Below, piece after piece: positions 1 to 64,000 of a DNA stretch of 64,000 nucleotides. The notes beneath the pieces were generated by a model. That model saw nothing but the letters and a program-made list of their open reading frames with translations, did not search any database and was not told the DNA's origin. The DNA is taken from the NCBI GenBank assembly GCA_051362555.1, contig CM120645.1:8928001-8992000 (forward strand), in the 5' to 3' direction. Numbering within the stretch: the stretch's first letter is position 1; each line of letters opens with the position of its first letter. The stretch is from Lingula anatina (lineage: Eukaryota > Animalia > Brachiopoda). Position numbers and translations under genes: made by a program.

Positions 1-1090
1 TTGCTCGAAACGAGACTGTACGACCTGATACCCATGCAGGTCACCAACAGCTGCAATGCTGATACGCAAAATACACGATTCATAGGTCTCATTCCCAATG
101 AAACTATGGTTCTACGTAGATCGATCCAACTCCGCAGGGCCTCTCACTGAATGCAATCAGTTTAACAGATTAGCACGCCTCTTCTTGTTTCCAGCGGACT
201 CGTATAATTACCAGTTTTTCCGTATTCGACTCGACGCCAGGGGAAATCAATGTGCAATCAGCGATCAATCTACGCAGAACGAGCTCTAAAGCACATATTT
301 GTAATTGGTGGATGACTAGTGAGGCCTACGTGAATAACCTTCTCTTTAAGGACGTCCGTGACAAAAATGTTTTTGTCAATTAAGTCAATGGGTTTTTCTC
401 CCCGAGGACCTGAATCGCATATCAAATAGGCAAGGTCGAGTCTTTTTCAAAGCGCTCATTTTGTCTGATAGCTCTGTAGCCTTGATATATGGCCCAGCTT
501 CTAGTTAATGTACGTGATCACAGCATGTCATGGGAATGTTAGTTGAGGTATCGTGTTTTTTACCTTTCAAAAGACAGGGTAATTTCAAATGACCGAAAGA
601 AAATATGTAAAATTATATGTGCTTTTTTCTTTTAATTTCACCTCGTTACCAACGGAAAATTCTCTAAGACGTAACGCAAATACTTAGTTTGTATGACCCA
701 TTTAGAAATTACGATTTCAATTAAAACGTCAATGGAATAACAATGACAATGATAACAATAGTAATAATAATAAATATTTGGATTATAATATACGGTATGT
801 ACAATGGATTTACGTATAGGGTATGTAGGCCTACTTGTAAGGATACACATATTAATGTATAATGGATGGTTAACAGATAGATTAATAAGCAAATACACCA
901 AACACCCTCACACTCACTGACGCACACACTCACGCAAGCACACATACATGCATACGTATATACTAAAAATATTAAAGATATAAAAAGCAAAGTCGAGTCT
1001 CTTTGAAAGCGCTTGACTAATAGCTTTGTAGATAACTGGATGACTAAGTGAATAAAAAAGACAGACAACGGAAAAGACACGGGTACGTAC

Positions 1091-4000
1091 TGTATGTAGT
1101 CTCCTTGATACCCTGTTGGAATAACCTGCTGGCCATACTTATGGTGCAATGTAGCATTCCGTAGGGCCACGTACGACAGCTGTATGTTGTAGTTGGTACT
1201 GTTACATGGCACGGTGCACCCGGAACAATGCTTCGAGAAGTCCTGGTTAATGATACCTGCAACATATATGCATGACTGTATCAACTTTTAATTAACTTTC
1301 TAGGAGGAAAAAGGGAACGAAAAGAATTAAAGAGAGAGGAGAACTGGAGAACTGGAGAAGCAAAAAAGCAAAGGAAGACGAATGGGTACATTGTGTTAGG
1401 TGTAGAGAAATGTAGAGAGCGAAATAATAAGTAATGTGTGGCAAATGATACAGATATAAAGCTTAGTATAGAAACGCCGATTGTTAAATTTATTTCTGTG
1501 TGTGTGTGTCGCGTCGTTTCTTTAATTTCAAACCTATAACATTGTAAAGTGACTTATTCTTATGGCGTTGTTAGAATTCCCTTGGCATCCAGCTAAAACA
1601 ACACCATAATATATTTCAAAGAATTAAAAGTGATGACAATCACGACTAAAATTGCGAAGTATCGTTTCGAAAGTTTCTCTGCCTTTACGCCCAGCTTTGA
1701 TCACTCTTCTATTATTAATATTATAATTATAAACTTCCATATATGCTGCTTCAGCTTATCAATGAGATAATTGGAGTTGATTTTTAAAATTATCATTAAT
1801 TAAACTCATACAAAGATCGTATTAGTAACTTTAATCAACTCACGCATTTGTTCTCGTACACACTCGTGTATTATCTGCGGGCTGCATACGGGATGGGAAC
1901 CTGGAACAATTAACCAACAGTATAATAATCATATCGAGCTGCTAGTCAAATACATATTAAGAAATGAAACTGATGTTTCCAATTCTCTGTATGCTGAGAT
2001 ACTACTTGTGAAAGAAATTTATATCTTAACAGTAATTTTCAAAGTAGAGAATTTAGCAGGAGTACAGTAGCAAGAAATGCAAAGCATAAAGCACTGGCTA
2101 CGACCATTCAACGACGACGGTGGTACGTATGCATTTTAACATAGACATCCACGATTTTGGTCAAATAAGCTGCGCTTCACAAATAATATAAAAGGCCGCT
2201 TGCCTAGTTTTAAGGGATTTCCATCCATCACACGCTATACTTTTAAGTATAAATCAAAATTTACATTGGTCCAAGCATTTCTGAAAAGCTCGTACACCAT
2301 TACTGTTAAGTCATTCACGTAATTGGCTTTACGATTAAGGCAGATTGTGATCTCAGCTAAAACCTTAAGACATGTTTTTTAACAGACCCTTGGAAAGTAA
2401 AGGCCTACCTGGGTATTCTAAAGGTTTGCAGCCGCACTTTTCCACAGTCTTCTGAAGTTTACATTCAATGATACACCCAGAGAACGTGTACTTGGGGTAA
2501 TGATCCAGACGCAGAGATTTGTTACACTTCCCCCAAGGCGGCTCAATATTGACAGTCTGTAAGGATTAAAATGACCATCATTTAAAAACTATGTAAAGTA
2601 ATATTTTATCAAATTCCTTAAATTTTTTTTCTAAAATAGTTTTTTTTTAAATATCTACACCAAATACAGTTCCTCGAATAATCTATATACAATGAAAATG
2701 CCATGCAATCTGAATTCGTATCGATAGCCATAAAGTTATGTTTGATAGAACTAAGGGTTCATGCATTGTTTATCATGTGCCACTGTTTTATTAACTCCAG
2801 TTTATTTTGAGTTTATTTTGATAATTGTCGCTGTTATTTGCTGTAACATCATTATTACTATTATATTTTGCAAATGCCTCATTTGTTTTATTTGTGGTGT
2901 ATAGACATATGCCAAATATTAGAATATAGAAATTGTTTCAGACCAAGAGCATCAGCTTACCTGAAATCTTTTCAACCCGGCAAAGACGTGGAATCCCGGA
3001 GAAACCCCCAAACCTCTCGTCTCCATCAGCGGCGGCTCATACTGGGAATGGACTTGGAATACAATCCCGATTTGTTCCGTTTCGTCGGGAACATCGTCCA
3101 AATACTCGTGCTTTAAGTGACAAAAAAAAAAAAAAAAAAAAAGGATAAACCAGTATTGATAAGAGGTTACGCGAAATAGGTGATATCAATATAAATGTTT
3201 ATATGAGGCATTTCTTTTGCTCTTTGATTTGGTTTTAATTATGGGATGGGGTCAACTTATTCAAAAATTATTCCCAATATTATGACATATAATTTTGTGA
3301 GGGGTCTTGCCACGTGTTGTAAAAGCATCAGAATTAATGCTCAAGTTGATAAAGTAGTGTCAGTTGCTGGAAGGTTCGATGACCTAAATAATATGAAACA
3401 TTTATGGCACTCGAAACCTTGTAAAATATCACAAGTAAATAAACTTGGGTTATATAATAGTTGACACAGAATCGAATAGTTACTATACGAACGCATCTTT
3501 AAATCTGAAGCTACTCGCAAATACAGCTTGGTTGAGCAATAGGGGGCAGGTGGACTCCATGATATTTTTGTCAATTAACCGAACTGGTCGAACGTGCAGG
3601 ACGCATCAGGTGCTAGATGCTCGATGAATATATTGCACAAACCATTGAAAGTCTCACACCTGTTCTATATTGAGAACCAAATGCAGGCCGTTGCCCAGTC
3701 CCGGTTGGTCCTGATATCTCGATCTCTTCGCGTTGAGTTCGCCGTTGAAGGTATAACAGTTCCCATAGGAAGAAAAAACATGTTGGAAATCCTTTTCAAG
3801 GTCACACGACCTTCCCTTAAACTCACATTTCAGTACAGTTTCATTGGTTAATTGCCAGCCCTTTTCCATGCTGAAGTTCCCAAAATCGAATCCGTTTGGA
3901 TACAGTTCTGATATATTCGCCCACATTCCAGCCAATAAATCAGATACAGCGTCGGTTTCGCCTGATCCAGACTCCCCAGAGGAGCTTCCAGTAGAACCGT

Positions 4001-5107
4001 ATGGCCCAGTTGCGCCCGTAGATCCGGTCGAGCCCGTAGATCCGGTGTATCCCGACGGCCCGGGATAGCCCGAAGATCCGGTAGAGCCCGAAGATCCGTA
4101 ATATCTCGAAGGCACGGGATAGCCCGATGATCCAGTAGATCCCGAAGACCCAGTAGAGCCCGAAGATCCGTCATAGCCCGCAGGGACGGGATAGCCCGAT
4201 GATCCAGTCGATCCCGAAGACCCAGTAGAGCCCGAAGATCCGTCATAGCCCGAAGGCCCGGGATAGCCCGATGATCCAGTAGATCCCGAAGACCCAGTAG
4301 AGCCCGAAGATCCGTCATAGCCAGAATATCCTGAATAACTCGAATACCCAGAACCTGAATGGCCTGAGTATCCGTAGTAATGGTGTGGATAATCGTAGTA
4401 ATTGTATGGATTACCGTAGGAGTAGTGATAACCATAGCTATTGTAATAGTTGTCGTAGTAATCCGATGTCGCACTTGCCGCTTGTATGACGTAATAGTCG
4501 TCTGATGTCAGGAATTTCTTCATGTACCTTTACAGATTGAAACATAATTCAAATTCTGTTTATCATCACAAAGATGAAAGGAAATGAGTTTTGACGGCGT
4601 TACATATGATTTACAACCGCCCGGGTAAAAAACGAACTAATACTCAAGTCAGCAGCTGTCTTTACTTTATTTCGGCTGCCAATGTTGTTTACTGCATTGT
4701 TTAGAAATATATATTTCTGTAACTATGTATATACGACAAATGATTCATGTGAAACATATACATCGTGTCTGCCTTAAAATACACATTAAAACGTATTTTA
4801 AAATTAATATCAACTTTGTGGGAGGTCTCTATTATATGAACACTGACCTGTTGAAGTTACATATGGTAACCGCCGGGAACGCCAGTCTGGGTTCAAAGGT
4901 GATTTTTATTTCCGTGGATGTGGAGTAGTTAAAGTAGTTAATAAAGCGCAGGGTGATCATCCACGTGGCCATCCCCAATCCCGCCAATATGAACACTACC
5001 CAGGCTATCCTTCTAGAGATGCTTTTAGACGCCGCTGCCCTGGAAAAGCCGTGGGCAGTGGTGCTGGTGGCGAATTCCTTCTCAAGGCTTTCGTCCATTG
5101 ATACTGT
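1091..5107 (-). CDS. DEG/ENaC (acid-sensing ion channel-like) sodium channel subunit; 3' exons (TM2) lie outside the window
   Basis: Exons 5107-4848, 4527-3660, 3110-2961, 2556-2409, 1900-1844, 1256-1091 with GT-AG boundaries and compatible phases. Family motifs: STTAHG (HG motif), TM1 (IAWVVFILAGLGMATWMI), FPAVTICNFN, YGNCYTFN, GLHLVLNIEQ, VHSQYEPP, PPWGKC, Cys-rich thumb (YTFSGCIIEC...CGC...C...C), CTVPCNSTNY. No TM2/GAS motif found in 1-1090. Confidence 0.93.
3981..4331 (-). repeat. Coding 72-bp tandem repeat / Gly-X-Y tract within the DEG/ENaC ectodomain exon
   Basis: Unit ggatagcccgatgatccagt... recurs at about 4117, 4189, 4261 (72-bp period); translates as GYDGSSGSTGSSGSTGSSGYP(G/V)P(S/A). 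Confidence 0.92.
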
Positions 5108-5587
5108 CTGGAAAAGGTTAAAACAGTTAGATGGATATTCAGAGAATGAAATTAATTCTGTTGGTGAAGAAGTGAAGAAATTTGCTAAATGATCAGGAAA
5201 TGGCTGTGTTTAATTTATATTTATTGAATTTGCCTGGGGAATCCGTTTGAAGGCTAAGGTTATATTAATTGCATTATTTATATTGCCTGGGCTTAGACCC
5301 GATGCAGATCAACTTCTATATTGCTTAACATTTAGAGTTGGGGCACGCGGATTGAGGCCGTCTTCTGGAAGACGGTCAGATATTCAAGTTTACATTGACG
5401 GGTATCTATTTTTTTCTGCTGGAAGAAGGTCAAAATGGAGGATTAATCAAAAAAGATAATTTGGAAGACTGTCAGACAATATCTCTGGATCCGCCCCTGC
5501 AAGCGGCTTATCAAACTCTCATTCAGCGATTGGTTGCTTCGAAGTTCTAAGTTTACGTGGACTAACTCTGAATGTCGGAATGGATTA

Positions 5588-5669
5588 CTTAACCATTGGA
5601 TAGCACGGGGAAACCGTAGTTTACCCTAGGAAAATCCGTTATTTATCAAACCGAACAGTTGTTATCCCT
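5588..5669. mobile_element. MITE family A 3' fragment
   Basis: ttaaccattgg...ggaaaatcc...gaacagttgttatccctttaa matches the right end of family A. Confidence 0.6.
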
Positions 5670-5740
5670 TTAAATATACACGAAGTTACCATTTCAGCAA
5701 TTACAATTCAAATTTCATATCTATATTTGAGGCTACTCAC

Positions 5741-5797
5741 TTTTTTATATTCCTTGGCACACCTCATATCCCATTTTAAATCCCATTTTAACAGAGT
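5741..5797 (-). CDS. Probable upstream coding exon of the DEG/ENaC gene (TLLKWDLKWDMRCAKEYKK)
   Basis: Acceptor ttttttcaacag, donor gtgagt; 57 nt, phase 0-0, open and in frame with the exon starting at 5107; contains an in-frame ATG at 5767. Confidence 0.55.
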
Positions 5798-7843
5798 CTG
5801 TTGAAAAAACTGCCGGTGGACAACACATCTTACAAAGGTTTATCTGAATTGTTAATGGCCTTAAGTTAACACCGTCAATTAAAACTTTCTAAGTAGCGCG
5901 CTTGTTATTGTTTACAACACGAATTATTTTTGCACCGCTACCCCAGTTTAAATTATGCATACGAATAAAATGTCGCCACTTTCTCAGGACAAAGCAGTAT
6001 AGTCGATGCAGTACTTGGAGCGTGAAATGACGGACAGCAACTTAACGATTACGTCTACATACATTTACACAGCGAACGTAACATTTTTAAACGTCAAGAC
6101 GGACACAATGACAAGATCAATGTTTCTTAAGTTATCGGCCTAATACCAATCGACGTTGTCTTAAGACCAAAATGGCCTGTTGCATATACCAGGGTCTCCC
6201 ATTTAAGAAACGGATCTTCCCGATTTGATTACGTGTTAATAATTCTGTCGGGATTTATTTCATTTCAGTTCCCATCACATGTATTATTAAATTTCAGCTC
6301 AAGTGACGGACGCAACGCTAACAATCACGGCAACACATGCGATGCGTGAGAGAAAAGAGGTTTTAGCAATGCGTGTCATTATCGCAGGAATCGTGATTTG
6401 CTTTGCCTATTTCGTAACTGCCGTACAACAAAAAGTGTCGGCTTTCAGGGGCTTCCAAAGTAGTTCCAATCCTAACAACACGATACAACGTTACATTAAT
6501 AATTAATTTGCTCTATATCATACAGGAACACAGAAAAGCTTTTATTCCATCTTGTAAGTGACCCTAACATGTTTTTGCGACAAAAATATCACATTGACGA
6601 AAGTTATTCGAATAAAGATAAATTAATCAATAAATAAATAGAGAACGTCTCTTTAAAGCGTTATTTCTATTTTAAACGGTCCGTGGGTGATTGGTTTTAA
6701 CTTGATCCCTGCTCACGCGTTCAGCATTATTGTCTGTTAGTGATATTGGAAAATTTTATGTTCTGTATTCATTATGCTGCTAAGTTATCTGACTCTCTTC
6801 CGTTATTTAACTTTGGGCGTTTTACTTCTAAACAAAGTAAGGGAATATTATAGGCCTATTGCTATGCCCCCACCCCCAACACACACATACACGCATGCAT
6901 ACTGGTACACTCACATTTTAATCACATGTACATTTAGACTGAATTTCACATTCAAAGGGGGCATCCTGCAAACTCAAAGTAATGAAATGCTGGTCAGGTG
7001 AATATTTTACTCCATGCAGAAGGGTCTTCTTCCAGCTGTCCTTTTCATTTTAACATTAGCATTGTCTAAATAGCGGAGGACCCTACAATGTATGTATCTA
7101 TTTTAACATAGACCAAGGACATGTTTTGCTAAAGGACAAGAGTATGTGTATTTGCTATTTATCATCTAAGGTGATCGCTGGCTAGTTGCAGGTCAGGTTA
7201 TTGCCCCCTCCCTTCAAGTATTCCCTTGGAAGTGCATCCAAAGGAGCGTCGTTTATCCGTGGCCCAAGCCATCCACGCTTAACGGCACAGACTAAAAAGA
7301 GATAATCGAGCTTTAAAATGTCACTGCGAAACTAAAGGTTATGCTTCCTCCGCATTAGCACATTTTAAAGGAAATGTTTTCTGACTACCGGAAGGTGTTT
7401 GAGAGCCATTTCGTTGTCAATGCATATTGGGTAGAGGAAATGCCACTCTACAAAGTCGTTCAAGGATCTGTCCATACCCTGTCCTTGTATAACGTTGACC
7501 GAAAGCTTAACAACAGATGACAAATGTTTTGCAGCATAAACAAGCCTTATACATTGGAATGAAACAGGCTCCGGTTTTACAAAAGAACTTTGAATTGCAG
7601 TCGGTTTTCACTTTATAAGATTGGATATATTATTTCGATTTAGAATAAATCTCTAGTGATGAATAAGGAAAAAACAGCTACAAGCTGTTTCTTACCTGTT
7701 TATTGCTTTATTGTTCTTATTCTGGTGAACAATTTCCTGGTCATTTAACGTATTCAGAGTTCTTAACTTTCAGGTTGTACTGAACCCTTAAAATATGAAA
7801 TGGTCTCCTGTATTTTTGTACTTGTATTAAGATGGGTCTTTAT

Positions 7844-8198
7844 AGGAATAACAGCTCTTCGTATGAGATTCATATCTCAAAATAAATACATTGTAAACAA
7901 CTCACAGAAATATAATAATTTCTGTTTTACCACCAAAACGGCGGTTATCGCAGTTATTCTAGAATCTGTGCTTGCCATCTGACCGCGTGACCTCCTTAGT
8001 TGGTAAAACATCCGTAATAATCGCTTATGAGATTGCTAATCTCCTATGAGATTATTACAACAAGAAAGCTTTTTAGAAAGAAAAAAACAAACATGGACAC
8101 ACTTTGTCAAAATTGATTCATTAACCATTGGTTAATGTGGAAAAATAACCCGGGAAATCCATTTCAATTTTTGGTCAAAATGAACAGTTGTTATCCCT
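7844..8198. mobile_element. MITE family A copy
   Basis: Aligns along its length with 26176-26513 (ctcttcgtatgagat...gattcattaaccattgg...gttatccctttaa). Confidence 0.8.
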
Positions 8199-8520
8199 TT
8201 AATATGTTCAGATGTAACAGCACGGAAAGTTACATTTTTCATACAGGCCTTTATTCAGTTTATTATAAGAATATTGCATACCCGTCATTGATAGATATGA
8301 CAAAATTTAATAAAGAAGTCACGCTTTTAATTATTATTTATAAACTGTAAAATATTTTAGATCATTTTAATATATTCAGATGCAACGTCATGACAAGTTG
8401 CATGTTACATGCAATATATTATAAATATACCTGCCTGTAACTGATGGAAAAGATCGAGTGATAGCAAAGTTAGGTTATAAATGATTATTACAAATGTAGA
8501 TATGTTGTACCGTAAAAGAG

Positions 8521-8524
<4 letters not shown>

Positions 8525-8562
<38 letters not shown>
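8525..8562. repeat. (GA)n microsatellite
   Basis: Directly visible. Similar tracts: 49333-49370 (CT)n, 53499-53553 (CT)n(CCCT)n, 48612-48668 (CA)n(CG)n, 61886-61915 (TG)n. Confidence 0.9.
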
Positions 8563-8797
8563 GGAGAATTTAGTCAACCAGAGCCGGGGTTTACAAAACG
8601 AATCTTCCCAATTTGATTTAAGCTGTAAAAACTTCATTTACATGTACTCACACACACAGCTATACTAAAACTATGTAGAGATGTGTTAAAGTGTGTATTA
8701 CTTTGCTTATTGGAGAGAAACCGCATCATCGAGTCCAAAGAACCCGAATGACCTTCAAGGCAGGTTATTACAAGGTTTTACAGGTAAGACCAAGACT

Positions 8798-9013
8798 CCG
8801 TTCACATGAAAAATCTATTCTCTAAAAATCTATTTTCTATTCGCGGTATCTTATGATCACTCCGAGCGCAGCCGAGAATTAATTACAGCTTTGGAAGTAA
8901 CTGGCTCACGCTGCCAGTAATTAAGCCGCGGGGTATTCAGGGCACAGACCGTGATCACAAGATACCGCGAATAGAAAATAGATTTTTTGAAAATAGACTT
9001 GTCATGTGAACGG
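8798..9013. mobile_element. Hairpin MITE with about 63-bp TIRs (Harbinger/Tourist-like)
   Basis: ccgttcacatgaaaaatctatt...ctattcgcggtatcttatgatcac versus gtgatcacaagataccgcgaatagaaaatagatttt...catgtgaacgg. Confidence 0.8.
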
Positions 9014-9155
9014 TCCCCAACTGTAGATTTTTTCTGTGAAACTTCGAGTAGTTCCTGGAAGCGGAATATGGTCCATGTGTACCCAAAATAAGGTTCTTTA
9101 TAAACGTACCGTGTACATGTACTTTTATGCACTGTGCATCAACTAAATGAATTAA

Positions 9156-9526
9156 AGATAATACAAAGTCAATTTTTTGTCATAAAAACCAACCACATGC
9201 CAGCATATAGTTTCAAGTAGTATAACTAAGAGAATTACCAAAAGGCATTGTTTAATTTTACCGGAAAGTGATGTTTGAACAGATTTTTCTGCTAGCATTT
9301 TATGCTGAATGTTAATGGGGCAGAAAAGTAGGTCACGAAAGTAGGTTAAATTGACAACCAAAATTTTAAAGAAAGAGCACTCTAAAGCTCTTTTATTGCT
9401 GATCGGGTGATTTATTCAGTTTATCCCTTGGCATGTCGAATTTATTAGAGTCGTATAAGAAACTAGTAGAAGTGGTTTACATGTGTTACTGGGAATCCAC
9501 GCTCCACCGATGCTCGGTTCGTACCT
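9156..9526 (-). mobile_element. MITE family B copy (reverse orientation)
   Basis: Reverse complement of 46159-46538 (the ORF track shows near-identical spurious translations at 9152-9361 and 46328-46651); ttaa on both sides. Confidence 0.82.
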
Positions 9527-10148
9527 TTAATCTTTAACCGTTTCAGGTACCCAGTAGTTAGGCAGTAACCCGGTGCAACAACGCAGTTTTCGCACTGTGT
9601 TCTCTATCACATATATCTTTGGGATTTTTTTTACAACAAAATGCACTGTCAGTTGAAATGTGCTTATAAAACTCATTCTGATATCATTTAAAACTAATTT
9701 AGAATATATATGCATTATATACAAGTAAGTCACAATATCGGAAATTTACATGCTCATGGAAATAAATGTGATTCAAAGCCTTCATAATGTTAAAAATGAA
9801 ACCACAAACTTTCCACTCACAGACTCAAATATCTGGATGCCTGTCCAATCAAATAAAAAGTTAATTCATTTATGATTAATAATTTAGTTATCATAACAAT
9901 CCAAGGCATGCCATTGAAAAGACTGGAACAGCCTTCTAGTAATGCGCCCTTCATTATCATCAACAGCCATGATAACTGACACGGATTTGCTTCCAAGTAT
10001 TTCCAGCTTTGTTGTGCTCACAAATATAATATGGCTGCAAGAACGGTTTTATTTTATTTACTTTCTTATTAACATTATTATTTTCATTATTATTACTATT
10101 ATCACCATTATAATTGCTTTGATTAGTGACTTAAACAAGTGTGGTGTT

Positions 10149-10190
10149 TGTGTGTGTGTGCGTGCGTGCGTGTGTGTGTGTGTGTGTGTA

Positions 10191-10244
<54 letters not shown>

Positions 10245-10274
10245 TAGAGAGAGAGAGATGATGATGATGATGAT
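10149..10274. repeat. Compound microsatellite (GT)n(GA)n(GAT)n
   Basis: Directly visible. Confidence 0.95.
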
Positions 10275-10296
10275 AAATGGCAAATGACAACTTCAC

Positions 10297-10380
10297 CTCG
10301 CTCTTCTGGACGATCGGTCTGTTAGCAACTTCCACCATTGGTCCGATCATGATAGTCTTTTTATTGCGATCCTTCTCCAT
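10297..10380 (-). CDS. Possible first coding exon of the DEG/ENaC gene (MEKDRNKKTIMIGPMVEVANRPIVQKSE)
   Basis: ATG in aaaATGg context, 28 codons then GAG|gtgaag donor in phase 0, compatible with the 5797 or 5107 acceptors; E-box (TCACGTGA, 10441) upstream. No homology evidence. Confidence 0.4.
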
Positions 10381-10851
10381 TTTCTGGAAAGTTTAGCTAC
10401 CGTCTCTGGAAAACATTGGGCGCTGTCCGACGCGCAAACGTCACGTGATTTTTACATTAGGCAAACCGAACAAAGATCTGTCATCGCGTGTACATGCGAT
10501 TCTATAAATAAAATGTACACCGTTTTAACAGTAGTGTCACAGAATCATCATTATTGATTACCATTTATCCCATACATGTAAGTGGCAAAGCATTATTACG
10601 GGCGTATGATCGAACTGTTTAACAATGAAGGTGGGCTAATTATCTCAGGGGATTGGATGATTGAATATCTCTCAGCATTGAGCTACATACAAATATTATA
10701 CCTTACATTTGCTTTTAACGGATAGCATAGCGATGAAGTCAAGCCATCAAATTTTTATAGCAAAATAGAGGACCACGATGATGCCTGACGGGCACTTAAT
10801 GAACAATCAATAATGTTCAATCATTTTAAACAGCTGAGATCTTTCGTCTTT

Positions 10852-10852
<1 letters not shown>

Positions 10853-10898
<46 letters not shown>
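10853..10898. repeat. Poly(T) tract
   Basis: About 46 T. Confidence 0.9.
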
Positions 10899-10903
<5 letters not shown>

Positions 10904-12155
10904 GAAAATGCGGTGATGAGATTATAATTACAATATTATGCTAGGTCCTTCAGATATTAAATTGCAAGTACAACATTGATCAATTTGCACGAAAACTTTG
11001 CTTCTAGCTCTTATTTGTATAGGAAGCCATTTCCAAAAGTAGAACATCTCTGCACATCCACGTTGTGATATATGGGCCACCTTTCTAGATGACAGTAATT
11101 TGAGAAAGCACAACTGATAGCGTTTTGTTCGGATGTCTGATGACGTCAGCAAGGGTGTCGCACTGAAAACGATGACAATAATGAATCATCCGTTGAACTG
11201 CGCGCTCGCAACAACTAGGAAACCAATGCAAAACAAGATAATTGGCCGGGCATCACACAGCCAATGACCTTTAGCTTCACTTGACGAGACAGCAAAATCG
11301 ATAACTCACCAAATCTTACTCAAGCAACTCCAAACGAGGCGACATTAGTTGGTGTGACTTCAGAAAAACCCTAGCAGCTAGAGTCGTTACAACAACTCCC
11401 AAGTTTTGTTTTCATAAACTTAATTTTTTCAATCATGATCAGTTTTTTAGATACCCGCCAACAATTTGGAACCTAAATGCGTTATTCTTACATGCTGGAC
11501 AGACAATGGCCCCACTTCCGCCAGCGTCACCAGTGACGTCACGAGCGTCAGCACTGTTGTACTCATTTCTTAAAGTAAAAAAAAAAAAAAAAAGGAAACG
11601 ACTAGTAAAGGTTATATTAAGTTTGTGTACAAAAGACTGTGATTTTTTTATTATGCAGATAAATACCTCTAATAATCGAATAGCACCATAAAATAATATC
11701 TTACAGATAATGTTTGACAAAATAAAAAAAAAATGCCTTGCTATGGCACTTTAAAATGTCTCACAGAGATTTAAATGCCCTGTGCCTAGCATCAGCAAGC
11801 TTTTATATTTGTTAATATTAACTTCTTAAAAAAGACCTCATAATTGTAATACATTTAGAGGGACCTTAAATGAACATATTTTTAAAATTTGAAAAGTCTT
11901 TGATACGTTCATAACACTAAGAATACCAAATTCTCATAATGACATGCATGTTGTGTTAATATTTTACACTCTCGTTTGTGAGCAAGTTGAATTCTAAAAA
12001 TAACCCATCAAACTGCTCTAAAATTGATATGTCTAATGGCTATTTACAAATGATACATGATAATAAAAATAATGTAATAGCAAATAATTGCTAGTTTTTG
12101 CTACAGAAGATGGAAAACCAAATTCGGACCCAACATCCATTCCAGACAGCTAATT

Positions 12156-15100
12156 TCAACTGCTGAAAAATCTGTCTTTAAGAATGCCCACAAAGTACTC
12201 TTCTGTTTTTAATAGGAATTCTTTATACCAGTTCAAAACCCTTGTTCTTCTTTCAATAACCTTGGATATTGACATTTTTTGTTCGGCTTTTAATATGTCA
12301 GGTAGTTCTTCCCATTTTTTGACATATATAACTGGGGCATCGTGTTCTTTTAATAATTGTAATGGTGCATTGTGGGATACCTTGGATTTCCCACAATTCC
12401 CTGGTGTCATGACATCCTCCACAACAGGCACAGAGCCCATTGATAACGCTTCATAAATTCTGTAACATTCTGTATTTTTCCCCACTGGGTTGAGGGTGAG
12501 ATCGCTCGTCTTTAATGCTTGGATAAAATCCTGTCTTGTATCTTCTGACTCTAGGGGGAGCCACCTGCAAACATCACCAGATTTTAGTTTAAGTCTTAAC
12601 ACATGGGATTTAAGAAGAAATACAAAACAACACTTCAAGAAGTGGTAGTACAGTTAAACCAGGTTGAGGTTGTTGAAGAAAAAAGACAAAAATTCATGCC
12701 TTAAAGATGTGTTTTAGTGTAAGCTTAACAGATGCACACAAGAGCAGCAATTTAACTCTATCCAAAATACACAAATCAAGTGCTTCAGTCATGATATTCC
12801 CAAGCAAAACAAATTTCACCTGAACTTTCAAAACAAAAATACATTTGTACTATAGTAATTCAACACATTCACAAAACAAACACAGTAAACAATTTCAGTA
12901 ACCATTTTCCACCCATTTTCTTAAATATTTCATAACATCAAAATAATTTATGACAGACTTACTCATATCTGGGCTTGAGGTAGCATAAGTTACCCATGTT
13001 GTGAGCAGTCAGAATTTTCATCAAAGTTTCTCTGGAAGAATTAGGGTACACAGTGCCCAAAAAGTTACATATATATTGCCTCGGTTTCATTGCATTGATT
13101 ATTGTGTCCCTAAACTTTGGAAAACCTCTGTACCTGAAATGGAAGAAAGAAATGTTATCATATCATTTCATAGAGCTTCACCATTAATTAAACATACATA
13201 GTTGTTGTCACTTTAAATCTCAAAATATGCACTTTGTGAGCATGACATGAGAAAGGCAGCAAATGCATCATGTTTTGTATAAACTTCAAATATGTCAGTC
13301 TCAGATAATCAGTGTAATTAGTATGTTTTTTTTTATCTTAATTTACTTACATACCTTTTAAATCAGTCAAACAATCAACCAGCACTGGTACTCTATAATT
13401 ATGATTAAATATTCTATTCTTTGTCTGATCACTCACGTAGCGACACCTAGTGGCCACTGGTAGAAGTTCACATTGTCCACATCTGGACTATCATAAACAA
13501 GAAACACCAGCTTCACCAGTCCTCCATTCTGAACTAAATACGGCTTGATCCACTCATTATCACACTGCTCATTGCCCAAGAGTATCACAGCTACATTCTT
13601 CAACTTTTCAAAAGTTGACAACGAATCGAGCCAAATCTTGGCAAAGTCTATTTTGGACTGTTCCCGTCCATTGAGAACAAGGACTAGGTTTTCAACATCC
13701 TTGGGGGCTTTGTGAGGGACAACCCCTGGTCCAGTCCTAAACCTGGCATGGGGAGACAAAATTTGGGAAAATGTAAACATTCGCTACCCTGGCAGTCTGA
13801 ACTGTTACCAGTTAAAAACTTAAAACTAAAAGCATTAACATTCATTTCGGACAGTGTTTTGAGCAAAAATGCATATACAGTGTAATTCATCTAAATATCA
13901 ATTAAAACAGAAATCATATTATGTAACATTATATTTACCACATCAAATATACATTCTATAACAACTGAATCAAAAAAGTTATAAAAAATAACATTTTCTA
14001 GTAGTCATATTACAAAATGAAAGAATACCACACTAAAATAATTTAGTGACAATAATCCCTTTTAGAGAAGTGCAATTCTTCAAATCACCTAAAAATGAGA
14101 TTCTGTATTCGCTTGCTGCCATATTGCCAGACTCCTCCCAACCTGTCCTCCAAGGTACTGTTCATGATGTGCTCCCACAGGTACAGACCTGAAACATTAG
14201 TCTGGCATTAAATTTAAACTGTCACTTATCTTTTTCTCTCAATAAATGGATAACTGTAACAATAATTTTCACAGAAGTCTGTACCAGTATGTCATTATTG
14301 TGAGCATGTTAATAGGTCTCTAAAAAGATTTGTTTAATATCAGCAAAATACTAAATAAAAAAAATTTAAAAATGGCTTAAATGTAATTTGGCAAAGTGAT
14401 ATTTATCCATTATTTCCTAATTAAATGTATTTTAGTCTGATGTACTTTGTTAATGTTATGTGTAGAAAGCTTCTAATTTATTACAGATTCCGGAGTCTAC
14501 TTTCAGCATTTATAAGTTTTTTACATTTTTTACTTTAAGATCTGCAGACCAAATACCACAGAATGGCCTTAGAATAAAATGGGAAATGTGATAAATATGA
14601 ATAAAGTCAAAAGTTTCTTCAAACAAAACATTGAAATTCATATCCTTACCAATGGCAGCTTTCCCCCATAATTCAATATTATGTATTTTCTGTGATGGGA
14701 GTTTTTTCACTGCACCAAGCTCCAACTGGCGCCATGGCAACATGCTGCCATGATGACTGTTGCCATGAAGTGCCTGCTTTTCAACATCTGACAATCTGAA
14801 CACTGGGGCCTGGAAAGGGGGTCTTCTCTGTCCACCTTTTTCATTCTCAAACTCCTCCCCCCACGGGTTCCAGTTTTCTTCTTTGCTCTTTGCAGAGAGC
14901 CTTGTACCACTTAAAGCTGGAAAAAAGTAGTATATCAAAATTAAATAAATCAGTCTGGGACGTTAGCCACTGGTAGCTTTTTCAAAATGCCAAAATGTGA
15001 GACAACTGGCTGTCAGTGGTGCAATCTATCATGTATTAACTTAATGTCAAGGGGACAGAGAGACAAAGAGAACACTGAAATCTAGAGTCATGGAACAAAG

Positions 15101-15536
15101 AGACAGAGTTGGTGGTGGTGGTGGTGGTGGTGGGGGGAGACAATTTATCTCTCATATGGGACAGCACTATAATTGATACACTAGTAAATATTGCTCAGCC
15201 TCAAGTAGTAACCCACACTATGACTGAAGAAGGTCACTGTCGTGATCGAAAGCTTTGTTTGGTACAGCGCTATATTTTGTAGCAATTGAACAGTTTAAGC
15301 GTACAAAAGAACCTGAATTAAAGTTTTAAACTGTACTTTTAATACTAGTACTGAAAAAAAAAAAAAAAAAAAAAACATTCGATGGTCTTCCCCCTACCAA
15401 ATTTGATCCCATTTTGGAAAGCTGTATTTTCTGCTTTTCTTAGTGTTTTCTGCAGCCATAAATACGTTGTGTAGCAGGTAAAGGCGACATAAATGCAAAT
15501 AATTCCCTGAGCAAGCTTCTTAAGCGAGCACCTCAT
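12156..15536 (-). CDS. RXYLT1: Ribitol-5-phosphate xylosyltransferase 1 (TMEM5)
   Basis: Exons 15536-15398, 14916-14650, 14188-14089, 13742-13437, 13133-12963, 12564-12156 (1392 nt, 463 aa). N-terminal TM anchor; motifs EENWNPW, ELWGKAAIGLYLWEHI, FRTGPGVVP, LVLNGRE, LLGNEQCDNEW, QWPLGVATYRGFP, CNFLGTVY, SDLTLNPVGKNTECYRIYEALSMGSVPVVED match TMEM5/RXYLT1. Confidence 0.93.
15223..15258 (+). ncRNA. Hammerhead core-like motif (stem I not supported)
   Basis: CTGAAGA-a-ggtcac tgtc gtgatc-GAAA-gctt: core and stem II intact, stem I pairing poor. Confidence 0.3.
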
Positions 15537-15819
15537 TCCGCCATCATGACGCGACCAATCCAAAGCTACAATTGCAGGTATCAACAAGTATCAACAAAGA
15601 TTTCTAACTTAAGTATGTGATTTTACATTTGTTTAACTAAACAAAAACCAATTTCCTTATATTTTAGATAATCTAATTACATGCAAAGGGCAGAATTTAT
15701 CGAAAAAAATCATGTTATTATCTCGAGGTAACAAGGTAGCACCGATACAACTACTTATCTCTCATTATCGAGATGTCGGTTTACTCCACGTGACCACTTC
15801 GAGATTTGCCATAGTCAAC
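15537..15819. promoter_or_regulatory. Bidirectional promoter shared by RXYLT1 and THUMPD3
   Basis: Only 283 bp separates the divergent ATGs (15536 minus, 15820 plus); E-box CACGTG at about 15787. Confidence 0.75.
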
Positions 15820-17967
15820 ATGTCTGCGCCCATCTCGCCTGTGGTGGAGGCCTCCTCCAGACAGGATTTGTGCGAAATTGAAGCCACAGTAACCAGCGGA
15901 TTTGAAGTCGTAGCATTGCAAGATGCCGTCGAGAAGTTGGGCTGTAAAGTCGTCAGAGGAAGAGGCAGGATTTTTATTCACATCCCTGTGAAGCAAGCGG
16001 AAAAGGTATCGTTATCGCGACCGTGTTTTGGTTGTGAGCGCTGCCGTTTTCCCCGTCATTCTTTTGTCCCGAATGATTTGTAATGGATTTTACCCTGTTT
16101 ATTAATGCAGTTATAGGATGATGTGAATGGCTTTTATGTTGTGAAGACTTATTTGTTCTTTGTACCTATTTAGGAAGGGTTTAAGTCGGCTGGTAAAAGC
16201 CAGACATAAGCCAGACACTATTACGTAACACGCGTGGCGTAACTGCCCTCATTTACGTCTGGTGTATTGATTCTCAAGATGACGGATTTAAATTGAAGTG
16301 TTAAATAAATAATGGCGGAAAAAGGCAGAATTCAAGGTAAATAGCGACTATGGGATAAGAAATACGTAAAATATGGAAGGCACGTTCGTTCATTTAACGG
16401 TACTTACATACTAGCACTACCAGTATAGGAAGCAGATATGGCAATTGTGATACCATACTGGCAGGTCGTAATTTGAAGACGGATGGATGAAAAATTCATC
16501 CGGGGAGAGTTATATTGTACATTTGACCATTTTGAGAGCTATAAAATACTGTAGAATATTTATTAAGCATTTACCTGTAGCTTATACTGTGATTAAATGT
16601 TTTAGTGACCTAATTTTGTTTCATTAAATAAAAGATAAGTCCTTTAAAATGATAATTTTTCTGTTAATTACAATTTACCCCGCAGATTGAGAGAAATATG
16701 GTGACATTGTTCAGTAAAGACTTATAGACTTTTCATCATATAATAATATGTAATGCTGCTTAACACTAATTCTAAAAGTAAAGGTAACTGGTTTTCTTTC
16801 TAAAATTCTGAAAGCAAGATTTTTTTTTGCAAGTTATTTGTCAGTATTCCAATTTTGATGATTTGCTTGTTATAGATAAATATTAGAGTGATGATGATAT
16901 TTGCAAGTTATATACTCAGCATTTATATTGATGTTATAATTTAAAATAATGAAAGAATCACAGTCTTGTAAAAGTAACTGCTTTATAGTTTTATTAACAA
17001 ATGAAAAAATTAGTTTTGTTCTGTTCTTAGAAAACAAGTGACCTTAAAGTCATTTATGCTAATGTCTTTGCCTTGAAAGCTTTTTCGACATAATGGTCAG
17101 CAAAATTTTGTAAGAAAAATAAATGAAAATAAAAAAATATATATAAAGGTTCATTTACAAATGATATAACAACCTCTGATAATGTAAGACATTTTCAAAT
17201 GAATAATCCAAACATTGATTATATCCAGCTCTGTCCTATTTAATTTTATTACTATTTCTCCTTTGGTTCAACTGGAAAAAGTACAAAAAAATTCTATAAG
17301 ATACTATCTTGCCTTCAAGGGAAAATTAATAGGGATAAAATATAGGTTGACAAATCATGATATTGTTTGATATCTGTTTGTTTCTAGGGGACAGTGCCAG
17401 CATGCACATTGCTATTTAATTATATTTGATGTAATTTGACATAGGGTCATGTGTTAGGTCATAATGTGTGGAAATGATTTCAAACTTCTTATTATAAAAC
17501 TGCAGGTGTGTGTGTGTTGATTGTAATAGTATATTCTAATTTTGGTCCTTCCAGGTGATTGCATTGTTTTGATTACTCCAGTGTTGCTTAATCTGCACTG
17601 TACTGAATGACTCCAGATCTTCAGGTTTAGCCACAGGCTAAATATGTTGTTGTAAATAATTGTGTATCTGTAGGCTTTCTAGTACATACTTTATATAAAT
17701 ATTATAATAGTCAATTATTTGAGGGACGTGATTTTATTATTTTAAATGTAGATAGCGTTAGTTGAGTTCATTGATTGATATTATGGAGTGTGCTATAAGT
17801 AATCTTCTACAGGAAAGTCCATGTTTGCCAGTGGCCCTGTACATTTTATCTGTAATACATGATGTCAGGGAAAGATTGCTTATTTTTAATTCTCATCAAT
17901 ATCCTGTATGCAGTCCTTTAACTTCCTAATGCTGATGCTTCAAAAATATGATATATATATATACCCT

Positions 17968-18063
<96 letters not shown>

Positions 18064-21000
18064 AGTCAAGGAAAGAGGAAAGATGAGCAAAAGATATTAT
18101 GTGTCTTGGGTTACATCTAATATTGAATTGATCATAATAATTAAAAATATTTTATTTATATATTTATTTCACAGGTGCTACAGCTTGGGGGTGTTGATAA
18201 CTTGTATGTGGTAGTGAAACGATACGAAGATTTCAACTTTTCAAAGGACCAGGTTTGTGTTTTTTTTTTCTTTTTTTTTTAATTTCTGAGTCACCAAGAA
18301 TTAATAATGAAATCAAAATTATTAAAGTGATGTCAAATTTGTAAGTTTTGGTACCCATTGAACCTTAACTTGATGTTATATTCATGCAATTATAACAATT
18401 ATTAAACATTAGACATTTTTTTTTTGTGTGTGTGTGTGTGTGTGTGTTTACTTTTATTTATGTTTATACAAAATCACCCATAATGACATAAGTGACACAG
18501 TTGCAGAATTACAAACTTAAGGAATAATGCAACATGTCCTACAGCCCAATATACACAGTAGCATGCTGTGTGATAGCGAGACATTCTATTCAATTTGTGT
18601 ATATTGGTCTAGGAGACAGCAGTGTATTATTTGTCAGACATACATACATACATACATACAAAGGGATATTGTACATGGTTTCCACCCAAACACCCTTATT
18701 TTTAATAGAATATGCAGATATCAAAGAATGGATATCAGCCCAACAGTAGATATTAAGGCTTAGCATATTTCAAAGTTGTTATACTGCCACCAGTAAATAT
18801 GAATTGTCAGCGATGATTGAGGGAACAGGCAAATTATCACGTGCATGGACAGCTTGTTGTGGATTTGACATATTAATTGCAATAATCAATAAGTTGGAAC
18901 TTGCATAAGCAACACAAGAGTGACTGCCTTTAACGTGGTTCAGAGCTGAACTGAATAATGAATGTAATGTGAACTTATATAATACATATAGCAAGTAATT
19001 TCCTGGTGTCTGCTAGTTGGGGGTCATGAAGATCTGATCAATATTTCTGTTAAAGGTACATATGAACTGAGTGTGGATTCCCAGTAACACATATAAACCA
19101 CTTCTACTACGTAGTTTCTTATGCGTCTTAAATAAATTTGACAAGGGATAAACTAAATAAATTACTTGATCAACCATAAAAGAGCTTTTAAAAAAATTTT
19201 GGTTGTAAATTTAACCTTCTTATCTGCCCCATTTACTGACAACATACTAGTAGAAATTAAGCTAGCATAAAAATTTGTTCAAATATTATTTATGGTAATA
19301 TTGAACAATGTGTTTTGGTGATTCTCTTGGTTATACTATTTGAAACTATAGATATGTTGGTCAGCTTAAGTGGCAAAAAATTGACTTCATATGCTGTCTG
19401 TTGATTGCTTGGACAGTGGTTGAATTTTAGAAAAATTCCCTTCCTTTTTGTGGCAGAGGATATTTATTTGTTTATTTTAATGAAATAGATAAGAAAGCTA
19501 AAATCAGTGCAAGTCTATTAGCACTTGTGTGAAGTAAAATTATTGGTCAAAGGAACAGCATTTTTTTTTTTTTTTTTTTTGCAAATGGACTAGCCTATGG
19601 ACTAAAGCCATCAGACTTCAAGACTTGGTATAAATTAAGTCTTCATTCATAAATACTAGATAAATGCAATAACTTTTTACATGATTGCATGGTTGAAAAT
19701 TATTTGCAAACCTAGCATACATTGATACTGCAAGCAATGGGAAAGCACCCTGAGCTTCAGAGATAACTTGCCACTAACCTCTTCACTATAGCCTATCTTC
19801 ATCGTGTCAAGTTACCTCTGACCACATTCGATAGCCCCCGCCGCCCGCAAAACAAATTTAAAGCCCGCACTCAATAACTCATTGAACGATCTAGCCAATG
19901 AACGCGAACGAGTCAAAGTGCGCTTTGTTCAAATCCGGACCAATTAAAGATAAGGCTGAATATCAGGGACTTGCCGTAACCTGTGGGCAAAATACATCAT
20001 CCCTCAGTAGATAATGATGCAGGGCCTCAAACTGCTCTGGTTTCAATTCCGATATACTCATATTTTGCAAAGAATCAAGAGATAACTTAACACATTATTT
20101 TACGTAGTCACTCGTAGGAGACGCCATGCCTTCTTTGTGTACGGTTATGCACTTGGAACTACTCGGATGTCTCTGCACTTGACAATAACTTTGTTGTTAG
20201 TATGGAGCTTGCGGAATCAGCCGAGGATTGCCAATTGACGGTCAACCAATCAGCGTTTTCACCAAACTTTGGTGAAAAATTTTGAAACATGGATTTGATT
20301 GGCTTATGTAAACTAGGTCAAACTATTTTCGTCAGAGATAACTTGACACGATGAAGATATGCTATAGTGAAGTGGTTAGTGGCAAGTTATCTCTGAAGCT
20401 CAGGGTGTGGGAAAGTGTCTTTTACACGTTTTGTTTGTTGGTTTGTTTTTATAATTCAAATAACTAAATTTCTTTTTTTTCTGTATTTTAAAACAGGAAG
20501 AGGTAATGAAACAAATCAAAGGTATAGTGCCCGAAGTCAACTGGGAGTTGGGCCTCCACGTCTGGTCAAAGTTCATCAAATTTGCACACCAGGTGTCGCC
20601 ACATCCTATAGACCCCTCAGCCTGCCAATCACAGATATCGATACAAAAACAACAACCAGTTAGCCAACCAAAAGTGATAATCCAACAGAAAAATGGGGAC
20701 AAGGACTGCCTTAATTCTAAACAGAACAGCAATGTGACTGAAGTGGCCCCACACAGTGGCGATTGTTTCTTTTCCTCCAAACAGGACGATGCTGTTCACA
20801 GTGATACTGACCATTCTGTGATGGGGAAACCCACGTCTCAGTGTAGCATACTGACCACTAGGTTGAAACAAGCATTAAGGACCACTCCTTTAGACAACAG
20901 TGACGAACCTGCCGCCAAAAAGAAGAGGACTTTCAATCCGAATTTGCCCAAATTTCGGGCCACTTGTTACAGGACAGGGAATAATCATAGTTTTCAGTCG

Positions 21001-24000
21001 ATGGAGGCTGCGTCCCAATTTGGAGGGACTATTCAGGATTATTTTGGATGGAACGTGGATCTGAAGAATCATGATTTGGAAGTGGTTCTGAATATAGCAG
21101 ATAATGACGTATATGTTACCCTTGGGCTGACCACGGAAAGCCTGCACAAGAGAAATATTGTGGATTTTGGACCCACCACACTAAAGACAACTATAGCTTA
21201 TAACATGCTACGGTAGGAAAAATATGTTGTTTTATGCACATTTTCTTTGTTAACTGCCTGAAATAATGCTGAAGCAATTGATACTGCAAGCTTGTGTAGA
21301 CATTTTAATTTCTTATGAAGAAATTCCATTATATGTATGTGTGTAGTTGTGTAACTGCAGTTTCAAAATGTAATTTTTTTAAAGTTATCAGTCTTTTCCT
21401 TCATGCATTTCACATTGTTTCATGATGTTTTTTTCTTTAAGCTTTTGAGAAAGTTTGAAAAATGTTATATCCTTTTTATTATGTTACAAGACTTAGGTGC
21501 ATTTTACAGTGATTATTACCTAAAAGTACATGTCACTTATAACTACATAACTAAAGCTATTATATGGTAACAGTTTTAAAGTAAAAGTACAAAAAGACTT
21601 TTGAAAAAATAATGAATGACAATGGGCACAATTTATACTTAAAATTTATTATGCAAAGCAATATTGACACAATTTGATTTTGCTCATGTATAAGAAAATT
21701 ATATCAAATTGTTTCTTTCCAGATTATCTCATATCCTGCCTGGCGATGTTGTTTGTGATCCTATGTGTGGGGGTGGCTCTATATCTATAGAGGTATGTGA
21801 TCCTTTGTGTGGGGGTGGCTATATATCTATAGAGGTATGTGATCCTTTGTGTGGGGGTGGCTCTCTATCTATAGAGGTATGTGATCCTATGTGTGGGGGT
21901 GGCTCTATATCTATAGAGGTATGTGATCCTATGTGTGGGGGTGGCTCTATATCTATAGAGGTACGTGATCCTGTTTGGGGGTGGCTTTATATCTATAGAG
22001 ACATGAAAAATGAGGAATTTGAATTCGAATTAAATTTACTAGTTTTGTGGAGAAACACTTTTACATTCCTATCTCAAAATCTACAAAGAGGGACATTGGT
22101 TTAGTATATTTGATGCTGTTACTAGGGCATCTATGTACTTTTGAATCTTCACTTACTTTGTTTACTACCAGGTCTTTCATTTTGATAATATATTTTAGAG
22201 TATGATATTGGATTTTACTACTTCTTATAGGGTGCTGTTAACTGGCCCAATGCCTACCATATATGTGGTGACATCTATATTATCTTGTCCTTCAGGGTGC
22301 TGTAAACTGGCCCAATGCATATCATATATGTGGTGACATCTATATTATCTTGTCCTTCAGGGTGCTGTAAACTGGCCCAATGCATATCATATATGTGGTG
22401 ACATCTATATTATCTTGTCCTTCAGGGTGCTGTAAACTGGCCCAGTGCGTATCATATATGTGGTGACATCTATATTATCTTGTCCGTCAGGGTGCTGTAA
22501 ACTGGCCCAGTGCGTATCATATATGTGGTGACATCTATATTATCTTGTCCTTCAGGGTGCTGTAAACTGGCCCAATGCGTATCATATATGTGGTGACAAC
22601 CATGAGAAGGCCTGGCCTAGATGTCAGCAGAACCTGGACTTTGTCCGTGAGAAGAGGAGAGTGAAAGGAAGGTAGGGTATATTTACAAATTTAAATTTCA
22701 CCTTTATTGTATTTTTAATCAATAACGAGGAAGTGGGATGCTGTGTGGCCGATCTTTTCAGAACCTTTTTGGAAAGTTGAAACTTGTGTGTTTAAATTCA
22801 GCATTAGAAGAAAAAGATAGGCAGTGTTTTCTAGTTTTCTCTGTAATAAGTCCCAGTTGTAACCACCTGAAATATATTAATTTTCTGGATTTTTGGATTT
22901 TTAATTACCTGTTACCTACCTACCCCATGTCTATACAGGTGCATAAGGCTGAAAACCAAATAAAAAATTTTTACATGAACTTACTTTTCAGTATTAATGA
23001 GCAAGGGAAAATAAAAAAATTATATTATTAACTAAAGATAACTTTTAAAATCAGGTCGTCAGCTACCTGTGATGTGATGAAGTGGGACGTGACTAACCTA
23101 CCTCTACGAGATAACACAGTGGACGTCTTTATTACAGACTTGGTAAGTTGGTTCTTGTTTATTAATTTGTTATTTATTCATTTATTACAGTTGCAAGTCA
23201 TACTGTTTTAAATCATGAAATTACAGCGAGGATTGGTCATGTTGTGAAAATGTTTTGTGTCAGTTGTGATTTATTTATATTTTCTCCTTTGAAAACCCAC
23301 TTGTTTACCAGTGTCTTTAAGTCAGCCACTATGGCACCTTTTTTTAATTTTTTTCAGTTCTACTTTTACATTTTTTGTTCAGTGTAAATGACTCTATACT
23401 GTATGTTGATTATCCAGTAACATTCTAACCCGATCTACACTGATTAAAGCAAAATGCACTGTTGTTGTAATTATTATAAAAACTATACATGTTATGTTAT
23501 AAACTGGATATTAATAATGGAATTTTCTTTCCTCATTTCAGCCATTTGGTAAAAGGTAAGATAATAATTTGTGAGTAAGATTGCATTAGAGTTCCAATAT
23601 CAGTTTTGACTCAACTGGGTATTTGCTTTCACAGAAAAAATAAATCACAATATTTGTCTTAAAAGAAAAAATTTAAAAGCAGCTATGATGCAGTAAGTAT
23701 GATATGCTAATGCAAAAACAAGACAGTGAATACTGTTTTACATTTTGTCAGCTACACCCTATATACCACATGCTTTGTTTGTAACAAATATATGTAACAA
23801 TTAACGGTAGCTGGGGCAGTGGGGAACCACTATATACAGAGTGGTGAATAATTGCTGTGCTGCACTTCTGCATTAAAATTATATGTATTTATAAACATCA
23901 GTTATTTCCACTTCAGACTGGGCTCCACCATGGACAACAGAGTGCTGTACCCTAAAGCATTAACTGAGATGGCCAGAGTGTGCAAACCTAAGACTGGGAG

Positions 24001-24621
24001 AGCCTGTCTGCTCACACACGACAGGAGGAGCATTGCCAAGGTGTGTGTGTGTGTGTGTGTGTGTGTGTAACTGTGTGTGTGTGTGTGTGTGTGACACTCA
24101 CTGACTGCTAGGTGGTATAGTGGCCAGGAACCTCTTATAAATGACATTGCTCACATCAGTCTGATGAAGGCCTACATTCAGGTTGGCCGTAAGCTAACGG
24201 TGTGAAAGTTTTTTGGCTTGTGTTTGATAATTTTCATCTATGAAGACAAGATCTGTTGCAAAGTAACGAATGCATGAGCTTAATTAATTTTTTTTATTAT
24301 GTTTTAATTACTTTGCATTTTTTTGCAATTATATTTATTTATTTATTTATTTTTTGTGTGTGTGTGTGTGTGTGTTAGAGAGATGGAAAGGTCTGTTGCA
24401 TATGTGTGAGCGATATAATAATTAATATCAGTAATCAAGTCTTCCTCGTCCACCCCCAGGCCATGCAGGCAGTTAGTCACCTGTGGCACCGAGGCATTGT
24501 ACTGTGGATCAACATAGGCGGACTGGCTGCTGGGGTCTACATGCTGCACAGGAATGCTGATGATGGAAAGAAGGAGAGAAAAGAGGCGAGGGGAGGACAA
24601 AACAGTGCTGCAGGACAATGA
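15820..24621 (+). CDS. THUMPD3: THUMP domain-containing protein 3, tRNA (guanine-N2) methyltransferase
   Basis: Exons 15820-16005, 18175-18252, 20497-21212, 21723-21792, 22556-22671, 23055-23142, 23542-23555, 23917-24040, 24460-24621 (1554 nt, 517 aa). Motifs ATVTSGFE, RGRIF, KFRATCYRTG..HSFQSMEAA, QDYFGWNVDL, SLHKRNIVDFGPTTL, DPMCGGG (SAM motif I), WDVTNLPLR..VDVFITDLPFGKR, EMARVC, WINIGGL. Confidence 0.93.
17971..18061. repeat. (TA)n microsatellite
   Basis: About 45 TA units, directly visible. Confidence 0.97.
19054..19395 (+). mobile_element. MITE family B diverged copy
   Basis: ttaaaggtacata...gtggattcccagtaacacat..aaaccacttctacta...aagggataaact...aaaaaattgactt matches family B. Confidence 0.7.
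19746..20407. mobile_element. Non-autonomous DNA transposon with about 77-bp TIRs and 8-bp TSD (hAT- or P-like), in THUMPD3 intron 2
   Basis: caccctgagcttcagagataacttgccactaac...ctctgac (19746-19822) is the reverse complement of 20331-20407; TGGGAAAG duplicated at 19738-19745 and 20408-20415. Confidence 0.9.
21751..22000 (+). repeat. 42-bp tandem repeat (6 copies) duplicating the THUMPD3 exon 4 3' end and splice donor
   Basis: gt(a/t)tgtgatcct(a/t)tgtgtgggggtggctctatatctatagag at 21751, 21793, 21835, 21877, 21919, 21961 (last copy 40 bp). Confidence 0.95.
22231..22598 (+). repeat. 65-bp tandem repeat (about 5.7 copies) duplicating the THUMPD3 splice acceptor and exon 5 start
   Basis: ggtgctgtaaactggcccaatgcatatcatatatgtggtgacatctatattatcttgtccttcag at 22231, 22296, 22361, 22426, 22491; the partial copy at 22556 is the true exon start. 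Confidence 0.95.
24041..24093. repeat. (GT)n microsatellite starting at the THUMPD3 exon 8 donor
   Basis: AAG|gtgtgtgt... with one interruption (aact). Confidence 0.95.
24153..24205 (+). ncRNA. Degenerate minimal type I hammerhead ribozyme-like motif
   Basis: cacatcagt-CTGATGA-a-ggcctac attcag gttggcc-GTAA-gc-TA-acggtgtg: stem I and stem II can pair, but the core GAAA reads GTAA. Confidence 0.4.
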
Positions 24622-26175
24622 GCAGCAGAGGGAGGACAGCTTGGTTGGTTTATTAATAAAAGAACGAAGAGAAATAAAGTAGTGTAGAAGGTACATGTGA
24701 TGTACGTGCTAGTGACAGTATAAAGTGCTGTTTTTAAAACCATACTCAGTAAGTTAAACAATGGTTAGTCACAAGGGACATTTTTGAAGTTTTGAGATTT
24801 TTTAATCGTGGTATAGGATAGGTAGGTAGGCAGGTTGAGTTTTTAATCATGGTACAAGATGTAGCATTGCCCATGTACTTTGTAGTCTTTAGTTAGTGAA
24901 GTTCAAAATGAGCAACTTTAAAAAGTAATTGCTTTAACTACCTTCCAATGGTAAAATTTAAGGTATCTCCTATAGTACAAAGTACTCTAATATTTTAGGC
25001 TTTACCCAAAAGATAAGGATCATGTTCAGTATTTTAAGATGGGAGAATTATCATATTTTTCTTGATTAAGATCATATTAGGTATAACAGGTTGGTGGCCA
25101 TCAGGATCCACAAAGATCCCCTATTTCATTCATCTTCAAGATGTCTGGTTTTTAATTTTTTTTTTTCAATTTAAAATTTCCATTGATGATTTTTAAGTTA
25201 CATTTATAGGGTGTGTGTTTGGAAAGGCAAATTGTGTCATATATCAGCTGTAAACTGATGCGTGCTTAAGTTCCAGACAGATATTGCTGAAAATTATTAT
25301 TTTTCATTAATTTTGGGGACGTTCATGGCATACACACCATTAGACTGTTGTCCTCTACTTGATTTACCTACTTGTATATCAGTTTAGTACAGAACACTCG
25401 TGTGTTATAAAATTTTTAGTTTGCTGAAGTAATTTGTGGAGATTTATGGATACTGATTGAAAAGAATAGCTAGTTATAGCGACATTTTGCCATTGTATAA
25501 ATGGATAAAAATTCCCCACCCCTTTTTTTTAATTAAATTAAATCCCTTTAAAATATTTTTTTCTGAAAGGAAAGAGGGGTATTGAGCTATTATGACTGAA
25601 TTGTTTACACAGGTTTTTATTTAGTTCAGAAACAAAAGTTTCTTGCGCCCCAAAAAATTAAGTAAGCACTGTGAAAAAGATTATGCCATAATGAAACAGC
25701 AATGCCAAAAGAGAGAGAAATAAGTTATTTTTATAAAACTTGGTTTGATGTAGTTTATTTTAGATGTGTGAAAAATTAAGAATTGAAAAAAAAAAGAGTC
25801 ATTTATAACTAACTTAGTATTCAGTTATTAGCGTTGGCTGGGGTCTGATTATTTTATTATTATATTATTATTTTTTATTATTTTATTATTCAACTGAATT
25901 ATACCAAGATAGCATCAAAAGTTTCAAGACCATTGTCAGCAAATATTGTTGTCATTTGAATGATTGCATGTTTTTCAATTTCTCTGATTGGTAAAAAAAT
26001 CAATTACATCATTGATCAGGATATGTTTAGTGATGATGTCATTGGTCAATTATTGTTTTATCTGACCTCATTTTCCTCGTTATATGATCATATTCTATGT
26101 TGATTATTATAAATAACATATGTTGTACTTCATCCCTGAAGGTGGAGATAGAATGCTTAATGAGGTGGACCTTAA

Positions 26176-26513
26176 AGGGATAATAACTCTTCGTATGAGA
26201 TCTATATTTCACAATAAAAACATTGTGAATAACTCATAGAAATATAATATATTCTGTTTTACCACAAGAACAGCAGTTATAGCTATTTTTTCTGATATCT
26301 GAGCTTGTCTTTAGACCACGTGACCTCCATTGATGGCTATACTCTGTTAAAATCTCTTAAGAGATTTTAACAAAAAACCAAACTTTTTAGAAAAAAACCA
26401 GGGACTAACTTTGAATATAAAAATGGATTCATTAACCATTGGTAAGTATGGGAAAATTGTTGTTTACTCCAGGAAAATTCATTTTTTGGCAGAAACGAAG
26501 AGTTATTATCCCT
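26176..26513. mobile_element. TTAA-flanked MITE family A (Kolobok-like)
   Basis: ttaa|agggataataactcttcgt ... acgaagagttattatccct|ttaa; 19-bp TIR; homologous copies at 7844-8198 and 5588-5669. Confidence 0.85.
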
Positions 26514-27999
26514 TTAACTCTAAATTGGGAATATTTCAATGTATGTAGATAACCTGTGCTGCTTATGCCAAGTTTCAGTGTTTACTCAAAAACTCACAAC
26601 TTAGAGAAGGGCAGAATGTTATCTCACATCTTAACTCATTTAACCCAGTGTTCATTTTAATTTTTTAATCTTAAACTTTTATAGACAGGAAGATTTTTTG
26701 GGACATGTAATTAGTTAAAGAATGCCATTTTTTGTGATTAGTTCAAGGGATTTTTATTTATTTGTTTATTTATTTATTTAATTAATTAATTAATTTATTC
26801 TTTAGATTGGTAAGCCAGGTGAGTGGTTGAAAACCAGAATTAAAACAGCATTTTCTAATTTAAAGCGCAAGTGCTTGAGTTTCACTGTAGGATGGACAGA
26901 AGGAAAAACTTAACATTTCTCTTAATTATGCATATGAGCTATTTAAGTATGCTTGTGGGCGGGGGGGGGGGGGGGGGGGAGGGGGGTTAACTGATTTAGT
27001 TGAGAATTGTTTGATTCATCCAACATGTAGCTGTTAATGTCTGTATGTGCCTTATCTAGTCTTGTTATATTATGATACTCAATGATATCTGATACCTCAA
27101 CAAGTAGATTTACCCCAAGTTTTCTTTTAATTGCATGTTTTTAATTAAATTGTGTTGGAAGTTATCAATATTATTTTTAAATCAGGTCATTGTAGTGCAC
27201 AGACAGTATATTTGAAATTATGACACATCAAACATTCTATTTTAAAAAGAGATCAGTTTCTCTATAATAGGTCTTACTAGTAATAATATTTTCAAAAGTT
27301 GATTTAATCATTCGATTTGTTTTGTACCCAAATTCATTCAAAGAATTGTGTTTTGTCTTTTTGAAATTGATTGTCATATTTTATTTCGTGGTCGATAGCA
27401 TGTACTTAGTGCATGTAAAATGTTCATAGAAATAAATGCAACTTTCTTAATTGTTGCATGACATAACGTTTTGTGAGTTTGTTTCTCTTTCTTTGAAAAT
27501 GGATTGACGCTTAGGATTTGAAGAGGTTGTAGCGGCTGTGAATCTATGGGTCACCCAATAGCTTATATTTTGTAGAAAAAAAAAATAAAGGCGAATCCAG
27601 TTAAATAATACTTCTGTTTCAAGGATTGTAAATGATTCACTCCAGCGCGTGATTAAAAAGATTATCTGGCGCGTTCGATGTGTGTAAGTTTTATCGTACC
27701 AGCAGGATCGATCTATCTATTCGGAGATTCTCGTTAAAGTGCACCCCGTCTAATCAACTTGATTGGGCGTCCGCAGAAAATATTCCAGTGGGGGTCAAAG
27801 TCATTGAAGGGGGAGTTAATGATTGGCTGGGTACCCGCAATTAACGTGCCCGCCAAAATTCCAAGTGACCCCATAGACCCCCCCCCCCCCTGCGGACGCC
27901 CATGTCCACTGCAGTCCTGCCTACAAACGGCAAAGAAAAAAGGGAGATTTTATTACAAGGTCCTCAGGGGAACCGGAATAATGCGTCAACTGAATTTTC

Positions 28000-28306
28000 G
28001 GGGATTCCCCGTCGTCGCCTGCTGCTGGTTGATCCCCCACGACCAGGAAGAAACGCGTCTCAGATCAATTACAAGGTACGCTTATGCACTGCCTGTTCTC
28101 TGCAAAGAGAGTTGTTTACGCGATTTTCAACAGTAGGGCTATAGCTATATCGAGTTAGCAACGAAAATAACTACGAGGCACTTTATATTTGATGGCATTT
28201 GCTGGAAAGCTGTTGAATAGGCCCTATGATTATTTATCTTTAGTGTCCATGACCATTGGGGGTTCCCCTTCTTTCACCCGTCTTAATCTGAGTATTGGAA
28301 TTTCCA
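28000..28306. promoter_or_regulatory. Cluster of NF-kappaB/Rel-type sites upstream of the TIR-TPR gene
   Basis: GGGGATTCCCC (28000-28010), GGGGGTTCCCC (28258-28268), TGGAATTTCCA (28296-28306); a donor-like aag|gtacg near 28075 suggests a 5' UTR exon here. Confidence 0.55.
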
Positions 28307-28965
28307 TTACGTCCGGACGCCATTTTTCGCCTGGTTTCACCTTCTTTTTATCAGACTGGCAAGTGAGGTCAGCGCGTTTTGATATACAACAAATATATAA
28401 TGTATAATATATTGATATTTAGAATAACTAACATATGCATATATCGACAGGCTATTGTCATCCATCCACGTGGAAAATGTGTGATGAAATAGCTGCTTGT
28501 GTGTCACAGATTTACGTACCTCAGTATAGGCCTGCTTAGCCAAATGGGTACATGCGGTGAATTACCCGAATTTGTTGATTTGGTTTATTTGTTTGTACCT
28601 GTCCCTCAGTTTTAAACTAAAGTTGCTTTTTATTTGTTCAGCCACGAGTAGGCTGAACATATTGTCCTATAGTCATGAACTTTGGAAAGGTAGACTGTAA
28701 GTGAGACTGTCTAAATCTTGATCAAGCGAGGTTTATCATGGGTGCGTGTGTGTCCAGGGTACTGTGTCATTTTCAATCCATTCAAGTTATCATCGTACAT
28801 GTAATGCATTTTGAAATAATGAATTTTATACATCATTACTTGTGTGTGTGCGTGTGTTTACGTCTAACTCAAGGATTCGGGATTTAGGGAAAGACACATT
28901 TTACACTTATATGCCGTATTTATAAGATGTAGTGTGCAAAATAACTCTCGTCGATTTGTTACAGA

Positions 28966-31900
28966 ATGGAGCTCTTCGCCATAACCTCGAGTACGGGCAA
29001 TCTCTCTCTCAGAGAGATGGACTTCTCTTCATCTAATGGCGACACATCAACTAATGTTGTCAATAATACTGACAGATCTTTGACGGAATTCAATACGACG
29101 GAATCTAAGTGAGTAAACTAATGAAGGGGGAAATGTAAATGAAACTGCGAATATCTTGTCATGCTGCTTAATTCAGTCCATAAGTTTTAATCTATAAGAA
29201 GATTTGGGTAAATTTAATATCTTTTATGTGATTGATCATGAATGGCGGTTGTTCTGCCTCTTTTTTTTTTCAATACGCACATTAAAGAAAATAGGTACAT
29301 GAATAACTGATGTAAATGTTTTTCATTTTTCTGTTTACCCTAATTTTCTTGTCGTGGTTTTGAAATTGTATGTATAGACAAATATTAGAAAAATCTACAA
29401 AAAAGTAAAAGCTAACAAAATCAATTCTTCAGTTATTGAAAAATCGATTGTAATAATATAATCGTTATAATAACTATTATAATTATTATTATTTATTTTT
29501 AAAAATCTTTGAATTATTTTTTATTTCACAACATTTTAATCTTATTACCAGTTCATTTTATTCCTTTTTATTCTTAAATATATTCCATCTTATTGTCATT
29601 TTTTTCTGCTAAAGCGTATTGCGGGCATCAAATTCAAAAAGTTATGTTGCTTTTTACAGGGGTGTACTTTATCAAAACAAATACCATGCGTTCTTGGTAC
29701 ATAGTAAGGTTGATGCTGAGTTTGTGGAAAGTGTCATGGACACATTGGAGAAAAGGGGCGTCAGCTGCTGCTACTCAAAGAAGGATTTCCGAGCAGGTAC
29801 TACAACAGTGACTTGCATTGACGAAGCTCTTGAAAAGTGCACATACGTTATCTGTTTTCTTTCAAAAGACTTTCTTACTAGTCCTTGGTGCAAGCATGAA
29901 AGAGATATGGCGCTGCATAAGGCTGCCGAGACGAGTGAAGACATCATCGTTCCTATCTTGATGGACGCCTCCTTGGAAGATTTACCCAGAAATATGCGGC
30001 GCTTGACTCATATTAGATACAATGAATTTGATTTTGAGAAGAAACTGTTCTTGTCACTAGGAGGTGAGTATCGCAAATAAAATGAAAATAGAAAGTACAT
30101 TAGAACACTGATGTATTATTTTACACAAGCTATCGATGCCAAATGGATTCACTATGACTAGCGGATCCCAAATTCTTCGAAAATAAAAAAAGTTTTGTAT
30201 TCTTAATTCACTCTGCCATATGAATTAGTAGAAAAGGCCAATATCACTAAAGTTGTTATATTTTCTTTCGCTTGCTATCCTTTTTGGAGGAGGGTACCTG
30301 CCGACGGGGAAAGGGGGGGGGGGGTTGACCTAGCTGGATAAGGGGATAAGACCCACAGTGGCCATTCCCAGATATGGCAATGCTATTTCTAAAGCGGGTT
30401 TAAGTTCTTGTGAAATGAGCAGGTACATGTACCTATACGTAATTAATACGCAGCCCATAGCCAGCAATTTCAAAAGGGGGGTTCTTTTTCTGAAAAAGTG
30501 GACTTTTTACCATAAAACCTTCATGTACCTAGATAAAATTTTACCCAGAGGGGACCTTTTCCCGCCAAAAAGGGGGGTTCATTCGAACCCCCGAAACCCC
30601 GGCTACGGGCCTGATACGTTAAATTTTCAAATTTATTTTTTCATCTTTTCAGTTCCGGAAGGAAACTCCCGTCCAACATACAGTGATCTAGAGACTGCGA
30701 ACGCAGAATTGAAGACAAAGTTGGAAGATGCTCAAGAAGTAATCAGAATGAAAGACGAGGCCTTGGTTCAGCAGGAAATGCACATCAAGCAATGCGAAGC
30801 GAAGTTGAACCAGTATGAAGCGGGTATATCCTTAATTCTTCGAAAGTAAAAAAGTTTTGTATTCTTAATTCACTCTGCAATATGAAGTAGAAAAAAAGGC
30901 CAATATCACTAAAGTTGTTATATTTTCTTTCGCTTGCTATCCTTTTTGGAGGAGGGTACCTGCCGACGGGGAAAGGGGGGGTGACCTAGCTGGAGAGAGG
31001 GGATAAGACTCACAGTGGCCATTCCCAGATATGTCAATGCTATTTCTAAAGCGGGTTTAAGTTCTTGTGAAATGAGCAGGTACATGTACGTATACGTAAT
31101 AAATACGTTAAATTTTCAAAATTATTTTTTCATCTTTTCAGTTCCGGAAGGAAACTCCCGTCCAACATACAGTGATCTAGAGAATGCGAACGCAGAATTG
31201 AAGACAAAGTTGGAAGATGCGCAAGAAGTAAGCAGAATGAAAGACGAGGCCTTGGTTCAGCAGGAAATGCACATCAAGCAATGCGAAGCGAAGTTGAACC
31301 AGTATGAAGCGGGTACGGCGGACTTGGAGCGACAGTGCCACGATCTTCAGCAGAGGCTTGATAAGAAAGATACCGAACTAAAAGAAATGAAAATCAAACT
31401 GAATGAGAAGAGAAATGAGCAGGATAAAAAGAAATATTTGGCTCCATCAACAACCGATAAAACTTTACCAATTTGGCATGGTGACGGCATGGATGAAACA
31501 GTGGTGAAAGAGTTCCGGCACTTACTTACTTTGGGAAAAGACTACGAAAAAGAGTCAAGGTGGCAAGACGTCATCGATACTTTGAAAAGTGCAGAGCGTA
31601 TTTTGAAGGAGAGCACAAACAGCAGGATCCCAGAAAATATGATCTTTGTAACGTTTAGACTACTGTGGAGAGCTTACAGAAAAGTTGGAGACTACCAAGC
31701 GTCCATCAACTACTGTAATAAAACTTTAACTTACCAGCAAATGGTGTTTGGTCCGGACTGTGTGAATGAAAACGTAGCACAGTGCTATTACAGTTGCGGC
31801 CTCGCATACGAAATGTGGGGAAAGCTTAATGATGCAATAGAGTTGCACAGTACATCTGTCACGTATTACAGAATTCTGTGTGCAAGACTCGACTGTGGTA

Positions 31901-32094
31901 ATGTTACCAGGGATAACTTGTCTCGTTCACTGCGACTTTTAGGGCGCACATACATGAAGAAAGGTGACATGGAAGCTGCCAGCAAATATTTAAACTATGC
32001 AATGGACGAAGAGGTCAAGTTACATGGCCAGGACGAAACACACCCACACATCAAGGCAACTAGATCTCTTTTGGCCCAAACCAAACGCATATAG
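28966..32094 (+). CDS. TIR domain - coiled coil - TPR repeat protein (no TM, no LRR)
   Basis: Exons 28966-29108, 29660-30063, optional 30653-30823, 31142-32094; phases are compatible (499 aa, or 556 aa with the optional exon). TIR: YHAFLVHS...DFRAG...ICFLSKDFLTSPWCKHE...IVPIL; heptad coiled coil; TPR-like repeats (RAYRKVGDYQASINY, VAQCYYSCGLAYEMWG, LGRTYMKKGDMEAA, HPHIK). Confidence 0.88.
30165..31315 (+). repeat. Direct tandem duplication of intron plus 5' part of the last exon of the TIR-TPR gene
   Basis: 30165-30826 and 30828-31315 are near identical (atcc..aattcttcgaaa...cagtatgaagcgggta) apart from a 163-bp insertion in copy 1. Confidence 0.93.
30451..30613. mobile_element. Short non-autonomous DNA element (MITE) with 5-bp TSD ATACG
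   Basis: Ends CAGCCCATAGCC...GGCTACGGGCCTG are inverted repeats; atacg on both sides (30446-30450, 30614-30618); empty site in the duplicate at about 31103; related inverted copy at 57968-58144. Confidence 0.85.
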
Positions 32095-33823
32095 CCTAAT
32101 ATCTGGGCAAAATGACACTTAGATGTGTGTTTATCAACGTTTTACTTTGTAAACACATCTTGTGCTGAATACAAAATAACACAGATATTTAATTTTTATT
32201 TGCATGAGGCATTGATGACGTGCATGATCAGACAGGGTCTCGAGTTCAAAGTGGAAATATTTCTAAGAAAAAGGTCGTTGACAGTAGGTGTATTTTAGCT
32301 ATATAGACAACGAGTGTCTTTAATTTTATAAGATTAATCCTAATCTGTGAACAATTTAATATACGACCAAAACGCTCTGTATTGACATATGCTTCTTGAC
32401 GTTGTATTTGTCAAAACAATGAGCTCATTGGTCAAAAATTTTGTACATATTGTTACTTTGTAAAGTGAACTCATTCTGTTGAACCACTTTGGAAGAAGTG
32501 TTTTATATGCATTGCACTCAGAAAATGAACGTAGTAAGAGACATGAACGGATATGGGATATAAAAGTATAAGAATAACACACGACGCCATACCTGAACAG
32601 TGAAATGCCCTTGTCTAACACCACTTAATTTTTCAGGGATGGTGTGTGTTATCCTTATACTGTAACATATTTTATGCGTTGCAAAATTTTTAAAAAATGT
32701 ACTTGTTGAATATCTACTGTTGATTGAAAAGCGGGTTAAATAGTCGGAAAAGAATGGACTAGCTAAGACAGGAAGCGAAATGCAACTTCTGCAATATTTC
32801 ATATTATAATTATACAACTTTTGAAAAATGAAAATGTAAGATATTAGATTATCTGCCTGTATAATACTGCAAACAAAACTACGTGTTTATACCAAAAAGA
32901 AGGGAATTCTGTTCCTAAATGAATTAAGTAGAAGTAGAAGGCATAAGATATAGACGTGACTTTTTTGTTTGGAATAATTAAGGAAATATTCTATTATTCG
33001 ATTATGTCTTTATGAATTATCTTTCAGAAAAAAAAACATTATTTCGTTTGTGAATGAAAATGGTGATACTTTTATTATTACATTAGTAATTGGCAGAATT
33101 TTGAAAGGCTATAGAGGTAGATGTGCACAATTAATAAGCAACTTCAATCCAATGAGTTGAACGATATATGCTAGTACGTGAACTGTTATTGTGGGTGTTT
33201 AATTGTTTAGATTGTGTATGTAACATGTATTTTTAGTGTGATCTTAGTGTTAATCTTGATGTGTATCGTTTATAGCGTGTTGGTTGTAACTTTTGTGATA
33301 AGACTGATGTAACTTATACGGTGAGACTTAATTGGCAATTTGTGAGATCATGTTTTGTATTTTATTTAAAAAAATTATTTCCAATCAAAATGCGTGGTTT
33401 TGTAAAAACAGTCTTTCATTTACAAATCGCATTTTATGAACCGCAAAATTGTTTTATTATCAAACCCCCTTGCCTCTAAAGCTACCTTAAAATTTCTTCG
33501 ATGTGAAATATTGCTTTTCAATACAAAGATGTTAAATTATTGGCTACGTTTGCTACTTGATCATTTTCCGTTCAATGTTTGCGCATGCGTTTTAATGATT
33601 CGGCCCTTCTGTTCAGAGAGACAACCGATTGCAGAGGAAATGAGGGAACTGTCGAAGCAAGGCTGGTTTTCCTCGAATGTTGAAAATTGCGTTTTGTGGA
33701 CTTCAGCATGAATCTATATACATGTACCTGTATAGTCAATCTGAAATGCACATTACCTGCAATATACACGTACGTGTTACAAAACATATATATATTAATG
33801 ACTTTCCCAGCAACTAAATTTTT

Positions 33824-35727
33824 TCAACTATTACTAGCATCACCAGTATTTGGCCTGTTTCTACCGAGAATGCTTTCAATACTATGGGGCAATCTGGCAG
33901 CGGCTCTATCGTCTTTTTTGTTTACTTTTGCAAAATCGCGCACTGATATTGCTGACATTGTCAACATTTGAGAAGAAAATGGTTCATGGGTACCAACTAG
34001 AAATGGGTTTTGTAATTCTTCATTAATATGACTGGTCTTTTTGAGGCAGAGTTCTTGATTCACTGGCGTCTGTTTTATTGGGCGTCCGTGTCGAACCAGG
34101 TCCAGCGTTAAATCTACTGGAGTAGTGGCCATGTGCCTCTTTTTAGAATCAATCATTCCTTCAATATTCGATGTGACAATGGCGTCATTTTTCTCGTCAT
34201 TATCTCTACTTATTTTATTGACAGTACTTTCAGAATCTTCTTCCCCCTCATTGTAAATGTTATCATGCTTCTGGTGTTTCGTCAAAACAATCGTTTTCAG
34301 TCTTGCTGTGTCATTACAATGTTGAGCAGAAAGTTTTTTGAAAGTGTTACTTGCGGCCTGATAAACGTTTCTAATTTGTGGATATGGAACGGCGTCGCTC
34401 ATGTCATTATTCGCGTAAGTTTGTTGCATTTTTGTCGACACAAACGCTAGTTTGCATGGTGTTGACCTATGAAGAAGCGCAGATGACGTATTTCGAAGAG
34501 GCCTCCGTGGAATAACGTTGGAAACCCCGAAGAGCGCAGGCTGGTGTGAGGTACCTGTGCTCGCCGTTGTGATGTCAGACTTAAACTCTCGTGACATGTG
34601 CATTTGGTTTGATCCCAGGTTGCCTCCTTGTCTTGTGTTCGACGCAATGTTCTTATCTTTATTAATTACAAGCGACGCACGTTTTATTACAGGTGCGTCG
34701 TCTTTGTATGGCGTTAATGTTGTCGTTGAAGAGCAGTGCCTTTTGCCGAGCAGAGACCCAGTGTGAAGTGCATGAAGCTGAAAAAAAAAAACATGTAAAC
34801 CCTATAATTGTATCAATATTTTGAACACGCGCGCGCGTGTGAATATAAGGCTTAAAACTGACTGAAGCACTTTATTCTTATATGACACTATGTACACAGC
34901 TGATGAAATTCTTCACTGATTAGGTGAAATGTTTGGAACAGATAGATAAAGGTTAATTTAATTCATGAGATTTTATCTGTTAAATTAATGTAGCTCAGAG
35001 AGTTCAGTCAAGTTGATGTAAACAACGGAATTAGTAGGCTTAAAAACTATAAGCTCAATCTTTCGACCTACCTTTGGTCTGTTCCCTCCAGCGGAACCGG
35101 GCCGTGTCGATCCAGTCTCGAAGAATCTCGTCAGTATCTTGCTAACACAGCCATGTGACACCAGCAAGTAACGAGAAATATCGCAGGGCCGAACCCCCAG
35201 CATCGCGAGTTCCACAATCCTCATTCTCACCTGGTCCGGCAGGGGTCGCCCGTTGACGAAAACACCGCCCAGCTGGTTGACACCTGTTTGGCCTGTGAGA
35301 TGAAATTGAAATATTAATCTAAAAAAGTAATAATTTATTTATTTATTTATTTATTCGTTCACTTAATTGCACCAATCCAAAAGCCATTTAAAATGTTCAG
35401 CAGACTTTACATAAAATCAAGTACTTATAAGAACAAAATTACCAATATATTTAAAAATTAAATGAAATTAATAAAAGCAATGTACGTATTGCTTAAATAC
35501 GAAAAAAAAATCTTCACCGTAGCCTCTGAAGTATTTGTATATTTTTAATTCTACTGTGTACCAGGCTGAATGGAAATCTTAAAACTCAACTCAACGTGTG
35601 CTTACAGTCTGAGACCACTACATGTCTGATAATTTCATACATAGGAAGCAATTCTTAATAAAATGTCAAAAAATGGTTTAAGGATTCAGTAGAAAACGTA
35701 CAGACCTGTATTCGGAATGCTTGCCAT
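33824..35727 (-). CDS. Pox neuro-like paired-box protein with only the PAI subdomain, plus C-terminal octapeptide
   Basis: Exons 35727-35706, 35292-35072, 34777-33824 (1197 nt, 398 aa). [62 protein letters not shown] closely resembles Poxn ([15 protein letters not shown]); C-terminal HSIESILG octapeptide and PVDLT motif. Confidence 0.85.
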
Positions 35728-35838
35728 TGATTCCACTCTTGTTGTTAAGCACTACGTTAACGTCGCTATCAAAACCAGGTTAAACTTATCATCCAACACA
35801 GTTTCCCTGTAGTCTTGGAGTTTGAAAATTCGGTTGGG

Positions 35839-35846
35839 TTTATATA
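35839..35846 (-). promoter_or_regulatory. TATA box of the Pax gene
   Basis: cgccTATATAAAccc on the minus strand, about 112 bp upstream of the ATG at 35727. Confidence 0.55.
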
Positions 35847-38800
35847 GGCGTGACAGCTCAGGTATTAATTAGCTACAATGTGTACGTATATCCTGATTCT
35901 TGTGTGACGATGTCGCTTATAGAATACTGGTTGAAAGTTCAGTGTAATGCAGCTGCCGTACGCTTTCCCCATTGTAACTGAATACGTGTGGCGGCCATTA
36001 GGAACATGAAATGAGGGGAAAAGCAATTTTCCTTCAACTGCCGAGGAAATGGGCATATTTCCTATGCAATAGAAAGGATTATGAAAATTTAATGAAGTTG
36101 GCAAAGCGATTTTTCTATAACGCTTTTCTGCGATTACCGCAGCGGAGGCATTCGCTCTCGTTCCGGTAATTAGAAGCCTTGCAAATGAGAACTTGGGAGA
36201 AAATGCAGCTGTTCGCGCAGGGGACAAACGACGATGATCGCGCTGCTTTCCTGTTTTTCGCCCCGTAATTTTCTCAAGATTGCTTGCTGACACGCATTTT
36301 CGCGTTTAATGTCCAATGATGCCGTGTTGTAGGCAATTACTGGGCAGATGTAACGGATACTTAACTTTCTATCTTGCTCACTCTCAGAGGTTGTCTAATT
36401 TGGTTGGATGGAAGTAAAAGATTCTTGCTGAACTCTTTCTTGAAAGGAGAGAGAGAGAGAAAACTTTTTTCCTTCCAGAAAATAAAAATTCAGTTAAACA
36501 ATTTTTCGTAGTTTTTTCTAGTAGAAATCAACGATAATTTATTTAATTTCCAGATAAGATTGTTCTCATTTTATCGCAGAATACAGTAGATATACTAGAA
36601 AAAATCATTTAGAACAAGGGAACGAATTAATTAATTTATATTATCTTATTTGTTCGAGGGTAGGAGTAAGAAAGGCCAGTACGTAACCACATGCATTTGC
36701 ACATTGGCTGTCAAACTTCAAAATTAATCTTTAACTACATATTTGTACGTTTATATTTACCTCGTGTGCATGCATATTTAAACAAACCAATTCAACATCT
36801 TGGCCATCACATTATTTATAGCGGTTAAACTTGTTGATAAGTTTAAAATGAAAAGAATCTCAGGTATCTCAGATTTACAACAACTTTAAAAGTTTAATGA
36901 AATAAGAGGGAATATTTCTATTTCAAATCAAAGACCTGACGGGGAAGCTGACAATGACAAACCTATCCACGTCAGCCATTCGCCTGTTTCCGGATCTATT
37001 CGTGAGTCTCCGCCTCTGAATGTCTTTGATGCTGAGAAAATAAGTCTAGTTAATAAAACGCGTTATTGGTGTGCACTCAACCATGATCATAGCTGATCAG
37101 GAACGTCACGATTATGCTATATCCAAAGAGGTTTAAATTCTGGTGCCAATTAGACCGATCTCTTACATGAGCCACCACACGGGTCTCCGAAGTCAGTGCT
37201 ACACATTTACCAATAATGTTTTTGGTACTTAGGTTAAATGGTGGACTTAACCAACACCTTTTGTTTCCTTCCAAACAGCATTCAATTTGCTGATTTTCTT
37301 GTTCTGTCGTCTTAATATAGTACTGATACTGTGAGCATTAATGAAATGTTGGACTTGTGAAAATTAAGACGTTTTACTTATTCCACGGTTATAAAGGTAA
37401 GATGTAATTGAGTGTTTGCTTTGTGTGTAACTTAATAGCTTAAGCTTAAGCTTAATAACATTGGAGACAATGTTAAACGTTGTTACGCTTGCCTCCAATC
37501 CAACATGAAATGAAAGACATGCTTACTTTTTGTTTTATTTTGAATATGAATATCTGACCGGGAGTTATGATATATTAGATTTTTTTTATCTATTTATTTA
37601 TTTAATCTTGTTTATTTATTCATTTTTATTTATTCATTTATTTATTTCTTAATGCACATATTTCATCTGCGGCCCAAGTAGAGCTAGCCGGGTATAGGGT
37701 ATTCTTTCATCAGAAAATTTTATACCTGTAGATGATATTCGCGATCAATAAGAATGCGACAGCTGCACAGAAAACACTTCCACCTGCATGGCTCAAATAT
37801 TGTCTCAACTTACGGATGTCACAACACAACGGGTGAGTCTGTATACCATGCTGTGGTTTCAGAAAGGCACATGTATAACATGATATTTATATCGCTGTAA
37901 ATGTAAACAGGTAGATAGGATACCTGTCTTTTTTGTCATATGAAGGCATAAAACAAACTGCTGCACGATTATACGTCTAAATTTTATCCCCATTTCAACA
38001 TTTAAATTAATGATAAAGATACCGAGATAGAATACTACATGAGTTCTTTGTATTGAGTGACTGAGCTTGACATGGCAAATGGTAGACTTTTGATGACGGA
38101 GAATTTCGACCAACCTGACACTTTAACCTAAGACTCACCCCTCTGCCAAATTATGGTAATACTTTTGTAGAATGCAATAATTTATAATGATGATACATAA
38201 TATGCCATCGTTTTAAGCATACTGTGGATATGTCTCTAAAGCTCAATTGAGGACAAAGGATGTCTTCAGTATTTTCAGCTTGTCAGTGTCAAATGATGTT
38301 CTTCATTTCAATTTGTTTCTATAGTTCTGCACTTGCTTCTATGAAGGGAATCATATTTCGACTGGAGTGACGTTGTCCTAATTGCGTATCACAAACAGAA
38401 ACTGATTGGTTGTGGTGTTTTTAATGAATTACTCAAATGTTTGGAAAGACTATTTCATCAAGGTAATTTGTGTATTCTTTTGGGGAATTGTAACAAAAGA
38501 ATAAGAAAACATCTTCCACTTCATTTCAAGTCGTCACTTGCAATTGTTTCTGCAAACCGCCAGTATATGTAAATGTCTTATATTCATACGTGTACGGAGA
38601 TAAAATTTTGATCCCAAGTAAGCATCCAACAATTTCTTTTAAAATTAAAACCCAAATGTCAAAATGTGAAATGTCTACGGCGCCAGGGTTTAGCTCACAC
38701 ATCCCATTGCTTTTATCCTTTATTAACATTTTCCATAACACGCAATGTCGATCTTATATTCCCAAAACAGCGCAATGCTTGTGGATAAAACGTATTAGTT

Positions 38801-40417
38801 TTCATAAATGTCCTTTTCCTATGGACTTTAATCTTAGTGCTCATGCACCTTTCAAAAAGAAACATTTCGTCGTTTTGAATTCGCTCCTATTCAAGCTCCC
38901 AAGAAAGCATTTGAAAAGGAAGAAAACATTTCCATCAACAGCGCACTTAAGAAGACGTCTGTCTGTTGAAATGCCTATAGACCGTCGATCTTTTACATGT
39001 AGCTGGCGTTTACGTGTTAATATACAGATACAAATTTACCACACTTGTTACTTTGTGGTTGGCGAGGTGAATGGATTTCCCGAATGAAGTTTTTTTAAGC
39101 TCGTTGTAAACAAAAAGACCGAAATGGCCCTAAATGTAATTACAAGTACTAGTAAACATAAGAACATCAAAATACAGTAAGAAGTTATTTTTGACAATGA
39201 AACGGTATAAAACATTTTATTCAGTTTGTTTTTCATGGTTAAACCCACTTTTGTTCGGGTCATATTAACAATATTTACTTAAAGCAACATGCGGCATATA
39301 CTGGTAGATTAAATATATGTACAGATAAAGCATGCGAAAAAATGCCATTTTGCTTTGTAAAATGTCAATAACCGGTAAATGGTACCCTATGAACATGTCC
39401 TTTTTACCATATTATACTAAACTTAAGTAAAATAGTTACCTTTTAATAAACAAATGGAATTACTAAATGTGCTCATATAAGTGATCAAAGTGCATTCCGT
39501 CCTCAATGAAAATGGGGTTTTACGTATTGGGAAATGAAACAGAATTAAGTCATCATATTATCTGACTACAAAACAGCGTGCTAAAAGCATTGCAGTGATA
39601 CTAAGAAACTGCAGAAACCGAAAAAGACATCTTCGGGTCTTCCCACAAAATATATTTGAGTAAATGTTTGAATAGTATGACGCCTGTTGCCGGGATTTAC
39701 CGAAAAAAAAAATGATACTGATATGTTCACTTTTTTGGTCAAATGTATTTAGGAACAAATTTTAATGTACTAATACCACAATGGTATGGTCTAAGATCAG
39801 TATCAAGGCAAATGCTAATACAAGTGAGCATTTACGTCTAGATGGTCACGTTAAGAACGGCCGGCCCTAGAACCTAGAAACCGCATTCGCACATGTTTAT
39901 CTCACGAAATGGGTTACCAGTCACTTGGAAGTGGTTCGTAATTAATATTTTATGCCGCCACAAATCTGCATGTCACTCTCATTTCCTTTTATCATTTATA
40001 AATACTCTGTGTGGTAATCAGTGGTTGCAGTCACGCCGGCAGAATACAATGTGAAGGAAGGTCAATTGCATTAGTAAGGTTACTATCAAAAGTATTCATT
40101 GATTTTATTTTTAAGTCAGAATATAATACAAGAGACACATTGGGAGGTGGCATCCGTTTCTTCTGTCATTGTAGTAATCAATGGTAACATGAAATGCTTA
40201 AAAATAAAAGCATTACAACAAACAAAAATTGCATGGCGAATGAAAAAAAGCTTTGAAATACAGCTAACGAGGCTTTATAATACACGTAGCTTTTCATTGT
40301 ATCCAAAACGAAATACAATAGGCCTACATTGTCATGCCCAACTGAAAACTAACTGATCCAATTGGACGCCTTAACGTCTTCCATGCCTTAAAGGTGTTGT
40401 TCCTACTATATAGACCC

Positions 40418-41650
40418 CTACAGTGTGTAACTTACAGTGGTCACTACTGACCGGGTAGAGCTACTTAACTGCGGCTCATCTGAGGCCGGTTGTCCACTGT
40501 CCGTTCCAGTGCCTTGCTTAGCATCTTTTATTAAAGGCCCTGTCGAAGCACTGCTTCTACTCTCAAGACTGAGACTTGGGTTGAAAGGGGTTCGGATGTT
40601 TTTGGCGATATTTGGGTTCAGAGCGGTGCCCGTTGGCGTTCCGCAGAACAGCTCGCGCAGAATGGTTCTGAACCTCACACCCACCAAGGCGTAGACGAAG
40701 AAATTCACTGCAGCGTTCAGAGCCACCAGCAGAAACAGTATCGGTAGGAAATACAAGTAGCCTTCCATGACGGATTTTGGAAAATGCTCACCGAATGTCA
40801 TGATGATTTGTGACAAGAAAATGGGCGTGGTGCAAATCATGAAAATGACCACAACAATGATAAGGATGGCATTGATGCTATCTCGGCCAGCTTTTCGTTT
40901 GCCCCAAAAACTCAGATTCTCGCCGGAGCGTTTCAGGGTCAAAATTAGGTTCCCATTCAGGACGGATATTATGGTGATGGGTGCAATGTACATGAAGACG
41001 TTCGTCAAGACGATCCGGTAGCTGAGCTTGAAGGCTAGGTCATTGTTGAGGATTGTCTTGTAACACATGTCATCCGTTGTTGTTGTACAGTAAGTGATGC
41101 CGACGCACTGGACATCGAAGAATTTAGGCGCGTTGAAGGCCAGTGCAAACAGATATACCCCTATTACCTGTACCTTCGTGTTCTTGATTTCGAACTTGTA
41201 TTTGCTCATGGGTTTACATACGGCAATGAATCTGTGAATGCTCAGGAGAACCAGCAGCCATGTTGACGTTGTGATGAATATGTAATGCAACGGATACGTA
41301 TAGATGCTAAATGTCTGGAAAGCCCTGAAGTAGATGCCGGCATAACCAGTGTACGGGTATATGAAGGGGATGGAAAATTCGACCAAAGTGTTCAGTAATA
41401 TACAAAAATCGGACACAGCAAGAGCCTGGAGAATGAGGGATGTGGACGGTTTCTTCTTCTCGCGAAGGAACACGACGAAAGACAGAATGTTCCCGGATAA
41501 CCCGATGATGCAAACCAGTCCGGTGATGCAAACAGTTACAATGAAAATGTACTTGTTCAAATTGCCCGGTTCTCTTGTGGAGGCGTTGGTGGCGTTCCAA
41601 AATGCGTCGCACACACCTTGGTTGGTGCTTTCTTCCGTAGAATTCAACAT
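40418..41650 (-). CDS. Rhodopsin-class peptide GPCR, FMRFamide receptor-like
   Basis: Single uninterrupted ORF (410 aa from ATG at 41650); N-glycosylated N-terminus, 7 hydrophobic segments, GLSGN (TM1), LAVSD (TM2), SIHRFIAVCKP (TM3), FNAPKFF (TM4), FMICTTP (TM6), NAAVNFFVY..VGVRFR (TM7/H8). Probable 5' UTR acceptor near 41896. Confidence 0.9.
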   Translation of the reverse strand: MLNSTEESTNQGVCDAFWNATNASTREPGNLNKYIFIVTVCITGLVCIIGLSGNILSFVVFLREKKKPSTSLILQALAVSDFCILLNTLVEFSIPFIYPYTGYAGIYFRAFQTFSIYTYPLHYIFITTSTWLLVLLSIHRFIAVCKPMSKYKFEIKNTKVQVIGVYLFALAFNAPKFFDVQCVGITYCTTTTDDMCYKTILNNDLAFKLSYRIVLTNVFMYIAPITIISVLNGNLILTLKRSGENLSFWGKRKAGRDSINAILIIVVVIFMICTTPIFLSQIIMTFGEHFPKSVMEGYLYFLPILFLLVALNAAVNFFVYALVGVRFRTILRELFCGTPTGTALNPNIAKNIRTPFNPSLSLESRSSASTGPLIKDAKQGTGTDSGQPASDEPQLSSSTRSVVTTVSYTL

Positions 41651-42723
41651 TGTTATGCCTGCGGTGTTCCTTGTTCTTGTCAACCTGTTTTTTCTTCTGT
41701 AAGTCTCTTTTTAAATTTTAAAAACGTACAAGTTTTTACGCGGGTTTGCGCGTAATGTTTCACTAAATGTCTTTGGCTCAGTCACAGTAGATAGCTAAAG
41801 ACCGATCTTCTCACAGTAACTGTTTGCAGTATGCGGTGCTGGATCTTAAATAGGATCAGCCCGCTCGGCTCCTTGTCCTTAGTAGGTTATTAGATCTGAT
41901 GGAAAAATACAAAACATGTTTGAGTCATAATTACCTTGGACTGACATGTCATTAGGAACAATGTGGCAAATGTGAATGCCATTTCCTTGTATGGGATTGA
42001 TGTTAATGTCCTGTTTGTACGCGAACGTGTTTGGGATACAAGTATGCAGCTTTACACTGTCTCGAAGATCAAACTGTATACTTTCTTAAATTAATTAATG
42101 AATTCTGGGTAAATTACTGCCAGGATTTTGCAAGTTATAAGATTTGGTTTGGATGCCTGCCATTGTTACTGATACGGCTTTTCTATGTCGCTTTGAGGAA
42201 ATGAATAACATGTTTAATATCCGCGCTATTGCAATTTATTGTAACACATACATTTTGTTTGGGGTATCTCACCACTGTAAATGCCAAATCCACATAGAAA
42301 ATATAGAATTTTGACCAATGGCTCGAAATCCATTCAAATTTAGTACAGACATCCTGTACATACTGTTTAGTATACAGACAAGAGAGAACACTTAAAAATA
42401 CAAATATTAGGATCGCTTTTAAACAGTGAAAAAGATCGCCATCCCTAAAGCATTATCTTTTTTTTTCATATATTAAACTGGCAAACGTCCTCTATTGTGG
42501 CTTTGAATTAAGTGAGCTCTGTATGTAAACTAAAACTCGCGAGGAATTCTCATTCAGTTTATCTCCGTTGCACATAATGTGTTTTTGACTGTTGTTGTTC
42601 TTTTTTTTTTACTGAAAGTCCCGCGTCGAGCCTTTGACCTTTACATAGGAAAGCTATGTGTACACATTCGTCTTAATCACCAAAGTATATACAATATTCA
42701 AACCGTTGGCTGAATTACGATCT

Positions 42724-42766
<43 letters not shown>

Positions 42767-45700
42767 TAAAGATTTGATTCCCTCTCGTAATGGAGATAGA
42801 GGATACGGTATTGATCTAACTTGTGACGGTAGGAATTAAAAAAAGTTTGTATATTATAGCTATTTTTACCAACTGTTTTGGATACACACACACACACACA
42901 CACACAAATGCTTAAATCTCCAGGAAAATTCGTTTTTGCTATATTTGATATTGAGGTAAATCGTACATTGCACAAGAATTGATAGATGTTTTAAAACATT
43001 TTTCAAATGTATATGTTTTTTCTTTTGTTTTTCTTTTGGAGACTACAAATAGGTGCAGTTGAGCTACAATTTGTAGTCAGCATTTGAACCAATAAATACA
43101 GTTCCATTCCAGCTTTGTAACCTTGCTGTCGACCAAAATTACAGTACATTAAAGGCAAGGAACGGTTTTCATCTATTCCTACATGCATATAATTGAAATG
43201 GACCTCACCGATAAAGTCTTTAATTAAGACGGTCGGGCAATCAGTGCTTTGTCTAAGTATACGTCACATTAAAATCTTGGGGGGATCAAAACATCAAAAA
43301 AATGTTTCCCTTTTTCTAAAAATCTTGGTTTCTTGGCCGATTGAGACGAAATAAAATCATCTTTAGATGACATTAGGAAATGAGTTTTAGAAAGGAGAAC
43401 GTTGTTCCATGGCACTTGAAACAAACACACTGTCCCAGCGGGTATTAATTGCTCATAATTCCAACCCAGCAAATGCCATTTCCAGTGAATTGGTACTGTA
43501 ATGGCGCAATAATGGGCTCTTTATGGGAGTCAAACGAAAACCATTTGGATTACGTGAACTGCTTTGACACTTATGGAATTGAAATGTATTTCGTAAATGA
43601 AACTTTAGGCTATCAAAAAATAAGACATCGCAGATTTGTCCACATCAGTAATGTACTCAAGTGTATAGTGTTTATGTTTGGTACTTGGTTATAGATGCAT
43701 ATAGCCAATAACACCATGCGGCAAAACAGTTCTTTCTTGTTGAATTCAAGCAATAGAGAGACAGAGAATACCTACATAGACTTCTTTTAATATATGGTAT
43801 GCGAAACAAACAGGTATACTTGGTGCTATCGTTTCAAATAGTGTGTGTAATTTTCAAAATGTATTACCTTGAATGTTATGGAATATTTATTCTTTAAGTA
43901 ATCTTTCCAATTGGTCGGCCTTGCAACCTATCAGCCAGCTGATCCATCAGTCGCTTATCGATCTGCGACCTTTAATTATTAATTTTTACCTTTTGCCACC
44001 GCCTAGAGAATATCTTCGATTCAAATAGCAAATTAACTATGCATAAACGTCAAGACAACTTAAGATTCTTCATTCAATTGTTTACAGGAAATTGTTGAGC
44101 AAAACGGCCCTTGAGTGGCAATTAAGCTGATCGTTGTCAGAGGGTAAGACGGGCTCGGGCATCGAGTTGATCCCAGATGACGAGAGCGATGTATCGCGTG
44201 ACGGAGTCCCGGTGCGAATTCAACCTTTGAATTTGCAAAGGGTAATAGGGATGGAACGTTCTGTACAAAATAATTTAAAAACAGACAGAAAGGCAAATTA
44301 TTAAGCGAACCTTTATGTTGTGATTTGGTAACTGCCCCCGTATTGTTTAATGTCAAACTCCAATATTTATGCATTTATACCAGAACAAGATGTATTCAGA
44401 TCAATATATGATTTTTTTGTTGTCCCAAGCGACATGCCTTACCTTCCCTTTATAGATCCATGGATAATCCCGAATAGCGGAATTCTTATCAGTTCTTATC
44501 AATCCAAGAAATCGCTTCCCGAAAAACACTCAAGATGATTAGATCCTTAATTTATAAAACCATGGTTTTGAGTCTGAATTTGTTTACAACTGAAGAGGCG
44601 GTAATTTCTACTCACCCTGTGTTTATTCATGGTCGTCTTTCTAATTACATCTGTATGGATTCCTATCCTCTTTTGTTCTGAAGATTTTTGAACATTTTCT
44701 TTTTCAAGCTTGGGCTCATTCATCATCATGAATTCAGTTGCATTGAAATTTGTCTCTCAATACCTATTCATTTTGATGCAAATATTCGCTATGGGGGCCT
44801 TTTGTGGTGTCAGAATGCAAGAAAGAAATGTCAAATACGACAATTGTCAATTTTGATGAAATACAAATACCTATTCAAGCACAACTGAGGACAAGAAATG
44901 GTTTCAACGAAATAAGACGAAAAAAGAACTGTGTGTCCCTTTAAATAGTTCCAATAAAAACACCTTACTTATAATATATATATTATTAACATGCCATAAT
45001 AAATTACAAAAATCTTCATATATAGATATGTGTCAACTTCCCGTTTTAAATTCTGAATTTTAATTATATTAAAGAATCAAATATCCCAGCGGTTCTTACC
45101 GATAGAATTGAGAATTTGCTTTACGCGGTAGCACGTGTAGTCTCTGTCCAGGTGCAGAGAATTACGAATCAGTTGGACAGAGATAAAGCCTTTTTTCTTT
45201 TCTTTTCTCTTTTTTAGCTTAAGCAGAAGACTTGACATACTGTTCTTCTACAGGTACCATAGCCCAGAGCCAATTTTTTTCTATTTATCGAGTATTCCGC
45301 TGTTTTACCATCATCCCCCCTCCCCCCCCCCTCCCCCCACTCCAACTGACCAGATCCCTGTGTTTGAACTACCATTCTTACCTGTCATACAGCAGGAGAA
45401 CTCTTCAAAAACAAAAAGTTTACTAGCTGGTGCTCTGCTGGCCTCTGTAGCTGGAAATGATTGTACGGGGGCCCAGCGAGCCTTTTTAAATCTCGCTCAA
45501 AGCTCAGATAATCCACAGAATATTCTCCTTTCCGAAATATAATCCCCGCCTTATTTACATAAATCACGTCATAATCAGGTAACTGAACCTGTGGACATGC
45601 CCGCTTGTGAGACACTTTACTGTGTCGTTTTTTTCATGGAATGCTAGATATGCGCGCCGTGCGCTAACTGAAACTAAAACACCTATCTGCACTGCCCTTT

Positions 45701-46158
45701 ATCTGCATATTTTATTCCCGCGTGAGCATTAGTCACGTTTTGGAAACACGAGGAAAATAGAAAGACCAAATGTTTAGAGTACATGCGGTAAAGCTACTTA
45801 AAACTTGAGTGAGATAGCCTCATGTTTTATATTTAAACGACGATAAACAGAAGTATGTTCCTAATGGGAATGTTTTGTCTTGCACATGCATATGTTTATC
45901 TAATTTACTTTCTGCGCAAAATGTACAATTTGAGTTATTTTCAAAACATGGCTAAGTGTGTCAAATATGTGTTTATGGCGAAGTCAAGCAAGACATTCCA
46001 TTTAGGTACTATCAGCTTTTATTTCAACTCAGAAAGAATGATTCCTAAAGAGTATTGTTACTTTACTACTGTCCACGACGTCAACTGCGCTTTTCTACCC
46101 GGATGTTACGAAGTGGCTAACCACAATCCACACATAAAAAATGCCCAATTTCAATTAA

Positions 46159-46538
46159 AGGTACATACAAACCGAGCATTAGTGGAGCGTGGAATCCCAG
46201 TAACACATGTAAACCACTTCTACTAGTTTCTTATACGACTCAAATAAATTCGAAATGCCAAGGGATAAACTGAATAGATCACTCGATCAGCCATAAAAAA
46301 GCTTCAGACTGCTCCATTCTTAAATTTTTGGTCGGAAATTTAAACTACTTTCGTGACCTACTTTTCTGCCCCATTGACATACAGCATAGAATGCTAGCAG
46401 AAAAATCTGTTCAAACATCATTTTTGGGTAAAATTAAACAATATTGCCTTTTGGTAATTCTCTTAGTTATAATACTTGAAACTAAATGCTGGCATTTTGT
46501 TGGTTTTTGTGACAAAAAATTGACTTTGTATGCATCTT
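46159..46538 (+). mobile_element. TTAA-flanked MITE family B (Kolobok-like)
   Basis: ttaa|aggtacatacaaa ... tttgtatgcatct..ttaa; inverted copy at 9156-9526 and diverged copy at 19054-19395. Confidence 0.82.
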
Positions 46539-48621
46539 TTAAGCCAACAGTAACTAGAGTCCCGACCACCTGGACGAGAGATTCGATACACGTTGGCGGT
46601 GACAAGCGGTTCACTACACATCTCGCGTTCAACAACCGCACCCTTTGGTGATTGCATGCTTTCTGCTCACCGTCTGATCATTCCGTCTCATTTGTCCATT
46701 CATGAGTAACAAAACCGTTTCTCACTTAATTGACCATCCATTTCTGGTGAAGACACAAACAACGTTTGTCGAAATGCAATGAATCTATAATTTGCGTGCG
46801 AGCTCGACAATCGCACCTTCAAAGACGTCAATTACGCTCAGCGTGACCTATAAATAACTGTCGTCTGTTTGAGGTATTATAACGGATAGCTGATCGAGAC
46901 CTATTGAAGACAACTACTGACTTAAGAAACAGGAATACGATTAGCTTCCTGTTGCATTATCGCCGGGTAGTAGTTCAGAAGAAGAAATACGTCTGTTTTA
47001 ATGACGTCTGCTTTAGATGTTTCTATCATTACACTTGCATTCAAAACTGCAGCTGTTGAAAGAATTGACAGCAATTTCTGCAGTCTACCACAAATACGGC
47101 CGTACAGTCGTAACGTTTTTTTTCACAAAATCTGTGAAGCGCCAAAGGATATGGTGCTTGGTCTTTAAGGTTAATGTAAAGCTATACTCGATTTCCCTCG
47201 ACAAATTGGTTCTGTTCGACCCTGATGCCTCGATGTAACGCCGAGGCTTAAAGAATTAACGACGCTTGGATGTCATCAGGGATTAACATCCCTTGGTATA
47301 CTTTGAATTCGTCCGGCGATAAGTAAGGCTAGAGTGATAAATATGTCCGAGTCTTCGTCGTACATGTGACATGGTCCTGAGGAAAATGGCCCTCATTAAG
47401 AAAAATATATGTTCGTTAGTCACAAGTGAAAACCTGCCACTGGTTTATCTATCTTAAGACATGATTGCGTGATAGATGCACTGAAAAAAAACGATAAATT
47501 TTCATTATGCAGGGATATAGTTATTGTGTTAAAAAAGAGGTTTATCTCCTTTGGATCGCTTCTTGGAGGAGCTCGGTCAGTTAGGCGCTTTCTGGTGCTT
47601 AATCAAAACCATTAATGGTCATTTTATGGTCATCCGATGGATTTTATTCCTCTGTGTAAGTTCCATTATTAAACATTTACATTAAGGTGATATTAAATTA
47701 ATTGTGTTTGTCATGATTTGGGTCACGTTCCTATAAGTTCACTTAGGTATACCGACAATTTCCCAAAATTTATAAAGTATGGTTTATTAGCTCATTGAAA
47801 TAACTTTGAAAATAGTAAAAAAAACAAACAAGCAAAAAACAAAAAACAAAAAAAATGGACAGTGACATGAATGGTGACAACTATATAGACGTAGTGACAT
47901 CAAAATTTATAAAAATGATCAATAACTAATTAAACGAAAACAGTGTACATTTCTTCAATTTTGATACATTCTCAGCACCAAATTATGAACATGCACTGGT
48001 GTTAATGTAGACGCTGAAACATGTATACATCACAGACTTCTATCCTATGGGAATTCAAAAGTTGTGGTGATTGCAAAATTCATAAAGAAAACTTCAAACG
48101 TCGAAAAAGTATTCAGTGAGATTGGTCTTTTGAACTCGAACTGTGTTAGAATTATAAATCATACCGATACATTGACATGTAGGCCTACTTTTGTGAATAA
48201 TAAGTAACACTTTTTTCTTTTCTTGTGTTTACGAGAGGGAGGTGCACGATGACGGCGAAAACAGACGTAAGTGATGACATTATATCCAAACAAAGGGATT
48301 AGAATGGAATCGATAGTCCTGAAAGAGTGATGAACTAAAGAAAGAATATACATGTACGCAAAGGGAAAGCGACACTATGAAACAGTTGACTGTATCAATG
48401 ATAAAAGAGTTAATGCGGTCAAACAAACGTCATTTACTGTCCATTCGGTTACATACCAACAGGTATACAAATGTACGAAGCACTTATCTTATTGAAACAA
48501 CTCTTTCTAACTTATTAACCCCCACCCTACCCCACCCCAAACACACGTGTTTCTGATTTTTTTACAGCTGACATTTATTATAACTGTCTACTCTTATCCA
48601 AATAGGTTAGTCACACACACA

Positions 48622-48652
<31 letters not shown>

Positions 48653-49328
48653 GCGCGCACTCACACACATGGGAGAGCGTGTGTGGGTTTGAGTTACAAT
48701 GGCGAAATATCAAGCCATTTATCGCAGATCAGCATAATGTCCTCTAAATGCGTCCAATACAGAAGAAAAATAATGCCTAAAAGACAACAGGCTCTCTTTG
48801 ATCTTTAAGCATGCGGTTTCCCTTTCTTATTCTCGGACGCTTTCACATCCACATGTTAAGAGGCCTTCTTGCTGTTCATCCTTTCATCCTTAGAATACTC
48901 GTTATTCGTTACGCACTCGGTGGTGATACACGTGGTGTACCTACGTGATGGTACAGTGTAATATCATAGGGATTGCTATCCTAATCACTTCTGTCTTACC
49001 TAATTTGTAGGTCTATGATATACGTAATTCCTCTATGCGTAATTCCGTTTTTTTTCCTGTTTGATCAATAAGCGTTTGTCACAATAATATTACTTTTCTA
49101 TGAAGTGCGAATTTTATTGATATGATGTAGTCGTGTACGGCGTATTATTCAGAGCAGGTAATCGCCTAAACCCTATAGCTTATCGTTGAGAATGACCTGA
49201 TGATAAACATTTCGCAGAAAAAGGTTGTTTTCGTAATGTTCTTTTGTACAATCCTCTTAAGATGGAAATCCAGCTAACGGATGCTGGTATTTTGCTGGCT
49301 TTCTACATGTAACGCCCTTCCCAACTTG

Positions 49329-49375
<47 letters not shown>

Positions 49376-50171
49376 CAGAGCTCGTTAACTAGCATGTGCA
49401 ATCAGTTCATTGGTCGTTTTAATTTGTACGCACACGCAAATACATTTGTGGTGTTAATATTCATATGTTTCAAAAGAGATTTATTAGCTCTGGAGAGTAA
49501 TAGTGCATGGTTTCACTTCTGATATACGTTGTAATTTGATATTATAATTATCTTCTTCCTGTTGTTCTTTGTCTTTCGTTGCAAGTTATTTACGCATTTT
49601 GGTCATATTTTCCTTCAAAAGAGTCTGTCTGTCTGATTGACTGATTGTCTGTCTGTCTGTCCTCCTGACAACAGGATCTCAACACTTACTTGAATACAGT
49701 ATCATATAAGAGAAAACATGAATGGTATAGCGACGTGGAGTCACGGAGTAATACAGCTCGATTCCTAGGTCCAGTTGTAGCTTATTTCCGTGAACCAGTA
49801 TTAGTTATTTCCCCTTATGTGATAGCACACTGGCTTTCTTGGATATACAATATATTTATGCAGGATGATTATGAAGTAAATACATCGCATATCAAGATAA
49901 AGAGTTCGAATGCCAAATGCGGTTGGTGAGAGTTTTTAATGTGTGTGTATATATGTGTGCAACTTATTTTGACTATACATAGAATACAACATTTATGTAA
50001 CAATAAAAAAAACCTTTCTGGACTTGTAATTGATGACAGTTTTGATCTCGTTCTATATTTTTGTTACTAAGAATGCTTAAAGCATTGCAAATGAATATGT
50101 CACATGTCCACATTGGACAAGTAAACAAGCAAAAAAAAAAAAAAATGACAAGTAAACTGACCTTTTAGACC

Positions 50172-50393
50172 CCATTCCCATAGATTTTAGATCGATCTAT
50201 CCCTGTGGGGAGTCTCACTAGATTACTGTCAGCTTAGCCGGCTTAAGCGTCTGTCCCGCCTACTAAAAGCTGTAAGGGGGTAATTAACTATGGTGCGCGC
50301 TCGGCTGACTGCAGTTTAGCGTGAACCCCCAGGGAGTAAGGTCCATCTAAATCTAAATCTCTGGATCGATCTAAATCTCTGGGAATGCACCCT
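50172..50393. mobile_element. Hairpin MITE
   Basis: cattcccatagattttagatcgatc versus gatcgatctaaatctctgggaatg inverted ends. Confidence 0.65.
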
Positions 50394-53060
50394 TAAACGC
50401 CTGGAACCTATTTTCGAGAACACCCCCTTTCCCTTCTCCGGCCACTGGTTATCCAGAAGTCAGACAGGACAATTATGGATTCATGCAAATGTCAGGAAAC
50501 CCATCCCTAAGTACTGTCAATGCAAACGATAGCCTCACAGGACCGGAGTAATGCCTGCTTTCCAAATCTAATCCTGCTCCCAGGTTGAAATCAAAGATAA
50601 CCAAAACGTCAAGCGTCAAACCTGCATTAAACATGTAACATCATATTCCCTAGTTCTTGAAGGAATTCATTAGACTTGTAATGCAATGAGCTTTCTGTTG
50701 TTTTTCTTTTTTTTTCATCATACCACAGACAACTGATTTCCCGATGAATATTTGACAAAACAAAAAAGTAACTGTGATTTAATTAAAAAACTATGATAAG
50801 ACCTAGTTGTGAACTGTAAAAGCGCATACTTTCCAGCAATTTGACATTTATTTTTAACAATAAAGTTCCAAATGCTACCCCGCCCCCCGACACACCCCCT
50901 TTTATATCTTATTATTTTTCATCACGATGCTGAACACGACTTTGAGATTTATTTTTTTCATTTTTTAACAGCGGACGTGTGCCACTTTCACGTTAATGAC
51001 ACAGTAGCTGCATATTTTGGATGGTGTCATGCCTTCAACGAATAGATCAGCTGCCTCTTCGTCAACCAAGCTAGATTTATGTTTCTTCAGATGAAATATC
51101 ACCCAACAGCTAGCAAAAGAAATGTGGACTTGCGGCTATGGATCCACAACACACTCGGGTCAATCGGGTTCGTTTCAGAGAACCTGCATGTAGAACCTAG
51201 TTGCAGATGGCTTAATGAGACAAAGAGCCTGTCTCTACAGTTTTATTCCACCTAAAAAAGGGTCTGGTTTACAGGGAAGTGGCAATTACCTTTTCTTATC
51301 GCGCGTTAAATGGAAAGGGCAATGATCTTACCTGTACATCGCCTGAACATTGTCACTTCATGGTTTGATTTTCTATATGGCATATTTCAAAGATACTACC
51401 ACATGGTTCAGTGAGATCAGGATATATAACTATTTATAATTGGTGGCTGATAGTGGCCATTTGTTAATTATGTATTTTTTATATTGCATTTCTTGTTTTT
51501 CTCCGTAGAAAGCTCATCTTATCACGGCACATTTTAATGGTCTACATATTTTAATTTCCTATTTTTAATTCAATTCAATCTATAACTAGTGTACTTGCTT
51601 AGTTAACGATGTAAATAGACACGAAAAAAAAAAACTATAATCCCACTACCTTTCCCTGAAACACGCATGGCTCGCTTGTGTTCCAAGTTAGTTACAAGTT
51701 ATTATAAGTTATTATAAGATCTGTACCAAGTAGCTGAACCGCCCACAACCCTCTCTCTGATAAAACGACGTGTGTGACTGTCTCCTGGCGAGAGTGGAGA
51801 CCTTTTTGCATTAAAATAAACGGAAAATGACTGTGTTAATATCAAATTTAAACATTAAATAAAAAACTATCTGAAATTACAACATTTTTTGTTACCACCA
51901 GCACTGCATGACTTGGTAAAACTGCCTTGTTTACTATGATATTTGAACTTAATTATGTTTTCCAATGGACCTATTTTTATTATTATACCTTTTTAATTTA
52001 TCAGGGAGTGGCGCCTAGAGAACAAATGGAGGTGAGCACTGCCCTTGCCTTCCTTTTTTAATTCCTGGACACCGTTCACTCACTTGACTTAACCGAATTT
52101 TTTTTAATGCCGGAATTTAGAATTATGTGTTTCAAACATTTTCCTCGCCAGGGCCGTTACCCCCAGAGTGTGAGAGAGCAAACACTGATAAAGCGGCAAT
52201 GCAGAGGTGAAATATTGGCAGCAACTGGAACGTGTTCCTGCAACTTGGTAACCGCAACTTCTTAGCTGGCCCTAGTCAAGGCGTCCCGATCCTTGTATCA
52301 AAGGCCCATAAATGCTTCCAGAGGTGCACTTCTTGGACCGCTGAATGAGGCGAGCTTTAATAAGAGATGTCATCCGTAACCATGCTCCCCCAGGGTCTGA
52401 GTCAAATAACGTTAGCAGCAGTAGCGGTAGAAGGAAAAGGAATGAGAGAGAGAGAGAGAGAGAGAGATCAAATGGAAAAGTAGAAAAGAAGCCAGATACA
52501 TCAACATTGCAATGCTGAAAGCTTCTAAATGCAAACAGATAACGAAATCTATATTCATATTTCAGCAATACATAATGTGAAATTTAAGTAAACTTCATAT
52601 AATATTAGTTCATATTTGCTAAATGTGCTTCATCAACTTTGATCAAAAACGAGGTACATGATTGCCCCAACGTATCAGTTACTATAGCGGTAGAACAGTT
52701 TTAGTTTTCTCTTAACTGAATAAATATATATACTTTTTTTTGCAAAATTTCTCCCATTTTTTCTAGAAAATTTCTGGTTTCCCACAAAAATGAACATCAC
52801 AGTCCGGTTGGTCATTATTTTTGAATGACGCAAAATATTTTTTTTCACTTCAAGGGTTTTCTTTCAACTGCAAGAGGCCTTGTCAAATTAATTTATACCG
52901 TGCAAATTTTTGTGACAGCTGGTTACGCCAAACGTTATGAAGTGTTAATTCTAACCTTACCCGGCCATTTAAAAGGTCAATGTTAAATGGGCCGAATAAA
53001 TAGAAAACGCTTCTCGCAAAACAATTTCGACACTTTTCGCCAGGGAAGCGGGGCAGAACG

Positions 53061-53491
53061 ATGCCGATCCAAACTCTCGGCTCGTGTGTGGTGCTTCTTC
53101 TTTTTCTGGTCACCGTCGCTGCAGGACTTAAAGAAAACAGAACAAAGCTTGGTAAGAACTCATTTCAAGGTGAGAGAAAGGATCCATTTATCATAGGTAT
53201 AAACTGATGGAAAACCGACCAGGTGAAACCAGTTATTGTTTGTAGAAACTGTTGCGTTTTGACCGTGGTGAATTATGGTAACAATTTATTGTTATGAAGA
53301 ACCCCAAATGAAGTCTATTTCTCAATTTCAAAAAAAAAAAAAAAAATCAATTATAGCATTGTAATTCTTTTGTGAACTGTCATATTTCATATAAATTATT
53401 TTAAAATCTTTTTTTATCTAATATTTGGGGGTGTGCAGGTCTCTGTTCTAGTAACAATGAAGGTTATGATAAAATCATCGTTTTTCTTTAC

Positions 53492-53537
<46 letters not shown>

Positions 53538-55438
53538 CCTCCCTCCCTCCCTCCTAAGTGATCAGTTTAAACATACTTACTCCCCTTGAAAAGAATGAGT
53601 CTGCTCACCCTTAGATCCGTACAGGGTAGGGCTAGCGTGACGTAATTTGGTCAAAATCAAGGGAATCGGACTCTCTCTGACATGAGGCCTTTTGATCATC
53701 TTTTTATTAAAAATATACTGTATCTTTACCGACCTAATCTTGATGCTGTTATTGTTTACAAGAGAAAATTGGTCGATTGCTGAAAATGAGGGTTTTTTCG
53801 CAGCGATTTTTTCTTTTTATCTTCTCTTTTTAATTCAAAAGATTAAAATATAAAAATAATCTTACAGTGACAACTACACGTATGATTTTCAGGGAACAGC
53901 GAAATGACCAGTATGAAGAGTACCGCGGTACCAGAAGACATACAATCCCTGTACAACCTGTCCCGCCTTCACCACGACTACATACTGGAGCACCGCCACT
54001 GGCTGCTGGAGCTGGAAACCAACCTCGGCGAGGAACGCCAGAAACGCTTGAATCTGACCTGTAGGGCTGACAAGGATCTCGTCACGCAATATCGGAAAAT
54101 AACCCAGCTGGATCTAGCCCTCAGGAATTTAAAACAAACGATCAGAAACGAGTTAGAAGAGAGCAAGAAACATATTAAAAAGGTAGAAAATGAGACAGCG
54201 CAACTACGGAGGTTGTATTTCGAAGAGGAGAAAGTCCACAAAAACGCCTCCTCGGACTTTGAAAGCGTCATTTTGGAGCAGCAGAAACAGATCGCGGCAC
54301 TCGAGCAGTTGCTGTATGACATTGGGGAGGAACTTAGCAAAGAAATCGAAACGAAGGGATTAAAGAGTAAGTTTAACGCTATAAACGAGGTCTTACCACC
54401 AACGACGACGACGCAGCCACCGCCCCTGCTGAATCCTAGTCAGAACGCGCATGTGGCGGCTCACAGCGGCAACGGATTGCCTTCAGTGAATCGTCAGACA
54501 GAGCAAGCGCTGCGCTTAACCAATTTCCAAAAATCTCTTCTAGAGGAACGCGCAAGGCGCATCAATTTAACTCTGATCGTTCAAAAGCAAGAACAGCGCA
54601 TCATACAGCTAGAAAACTACATTTCTAAATCCAAACCAAGATTTTCGTTCAGAAACAATTTTCGCTTTCTCGATTCTCAGCAGAACATCAACAGACCTGG
54701 TAAAGGGGATCACGTGAAATGTGAGCAGCAAGAGAACCGTATTGACCAACTGGAAGCAGTGTTAGCGGCCGAAAAAAGCAGCCATGAATCAAAGAGTAAA
54801 CAGGTTACTTAATTTGACAATCTTTAACTAGGTTCGATATATCGCTTCTATACATCCATCTGCCCCTGCCCCCAAATTACTTTATTAATTAAATAGCATC
54901 ATTAAGTGAAAATCTACAATAATGATAAGTTAGACTTAAATACGTCTTCCCGGAAAAAAAATAGTTTCCATAGTCCTAGAACAAATATCTTTGCAAATAA
55001 AATATATTTTGACAATCATTTTAACAATTCCATTACATTTTTAATATTGATATTAATGTCTATGATTTTTTTACCCAGTTGCCCCTCCCCCTTCGGGCTT
55101 TCCTAATAATGAAGCATCGCGTAATGAAAAATTAATTAGATTTCTTTCTCCCAGCTGAACAAAATATACCTTTGACATTTTGTAAATGAAAAATAGAATT
55201 CACATTCTCTGCACTAAATGTCACGGACGACATGAAATGTATAAAAAAATAAAAATTGTGATTTTCTTCAACATTTCTTTACAGTTGGCAGAATTGTCCA
55301 AAGCCTTGACAAGAGAAGTAGAGCAGCGATCCAGAGCTGAAGAACAATTTCAGTCAGCTTTGCAAGGTGAATTGAATCAGTCACGTCAAGTGAGAGAGGG
55401 AGGATTTCTTTGTGAAGAATCGAAAGAAAGCAAGGTTA

Positions 55439-55470
<32 letters not shown>

Positions 55471-58374
55471 CTATTTTTGTGAATAATCAAAAGAAAGCAA
55501 GCTTACAAAGAGAGTAGAGAGGGGGATTTCTTTGTGAACGATCAAAACAAAACAATGATATTTAGTGGAGGTGCAGAAGTAGAGGTGCAGAATTTTGTTT
55601 TTCTCCTTATCGCCTTCTTTCGCTCCACTGAGAGCATGCTTCGACAATATTTCTCCAACAGACCGTAATCTGATGTGTCCCACTTAATTCTATCCGAAGA
55701 ATGATTTTTCAACCTGACTTTAACAAGTAAATAGTTCGCAGAATTACGAAAATATAATATGATAACGGTTTTTAGAAAAAGCTTAACCCACCCTGATAAA
55801 CGACCTTGATAAACGATCAGCCTATACGTGTCATTCCAGAGTTGAACAAGCACAAATTCGTGGATGTGTATGCTGAAGGAATGGGGCTAGACGATACACA
55901 GGGTCTCACCAAACAAGCTTTTGCAAAAGTATGTATATTTGTTTAATGTGTGGCCCACAGTGCCAGCAACAATTACTCTTTCTAAATCAAAAATGATTTT
56001 AAAATGTTTTAAGCAGGCACATACAGATGATACACTATGCTCGTACTCAAAACGCTACTTTAATGTTTCAGAAGCCTTTATTGTAGAATACGAACATAGA
56101 GCTGCGCAAATATTTTGTCTGGTAAATAATAACATTTTTATCCTTTTACCTTATATTGAAAGGAAATAGAAAATGAAAGGATAAAATGTCCTTAGTAACA
56201 AAATGTCACGGGGGAGGGAGGGGTCGCTGTAAATACATACATGTCATCTGCATGCGGTGTTCAGAATGGAAGTAATCTTCCTAGCAGGATCGATTTATCT
56301 CAGTCAGTGTAATCAGCTTAATTTTCTGGCACGCCCCCTCGCAAAGCAACATGAATAACATCATGGACCACAAAGTTTTCCATACTTTACCCAAGTTCTT
56401 TAAGGGGGCGCGCCAGACAATTAATCTGATCACATTGAATGCGCCTTGGCGAGATTCCCCGCTGAGAAGGATCGATCCTGCTAGTACGATAACTTCTATT
56501 TTGAACACAGCCTCAGATCATGTGTATTTCTACAGGTTAACGGAAGGATGTACTCCAACCGCTTCAACCGCGGGTTCAACTTTCTGGTCCTTAACGGCAC
56601 CTCAGGGGCCAAAATGGCGCACGTGTGCTTCGATCCCTTTGGCAAACCAGACGACGACAACGCAGTGTTCCACTACGTGAAAAATAGTATACCATTTGGG
56701 TGAGTTCGGTTAAAAAGTAATAAAAAATATATTCAAGGAGAGTACGCTTGCATGCCATGTGGTTTGTGTTCATTGAATGAGCTTGGCTTTTCGATTTTTG
56801 TTTCTCTCTTCATGCAGTAGAAATCCGTATAACGAGCTGCTTGGGAAGCTGATACATATTTGATCAATCCTCGCCTTGACATTTGAAACAGATCTAACAA
56901 AAAATTCAAAGTACAAACGAGAATAACGCTTGGTAATATTTTAAGTGGTAATTTTATTAAGTATAACATATGACCTTTATTTGAAAGGAGCGTCGTCGCT
57001 AACATCGAGTGTGCACATTTCAAAGCCAATTAACGACTTAATCCAATCAATGAACACGAGGACATTAATGGCAATTAAACACCTGGCGTTTAAGTTAAAA
57101 CTAAATACAATTCTTGATCATTTCAGTGCTATAGTGGTGGTGTTTACCTTTGATGAAGCTTCTAAAAATTCGGTAATGGCCAAGGAGGCGTTAAAAATGC
57201 TTGGAGCGTCCGATGTGAATCTGGCTTACAGAGGTCTGTCATTTTTTAAAGTCGGAACTTATTTTTTTAAATAAACATTTCTCACTGACACGTTGCTATT
57301 GTATGCTGTCGGTTGTTGTAATTGTCCCAAATTATACATGTCAAAAAGAAAAAAGAGGAATGGATAAAATAGATACTGGAGAGGGAAATATCACATTTTA
57401 CAGTTACAATGACATATGAATGAATGTTTATAGATATGTTTTACCAAAATGTCGGACAAAAAGATATAGAAACACTTTTATCCCATACTGTTTATATACG
57501 TGTCAATGATCTAGGTCTATCCATTAACTTTTAGCTTTTGAAAACAACAACGAATCACCATTTTTAACCTCATTATTGGTTTTATAACTTAGAATTTATC
57601 TTAAAGCTCTATTTTAGTACTACATCTTTATACTTTTATATATATACATTCAATATATGTCTTATATATTGCAAAGAACACAATAAACCTTTATTACACT
57701 CAGATGATTGTATTCATAATGTGACGTCAATGACACAGCAATATACGTGTATGCTGCTGTGGGCTATAGATTTAATTTACCCTTGACAACATACTATTTC
57801 CCAGAACATACGTCACAGGTAGAGATGATATACCTGCATTCAATCTGTATAAAATGTCATTGGGGCGTACAAAAGATCCCTTTATATTAATTGTACATAT
57901 TCCGAGGATATATCTACATGTGATGCATCTAGAGGTATAGAGAGATTGACTGAACAAGTTACACTGGCAGGTCCAAAGCCAGGGAGGGGGTTCAACAGAC
58001 CCCCCCCACTTTTGCCAGTAAATACCCCCCCTCCCCGCCTCTGGGTGAAATTTGATCTAGGTACACGAAGGTTTCATAGTAAAAAGTCCACTTTTTCCAC
58101 AAAAAGACCCCCCCCCCCTTTTGAAATTGCTGTCTACGGGCCTACATGTATGTGTATAATCTTGACATTGGTAATAATTGTATATTTGTAGGTAAATTTA
58201 TATATTTGTATGTATTTGTATATTGGTATTATTTGTGTGTGTATATATCTTCCAGATGCTTTTGCCATGCTGGGGTTCAGGGGTCACTACAAACCCCACT
58301 GGGTCCAGCAAAGCCTGGCCAAGAGACACCATGGTCCAGCGGTGGTCAACTCCAGGATACCGCTCATCTACTAG
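53061..58374 (+). CDS. Secreted coiled-coil protein with C-terminal ILEI/PANDER (GG-type lectin, FAM3-like) domain
   Basis: Exons 53061-53169 (alternative donor 53151), 53893-54803, 55285-55366, 55840-55928, 56536-56699, 57127-57233, 58256-58374; 1581 nt, 526 aa, all phases compatible. Signal peptide MPIQTLGSCVVLLLFLVTVAAG; long heptad region; ILEI signature NRGFNFLVLN...FDPF...VVVFTFDEAS...LKMLGA...LAYRDAFAMLGFRG...W. Confidence 0.85.
56257..56510. mobile_element. Hairpin MITE in an intron of the ILEI gene; related fragment at about 27688-27770
   Basis: tgttcagaatggaagt..ctagcaggatcgat versus atcgatcctgctagtacgataacttctattttgaaca; 27688-27770 (ttatcgtaccagcaggatcgatc) resembles one arm. Confidence 0.7.
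57968..58144. mobile_element. MITE, same family as 30451-30613 (opposite orientation)
   Basis: ctctgggtgaaatttgatctaggtacacgaaggttt..gtaaaaagtccactttttc...ttgaaattgctgtctacgggcct is the reverse complement of the 30451 element. Confidence 0.8.
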
Positions 58375-58454
58375 CCTACTGGTCTACTGGCCAGGGACTC
58401 GTTAGTTTACTGTACGAGGACTAATGGTACTTCTTACCCGAGAACAGTTTTTCA

Positions 58455-58602
58455 TGTATCACCTATGGGAATAAGAACTCGGAAAGTGAATTTGCGTCAT
58501 CGTCTATGCGAATAAGAACGCGCAGAACAAAATTGCATCATCACCTACGCGGTTAAGGCCCCAGAGAACAAATGTGCATGTATCATCTATGCGAACAAGA
58601 AT
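58455..58602 (+). repeat. Degenerate about 41-bp tandem repeat (4 copies) in the ILEI gene 3' UTR
   Basis: cacctatgggaataagaac, cgtctatgcgaataagaac, cacctacgcggttaaggcc, catctatgcgaacaagaat at about 58460, 58501, 58542, 58584. Confidence 0.6.
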
Positions 58603-59285
58603 GTTAACGGTACTTTGCTACAGAACCATGTTGATTTTCTTTCGCTGAATGCACAGTTCCAATTATTTCTGCTCCTCAAAGAGGTGATTGCATTGCATCA
58701 GATGTGCGGCACATTGCAGCACAATTTTAGTTCGTGCAGGACGGATTCAATATATCAGTAAAGTAAATGCATCAGTTGCGACTGCGCTGGATTGCGCGTG
58801 TGGCTAAGAACCACAATGACAATCTTTGAAATTTTCTGAAATAAAATATGAACACAAACATAAATGACAGAGAATGTGGAGAATACGTCTAAAATTTTAA
58901 ATATTTATTTCTCATGAAGCTGAAGCCTCAAAGCAATTTTTTTAATTTAAAAAAGCATTCCAAAGGTGTAAAGTTAAACTAATGCGCCACATACCGATAT
59001 ATTTCTTTGAATGTGTTATAGTCCCCTACCGAATTGCCTGCATAGCCACTGCTCTCCTCTGAAAACCCATGGCATCTATAGGATAATTTCTCCCATAAGT
59101 AGTGCGATCCTATAACAGAATCTGTTTGCCCTAAATCCACTTCTTCTAGAGGTGTTGCAGAAGGTGCATAATCAGCATGCAAAATTTGAATTCTGGGTAC
59201 TTCGTTACCAACTCGTAGTATATGGATACGGGTATATTTACCCGTGACTGCTAGTGTGAGTTGTTTAGTCCCAATCCTGAGCTCA

Positions 59286-59463
59286 GTGCCTGGTTTCACA
59301 AAAAAACTTAAGTCTGGTTCCCTGGCTAAGAACTTAATTATCAAGGTTACATGGTCACATGGGCACATCTTACCCTACCAGGAGCAGTGTAACAGCACTC
59401 TCAAGGAAATCCTAGTCAACTAAGCCAGGGAACTGACTTAAGATTTTTTGTGAAACTGGGGCC
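59286..59463. mobile_element. Hairpin MITE
   Basis: gtttcacaaaaaaacttaagtctggttccctggcta versus tagtcaactaagccagggaactgacttaagattttttgtgaaac inverted arms. Confidence 0.72.
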
Positions 59464-61882
59464 AGCTCATAATAGTACAAGTGATTTTATACACTGTATG
59501 TACTATTACGTATGAGGATCTATGTGTGCACGCGTGTGTGCATGTTTTTATGCGTGGACTGCACTGTACATAAACGTATGTTCAGTTTGAGAAAGAGAAG
59601 CTAGGGGAATCGTGTACCTATAATGATATGTCAGGATTACATGCGTACACGGTGTCACAAGCTGACAAGGTTTAGATAACAGGCAAGTCCCACGTTTTCA
59701 ATACATAACATACTCATCATTCTATGTCTGAAGACGATGGCGATATTTGGACTGCTTAATAAACATGAACTCTTCCACATCACCTGTATTGAGAACACCC
59801 CTCTCCGTATGACACTAATTTGTCTTAATAACATTTCGCGAGGCAGTCATTTGCGGTGGCATATGTCAGTCTAAGATCTTCTTTTAACCGAACTTGACAG
59901 AATCAGAGGTAGACGTTAAGGATTAATGTTATAAAAATGCACGTCTCTGATGCTTCGCCCTCCTTTAAAAATGTGTTGGAAATATTGCTACTCGTTGATA
60001 TCCTCAATAGAGGACTTAATTGTCTCAGACAAAGGTAGATAGAGTTATATCTCCCCGTTTGCTGGGTGTAGATGTTTTTCGTACGAATTTAATATTTTTA
60101 GTACGAATTTAATACCGGGATCAATTGGATTCTGAATTTTTCATTTTCATATTTACCATTTGGTAAACTTTGCTTTCATTTTTATCGAAGGCAAACACTC
60201 CCTTTTGATTGATGATTTAATCAGTCTATGAATTAATTTGTCAAAATAAAAGTTTGTCAGATTATTAGTTAATAAAACTGCCCCTCAATCATGTCAAAAA
60301 ATAATACAACATGTACTAAACATTACACAAAAGGTACTGTCCACTTTCTAGAGAAAAATCTTAGGGCTGACAGAGACACCTGTCACTGGCATAATCAAAG
60401 ACAGCAATTTCAAGCAGAGGCATTTATGATAAATATGTTTCTTGTATTAGGCAGCATCTAATCATTGTTAATCCGTGTTGTTATATCCCTAAAAAGCCAC
60501 AACTTATAAAACAATTTATTCAGATTCAGTGCATGCGACCCATATGTCAGTTCACTTTCGACTGTGTTTTGCATATTCCAGAACACAGCTTAATTCATTT
60601 ACCACCATAAAGTGCCTTTGGATAAATGAAAAATTTTGACCATGTTATACCGGGTACATACAGTGTAACTTTAACGTAAATAGGCATTAAAGTGACGTAA
60701 GTTTGGCGTAAGTCTCTGTATATAGCAGAGCTTGACTGTTTTCACATTTAAATTTTAATTATATGAACGTTCCTACAAGTATGATAAAAAATAACATGGT
60801 ATGAATTGCATGTCGTATATAAAACCCGCCCGGTAAAATAAATAATATAATTTCGTGAAATAATTCCCAGCTTTTAGCGTCATTCTTTCTTAATTCAATC
60901 AACATAAAATAACTGTTCTGTTCGTTACTGTTCGTGTGTCATATATTACTTTTCTTACCAGAACCAGTGATACAATCCAACTAATTCAAATCATTATTTT
61001 ATCTGAAATTCCCAAATTTTTTCCCCGAAAGCGCGTCGGCCCGTAGGCAGGTGTAACACGCTATTTACATAACAGCTTTCATGATACGCATCACAATAAA
61101 CACATCATGGTTTAATACAAATAATGACCGGTGCACCGGAGCTCTGATTCCAATTTTATTACCGCTTGTTACAAATCAGTATAAATATTGATTTGTTTTT
61201 ATGTAATTTTAGAACAAATCGGTTCAGCGCTTTGATTTTGAGAGTGAACACAGTGCCTCGTTATGCCGCTTAATTCGCTTAATCCTTTAATTCACGTTTC
61301 GCATATTTATTATAATATTGTGATATCACTCTAGCGATTCCCATGTGCCAATATTATGCAAGTTCAGTTTTAGGTGATATTCATAACTATGTTTGCGTAA
61401 GTAATCGAAACTAGGGCCCTAACCGTCTCACAACGTGTGTGTATATTGTGCTTACACAATAATATCATAATTATCTATAGAAATGGACAGAGCCTCTGTT
61501 AGAAATCGATCGCCGGTGACCTTCTTGCCTGCGTGCATATATATCGCCGGGTAAAGGAAGCGTTCCCTTATTTTGAAATACCTGGGGATGAACTGAAAAT
61601 CAATTGACTAAGATTTGAATGGCGTTTTGTGCTTTTTTATTTGCGCAGTAAGATAATTCGTTGCAAAGGTCTTCGAAATTTTCATTTATCCACAGGCTTA
61701 ATAAAGAGTAGGAAATATCTGACCACGAAACTCCCATCGACTGAAAACTGCTTGGTAATCAAGAAAAGTGAAATGTGATCTCACGTGGCCGATTTTTAGG
61801 AAATTGTGAAAGTGTCATTTCAAATAGTCGATTCGTTCGATTTAACATGCTAATTCTGGGGATTTTTAAGGGTAGCAATGTC

Positions 61883-61917
<35 letters not shown>

Positions 61918-61933
61918 CTTGTGCACGCATTCT

Positions 61934-62236
61934 AACCGAGGACACACACCCGCCCGAAACCCACTAACCGAGGACACACCTCCAACCGAGGACGTCCTCG
62001 GTTGACATAAGCAGTGGAATGCATAAAGGGGCCCATTTCAAGTTAGGTGGTGAAATTTGACGCTATTCTGAGCCAGTCCTCGGTTATGCTGTATAGCGCG
62101 GGCCAAATTCCCGCCACGAGTGTATCAGAAATACTGTCCAACTTTTTGTATGAAAATGGGCTATACACACGCGTCCTCGGTTGTGCTGTAAAGGGCGGAC
62201 CAAATTCCGCGTCCTCGGTTGTGCTGTAAAGGGCAG
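61934..62236. repeat. Array of AACCGAGGAC motifs arranged around a 22-bp perfect palindrome
   Basis: Forward motif at 61934, 61966, 61984; reverse (GTCCTCGGTT) at 61994, 62076, 62173, 62211; caaccgaggacgtcctcggttg at 61983-62004. Confidence 0.8.
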
Positions 62237-62395
62237 ACTAAACTGAAACTAATGTTATATCTCAGATGTCTATATATTCAGTAAGTTCATATTTTTAAAC
62301 TAAAGGGCTTTTTTATCAAATTAAGCTCTCCTAGGCCGTTACGTAACTACATAACTATCATCGCACTGTACATATTACGGCACGCTTCTTTATTA

Positions 62396-63444
62396 GTACT
62401 ACCATGGCCCATAGGAGCCTACGCGTGCGTCTTTTAGACGCCCCTTTACATGCGAAAACGACAAGGCCTATGCCGAGTTCGTCTTTTACTACAGAGCTTC
62501 GAGAGCCGAAAATGACATGGCTGTGTCTCTTTCGCCACTTACTGAACTCCACAGTTGCGAGATTGACACGACCCATGTCGCGTTCGTCTCTCAAATGACA
62601 CTGTTATAAAACATGAAATAGGCATAACGTGTGATTTTCGCAGCTGAATAAGTAGACCCTTATAAACGAAGTTGACGTAACTTGAGAGTCATGTCGCTTT
62701 CAACTCTTACAAACCTCCAACAAAATCTATCTCCACACAGACGCACGCGACATGTACTATTGGACATGGGTCAGTTGAAACCCTATTAACCTAAAGGGCT
62801 CATGTTACTTTCTGCCAACTCTTATATGTCAAATCCAATTAATTTGAAACAGTGTTGTGCTGTCCCAAAACATTTTTTTCATTTGAATCCCATCAAAATT
62901 TAGTGCTATCTAGATAACAGTGTGGCTAATTGCTTGTAATAATTATATGGCCTCATATTTTTATTTTCAAGGATTCAAATATAAAGGGTTTTAAGACGGT
63001 CCTTCTGTTTCAAATTAATTAGCTGAAAGTAACATGAGCCATTTAGGTTAATGTCGCTTTCAACTGACCCATGTCCAATAGTACATGTCGCGCGCGTCTG
63101 TGTGGAGATAGATTTTGTTGGAGGTTTGTAAAAGTTGAAAGCGACATGACTCTAAGGTCACGTCAACTTCGTTTATAAGGGTCTACTTATTCAGCTGCGA
63201 AAATCACACGTAATGCCTATTTCATGTTGTATAACAGTGTCTTTTGAGAGACAAACACGACATGGGTCGTGTTAATCTCGCATCTCTGGAGTTCAGTAAG
63301 TGGCGAAAGAGACACAGCCATGCCATTTTCGGCTCTCAAAGCTCTGTAATAAAAGACGAACTCGGCATAGGCCTTGTCGTTTTCGCATGTAAAGGGGCAT
63401 CTAAAAGACGCACGCGTAGGCTCCTATGGGCCATGGTATAGTAC
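62396..63444. mobile_element. Large foldback element (about 1.05 kb) with about 450-bp inverted arms
   Basis: 62396-62853 is the reverse complement of 63005-63444 at high identity (ORFs 62358-62594 minus and 63244-63441 plus give near-identical peptides); AT-rich spacer of about 150 bp; no transposase. Confidence 0.88.
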
Positions 63445-63573
63445 AACTGACTTGGAGTGGTTTAAATAAAGAAGAACTGTCTGAATTTGTGGCTCACTCG
63501 GTAGATCTTAGGACCGACAATCTTTTGAGGGTGCAAGAATTAAATGAAAAGGGTAAATGGATCGTCCGTAAAC

Positions 63574-63780
63574 CCCCTTTACACTGGGGCGGCGTCCTTT
63601 GTGCGACCAAGAAACTGGCATCACTGTGGTCGTAGAAAGGAGGTACAAGCATTGCTTTGGTTGAAAAAAATGAATATTTGGTGATTGGCCAGTTGTCAGA
63701 AAGTTAAGTATTATAATTTTGTACTCTCAAATGGATCTGTACTACAGGACGCAGAAAGGACGCCGTCCAGTGTAAAGGGC
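63574..63780. mobile_element. Hairpin MITE (Harbinger-like ends)
   Basis: ccctttacactggggcggcgtcctttgtgcg versus cgcagaaaggacgccgtccagtgtaaaggg. Confidence 0.72.
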
Positions 63781-64000
63781 CCCTTAGCTAACTATGAATT
63801 AATCTACCCCTGACAGTTTGAAGAAGGCTATGACATTATGAAACATTTATTATTACATAATGGCTCTGCGAACTACAGTCACTTCTTTTCACCTGTAGAT
63901 CTGACCTGTTTGTTATACACCTGGCTGCTAGAATAAATACTAAATCTAACAACTGAAGTGAAATTATATTTTGAATGGGCCCCTGTCGGTCCATGTCGCT

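What the first reader, a model, noticed from the sequence alone, without database searches (positions are those of the whole stretch)
21751..22598. One intron bracketed by tandem copies of both of its exon-intron junctions (THUMPD3 intron 4)
Seen: of the 763-bp intron (21793-22555), 208 bp at the 5' end are repeats of the upstream exon end plus donor and 325 bp at the 3' end are repeats of the acceptor plus downstream exon start; only about 230 bp (22001-22230) is unique. This gives 5 donors x 6 acceptors, yet only the outermost pair (21792 to 22556) yields the canonical protein. Two unrelated minisatellites centred on the two splice sites of the same intron seem unlikely to be chance. Inference: a junction-targeted duplication process (e.g. 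splicing-, R-loop- or RNA-templated repair linked), and/or a splicing rule that selects the exon-proximal site among identical decoys; a possible route to intron sliding or gain, or an NMD-based dosage control.
Basis: partly seen in the sequence, partly recalled or inferred. Interest (0 to 1): 0.85.

Follow-up and report, generated by a model that had tools for sequence, protein, structure and literature searches.

The report
Two independent splice-site "mirages", one intron
In a tRNA-methyltransferase gene of the lamp shell Lingula, both ends of one intron carry short repeats of the neighbouring exon edge; RNA reads mostly use the outermost splice sites and each repeat occurs without the other in related DNA, so this is likely a chance pairing of a repeat type already known from lancelets, though here the repeats have likely replaced the original splice signals.

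Summary
THUMPD3 intron 4 (21793-22555) of Lingula starts with a 42-bp array (5 donors) and ends with a 65-bp array (6 acceptors). A DNA run from another study holds both, so this is no assembly artefact. RNA joins the outermost pair in 18 unambiguous reads; 8 reads placed at an inner donor are probably ambiguous placements. Such repeats are known: amphioxus 'mirages', human F7 VNTR, CBS 844ins68. This scan has noted them often, also elsewhere in this genome. A paired origin is not supported: one divergent run has only the acceptor array, another form only the donor array. Two points are new here. (1) The original donor is innermost and dead in array-bearing forms (GTATGA without the array; ATATGA and ACATGA with it), so the array is likely locked in. 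(2) The repeated acceptor is a 22-nt piece no more like the intron's own upstream acceptor (11/22) than unrelated acceptors are, so it likely replaced that acceptor rather than copied it. Verdict: new member of a known kind, with a testable splice-site-replacement twist.

The parts
21723..21792 (+). THUMPD3 exon 4 (70 nt); its last 42 nt are unit 1 of the donor array; working donor GAG|GTATGT
   Evidence: RNA joints into it (24 reads) and out of it (17+1 reads); Pfam PF01170 match
21751..22000 (+). 42-bp donor array: last 39 nt of exon 4 plus GTA, in frame (14 codons); 5 GT donors; sixth unit degenerate (40 nt)
   Evidence: present in runs X1, X3, X6, absent in X10
22001..22006 (+). likely original donor, now dead (ACATGA here, ATATGA in a second form in X6, GTATGA in array-free X10)
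   Evidence: tables 5 and 5c
22001..22230 (+). unique part of intron 4 (230 bp), ending in the likely original acceptor (TAG at 22228-22230)
   Evidence: no RNA depth 21986-22273 in 4 of 4 runs; an X6 contig runs from it through 22273 straight into unique exon 5 (table 7)
22231..22273 (+). innermost copy of the first 43 nt of exon 5; differs from the working copy at 3 positions, all synonymous
22274..22555 (+). 65-bp acceptor array: five 22-nt pyrimidine-rich pieces ending in CAG, alternating with 43-nt exon-5 copies; each exon copy supplies a branch-point-like TGGTGAC 25 nt before the next AG (predicted)
   Evidence: present in X1, X3, X6 (one form), X10; absent in a second X6 form
22556..22671 (+). 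THUMPD3 exon 5 (116 nt), working acceptor at 22555
15820..24621 (+). host gene THUMPD3, 9 coding exons, 517 aa

Best explanation
Intron 4 of Lingula THUMPD3 carries two splice-junction minisatellites ('mirages') that likely arose separately by local DNA duplication and are likely tolerated because splicing uses the site nearest each exon, leaving the mRNA unchanged. SHOWN: both arrays exist in DNA from more than one study, each occurs without the other in some form, and most RNA joints use the outermost pair. INFERRED, donor side: a slip between the near-identical GTTTG in exon 4 and GTATG at the donor duplicated 42 bp. The first junction became the working donor (GTATGT, one base closer to consensus than the old GTATGA). 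The old donor, now innermost and unused, mutated (GT to AT, then AC), so collapse to one unit would now leave no donor. INFERRED, acceptor side: 43 nt of exon 5 were duplicated together with a 22-nt piece that ends in a new AG. The piece is repair filler or the intron end of a diverged allele. The last junction works as acceptor, the old acceptor survives upstream, and array-free forms therefore remain possible. Unequal exchange then expanded both arrays. Only duplications whose extra copies fall on the intron side of a usable site would survive selection, which explains the outward-facing symmetry without any targeting of this intron.
For: (4 of 11 DNA or unlabelled rows laid): X1 and X3 each have one contig from 21934 to 22287 joining both arrays. 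X10 has one contig that starts 9 nt before the repeat, fits through GTATG at 21797 and jumps to 22028, with zero depth 21842-21985, so it has no donor array. The same contig reaches 22288, and a unit contig has depth 304 against 45, so it has the acceptor array. X6 has a second form with 59 nt of donor array followed by ATATG, which after 22273 runs straight into unique exon 5, so it has no acceptor array. (4 of 9 RNA runs laid): joint 21792-22556 in 17 reads (X12) and 1 (X15); no joint to an inner acceptor listed. The four inner-donor products would be stop-free, so their scarcity is not NMD. Inner copies carry amino-acid-changing differences (4 on the 5' side, 2 on the 3' side), as expected of intronic DNA. 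Literature: the same choice of site in F7 (PMC1557585, abstract and discussion read), CBS 844ins68 (PMC2630376, passages) and amphioxus mirages (PMC3087553, PMC3902484, passages).
Against: One search also lists a joint from the fifth donor (21960) in 5, 1, 1 and 1 reads. In X15, X18 and X16 the left part is 37, 33 and 33 nt, inside the 39 nt identical to exon 4, so I read them as ambiguous placements. For X12 this is not resolved, and the tool flagged only 1 read as fitting two places. X12 depth also leaves about two reads' worth of bases on each array (144 and 130 bases), while introns 3 and 5 have none; low use of inner sites is not excluded (95% bound from 0 of 18 unambiguous joints is 15%). 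The second X6 form may be an allele, a paralogue or another animal. X10's GT is read from a joint position, and only 40 of 93 difference rows and 32 of 107 contig pieces were shown. The RNA samples have no matching DNA, so their array state is inferred from shared exon variants. Three forms cannot root the history. The source of the 22-nt piece was not found.
Confidence: 0.72

Rival explanations
1. A splicing-linked or RNA-templated process (R-loop, reverse splicing, repair guided by the transcript) targets both ends of one intron together.
For: Both arrays sit exactly on splice sites. 2 of 5 non-coding arrays with period 30 or more in this window do so, roughly P 0.02-0.05 if the window has 60-100 splice sites (assumed, not counted). 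A third junction-spanning duplication lies at 30126-31315. Earlier notes claim enrichment at exon edges elsewhere in this genome (unchecked).
Against: Each array occurs without the other. No unit contains a spliced exon4-exon5 junction, which an mRNA template would give. Same-intron pairing has chance 1/15 given two arrays in this gene, and 12-51% of 8-intron genes would show one at per-edge rates of 0.125-0.29 (the higher rate comes from an unchecked note).
Confidence: 0.08
2. Duplications start preferentially near exon edges in this genome (a mutational bias, for example from chromatin or transcription), but each edge is hit independently; survival alone does not explain the enrichment.
For: The rough enrichment in this window and unchecked notes of 16 of 55 edges and about one intron in four in other pieces of this genome. 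It is compatible with the best explanation and would add a mutational cause to it.
Against: No genome was held, so I could not separate mutation bias from selection. The window sample is 5 arrays.
Confidence: 0.35
3. The arrays are a selected regulatory device: inner acceptors feed NMD and inner donors make a longer, inactive enzyme, tuning THUMPD3 dose.
For: All 25 inner-acceptor products carry stops and 4 inner-donor products duplicate the DPMCGGG segment in frame. A few X12 reads may lie on the arrays.
Against: Either array can be absent; no joint to an inner acceptor listed in 4 of 4 RNA runs; inner copies drift at non-synonymous positions.
Confidence: 0.05
4. Assembly artefact.
For: No long read spanning the arrays was seen; copy number rests on the assembly.
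Against: Array junctions and raised depth on the units in X1, X3, X6 and X10, four studies; units differ from each other in ordered ways.
Confidence: 0.02

Closest known systems
Amphioxus 'mirage' minisatellites (Adh3, globins BflGb6 and BflGb9, troponin C, PGBD5); PMC3087553 (6 passages read), PMC3902484 (4 passages read); the Adh3 paper itself not seen
   Same: [quoted passage not shown]
   Different: Here in a brachiopod, at both ends of one intron. Related forms show the original donor dead and the repeated acceptor not derived from the intron's upstream acceptor. The passages I read report neither point.
Human F7 intron 7 37-bp VNTR (PMC1557585; abstract and discussion read)
   Same: Five to nine identical donors; only the most upstream is used, also where downstream ones would keep the frame.
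   Different: F7 units carry the intact donor with intron sequence, and the pseudo-sites were shown functional by mutagenesis. Here the unit has only GTA of intron, so the working donor exists only at a unit-unit junction; function of inner sites is untested.
Human CBS 844ins68 and the CBS 31-bp VNTR c.1444_1467+7 (PMC2630376; passages read)
   Same: A duplicated intron/exon junction in which the exon-proximal site is used and mRNA is normal; a polymorphism; one gene carrying both a junction duplication and an exon-end VNTR.
   Different: One extra copy, a true copy of the junction, and the two CBS repeats are on different introns.

Membership tests
Mirage minisatellite (donor array) | Head-to-tail repeat whose unit spans an exon-intron boundary of the host gene | tested here: met
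   Unit = last 39 nt of exon 4 + GTA
Mirage minisatellite (acceptor array) | Head-to-tail repeat whose unit spans an exon-intron boundary of the host gene | tested here: met
   Unit = working acceptor (22 nt) + 43 nt of exon 5. The repeated acceptor is not a copy of the older upstream acceptor.
Mirage minisatellite | Many units keep GT or AG signals | tested here: met
   5 GT and 5 repeated CAG
Mirage minisatellite | Regular splicing is not disturbed | tested here: met
   18 unambiguous outermost joints; 8 joints at an inner donor probably ambiguous; low inner use not excluded
Mirage minisatellite | Length instability between haplotypes | tested here: inconclusive
   Presence or absence differs between forms; copy number cannot be read from contigs
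Mirage minisatellite | Somatic instability (reported for Adh3 in PMC3087553) | not testable with these tools
   Needs long reads or PCR from tissues of one animal
Mirage minisatellite | Edge units excluded from homogenisation | tested here: met
   Last 5' unit is degenerate (40 nt); first 3' exon copy differs at 3 sites, the four inner ones at 1
Intron gain or sliding by tandem duplication | A new or shifted intron position in the coding sequence | tested here: not met
   Array-free forms have donor and acceptor at the same coding position; protein aligns without insertion at this site to 8 homologues
THUMPD3 family (host gene) | THUMP domain followed by UPF0020 methyltransferase domain | tested here: met
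   PF02926 and PF01170 above cut-off; 515/517 identity to P0001

The most novel reading that the evidence does not exclude
Mirage arrays are a ratchet that swaps out splice signals without changing the mRNA. Once a duplication creates a new outer splice site, the original site is freed to decay; when it does (as the donor has here), the repeat can no longer be lost, so a neutral minisatellite becomes essential. On the acceptor side a short foreign piece plus a branch point borrowed from the duplicated exon has built a new working acceptor. This locus would catch both steps across living forms and would explain why such arrays pile up at exon edges in Lingula, lancelets and other marine invertebrates.
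Probability: 0.4. Interest if true: 0.58.

Novelty: new member of a known kind. Interest (0 to 1): 0.33.

Why it matters
The repeat type and the outermost-site rule are known, so the locus is not a new system. Its value is as a natural experiment. Three of the four possible array states occur in public data, the donor side separates splice-site choice from NMD (inner donors keep the frame), and the dead original donor makes a sharp prediction: no functional allele with a single donor unit. If confirmed, this gives a simple reason why splice-junction minisatellites persist, a point the papers read leave open (PMC3087553 calls their mechanism of generation unclear).

Tried and rejected
Genome-wide enrichment and pairing test: not possible, no genome held. 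No RNA holder was listed by word index; RNA came from runs with the same species label. Source of the 22-nt piece: best ungapped matches elsewhere in the window 16/22; longest exact match nearby 9 nt, reversed, about 40 nt upstream of the old acceptor; I judged this chance in AT-rich DNA without a formal test. The idea that the piece is a lightly diverged copy of the old acceptor is rejected at 11/22, equal to unrelated acceptors; a very old, saturated copy cannot be excluded. mRNA-templated origin rejected: no unit holds a spliced junction. The 595-nt joint was not accepted as proof of inner-donor use; it also appears in X18, which shares two private exon variants with array-free X10. Contig depth was not used as copy number. 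Literature searches returned no paper on paired arrays at one intron, on mirages in Lingula, or on a repeat replacing and locking in a splice site; the library is open-access only, I read listings for most hits, and the Adh3 and troponin C papers were not seen. PMC3342872 (passages) discusses ratchets in general, not this case. Supplements of PMC3087553 (mirage alignments) were not opened and may show decayed inner sites.

Full report
OBSERVATION. Both arrays are in the sequence as described. TRF gives a 42-bp unit at 21754-22000 and a 65-bp unit at 22229-22598; of its 40 rows these are the only long-period arrays inside this gene. The host is THUMPD3: Pfam THUMP and UPF0020 matches, and a 9-exon model of 517 aa that is 515/517 identical to the named Lingula anatina protein P0001. 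That THUMPD3 is a tRNA m2G6 methyltransferase comes from hit names; that DPMCGGG is the SAM-binding motif is recalled. Intron 4 is 21793-22555, phase 0. Of 30 donor-acceptor pairs, 1 is canonical, 4 are open with +14 aa per unit, and 25 carry stops.

ANATOMY. The donor unit is the last 39 nt of exon 4 plus GTA; the next unit starts TGT, so each junction reads GAG|GTATGT (7 of 9 consensus positions; the fifth is GTACGT, also 7). The sixth unit is degenerate and is followed by ACATGA, no donor. The acceptor unit is 43 nt of exon 5 plus a 22-nt piece ending in CAG, present 5 times and nowhere else in the window at up to 3 mismatches. The innermost acceptor (22230) has a different 22-nt flank: 11/22 identical to the piece, the same as 4 of 8 unrelated acceptors (4 mis-set rows dropped). 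A branch-point-like TGGTGAC at the end of each exon copy lies 25 nt before the next AG (6 of 7 consensus positions; a prediction only). The innermost exon copy differs from the working copy at 3 sites, all synonymous (chance about 0.009 if neutral), which is 3 of 8.7 synonymous sites, close to the 6 of 21 seen in exon 6 between this window and divergent run X18. This hints that it comes from an exon that was coding until recently.

RNA. Four of nine listed RNA runs were laid (122, 7, 14 and 10 reads). The outermost joint is seen in 17 reads of X12 and 1 of X15; neighbouring introns 3 and 5 give 24 and 15 reads in X12. No joint to an inner acceptor is listed (listing needs 3 reads), and 21986-22273 has no depth in any run. 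Against a clean picture: a joint from the fifth donor is listed in 5, 1, 1 and 1 reads. In three runs its left part is 33-37 nt, within the 39 nt identical to exon 4, and one of these runs (X18) shares two private exon variants with X10, which lacks the donor array. I therefore read these as ambiguous placements, but for X12 this is not settled, and about two reads' worth of bases remain on each array. Minor use of inner sites is open.

DNA. Four of eleven DNA or unlabelled rows were laid, from four studies. X1 (possibly the assembly's source, so not independent) and X3 each hold a contig 21934-22287 that joins both arrays; X6 holds 22033-22287. X10, about 10% different in the intron, has one contig from 21745 through GTATG at 21797 to 22028 and on to 22288, no depth at 21842-21985, and high depth on acceptor units: acceptor array only. 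X6 has a second form, 21 differences in 252 nt, with 59 nt of donor array followed by ATATGAAAAAT, which after 22273 goes straight into unique exon 5: donor array only. Whether that form is an allele, a paralogue or a second animal cannot be told. So the states both, donor-only and acceptor-only all exist. The sequence after the last donor unit aligns with what follows the single donor in X10, so the original donor is innermost and has gone from GT to AT to AC. Only 40 of 93 difference rows and 32 of 107 pieces were shown.

MECHANISM. Inferred: separate local duplications, expansion by unequal exchange, and survival only where the site nearest the exon works. On the donor side, collapse to one unit would now join exon 4 to ACATGA and remove the donor, so at least two units are likely required. 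On the acceptor side the old acceptor remains and an array-free form exists. The 22-nt piece is repair filler or the intron end of a long-diverged allele joined in by misaligned exchange; the synonymous-only differences lean to the second, but its source was not found.

CHANCE. Given two arrays among this gene's 16 edges, they share an intron with probability 1/15. In this window 2 of 5 non-coding long-period arrays span splice sites, roughly P 0.02-0.05 under an assumed 60-100 sites, so a general exon-edge excess is plausible. The genome-wide test could not be run.

KNOWN KINDS. Ebner et al. (PMC3087553, passages) describe 'mirages' at both kinds of boundary in amphioxus, with normal splicing, haplotype differences and divergent edge units; PMC3902484 (passages) adds PGBD5 and troponin C. 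Human F7 uses only the most upstream of 5-9 identical donors (PMC1557585). CBS 844ins68 uses the exon-proximal copy of a duplicated junction (PMC2630376). The term 'mirage' and those two amphioxus papers came to me from earlier scan notes, which list many such cases, several in this genome. A word search of the notes for a dead original donor or filler acceptor returned none, and eight paper searches returned no such report; both are narrow searches.

VERDICT. Real, expressed normally, a new member of a known kind. The pairing is likely chance. The replacement of both original splice signals, and the likely lock-in of the donor array, is the part worth following. Interest 0.33.

Noticed in passing
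window 30126-31315: A third junction-spanning duplication: about 490 bp of intron end plus the first 172 nt or so of an exon, repeated once (98% over the junction part) in a TIR- and TPR-domain gene; the first copy carries an insertion of about 170 bp. Use in RNA not tested.
   Followed up: partly
window 23542-23555: A 14-nt micro-exon (THUMPD3 exon 7); RNA loose ends in 4 of 4 runs read through it into exon 8.
   Followed up: partly
window 19746-20407: 92-nt inverted arms (89%) 478 nt apart in THUMPD3 intron 2; looks like a small non-autonomous transposon.
   Followed up: no
window 62400-63438: 381-nt inverted arms (96%) 277 nt apart, a fold-back element.
   Followed up: no
window 3987-4351, - strand: An 18/54/72-bp coding repeat (Gly-Ser-rich) inside an exon of an amiloride-sensitive channel (ASC family) gene.
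   Followed up: no
runs X10 and X18 laid on window 21050-23200: Runs under the same species label differ from the window at about 29% of synonymous sites in exon 6 (X18) and fail to align over much of introns 3 and 5 (X10), which suggests cryptic lineages.
   Followed up: partly
window 12159-15820: An RXYLT1-domain gene on the - strand appears to lie head to head with THUMPD3 (for the domain; start position judged by eye).
   Followed up: no
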